NCBI GenBank assembly: GCA_031266545.1 | Contig: JAISAV010000078.1 | Coordinates: 1-47,708 of the forward strand | From: Odoribacteraceae bacterium | GTDB lineage: Bacteria; Bacteroidota; Bacteroidia; Bacteroidales; Marinifilaceae | Reading direction: 5' to 3' | DNA: 47,708 bases | Shown here: piece after piece, positions 1 through 47,708 of the stretch | Position numbering within the stretch: the stretch's first letter is position 1 | Layout: every line of letters begins with the position of its first letter | The notes under the pieces: model-generated | What the model saw: the letters and a program-made list of their open reading frames with translations, nothing else | What the model was told of the DNA's origin: nothing | Databases searched by the model: none | Translations under genes and position numbers: made by a program

Positions 1-478
1 GACTGGTGTTCTCCTGCCCTTCGACGCGCTTCAAGGCCTTCTTGAGGGCTTCTAACGGGTAGGTTGTTTCAAGCGTGGCGCCCACGCTCCAACCGACGAT
101 TTCTTCCGTGTAAGCATCCAGCACCAGCGAGAGATAGCAGAAGAGATAAGCGTGTTCATCCCGGCACACGGGAATGTATGTTATATCGCTTACCCATAAC
201 TGGTTGTGCGCATAGGGGATAAAGTCCCTGATGATGTTCGGGTAGAGAGACAGGCCGCACGTGGAGTCGGTTGTCCTGGGCTTCCTCGTCCTTGCCCTGA
301 CCTTGAGCCCGTGGCGGTCAATCATACCCTCGAAGCGGTCGCGACCTGCCGGGTTGTTGCCCCCGAACGCTTTACTGTACATGTGCCAGGGCTTCAGCCC
401 GCCTATGCCGGGGTCTTTTTCCCGTATTTCATGGATGTATTGTATCACGAATTCCTCCCGGGCGACCTTGAGAAGCAT
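1..478 (-). CDS. IS3-family transposase, OrfB/integrase-core protein (N-terminal part; runs off the left edge)
   Basis: Minus-strand ATG at 478, open to position 1. It is absent from the ORF track because there is no stop inside the window. My translation: MLLKVAREEFVIQYIHEIREKDPGIGGLKPWHMYSKAFGGNNPAGRDRFEGMIDRHGLKVRARTRKPRTTDSTCGLSLYPNIIRDFIPYAHNQLWVSDITYIPV... The RKPRTTDS..YPN..NQLWVSDITYI block is the HTH-to-rve junction typical of IS3-family OrfB. No OrfA-like ORF lies upstream. Confidence 0.8.
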   Translation of the reverse strand, partial: MLLKVAREEFVIQYIHEIREKDPGIGGLKPWHMYSKAFGGNNPAGRDRFEGMIDRHGLKVRARTRKPRTTDSTCGLSLYPNIIRDFIPYAHNQLWVSDITYIPVCRDEHAYLFCYLSLVLDAYTEEIVGWSVGATLETTYPLEALKKALKRVEGQENTS

Positions 479-512
479 TGACTCTCTCCCTCCGTCATAA
501 ATTATTTATAGA

Positions 513-520
513 CAAAAATA
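513..520 (-). promoter_or_regulatory. Bacteroidetes -7 box (TATTTTTG on minus strand) upstream of the transposase ORF
   Basis: Plus strand reads CAAAAATA, which is TAnnTTTG on the minus strand, 35 nt upstream of ATG 478. Motif match only. Confidence 0.35.
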
Positions 521-563
521 AAAAAACAGTTGTCGGTATGGTTGCAATCTCGAAAACTATGCA

Positions 564-571
564 TACATTTG
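564..571 (+). promoter_or_regulatory. Bacteroidetes -7 box TACATTTG pointing toward the SusC-like gene
   Basis: Exact TAnnTTTG match in an AT-rich stretch. It faces away from the transposase and lies about 500 nt upstream of ATG 1067. Confidence 0.3.
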
Positions 572-762
572 CGAAAATCATCGTGTGTGCGTGTTTGAAT
601 CCTGAACTATCGTATAATTTTTCTACCCCGGATCGTGGTTTTTGATGAAGTGACCCGGTGGCTGGTGGCTTGATCATTTGTCGTTTCTGCCGGTATCCTG
701 GCGTCGCGTGTCGATCTTGCCATCGCGGGAGCCGTGAATTGCGTTTTTTCGAGAGTTTTAAT

Positions 763-782
763 GTCCCCGCCGAGGCGGGGAC
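763..782. other. GC-rich stem-loop (GTCCCCGC-CGAG-GCGGGGAC)
   Basis: Perfect 8-bp stem with a tetraloop. No U-tract on either strand. Sits in the non-coding region between the IS fragment and SusC. Confidence 0.5.
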
Positions 783-1066
783 GGGTAGTTAAAATTAAAA
801 TAGTAAGGTTATGAAACAAATGACTGCACGCGTGAACCGCCCTCGTTGGCGGGCGCGCGTTAGCTTGACGGCACGTATCAGGGATCCCGTCGGGTAAAAT
901 CCACGGCTCGTGAAAAGGACGACGCGGCCGGTCGCCGGGAAAGAGGCCCGCGCGACCCGCTCGAGGTCGGAGGCTCGTGACACGGTCACGTGATGCCCGG
1001 GCGTTTAGCATCGCCCGCGGTATCGTGCTACTTTTTCTATTATCAATCCACAAAAAAACTACAAGT

Positions 1067-4000
1067 ATGAAAAAAAAATTGATCTACATGTTCCTGCTCT
1101 TGCATTTTTCCATGCAGGCGGGGGCGCAAGAGTTACAAGTTTCGGGTAAAGTCACCTCGAGCGACGGGATCTCCCTCCCCGGCGTGACCGTCCTCCAGCG
1201 GGGCACGCGACGGGGGGTGACCACCGACGCGAGGGGCGAGTACGCGATCTCGGTGCCCGCCGGCGCCGAGCTACAATTTTCGTATATCGGCTTCAAGAGC
1301 CAGGTAATCAACGTCGGCCACCGCACGCGCGTGAACGTGCGGATGGAGGAGGAGATCCGCGAGATCGACGAGGTGATCGTGGTGGCTTACGGCACGGCCA
1401 AGAAAGAGTCCTTCACGGGATCCATCGCCACGATCAAGGACGATAAGCTGGCGTCGCGCCAGGTCTCCAACGTGACCAGCGCCCTGTCCGGGCAGTTGCC
1501 CGGCGTGCAGGTGCGTAGCGGCAACGGCCAGCCGGGAGTCACGTCCACCGTGCGCATCCGGGGCATCGGCTCGCTGTCGGCCGGTAACGCGCCGCTGTAC
1601 GTGGTGGACGGGGTGCCCTACGACGGGGACATTTCCTCCATCAACAGCGCCGACATCGAGTCGATCAACGTCCTGAAGGACGCCGCCTCCAACGCCCTCT
1701 ACGGCGCCCGCGGGGCGAACGGCGTCATCCTGATCACGACGAAGCGGGCCAAGACGGCCGAGGCGCTCGTCTCGGTGGAGGCCCGCTGGGGTAATAACTC
1801 GCGCGCGGTGCCCAACTACCGGGTGTTGAAGGATCCCGGCGTCTACCTCGAGAAGGTTTACGAGGCCATGTACAACGGTTTCGCCGCCTCCATGACCGCG
1901 CCGAACGCGCGCCTGGCCGTGTTGAGGGACATCGCCACGAACAGCAACGGCGGCGTGGGCTACCGCGTGCACGCCCTCCCGGCGGGCGAGGATCTCTTCG
2001 ACGCCAACGGGAAGTTGAACCCGAACGCCACGCTCGGCTACAGCGACGGGAAGTACACCTACCGCCCCGACGACTGGTACAAGGAGCTGTTCGACAGCGG
2101 CAACCTGCGGCAGGAGTACAACGTCTCCGTCTCGGGACTGACGGAGAAGCTCAACTACTACCTCTCGCTGGGCTACCTCGATGACTCGGGGATCATGGCC
2201 GGGTCGGGCTTCAAGCGTTACACCTCCCGCGCGAACGTGGACTACCAGGCCAAGGGCTGGCTGAAGGTGGGCAGCCGCGTCGCGTACACGCGCTACGACA
2301 TGCAATATCCCCCCGACCAGACTTCCAGCGGGAGTTCCGGCAACCTCTTCTACCTCGCCAACAACATCGCCCCCGTCTACCCGCTCTACGTGCGGGACGA
2401 CAAGGGCAACATCATGACGGATAATCGCGGTTTCACCGTCTACGATTTCGGCGACCTGTCCAGCACCAATTTCAGCCGCACCTTCATGAGCGGCTCCAAC
2501 CCGGCCTCGCTCAGCAAGCTGGACAGGCGGAATTACGCGGCGGACGTCTTCAGCGGTCGCTGGTTCGCCGCGGTGGAGTTCGTGAAGGGGCTGACGTTCA
2601 CGTATAACTTCGGCGCCGACATCGACAACACCCGCTACTCTCGCCTCTACAACGCCTACTACGGGCAGTACTCCAAGGTGGGGGGTATCGTCTACGTCGG
2701 GCATGACCGCACCTCCTCCATCAACCACCAGCAGTTGCTGGCCTACACCGTCGCGTTCGACGACCTGCACTCCCTCGACGTGCTGCTGGGGCACGAGTCC
2801 TACGCCCTGGAACTGAAAAGCCTGCTGGCGAAGAAGGAGAAACTCTACGACCCGGGCGTCGTCGAGATCGACAACGGGATCCTGACGCCCTCGGCCAGCT
2901 CGAACGCCAACCGCTACGGGACGGAAGGCTGGTTCGGGCGCGCGCGGTACGAGTTTGACCGTTCCTACATCGTCAGCCTCTCGTACCGCCGCGACGCCTC
3001 CTCGCGTTTCCACGGGGCCAACCGCTGGGGTAACTTCGGCAGCGTGGGGGGCGCGTGGCTGGCCAGCCGCGAGCCGTTCCTCGCCGACCGGGCATGGATC
3101 GATTTCCTCAAGGTCAAGGCCAGCTACGGGATACAGGGGAACGACGACCTCCTCTACCAGGACGGCACCAAGAACTATTACCCGGACAGGGACCAGTACA
3201 CGCTGAGCGAGAATAACGGCGACTTCGCCCTCAACCTGACCTACAAGGGGAACAGGGACATCACGTGGGAGACCTCCCGCTCGTTCAACGCCGGCGTCGA
3301 CTTCTCGCTGTGGAACGGCCGGCTGTCGGGAACGCTCGAGTACTTCTCGCGCGTCACCGACGACATGCTCTACTACCGTCCCGTCTCCCTGTCGGGCGGT
3401 TACGCCTCCCTCCCCTCGAACATCGGCAAGGTCTCGAATAGCGGGCTGGAGGTCGGCCTGAACTCCACGCTCGTCGCGACGGGCAAGGCGCGTCTCTCCC
3501 TCTTCGCCAACGCGACGCTGCTGAGGAACAGGATCAAGTCCCTCGCCCCCGAGTTGCAGGGAGAGTTGATCGACGGGACGAACATCTTCCGGGAGGGGGA
3601 ATCCATCTACCAGCTCTACTTCGCGCGCTACGCCGGCGTGGACGCGGACGGGAAGGCCCTCTATCACGTGGAGGACAAGGCGACGGGAAACCTCTCCACG
3701 ACCACGGACTGGCCGCTGGCCACGAAACGCGCCACCGGTGACCTGTTGCCCGACCTCTACGGGGGATTTGGCTTCACGCTCGACGCGTACGGCTTCGACC
3801 TCTCGTTCTCGGCCGCCTACCAGCTCGGAGGCAAGATCCTCGACTCCGGCTACCAGGGGCTGATGCACGCCGGGTCGGCCTCCACCGCCGGGCAAAACTG
3901 GCACGAGGACATCCTCGGCTCGTGGTCGACCACCAACGCGACCTCCCGCGTCCCGCGCGTGGGGGCCAACGATACCTACGCCAATTCCACGTCGGATCGC

Positions 4001-4237
4001 TTCCTGATCAGCTCGAATTACCTCGACATCACGAACATCTCGCTGGGATACACGCTCCCCGCCTCGTTCCTCGAGCAACTCGACATCGTCGACCTGCGCG
4101 TCTACGGCGTGGCCGATAACATCGCCCTGTTCACCCGGCGCCGGGGCCTCGACCCGCGACAATCCTACACCTCCGTCAACGCGGCCCGCTACTCGCCCAT
4201 CCGCGCCGTGTCCGGGGGCCTGAGTTTTAAATTTTAA
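1067..4237 (+). CDS. SusC/RagA-family TonB-dependent outer-membrane receptor (pair 1)
   Basis: ORF 977..4237, trimmed to ATG 1067 (MKKKLIYMFLLLHFSMQAGAQE signal peptide). Carboxypeptidase-regulatory-like N-domain (VSGKVTSSDGISLPGVTVLQRGTRRGVTTDARGEYAISVP). Plug/TonB-box region (IDEVIVVAYGTAKKESFTGS, NALYGARGANGVILITTKR). Aromatic C-terminus ..GGLSFKF. A SusD-like gene follows 12 nt downstream. Confidence 0.93.
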   Translation: MKKKLIYMFLLLHFSMQAGAQELQVSGKVTSSDGISLPGVTVLQRGTRRGVTTDARGEYAISVPAGAELQFSYIGFKSQVINVGHRTRVNVRMEEEIREIDEVIVVAYGTAKKESFTGSIATIKDDKLASRQVSNVTSALSGQLPGVQVRSGNGQPGVTSTVRIRGIGSLSAGNAPLYVVDGVPYDGDISSINSADIESINVLKDAASNALYGARGANGVILITTKRAKTAEALVSVEARWGNNSRAVPNYRVLKDPGVYLEKVYEAMYNGFAASMTAPNARLAVLRDIATNSNGGVGYRVHALPAGEDLFDANGKLNPNATLGYSDGKYTYRPDDWYKELFDSGNLRQEYNVSVSGLTEKLNYYLSLGYLDDSGIMAGSGFKRYTSRANVDYQAKGWLKVGSRVAYTRYDMQYPPDQTSSGSSGNLFYLANNIAPVYPLYVRDDKGNIMTDNRGFTVYDFGDLSSTNFSRTFMSGSNPASLSKLDRRNYAADVFSGRWFAAVEFVKGLTFTYNFGADIDNTRYSRLYNAYYGQYSKVGGIVYVGHDRTSSINHQQLLAYTVAFDDLHSLDVLLGHESYALELKSLLAKKEKLYDPGVVEIDNGILTPSASSNANRYGTEGWFGRARYEFDRSYIVSLSYRRDASSRFHGANRWGNFGSVGGAWLASREPFLADRAWIDFLKVKASYGIQGNDDLLYQDGTKNYYPDRDQYTLSENNGDFALNLTYKGNRDITWETSRSFNAGVDFSLWNGRLSGTLEYFSRVTDDMLYYRPVSLSGGYASLPSNIGKVSNSGLEVGLNSTLVATGKARLSLFANATLLRNRIKSLAPELQGELIDGTNIFREGESIYQLYFARYAGVDADGKALYHVEDKATGNLSTTTDWPLATKRATGDLLPDLYGGFGFTLDAYGFDLSFSAAYQLGGKILDSGYQGLMHAGSASTAGQNWHEDILGSWSTTNATSRVPRVGANDTYANSTSDRFLISSNYLDITNISLGYTLPASFLEQLDIVDLRVYGVADNIALFTRRRGLDPRQSYTSVNAARYSPIRAVSGGLSFKF

Positions 4238-4249
4238 CACGTTAATATC

Positions 4250-5845
4250 ATGAAAACACGAAGATTATACATCGCCTGCGTCGCCCTGCTGTGCGCCGCG
4301 TGCGACCTCGAACTTGACCCCGCGGGCGCGACCTTCACCGGGGGGCAGAAGGACAAGCTCGCGGCCCTCGACCCCGACAAACTGCAATCGGACGTCAACG
4401 GCCTGTACGCCGGGCTGATCCGCCTCGAGTCTATCGCCTCGTGGGCCGGCACCACCCTCCATTTCGACTTCGGCTACCCGGCCGCCTGCATGATGTTCGA
4501 CGCCTCCGGCATGGACGTGGCGTCGGAAAATAGCGGCTACAACTGGTTCAGGCGCGAGCAAGACTTCACCGACCGCGTGGCCAACGGCAGGGAGACCTAT
4601 TTCCTGTGGAACCTCTTCTACTCCCACGCCAAGACGGCGAACGACATCATCCGGGCCATCGACCCCGCGACCGACGACAAGACCCTGAAAGGCTACCTCG
4701 GGCAGGCGCTCGCCTCCCGCGCCTTCGACTACCTGCACCTCGCGCAGGTCTACCAGTTCACCTACGCCGGGAATGAGCAGGCGCTCGCCGTCCCCCGCGT
4801 GACGGAGAAGACCCCGGCGGATTCTATTAACGATAACCCCCGCGAGACCGTGGAACGCCTCTACGCCTTTATCCTCGAGGACCTCACGCGGGCCATCGAC
4901 CTGCTCGACGGCTTTGACCGGAAGGGCCGCAAGGAGTGCATCGACCAGAACGTGGCCCACGGCCTCCGCGCCCGCGCCCACCTCTTGATGGAGCGCTGGG
5001 ACGAGGCCGCCGCGGACGCTGAAAAGGCCATCGCGGGTTTCACCCCCTACTCCACCGGTGACGTGTCGAAACCCTCGTTCAACAACATCGCCGCCGCCTC
5101 GTGGATATGGGGCTGCGCCATCACGGAAAATAACGACGTGGTGCAATCGGGCATCGTCAACTTCCCCTCGCACATGTGCAGCCTCACCGGCAACGGCTAC
5201 GCCCCCGCCTACGCGGGACGCTACATCAACGACGCGCTCTGGGACAAGATCCCCTACACGGACGTCCGCAAGGGCTGGTGGCTCGACCGGGACATGAAGT
5301 CCCCGAACGTCGACACCACCTGGACGATCGTCTACAACGGCACGCGGTACGACCTCGCCACGTGGTTCGAGTTCCAGGCCCCTTACCTGAACATGAAGTT
5401 CGGCCCCTATCAAGACGTCTACAACAATCCCGTCAACGCCTGTGACTTCCCGCTGATGCGCGTCGAGGAGATGATGCTCGTCCGCGCCGAGGGCCTCGGC
5501 ATGGGGAGCAACTTCGCCGCGGGACAGCAGGCGCTGGTCGATTTCGTGCGCGCTTACCGTTGCCCGGACTTCCTCTCGCTCGCCTCCACGCCGCGGGAGT
5601 TGCAGGACGAGATCTGGTTCCAGCGCCGCGTCGAGCTGTGGGGCGAGGGCTTCTCGCTCTTCGACCTCAAGCGGCTGAAGAAACCGCTGCACCGCCTCGG
5701 CACGAATTTCCCGGAGAACGTCTGCTTCGACCTGGCCACGGAAGCGCCCATCCTCCTGTGGCTGATCCCCGAAAGCGAGATGAACACGAACAAGGGTATA
5801 CAGGAAAATAACCCCGTGGTACCGATCCCGACCCTGACCCCGTGA
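4250..5845 (+). CDS. SusD/RagB-family nutrient-binding outer-membrane lipoprotein (pair 1)
   Basis: Lipoprotein signal MKTRRLYIACVALLCAAC. 531 aa. Position directly after the SusC-like gene. SusD-like C-terminal region (EIWFQRRVELWGEGFSLFDLKRL). Confidence 0.9.
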   Translation: MKTRRLYIACVALLCAACDLELDPAGATFTGGQKDKLAALDPDKLQSDVNGLYAGLIRLESIASWAGTTLHFDFGYPAACMMFDASGMDVASENSGYNWFRREQDFTDRVANGRETYFLWNLFYSHAKTANDIIRAIDPATDDKTLKGYLGQALASRAFDYLHLAQVYQFTYAGNEQALAVPRVTEKTPADSINDNPRETVERLYAFILEDLTRAIDLLDGFDRKGRKECIDQNVAHGLRARAHLLMERWDEAAADAEKAIAGFTPYSTGDVSKPSFNNIAAASWIWGCAITENNDVVQSGIVNFPSHMCSLTGNGYAPAYAGRYINDALWDKIPYTDVRKGWWLDRDMKSPNVDTTWTIVYNGTRYDLATWFEFQAPYLNMKFGPYQDVYNNPVNACDFPLMRVEEMMLVRAEGLGMGSNFAAGQQALVDFVRAYRCPDFLSLASTPRELQDEIWFQRRVELWGEGFSLFDLKRLKKPLHRLGTNFPENVCFDLATEAPILLWLIPESEMNTNKGIQENNPVVPIPTLTP

Positions 5846-5849
5846 TCGC

Positions 5850-6143
5850 TTGAAAAGTTTCCGGGGGTGCCCGGAAAGATTCCGGGCATCCCCGGAAGGA
5901 TTCCGGGCACCCCCGGGAAGATTCCGGGCACTCCCGGAAAGATTCCGGGCACCCCCGGAAAGATTCCGGGCACCCCCGGAAAGATTCCGGGCACTCCCGG
6001 AAAGATTCCGGGCACCCCCGGAAAGATTCCGGGCACTCCCGGAAAGATTCCGGGCACCCCCGGGAAGATTCCGGGCACCCCCGGGAAGATTCCGGGCACC
6101 CCCGGAAAGATTCCGGGTGCTACCGGAAAGTTCCCGGGGCTAA
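5850..6143. repeat. Tandem array of a 21-bp hairpin-forming unit (CCGGAAAGATTCCGGGCACCC), 12 good copies plus a degenerate copy at each end
   Basis: Read directly. Units start at 5871, 5892, 5913 and so on to 6102, with degenerate units at about 5850 and 6123. Each unit holds the inverted repeat CCCGGA(A)/(T)TCCGGG. The array fills the whole gap between the SusD stop (5845) and the convergent GT2 stop (6140-6142). No spacers, so it is not a CRISPR. All frames are open on both strands, as expected for a 21-bp repeat. Confidence 0.95.
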
Positions 6144-7213
6144 TAATATTTCTTGGAGAAGCCCCTGGGGGCGCGGCCCCGCGCGAGGCACCACCCTCCC
6201 CACAGCAGGCCAAGCCCGTAGGCGCCGACCTGTATCGTGAGCGTGACGACGGAGAGCATGGCCACGCGCGGGCTGCCGTGCCTGAGTCCCGACTGGCAAA
6301 AGGCCACGAGGCACGCGGCCAGGTATCCCCCGCCCGCGCAAGCCCACGCCACCCGCGTGAACGCGGCGGCGGGGAAGAACGCCGTCACCGCGCACAGGAG
6401 CGACAATCCCGCGAGCAACGCGGCGGGGAGCAGGTGCACGGGGCGCAGCGTGCCGGGATGCGCCCGGGAGAGGTTGACGCGGGCCACCCCCCAGTTGAAT
6501 ACCTGCCGGAAAAACTTGGGGAGGCTCGTGCGGCGCTTGTGGTAGACGTACGCGCCGGGGATCAGGCCGACGGAGAATCCTGCGGCGTAGACGCGCATGG
6601 AGTAGTCCATGTCTTGCCCGTGGCGCAGGTCGCCCATCTCGCCGATCGTCTCGCGGACGCGCCGGGAGATGCCCATGTTGAAGCTGCGGGGGTAGAAGCG
6701 GCCGACGCTTTTCCGGCCGCCGCGCGTGCCTCCCGTGCCGATAAAGGAGGTCATGGAGTAGTTAATGGCCTTGAGCAGGGGGGGGAAAGAGGGGTGGCAC
6801 GTGTCCGGGCCGCCGAAGGCGTCGAGGGGTTTCGCCGCCATCGCCCGCTCGATCTCGGCGAGCCAGCAGGGGGGAAAGGTGCAGTCGGAGTCGACGAAGA
6901 TGAAGTACTCCCCCCGCGCCACCCTCATGCCGTGGTTGCGGGCGGCCCCCGGCCCGCGGTTTTGCTGGAAGACGGCGCGGACGCGCAGGCCGGAAGGCGA
7001 GACGCGGCGCTCGATAAAATCGCGGAAACCGTCCCGCGAGCCGTCGTCCACGAAGATGATCTCGAAGGAGGCGCGGTCGCCTTCTAGTCGCTCGGCGCTC
7101 TCGAGCAGTTCCCGGGCCTCCTCCACCCGGTTGTAGATGGCGATGATCACCGACCAGCGGCAGGGGGTCTCCTTGTTTGTCGTCTCGTTCATTTCGCGGG
7201 GGTGTTTGGTCAT
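6140..7213 (-). CDS. Family-2 glycosyltransferase (GT-A fold) with C-terminal transmembrane helices
   Basis: ORF 6140..7885, trimmed to ATG 7213 (MTKHPREMNE..). Motifs: WSVIIAIYNRVEE, IIFVDDGSRDG, FIFVDSDC (DxD), GQDMDYSMRV, VYHKRR. Hydrophobic C-terminal third. Its ATG overlaps the upstream stop as ATGA (7210-7213). Confidence 0.85.
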   Translation of the reverse strand: MTKHPREMNETTNKETPCRWSVIIAIYNRVEEARELLESAERLEGDRASFEIIFVDDGSRDGFRDFIERRVSPSGLRVRAVFQQNRGPGAARNHGMRVARGEYFIFVDSDCTFPPCWLAEIERAMAAKPLDAFGGPDTCHPSFPPLLKAINYSMTSFIGTGGTRGGRKSVGRFYPRSFNMGISRRVRETIGEMGDLRHGQDMDYSMRVYAAGFSVGLIPGAYVYHKRRTSLPKFFRQVFNWGVARVNLSRAHPGTLRPVHLLPAALLAGLSLLCAVTAFFPAAAFTRVAWACAGGGYLAACLVAFCQSGLRHGSPRVAMLSVVTLTIQVGAYGLGLLWGGWCLARGRAPRGFSKKYY

Positions 7214-14984: not shown

Positions 14985-16802
14985 ATGATGATAAACAAAT
15001 ACATAACGAGCTTCCTCCTCGCGGGCTTCTGCCTGACGCTGGCGCCCTGCCTCGCAGGCGTCTCGCAGGCCGTCCCCGCCGGGGACGAGTTGCCTCGCAA
15101 GGAGAGCGCGCGGGAGAAGCGCGCGGACCGTCGTTTTCTCGGGCAGAATTTCCGGGGGGCCTTGTCGCTCTACCGCGTGGCGTTAGAGAAGGAGCGCGAC
15201 CTCGAGAAAAAGGTGGCGCTCGGCCTCAAGGTCGCGCGCCTCTACTTCATGGTGCGGGAGTATGAGTCGGCCGCCCACTACTTCGAGATGGTCGAGGAGA
15301 TGGAAGGAGGCTTGTCTCAGCCGGACGACATTTGCGACTACCTCGACGCCTTGTGCTTCTTGCACGAGCGGCAGAAGGCGGAAGCCATTTGCCTGCACTA
15401 CGCCTACGAGAGCGTCTATAGCAACCACCAGCGTTACAAAAACTCCCTGAACGCCCTGACGATGGTCTACGACACGGTGCTCACCGATTACACGGTGCGT
15501 CCCCTGCGCCTCAGCAGCTCGGGCGCCGAGTACTGGGTCGGCAACTTCGAGGGAAGACCCTTCTACGCGACGAGCCGGAGTAACTTCAACGCCCCGGGGA
15601 AGCTCTTCTTCCACCGGACGCGCTACCGCGCCCTGAACGAGAACCTCTCCCAGCAGCACTCCGACCGCACGACGCGCCAGCGCCTGAGTCATTACCTTGC
15701 CGACGTGCCCAGGGAGTTGCAGTGTGGCCCGGTGAGTTTCTCGCCCGGCCTCGACAAGATGGTCGCCACGGAGATCGTCTACGACAGCGACGAGCGCGTG
15801 CACATCGAGAACGGGCGCGACCTCTCGCTGAGGACGCGCCTGGTCTATTCCGACATGAGCGCGGGCAACAGGCGGTTCACGAAGTTCCAACCCATTTTCC
15901 GGCAAGAGGCGGACGCCTCGTACGCCCATCCTTTCCTCTACAATGACGGGCGTTCCATACTCTTCACCTCCAACATGTCCGGCGGCTACGGTGGTTTTGA
16001 TCTTTACGTCGCCCACTGGGACGAGGAGCGGCAGGAGTGGGGCTATCCCGTCAACCTTGGCCCCACCGTCAACTCGGAGGGCGACGAGATTTTTCCGACC
16101 CTTTTCGATGGGGAACTCTACTTCTCCTCTAACGGTCACCTCGGGCTGGGCGGTTATGACCTGTTCCGCGTGCTGTACGCCGACCACGCGGTGGTACCCA
16201 ACTCGCTGTACCACTTGCCTTACCCGATCAATACCGTCTTCAACGACTTTCACATCTACCCCCTCGACGACGGTTCGGGCTACATCGCCTCCGACCGCGA
16301 CCGGAAGAAGAAGGATAACCTCTTTTACTACCACAAGAGCGGCGAGAAAAACGGCCCGGTCGACCTCGACCTGACGGAGCAGTCGCGCCTGAACAGCGAC
16401 GTCTCCTCCGAGCATGTGATGCTGGGGAACGAGTCCGGCAAGGCGCTCCTGTCGACCGTCTACTTTGACTTTGACAAGGCGGCCCTGACCTCCGAGACGA
16501 TGCGCGACCTGAAGCAACTGATCCGCAAGCACGGCATCTCCATCGAGGGATTGCACGTGATCGGCTACGCGGACGAGGTGGGAGAGGATACCTACAACCA
16601 GCGACTCTCTACCCGGCGCGCGCAGACCGTGGCCGACTGGTTACACCTCCACGGTCTTTACGTGCCGATTTCCGTGGAGGGACGGGGTAAACTCGTGCTC
16701 TACGAGAACAAAAACGGGCGACCGCGCAAGGGATCGAAGATTTTAGAATTGATCGAGGGCAATCGACGTGCCCGCCGCGTGGAGATATATGTCGAGAAAT
16801 AA
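14985..16802 (+). CDS. OmpA_C-domain protein with N-terminal TPR-like region and TolB/PD40-type beta-propeller (PorE-like architecture)
   Basis: C-terminus VYFDFDKAALTSETMRDL..HVIGYADEVGEDTYNQRLSTRRAQTVADWL is an OmpA peptidoglycan-binding domain. The middle has PD40-like blades (GRSILFTSNMSGGYGGFDLYVA.., GDEIFPTLFDGELYFSSNGHLGLGGYDLFRV). The N-terminal helical region (ALSLYRVALEKE.., ARLYFMVREYESAAHYFE) is TPR-like. Confidence 0.8.
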   Translation: MMINKYITSFLLAGFCLTLAPCLAGVSQAVPAGDELPRKESAREKRADRRFLGQNFRGALSLYRVALEKERDLEKKVALGLKVARLYFMVREYESAAHYFEMVEEMEGGLSQPDDICDYLDALCFLHERQKAEAICLHYAYESVYSNHQRYKNSLNALTMVYDTVLTDYTVRPLRLSSSGAEYWVGNFEGRPFYATSRSNFNAPGKLFFHRTRYRALNENLSQQHSDRTTRQRLSHYLADVPRELQCGPVSFSPGLDKMVATEIVYDSDERVHIENGRDLSLRTRLVYSDMSAGNRRFTKFQPIFRQEADASYAHPFLYNDGRSILFTSNMSGGYGGFDLYVAHWDEERQEWGYPVNLGPTVNSEGDEIFPTLFDGELYFSSNGHLGLGGYDLFRVLYADHAVVPNSLYHLPYPINTVFNDFHIYPLDDGSGYIASDRDRKKKDNLFYYHKSGEKNGPVDLDLTEQSRLNSDVSSEHVMLGNESGKALLSTVYFDFDKAALTSETMRDLKQLIRKHGISIEGLHVIGYADEVGEDTYNQRLSTRRAQTVADWLHLHGLYVPISVEGRGKLVLYENKNGRPRKGSKILELIEGNRRARRVEIYVEK

Positions 16803-16830
16803 CGATAATTACGAGCAAAATAAACGAACC

Positions 16831-19302
16831 ATGAAAAAGAAATTTTTGATTTTATCGCTGTTAAGCCTCTTGTTTGCGGGCGAGTTGTTTGCGCAATCCA
16901 TGCCGGTCGTTTTTGACAAGCGTTACGGGGAGGGCGGCAAGCTACAACAAATCACGTTTGTCGCCGGGGACGAGATCGCGTTCACCGGCAAGAAGGATGG
17001 CGGGCTGTTCCTCTCGTGGCTGGACCGCGCCGGGGCGGTGGTTTTCTCCAAGACGATGGCGGGTTTCACGGAAATCAACCAGCTCAAGGAGCTGGCGGGT
17101 GAGCACCTGCTCGTCGTGGGCCAGTCCTCGAACTTGAAGGCGAGGATGGCCACGAAAGGAAAGAAATCCGACGAGGCGGTCGAGACGGCCCTCGTCGGGC
17201 GCGCCCTGATCCTCAACCGGGCGGGGGAGCTGATCGCCGACTACTACGTCGGTGACCCGGGCACCTCCTTGCTACAGGGGGAGCTGACGCGCGACAAGGA
17301 GGTGATCCTCGCCGGCTACGAGAAGCGCCGTGACGGCAAGCGCCGTGGCATCTTGACGAAGCTCGGCGAGAGCGGACGCGTGATCTACAAGTACATCTCG
17401 CCCCACGGCTCGGTGTGCTCCCGCTTCGAGGTGCTGGGCCACGCCACGGAATACGTCTGCGCGGCTTTCTCCACCGACGAGGATGCCGCCGCGGCCAGCG
17501 TCGTGCGGCTGGACAACCACGGGAAGCCCTACTACATGACCCTCCTCCCTGCCAAGGGCTTCACCTGCACGGGAATTAACGCGCGGGCGATGGACGGCTC
17601 CATGCTCGTCATCGGTCACTCGACCCACGAGGGGGTGATCATCTACAAGGTGCGCCCGGAGGGGGACATCGTCTTTGCCAAGACGATCGTGCCGGCCACG
17701 GGTCAATCCCTCGAGTTCCTGCACGTCTCGCGCGCCGGCACGATCCTCGCGGGCGGGAATGACGGCACCCAGGGCTACTACGCGATGCTCCGCGAGGATG
17801 GGACGACGCTCTTCTCGCGGCGCGTGGACGGCGGCGTCTCTTGCCTCAAGATGGACCCCGGCACCGGCGGGGCGATCGTCACCGCCTTCGACCCGGTCAC
17901 CGGGAGCGGCTCCCTGATCAAGTTATCGGACGGCGGGAAGGTGGAATTTGAGACGGCCGTCGACGGCTTCTTCGACAATATCCGCATTACCCCTTCCGGC
18001 GAGGCCATGCTGCTCTCGCGTCTCGAGGGCCGGGTGAGCGTCTACTCCTCCTTCGGCGCCTTGCTCTCCGACGGCTACATCGCGGGCAAGAAGGCCTCCG
18101 CTTACGACGGTTCGCTGATCGCCACCTCCGGCGAGGCCATCTTCTGGGGCATGGATAACCGCGTGGTCAAGCTCGGCCACGGCCTCTACATCTCGGACGT
18201 GAAGATCACGAAACCGGTCAACGGCGTCGCCACGGCCCTCTTCACGGTGACGCTCACCGGCTTCGCCACCAACGCGGAGGGAGTTGCCCTGCCCGTGAGC
18301 GTCGCCTACGCCACGCGCCCCGGCTCCGCGAGCGAGGCTGACCACTTCGTGCCCATCAACGGTCGCCTCTCCTTCATCCCCGCGAAAGGGGATGCAAGCC
18401 GCTACCAGATGAAGCAAGAGGTAGAGATCCCTATCAAGGCCAACGACCGCGTCGAGGGGACGAAAGAGTTCGAGGTGAGGCTGTCGGGCGTCGAGCAGAG
18501 CTACCTGATCAAGTCCTCCGGCAAGGGGATGATCGAGGACCAGCAGGCGCTCGTCAAGCTCGTCCGCGTCGAGGACGGGATCGAGGGGATGAAAGACGTC
18601 GTCTACGAGGTGGGCCTCTTCAAGACGGACGGCACCCCCCTGTCGAACGCCACGGGCACGGACATCGTGCTGGACGGTAACTACGGCGAGGGCACTGCGG
18701 ACGCCCTCGATTTCGACATGAGCGTCCCCCCGCGGGTCGTGATCCCGAACGGGCGCCATTCCGGCAAGTTCAACGTCAAGACGCTGGAAGATACCCGCTA
18801 CGAGTTGCCGAAGAGCGTCATCGTCAACTTCACCAAGGCCTACTCGCTGAACGGGACGAAAGTCTCCTTCGAGGGTGCGCAACTGGCCTGTACCGGCACC
18901 GTGATTGACCAACCGGCCGTGCTCGTGCTCTCCTCGTTGGGCGATCACCGCGTGAACAACAACGTGGTCTCCGGCTTCTTCACCCTTTCCCTGTGCCGGG
19001 CCTCCGACGGGGCGCCCATCACGAACGCCACCGGCGCCGAGATCACCATCTCGCTGGCCATCGACCCCGCCACCACCGCCCGCGAGGGGAAGGACTTCGT
19101 CCTCACCAACCAGCACGACCTGCGCGTTGACGGCACCGGCGGCCACGGTTCGGTGAACCTCTACGGCGTGGTGCTGCACGACAGTTCGAGCGAGGATCAC
19201 GTGCTCAAGATGTCGATCGAGCGCGTGGACGCCCCCACCGGCGCCCTGCCCGTCACCGTCAAGCCGGAGGGCAAGTCGGCCTCCTTCACGATCAAGCGTT
19301 AA
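16831..19302 (+). CDS. Secreted beta-propeller-like / triple Calx-beta domain protein
   Basis: ORF 16768..19302, trimmed to ATG 16831 (MKKKFLILSLLSLLFAGELFAQ). The N-terminal half shows about 7-8 blade-like repeats of about 45 aa. The C-terminal half has three Calx-beta-like modules (e.g. ATALFTVTLTG..VSVAYATRPGSASEADHFVPINGRLSFIPAKGD..VEIPIKANDRVEGTKEFEVRLSG). Confidence 0.75.
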   Translation: MKKKFLILSLLSLLFAGELFAQSMPVVFDKRYGEGGKLQQITFVAGDEIAFTGKKDGGLFLSWLDRAGAVVFSKTMAGFTEINQLKELAGEHLLVVGQSSNLKARMATKGKKSDEAVETALVGRALILNRAGELIADYYVGDPGTSLLQGELTRDKEVILAGYEKRRDGKRRGILTKLGESGRVIYKYISPHGSVCSRFEVLGHATEYVCAAFSTDEDAAAASVVRLDNHGKPYYMTLLPAKGFTCTGINARAMDGSMLVIGHSTHEGVIIYKVRPEGDIVFAKTIVPATGQSLEFLHVSRAGTILAGGNDGTQGYYAMLREDGTTLFSRRVDGGVSCLKMDPGTGGAIVTAFDPVTGSGSLIKLSDGGKVEFETAVDGFFDNIRITPSGEAMLLSRLEGRVSVYSSFGALLSDGYIAGKKASAYDGSLIATSGEAIFWGMDNRVVKLGHGLYISDVKITKPVNGVATALFTVTLTGFATNAEGVALPVSVAYATRPGSASEADHFVPINGRLSFIPAKGDASRYQMKQEVEIPIKANDRVEGTKEFEVRLSGVEQSYLIKSSGKGMIEDQQALVKLVRVEDGIEGMKDVVYEVGLFKTDGTPLSNATGTDIVLDGNYGEGTADALDFDMSVPPRVVIPNGRHSGKFNVKTLEDTRYELPKSVIVNFTKAYSLNGTKVSFEGAQLACTGTVIDQPAVLVLSSLGDHRVNNNVVSGFFTLSLCRASDGAPITNATGAEITISLAIDPATTAREGKDFVLTNQHDLRVDGTGGHGSVNLYGVVLHDSSSEDHVLKMSIERVDAPTGALPVTVKPEGKSASFTIKR

Positions 19303-19341
19303 CCGGTGTAAAACCGGTCTACCCCTGGACACGGGACAAAA

Positions 19342-19381
19342 AAATCTCCCGCCTCGTTCGCGAGACGGGAGATTTATTTTT
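19342..19381. terminator. Bidirectional intrinsic terminator between convergent genes
   Basis: AAATCTCCCG-N14-CGGGAGATTT (10-bp stem, 19342-19375). Flanked by an A-run on the left and ATTTTT on the right, so it can serve both the Calx-beta gene (+) and the 19398..20855 gene (-). Confidence 0.8.
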
Positions 19382-19397
19382 CACGAGGCGCGGGAGA

Positions 19398-20855
19398 TCA
19401 TCTCTCCCTGTCGCCGCCGCCGATGTTAAAGGCGAGGCCCACTTGCGCGTTCATGTTGTACCCCCTCAGCGGGATGCCCTGCGGGTTTATCTTCGTGATG
19501 GCGCAGTCGCTGGCGAGGAAGAGGGTCGGTCCCACGCGCGGGGCGAGGTGGATGGCCAGCCCGACGCTGTTGCTGGACTTCTCGAATAGCGCGTAGCTGG
19601 CGCTGGCGGCAAACCACGAACAGGGGCGATAATTGAGCGAGAAGGTGCATTGCCCCATGCTGTAATCCTCTCCCCGCGTGTTGGAATAGAGCGCGCCGAG
19701 CGACAATTTGTTCCTGAAGACGGCGTACTCCACCCCGATGTTAAAATCCATGTCCAAACGAGAGGAGCGCTTCTTTCCGCTATTGGCGGGATCGTTAAAG
19801 AAGTCAAGCCCGCGCTCCAGGTCATCCACCACGTCGTCCAGCACGTCCTCGATGGAGGAGGTGTAATCGTTCTGGTGGACGGAATAGTCGTTCGGCGTGA
19901 TGGTTACCGTCGTCTCGTTGGTGCGGGCTTGATAGCTGTTCTTCGCCGACCACGTCATGAAGCCGATGTTATTCACGGCGGCGGAGACCGTCAACTTGCC
20001 CAGCAACCCGAAGTCAAACAGGTGGAAGGAGGCCCCCACGTCCACTCCCGCCCCGTAGCCGGGAATACCTTTCCACTCGAATTCGAAACCGCTGAGGTTT
20101 TCAAAATCGTTGTCGTACTCCGGCGTGATGCCGGGGGCAGATACCTGCAAGGTGGCCCGCGACTTCAAGTTCCAGTAATTCGTCCCGGCGTCCACTTCCA
20201 ACTGTTCCACGTTCAACTTGGCGTCCCCCACGCCCAGCAACACCTTCGGCCGCAGGCCCACGACGAGTCTCTTGCCGAGAAACGATCGCGAGTAACCCGC
20301 CCCCATCTCCATGTAAGCCTTCGCCGAGGCGCTCAGGCCGGAGAGGTCGTACCGGGTCGACGAGGCATCCTGATCGACGAAACCTTTCTTCAGCAGCTCG
20401 AAAAGCCCTCGCGGCACGTCCACGTCCACCCGCGTGCGCAATCCCGCGTGGATTGTCCAGTACCCCCTCCCGGCCCGGAAGCCCGCGGAGAAAACATCGT
20501 TATCGGCGTTGACCGACACGTAATTGTGTCGCGAGATGTTGGCCAAGAACTTCTCGGCCGGCACGTCCTTGTGCATGAACGTCATCGGCTTCACGGGAGC
20601 CGAGGGATCCTCCCGGTACAGGAAGATAAAATTCTCCAGCGTGAAGGTATTCGTCCGCGCGTCCGCGAAGACGTTGTTCACGCCCGGGATGCCGATGTAC
20701 CCGTTTTCCGGGTGCAGGGCTGGGTTCAGGTAGTGTCGCGCGTGCGAGGAGGTCATGAAATACGAGCTTTTCGTCGTCTGGGCGCTGGCCCCGGGGATCA
20801 TCAGGAGACAGGAGATGATCGCGATGATCGTGGCGTGTAGATACTTTTTCATCAT
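19398..20855 (-). CDS. Outer-membrane beta-barrel protein, FadL/TodX/PorV-like (family unresolved)
   Basis: Signal peptide ..PGASAQ. N-terminal SSYFMTSSHARHYLNPAL contains an NPA-type hatch motif. 485 aa with an alternating hydrophobic pattern and frequent G/Y/N turns. The last strand reads ..AQVGLAFNIGG. Confidence 0.55.
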   Translation of the reverse strand: MMKKYLHATIIAIISCLLMIPGASAQTTKSSYFMTSSHARHYLNPALHPENGYIGIPGVNNVFADARTNTFTLENFIFLYREDPSAPVKPMTFMHKDVPAEKFLANISRHNYVSVNADNDVFSAGFRAGRGYWTIHAGLRTRVDVDVPRGLFELLKKGFVDQDASSTRYDLSGLSASAKAYMEMGAGYSRSFLGKRLVVGLRPKVLLGVGDAKLNVEQLEVDAGTNYWNLKSRATLQVSAPGITPEYDNDFENLSGFEFEWKGIPGYGAGVDVGASFHLFDFGLLGKLTVSAAVNNIGFMTWSAKNSYQARTNETTVTITPNDYSVHQNDYTSSIEDVLDDVVDDLERGLDFFNDPANSGKKRSSRLDMDFNIGVEYAVFRNKLSLGALYSNTRGEDYSMGQCTFSLNYRPCSWFAASASYALFEKSSNSVGLAIHLAPRVGPTLFLASDCAITKINPQGIPLRGYNMNAQVGLAFNIGGGDRER

Positions 20856-20861
20856 GATAGT

Positions 20862-21470
20862 TTATTCGTCAAGGTTAATATACATGCCCCCCGTCTTCAG
20901 CACGAGACCGTGCAGCAAGAGGTAATCGTCCAGGTCTATATCGACGGTCGAGAGTCCCGTGAAGACGAACGTGATCTTCACCCCGCGCGCCTCCTGCATG
21001 TACTGCATGGCTTCCGCGTCGATATGCATCGAGAACTCTTGCTCCCTGGCGTTATAGATGCTCCCGCTCCGGATGGTGACGGCGCCGATCACCTCGTTGT
21101 CCGCGTCCAGCACGTTCAGTTCCGTGAGGATCGCGGCGTCGCTACCGAGGTTAGCGATGTTCAGGTCTATTTTCCCTTCCAGCGAGGCTGCCTTCGCCCC
21201 CTCGAAGAAGAACTTGTTCACGATATCCTCCGTGAAGATATCCTTGACGACATACTCCATGGCAAACGTGCCGGGCCTTCCCGGCAATTCCACTTCCACG
21301 AGGTTCGTCTTGAACCACGCCGTGTCCACGCTCCCCACCGGCACGGGGGGGATGTTAAACACCGCGTCATAATCCAACTCGTCCAGATCGTAATCCGGGT
21401 CCACGCAGGCTTGCAGGCCGAAACACAGCAAGCCGGCGAGCGCGATTCTTAATGATAAAATTTTATACAT
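20862..21470 (-). CDS. Hypothetical lipoprotein, co-transcribed with the barrel gene
   Basis: Lipobox FGLQAC. 202 aa and acidic. Only a 6-nt gap to the downstream barrel gene. I recognise no family. Confidence 0.65.
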   Translation of the reverse strand: MYKILSLRIALAGLLCFGLQACVDPDYDLDELDYDAVFNIPPVPVGSVDTAWFKTNLVEVELPGRPGTFAMEYVVKDIFTEDIVNKFFFEGAKAASLEGKIDLNIANLGSDAAILTELNVLDADNEVIGAVTIRSGSIYNAREQEFSMHIDAEAMQYMQEARGVKITFVFTGLSTVDIDLDDYLLLHGLVLKTGGMYINLDE

Positions 21471-21498
21471 CGTTAAAGTTTAAGTTATTTTCCACGTG

Positions 21499-21506
21499 CA
21501 AATGTA
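21499..21506 (-). promoter_or_regulatory. -7 box TACATTTG for the lipoprotein/barrel operon
   Basis: Plus strand reads CAAATGTA, which is TAnnTTTG on the minus strand, 29 nt upstream of ATG 21470. Confidence 0.45.
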
Positions 21507-21580
21507 CAACATTATTTATGAATTACGCATTAGAAATGACAAATTACGGGACGAGAAAACTTTTGTGGAAGGCACGTCTG

Positions 21581-21680
21581 TTTTTTGAATGGCTATTCGT
21601 TGTGAAACGAATAGCTATCCGATTTTTTTGAATAGCTATCCATTTTGAAACGAATAGTTATTCGTTTTTTGAATAGCTAT
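21581..21680. repeat. Five phased copies of decamer GAATAGCTAT (2.4 copies of a 43-bp unit), with embedded palindromes
   Basis: Copies at 21587 (GAATGGCTAT), 21609, 21630, 21652 (GAATAGTTAT) and 21671. Spacing is 22, 21, 22 and 19 bp. Flanks alternate between a T6-7 run and GAAAC. Inverted repeats: GCTATTCGTT-GTGA-AACGAATAGC (21592-21615) and AAACGAAT-AGTT-ATTCGTTT (21648-21667). Confidence 0.9.
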
Positions 21681-21840
21681 GGCTCACCTGCAACCCCCGT
21701 ATTTAGAATAATCCCCTGGTTAAGTTTGAAGCACCGACATACCCGCGGTCTGTCTGCTTCTTCATCTTTATGCTAAACACAGAATTTTGCAGGTGTCCCA
21801 TATCTATCGCTTCGTTGCAACAAGGTTACATCTAATTTGT

Positions 21841-21874
21841 AATTACCCGGACGCCAAAAGGCGTCCGGGTAATT
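21841..21874 (-). terminator. Perfect 15-bp hairpin abutting the tRNA 3' end
   Basis: AATTACCCGGACGCC-AAAA-GGCGTCCGGGTAATT. Begins 1 nt after the tRNA discriminator base on the minus strand. No clear U-tract after it, so it could be a terminator or a processing structure. Confidence 0.55.
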
Positions 21875-21875
21875 G

Positions 21876-21960
21876 TACTCGAGGCGGGACTTGAACCCGC
21901 ACAACCGCAATGGTCACGGGATTTTAAGTCCCGCGTGTCTACCGATTCCACCACTCGAGC
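21876..21960 (-). tRNA. tRNA-Leu (anticodon UAA)
   Basis: Minus strand: GCTCGAGTGGTGGAATCGGTAGACACGCGGGACTTAAAATCCCGTGACCATTGCGGTTGTGCGGGTTCAAGTCCCGCCTCGAGTA. Anticodon stem CGGGA/TCCCG with loop CTTAAAA. Long variable arm (class II). T-arm GCGGG-TTCAAGT-CCCGC. CCA is not encoded. Confidence 0.93.
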
Positions 21961-21976
21961 AAGGTGAAGAGCCGGG

Positions 21977-21999
21977 GAAAGCGAAGGGTCTTCGCTTTC
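21977..21999 (-). other. 10-bp hairpin in the tRNA 5' leader
   Basis: GAAAGCGAAG-GGT-CTTCGCTTTC, between the promoter box (22005-22012) and the tRNA 5' end (21960). Confidence 0.5.
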
Positions 22000-22004
22000 G
22001 GGGT

Positions 22005-22012
22005 CAAAAGTA
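22005..22012 (-). promoter_or_regulatory. -7 box TACTTTTG for tRNA-Leu
   Basis: Plus strand reads CAAAAGTA, which is TAnnTTTG on the minus strand, 45 nt upstream of the tRNA 5' end. Confidence 0.45.
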
Positions 22013-22163
22013 ATTATAAAATTTGAATCTGCACAATTATCGAGCGGATTTTCGTCGTCGGCAAGAGCCAGGTAGCACAAGTCCATTAGCATATTTGTTC
22101 AAACCTCTTTCCCGTGAGGGGTATGGATGCGCGAGGGCAGGGTGTGGCGAGAGCATGCCGCGT

Positions 22164-22189
22164 AAAAAACCCCGGGGGGATCCCCGGGG
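22164..22189 (-). terminator. Intrinsic terminator ending the long SusC/D array
   Basis: On the minus strand: CCCCGGGG-ATCC-CCCCGGGG followed by TTTTTT. Starts 13 nt after the SusD stop (22202). Confidence 0.8.
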
Positions 22190-22201
22190 CGTATGTGGTA
22201 T

Positions 22202-47708: not shown

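What the first reader, a model, noticed from the sequence alone, without database searches (positions are those of the whole stretch)
5850..6143. A 21-bp hairpin unit repeated about 13 times fills the whole convergent intergenic gap
The unit CCGGAAAGATTCCGGGCACCC repeats head to tail from just after the SusD stop to the stop codon of the convergent GT2 gene.

Each unit carries the 7-nt inverted repeat CCCGGAA/TTCCGGG. The array can therefore fold in two registers: hairpins with an AGA loop or hairpins with a CACC loop. It could also form a long slipped or cruciform structure.

The few substitutions fall in three places:
- the loop (AAGAT to AGGAT)
- the linker (CACC, CACT, CATC)
- the A-to-G change in CCGGGAAG, which keeps pairing as G.U only if the plus-sense RNA (the SusD 3' UTR) is the folded molecule

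The 21-bp period equals two DNA helical turns, so a phased protein-binding array is an alternative reading.

It is not a CRISPR because there are no spacers. It resembles a REP/BIME-type extragenic palindrome cluster, but is unusually regular. Possible roles are a bidirectional terminator or mRNA 3'-end protector, a strain-variable VNTR, or a recombination hotspot.
Basis: seen in the sequence. Interest (0 to 1): 0.7.

Follow-up and report, generated by a model that had tools for sequence, protein, structure and literature searches.

The report
Hairpin minisatellite joining two convergent genes
A 21-base hairpin-forming unit repeated 13 times head to tail fills the gap between a SusD-like gene and a glycosyltransferase gene in an Odoribacteraceae-like bacterium; it looks like a young, lineage-specific minisatellite sitting at a point where gene order differs from relatives, not a conserved regulatory device.

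Summary
Positions 5870-6138 hold 12.8 copies of CCCGGAAAGATTCCGGGCACC at 92% identity. Each unit is a 7-bp hairpin. The array runs from 24 nt after the SusD stop into the GT2 stop codon.

New findings:
- **Lineage-specific.** The array is missing from the orthologous SusD and GT2 flanks of all six relatives I could fetch. The closest one has an ordinary hairpin+T5 terminator there.
- **Synteny breakpoint.** Relatives have AsnB-GT2-GT1. Here GT1 is absent, GT2 lacks its conserved C-terminal "G+2-12 aa", and the last degenerate unit supplies the TAG stop.
- **Not dispersed, as far as visible.** This unit has no other copy in the window, in 185,579 species genomes, or in the metagenome and viral collections.
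- **No T-run inside the array,** although the same window uses canonical terminators elsewhere.
- **Weak structural selection.** Covariation for the hairpin is weak and no protein family matches its reading frames.

Best reading: a recently expanded palindromic minisatellite that replaced the native 3' ends and now acts, by default, as a shared structured 3' region. It fails the REP/BIME, BrickBuilt-MITE, CRISPR and iteron tests.

Main caveat: independent contigs break inside the array, so the inner copy number and even the SusD-GT2 adjacency are unverified. Similar 21-bp arrays in other Bacteroidota hint at a wider family.

The parts
4250..5845 (+). SusD-like gene. Its TGA stop (5843-5845) lies 24 nt before the first full unit.
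   Evidence: Pfam SusD-like_3 and SusD_RagB. Homologues end at the same place.
5849..5869 (.). Degenerate, partly inverted 'unit 0'. TTTCCGGG (5858-5865) + GGTG + CCCGGAAA (5870-5877) form an 8-bp hairpin. On the minus strand this hairpin is followed by CUUUUCAAG, the only terminator-like tail in the gap.
   Evidence: Sequence. Inverted repeat I2, 18 nt, 94% complementary. Hairpin energy is -13.4 kcal/mol (+) and -11.8 kcal/mol (-). It does not pass the T-run criterion of the terminator scan.
5870..6121 (.). Twelve head-to-tail 21-bp units, consensus CCCGGAAAGATTCCGGGCACC. Each has the 7-nt inverted repeat CCCGGAA/TTCCGGG. The interior units are homogenised and the edge units are more diverged.
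   Evidence: TRF, motif search, unit table, folding.
6122..6142 (.). Degenerate last unit ACCGGAAAGTTCCCGGGGCTA. It contains the GT2 stop codon (TAG, 6140-6142 on the minus strand).
   Evidence: DNA homology to GT2 orthologues ends at AAATATTA, just before it.
6140..7213 (-). GT2 glycosyltransferase gene, translationally coupled to AsnB (7210-9165). Its C-terminus stops at ...KKYY, short of the conserved YYG+2-12 aa of 12 homologues.
   Evidence: Pfam, start candidates, protein alignment A1, DNA alignment A2.
5850..6143 (+). Mechanical 97-aa ORF (TTG...TAATAA) exactly co-extensive with the array, reading (P/L)PERFRA heptads. Probably not a gene.
   Evidence: ORF list and six-frame translation, all frames open. 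No match at E<=1e-3 in the 5.8-billion-protein search. Only heterogeneous low-complexity hits among the representatives.

Best explanation
The array is a young, lineage-specific minisatellite (VNTR-type tandem repeat). Its 21-bp unit is a near-perfect palindrome with 7-bp arms, a 3-nt centre and a 4-nt linker. It probably grew by replication slippage or unequal exchange from a short hairpin seed, at a junction created when the SusC/SusD pair came to lie tail-to-tail with the AsnB-GT2 operon.

In the process it replaced the native 3' sequences. The last codons and stop of GT2 are gone, as is whatever terminator followed SusD. Nothing else lies between the two genes, so transcripts from both operons must run into the array. 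It would then act by default as a shared, highly structured 3' region: a stack of about 13 hairpins of -10 kcal/mol each. These would slow RNA polymerase, block 3'-5' exonucleases and limit antisense read-through. The minus-strand (GT2) transcript finally meets the left-end hairpin followed by CUUUUC.

**Shown:** the anatomy, the absence from relatives, the breakpoint position, the GT2 truncation and the lack of T-runs.

**Inferred:** the slippage origin and any termination or stabilisation effect.
For: - **Typical minisatellite signature.** Interior units are identical, edge units are degenerate and all substitutions are transitions.
- **Absent downstream of the SusD orthologues.** In L027 (81% aa identity) SusD is followed by a canonical hairpin+T5 terminator. 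In L029 (70%) the contig ends 41 nt after the stop with no array. In L028 (69%) the array is absent.
- **Absent downstream of the GT2 orthologues.** This holds for L030 (78%), L031 and L032 (72%). AsnB-GT2 is followed 3-10 nt later by a GT1 gene in L030 and L031, whose GT1 proteins are 69% identical to each other, and by a close convergent gene in L032. The GT1 orthologue is absent from the window.
- **GT2 is truncated.** All 12 aligned GT2 homologues continue YYG+2-12 residues, whereas the window protein ends at YY. DNA homology stops at AAATATTA, and the TAG stop lies in the last unit.
- **No other copy of this unit.** None in the window, in 185,579 species genomes, in 241 M metagenome records, in viral contigs, or among called proteins in any frame.
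- **Canonical terminators exist elsewhere in this genome.** Examples are a single bidirectional hairpin in the convergent gap 19303-19397, and 22169-22190. No such terminator occurs in this gap.
- **Mobile DNA is active nearby.** An IS3-type rve transposase fragment at 1-478 lies beside the SusC/D pair.
Against: - **No spanning confirmation.** No independent read or assembly spans the array. Both Logan contigs stop inside it, so the copy number and the SusD-GT2 adjacency rest on one assembly.
- **No function data.** There are no transcript data. Internal hairpins lack U-tracts, so real termination is unproven.
- **Similar arrays elsewhere.** They occur in other Bacteroidota. The L034 consensus is 17/21 identical to the window unit, and L007 (Tannerella MAG) has the same arms. 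A further 21-bp array lies in the ftsI-murE gap of L033. This could mean a transmissible or selected family rather than a purely local accident.
- **Neither adaptive nor neutral is shown.** Hairpin covariation is weak but not zero.
Confidence: 0.55

Rival explanations
1. The window is chimeric at the array. The same 21-bp repeat occurs at two or more loci in this genome, one after SusD and one after GT2, and the assembler joined the wrong flanks through it. The element would then be a dispersed repeat family, and the 'convergent gap' would be an artefact.
For: - The array coincides exactly with a synteny breakpoint.
- The Logan assembly of SRR14710922 breaks on both sides inside the array.
- The inner 159 nt are unconfirmed.
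- The GT1 gene expected after GT2 is missing from the window.
Against: - All k-mers of 77 nt or more across the array are unique, so a large-k assembler can traverse it legitimately.
- The unit-variant order is non-periodic, which is not what a collapsed repeat gives.
- Both flanks have the same composition, and their best homologues come from the same Odoribacteraceae lineage.
- No second copy occurs in 47.7 kb.
Confidence: 0.15
2. It belongs to a mobile or selected family of 21-bp dyad-symmetric repeat arrays of Bacteroidota, built on CCGGAA-N3-TTCCGG. That would be analogous to REP/BIME or to the BrickBuilt minisatellite-MITE. Such arrays would insert or arise next to gene ends and have a conserved role in RNA structure or protein binding.
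For: - L034/L035/L036, from a Bacteroidota carrying a type IX secretion (T9SS) signal domain and recovered from three samples, hold 7.3 units. Their consensus CCCCTGAAAGATTCCGGGGTA is 17/21 identical, ungapped, to the window unit, including the GAAAGATT centre. The array starts about 20 nt after a gene's stop and ends in a long hairpin containing an inverted unit, like the window's left end.
- L007 (Tannerella MAG) holds 10.4 units with the same arms.
- L033 holds about 24 units of 21 bp in the ftsI-murE gap, from the same sample series as the window's relatives.
- L028, a relative, has a 21-bp array with the same 7-4-7-3 geometry but different arms.
- Precedent: BrickBuilt in Porphyromonas gingivalis (PMC4596501).
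Against: - All of these arrays except L028's were found by searches that forced the shared arms or the P-E-x-F-R reading. The similarity beyond that constraint is a few bases and is not statistically secure.
- blastn finds nothing between L033 and the window.
- There is no leader, tail or terminal inverted repeat here, because there is no room.
- In L034 the stems are mostly decayed while the centres are conserved. Pooled covariation is weak.
- The orientation relative to the upstream gene is not consistent between loci.
Confidence: 0.15
3. The array acts on DNA as a phased binding platform. Thirteen 18-bp palindromic operators (TTCCGGG-CACC-CCCGGAA) sit every two helical turns for a dimeric protein, like iterons or a sopC-type centromere, or it forms a cruciform or slipped structure that affects replication or recombination.
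For: - The 21-bp period and the perfect dyad symmetry.
- The breakpoint location is compatible with fragile or recombinogenic DNA.
- In L034 the palindrome centres are better conserved than the stems.
Against: - No isolated site occurs elsewhere in the window.
- No Rep, Par or HTH gene lies beside it, and the context is ordinary chromosome.
- The position is at gene 3' ends, not at a promoter or origin.
- It is absent from relatives.
Confidence: 0.05
4. The array is translated. Either the 97-aa ORF 5850-6143 encodes a basic heptad-repeat peptide (PERFRAP)n, or the array is a stop-codon read-through extension of SusD (PGKIPGT frame) or of GT2.
For: - The period is 7 codons.
- The ORF is exactly co-extensive with the array.
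- The ACC>ACT and GGA>GGG variants are synonymous in the SusD-continuation frame.
- The L034 units read [P/A][E/K][R/K]F[R/K]G[T] with conservative replacements, and were called as a gene.
- 530 heptad proteins match at E<=1e-3.
Against: - All six frames are open, so an ORF is expected by composition.
- The gene caller did not call one here, and the six-frame search found nothing.
- The 530 hits are unrelated low-complexity singletons from eukaryotes and scattered bacteria.
- SusD homologues end at the same residue, so there is no extension.
- There are only four distinct substitution types here, and L034 shows no period-3 bias in its variable sites.
- The C-terminal half of the L034 ORF is antisense to a real gene.
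Confidence: 0.05

Closest known systems
BrickBuilt minisatellite-MITE of Porphyromonas gingivalis (Klein et al. 2015, PMC4596501)
   Same: It is found in Bacteroidales. It is a spacer-less tandem array of a roughly 20-nt unit (23 nt, up to 22.8 copies). [quoted passage not shown]
   Different: [quoted passage not shown] It occurs 19 times per genome and lies 49-591 nt from coding sequences. The array here has no leader or tail, touches both genes and even supplies a stop codon. It has an unrelated unit and no second copy in 47.7 kb.
REP/BIME clusters (repetitive extragenic palindromes) of Proteobacteria
   Same: They are GC-rich palindromic units at the 3' ends of genes and between convergent genes. 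They are thought to stabilise upstream mRNA and attenuate read-through (my own knowledge, plus the review PMC3184786 listed).
   Different: REPs are dispersed in hundreds of copies, cluster in alternating orientation, and are tied to RAYT transposases. Here the units all point the same way, form one locus, and no RAYT gene is seen.
Bacterial VNTR/minisatellites such as mycobacterial MIRUs
   Same: They are head-to-tail intergenic units of tens of bp, with a homogenised interior and degenerate edges. Their period is a multiple of three and they have open frames that touch neighbouring genes' stop or start codons (my own knowledge).
   Different: MIRU units are 40-100 bp, lie inside operons and are not single perfect hairpins. 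Polymorphism could not be tested here.
Bidirectional intrinsic terminators in convergent gaps
   Same: The position is between convergent stops, and the hairpins are GC-rich and fold on both strands. The window itself has a classical example at 19342-19375.
   Different: A classical site is one hairpin flanked by A- and T-tracts. Here there are 13 short hairpins with no T-run.

Membership tests
REP/BIME | Many dispersed copies of the palindromic unit per genome | tested here: inconclusive
   There are no further copies in the 47.7-kb window at up to 3 mismatches. None occur in relatives' loci or in the genome, metagenome or viral collections. The rest of this genome is not available.
REP/BIME | Units clustered in alternating (inverted) orientation | tested here: not met
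   All 13 units keep the same polarity, with an AGA centre and a CACC linker. Only the half-unit at 5849-5869 is inverted.
REP/BIME | Associated RAYT (Y1 transposase) gene | tested here: inconclusive
   None among the window's ORFs. The only transposase is an IS3-type rve fragment at 1-478. This could not be tested genome-wide.
BrickBuilt-type minisatellite MITE | Spacer-less tandem direct repeats, intergenic | tested here: met
BrickBuilt-type minisatellite MITE | Non-repetitive leader and tail ending in terminal inverted repeats | tested here: not met
   Only 24 nt separate the SusD stop from unit 1, and 0 nt separate unit 13 from the GT2 stop. Features as defined in PMC4596501.
Intrinsic (Rho-independent) terminator | GC-rich hairpin immediately followed by a U-tract | tested here: not met
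   The scan finds none in 5846-6142. The nearest case is the left-end hairpin followed by CUUUUC on the minus strand, with 4 T in 8. Canonical examples exist elsewhere in the window.
CRISPR array | Repeats separated by unique spacers; cas genes nearby | tested here: not met
   The units abut with 0% indels. There are no cas domains in the window.
Minisatellite / VNTR | Head-to-tail units of 10-100 bp with a homogenised interior and degenerate edges | tested here: met
Minisatellite / VNTR | Copy-number polymorphism between strains | not testable with these tools
   Only one assembly spans the array, and the Logan contigs break inside it. The diverged L034-type array is identical in three samples.
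Iteron / centromere-like binding array | Cognate binding-protein gene (Rep, ParB or similar) and a replicon or partition context | tested here: not met
   The neighbours are SusC/D, GT2, AsnB and DnaG, and the context is chromosomal.
Heptad-repeat protein gene | Homologues that conserve the peptide while the DNA diverges; a called gene | tested here: inconclusive
   There was no hit at E<=1e-3 in the six-frame search of 5.8 billion proteins. The 530 representative hits are unrelated low-complexity singletons. L034 units show conservative replacements but no period-3 bias.
Structured RNA family (Rfam) | Match to a curated covariance model; covariation supporting the fold | tested here: not met
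   Nothing reaches a gathering score, and the sub-threshold hits are miRNA-precursor-like noise. Paired cells are 86.4% against 84.3% in shuffles (44 of 500 shuffles as high). The covariation score is 0.116 against 0.081 (28 of 500).

The most novel reading that the evidence does not exclude
The array is one member of an undescribed family of 21-bp dyad-symmetric tandem arrays in Bacteroidota, with core CCGGAA-N3-TTCCGG and a GGTACC/GGCACC-type linker. Other members would be the window, the Tannerella MAG L007, the T9SS-bearing bacterium of L034-L036, and perhaps the 500-bp array in the dcw cluster of L033. Such a family would spread between loci and genomes without a recognisable transposon frame. 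It would settle at gene ends, where it can replace stop codons and terminators, and it would be kept by selection on an RNA, DNA-binding or peptide function.
Probability: 0.12. Interest if true: 0.6.

Novelty: new member of a known kind. Interest (0 to 1): 0.33.

Why it matters
If the simple reading holds, this is a clean example of how a minisatellite can overwrite the 3' ends of two bacterial genes. It shortens one protein, supplies its stop codon and stands in for both terminators. That is useful as a caution for annotation and assembly, because short-read contigs break here. It could also serve as a strain marker.

It would matter more if the hinted relatives in other Bacteroidota prove to be one family. 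That would be a new class of repeat element in a phylum whose non-coding repeats are poorly catalogued. It would also offer a testable case of U-tract-less, multi-hairpin 3' ends in Bacteroidota transcription.

Tried and rejected
- **Rfam.** Nothing reaches a gathering score. The e-value mode gives only noise from miRNA-like hairpins.
- **Pattern scans.** I scanned for CCCGGRA-N3-TTCCGGG-N4-CCCGGRA.
  - In species genomes, only two other arrays turned up: L007 (Tannerella) and L010 (an actinomycete, in a convergent gap next to GntR). The rest were single chance hits.
  - In metagenomes, there were only coding-looking heptad stretches in unrelated organisms.
  - In viral contigs there were none.
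- **Six-frame translation of the array against 5.8 billion proteins.** No hit.
- **The 97-aa ORF against 1.84 billion representatives.** There were many hits but no coherent family.
- **Dispersed single hairpins.** None occur in the window or in relatives' loci.
- **blastn of the L033 array region against the window.** Nothing.
- **Hairpin covariation.** Weak across window, L034 and L007 units.
- **Strand asymmetry.** Each array has one strand on which variant units still fold through G.U pairs. There are too few independent events, and the sense relative to the upstream gene is not consistent.
- **Literature searches.** No report of this unit. BrickBuilt is the nearest precedent.
- **Readings considered and rejected.**
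  - CRISPR: there are no spacers.
  - SusD C-terminal extension: homologues end at the same residue.
  - Iteron or centromere: there is no replicon context.

Full report
**1.

Tandem Repeats Finder reports one strong array at 5870-6138: period 21, 12.8 copies, 92% matches, no indels, consensus CCCGGAAAGATTCCGGGCACC. The 17-nt palindromic core, with up to 3 mismatches, occurs at 13 phased + strand positions there. Its only other hit is at 36127 with 3 mismatches, against 0.21 matches expected by chance.

Written out in register:
- Units 4, 5, 7 and 9 are consensus.
- The interior variants are CATC (unit 1), AAG>AGG (unit 2), GGA>GGG (units 3, 10, 11) and CACT (units 3, 6, 8). All are transitions.
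- Units 12 and 13 are clearly more degenerate.
- A degenerate, partly inverted 'unit 0' sits at 5849-5869.

The SusD-like ORF (4250-5845; Pfam SusD-like_3 and SusD_RagB) stops at 5843-5845. The convergent GT2 gene most likely spans 6140-7213 on the minus strand, with its start overlapping the AsnB stop in ATGA. Its TAG stop at 6140-6142 lies inside unit 13.

Folding results:
- Each unit folds in two registers: -9.7 kcal/mol with the AGA loop and -10.3 kcal/mol with the CACC loop.
- The whole stretch folds far better than shuffles on both strands, with z = -10.5 and z = -9.5.
It keeps a full 7-bp stem only in + sense RNA.

**2. Is it real DNA?**

Two Logan contigs from run SRR14710922 carry the identical SusD and GT2 proteins. 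L001 equals window 1359-5928 exactly. L026 equals window 6088-9309 with one SNP. Both end inside the array. So both edges are reproduced by another assembler, and the array is not invented.

The inner 159 nt, the copy number and the physical link between the two flanks rest on the window assembly alone. All k-mers of 77 nt or more across the array are unique, so a large-k assembler could traverse it honestly.

**3. Context**

The window is ordinary Bacteroidales chromosome:
- an IS3-type transposase fragment (1-478)
- SusC/SusD
- GT2-AsnB
- DnaG
- Mfa-type fimbrial genes
- a second PUL with fasciclin-domain proteins
- an ECF sigma factor
- the ilv operon

The best named homologues of SusD and GT2 are from Odoribacteraceae MAGs. 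I saw no RAYT, Rep, Par or cas gene.

**4. Comparison with relatives: the key result**

Downstream of the closest SusD (81% identity, L027) there is a textbook hairpin+T5 terminator and no 21-bp array. Sequence similarity to the window fades about 20 nt after the stop. The 70% and 69% orthologues (L029, L028) also lack the array.

On the other side, the GT2 orthologues (78%, 72%, 72%) sit in AsnB-GT2. They are followed within 3-10 nt by a GT1 gene in L030 and L031, whose GT1 proteins are 69% identical to each other, or by a tight convergent gene in L032. That GT1 gene is not in the window.

In an alignment of 13 GT2 proteins, all 12 homologues continue 'YYG' plus 2-12 residues, while the window protein ends at 'YY'. 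DNA homology stops at AAATATTA, and the next bases, TTAG..., belong to unit 13.

So the array lies exactly at a break in gene order. It has removed the last few GT2 codons and supplies the stop codon. It is therefore recent and lineage-specific, not a conserved device.

**5. Distribution of the unit**

A pattern requiring one and a third units with free loop and linker gave these results:
- **Species genomes (185,579).** No copy of this array. Only two other arrays were found. One is in a Tannerella MAG (L007, 10.4 units, same arms, at a contig end). The other is in an actinomycete MAG (L010, 6.1 units, between a terminator and the stop of a convergent GntR gene).
- **Metagenome records (241 M).** Only 21-nt-period stretches that look coding, in unrelated organisms.
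- **Viral contigs.** Nothing.

A six-frame translation of the array found nothing among 5.8 billion proteins. Within what can be searched, this unit is private to this organism. Contig breaks at such arrays mean that short-read collections under-represent them.

**6. Function**

No unit is followed by a T-run, and the terminator scan finds nothing in the gap. The same window uses canonical terminators at comparable places. These include a single long bidirectional hairpin in the convergent gap 19303-19397, and others at 22169-22190 and 47100-47121.

The only terminator-like feature is the left-end 8-bp hairpin (5858-5877), followed on the minus strand by CUUUUC. The GT2 transcript would reach it after crossing all 13 units.

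Nothing else lies between the genes, so both operons' transcripts must enter the array. The most economical mechanism is a passive one: a stack of stable hairpins that slows polymerase, shields 3' ends and limits antisense read-through. This is inference, as there are no transcript data.

Evidence for selection on the hairpin is weak. Over 21 distinct units pooled from the window, L034 and L007, 86.4% of cells pair against 84.3% in shuffles (44 of 500 as high). The covariation score is 0.116 against 0.081 (28 of 500). Each array has a strand on which variant units still fold through G.U pairs. But the events are few, and the favoured strand is not consistently the sense strand of the upstream gene.

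**7. The coding question**

The period is seven codons and all six frames are open.
- One frame gives a 97-aa ORF (5850-6143, TTG...TAATAA) exactly co-extensive with the array, reading PERFRAP heptads.
- The frame that continues SusD past its TGA reads PGKIPGT, and two of the four variant types are synonymous there.

A search of 1.84 billion representative proteins with the 97-aa ORF gave 530 hits at E<=1e-3. These are unrelated heptad low-complexity sequences: eukaryotic minisatellite ORFs, an SF3B1-like protein, actinobacterial coiled coils, and singleton 'hypothetical proteins' from Verrucomicrobiales, Sorangium and others. SusD homologues end where this SusD ends. I rate translation as unlikely.

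**8. A possible wider family**

Following some of those hits back to DNA was informative.
- **L034/L035/L036.** This is a Bacteroidota with a Por_Secre_tail (T9SS) protein, and the DNA is identical in three samples. It carries 7.3 units whose consensus CCCCTGAAAGATTCCGGGGTA matches the window unit CCCCGGAAAGATTCCGGGCAC at 17 of 21 positions without gaps. The units are only 75% alike among themselves. The array starts about 20 nt after a gene's stop and ends in a long hairpin that includes an inverted unit, which recalls the window's left end.
- **L033.** This comes from the same JGI sample series as the window's relatives. It has about 500 bp of two adjoining 21-bp arrays in the ftsI-murE gap of a dcw cluster.
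- **L037.** It has 16.7 diverged 21-bp units.
- **L028.** This relative has a short 21-bp array with the same 7-4-7-3 geometry but different arms, in a divergent gap.

All of these except L028's were found through searches that force the shared arms or the P-E-x-F-R reading. The similarity beyond that constraint is only a few bases, and blastn sees nothing between L033 and the window. I therefore treat a common family as a live but unproven possibility (about 0.12-0.15).

**9. Comparison with known elements**

- **BrickBuilt** of Porphyromonas gingivalis is the nearest described thing in the same order. It is a spacer-less 23-nt minisatellite that is intergenic, stem-loop forming, restricted to P. 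gingivalis and its close relative P. gulae, and variable in copy number. It is framed by a leader and tail with IS5-like inverted repeats and occurs 19 times per genome (PMC4596501). The array here has no such frame and no second copy in view.
- **REP/BIME** fails on orientation, and on dispersal as far as that is testable.
- **CRISPR, iteron or centromere arrays and Rfam families** fail outright.

It is best filed as a new example of a bacterial intergenic minisatellite with a hairpin unit.

**10. Verdict**

There are two main alternatives. The junction could be an assembly chimera through a dispersed repeat (0.15). Or the array could belong to a wider mobile or selected family (0.15). Interest is modest at 0.33.

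Noticed in passing
window 21581-21680: Five copies of the 12-bp palindrome GAATAGCTATTC (with variants) are spaced 21-22 bp apart. They lie in an AT-rich gap between ORF 20862-21470(-) and tRNA-Leu(taa) 21875-21960(-). This looks like a phased operator or iteron-like site array.
   Followed up: no
window 40870-41143: Two tandem Ile/Leu/Val-rich leader peptides lie upstream of ilvD (41157). They are 40870-40950 (MNKLNLHVILLVTGGIITAGARKACR) and 41015-41077 ([20 protein letters not shown]). Each is followed by a near-identical hairpin+T-run (40968-40999, 41114-41143). This looks like a double transcription attenuator for the ilv operon.
   Followed up: partly
window 47199-47243 (-): An Acido-Lenti-1 RNA (RF01687) match scores 41.1 bits against a gathering score of 37. 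It lies just after the ilvA-like gene. It is preceded by the 7-bp repeats AATTATG x3 and AGTGGTT x2.6, and followed by a roughly 250-nt region rich in nested palindromes (47380-47630).
   Followed up: no
window 1-478 (-): An IS3-type transposase fragment (Pfam rve, E = 2e-8) runs off the window edge, about 500 nt upstream of the SusC gene. It shows that mobile DNA lies beside the SusC/D pair.
   Followed up: partly
L027 3477-3565: In the sibling species (SusD 81% identical), the region after the SusD terminator carries a different tandem array, GTAAGCTATAACGCAACCCACTT x3.8. It runs off the contig end. So the SusD downstream region attracts repeats in both lineages.
   Followed up: no
L028 12384-12485: An Odoribacteraceae relative has six 21-bp units. 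Three of them are perfect hairpins AGCGCGG-NNNN-CCGCGCT-CCG with varying loops, which is the same 7-4-7-3 geometry as the window unit. They lie in a divergent intergenic gap.
   Followed up: partly
L033 2768-3266 and 3404-3443: About 500 bp of two adjoining 21-bp arrays (11.4 and 12.8 copies), plus a 130-nt nested-hairpin segment, fill an 845-nt gap between ftsI and murE in a dcw cluster. That is an unusual place for an insertion, and a gene caller annotated it as a protein.
   Followed up: partly
L022 21-560: A 179-aa ORF made of about 20 diverged heptads (F/L)RExxEx has synonymous codon variation. It comes from an unrelated metagenome organism and looks like a genuine heptad-repeat protein. 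Its DNA is locally the same palindrome as the window unit.
   Followed up: no
window 5870-6138: The array contains 26 CCGG sites, or 97 per kb against 9 per kb in the window as a whole. It also has SmaI-type CCCGGG in three units. This could matter for methylation or restriction, or for sequencing bias.
   Followed up: no
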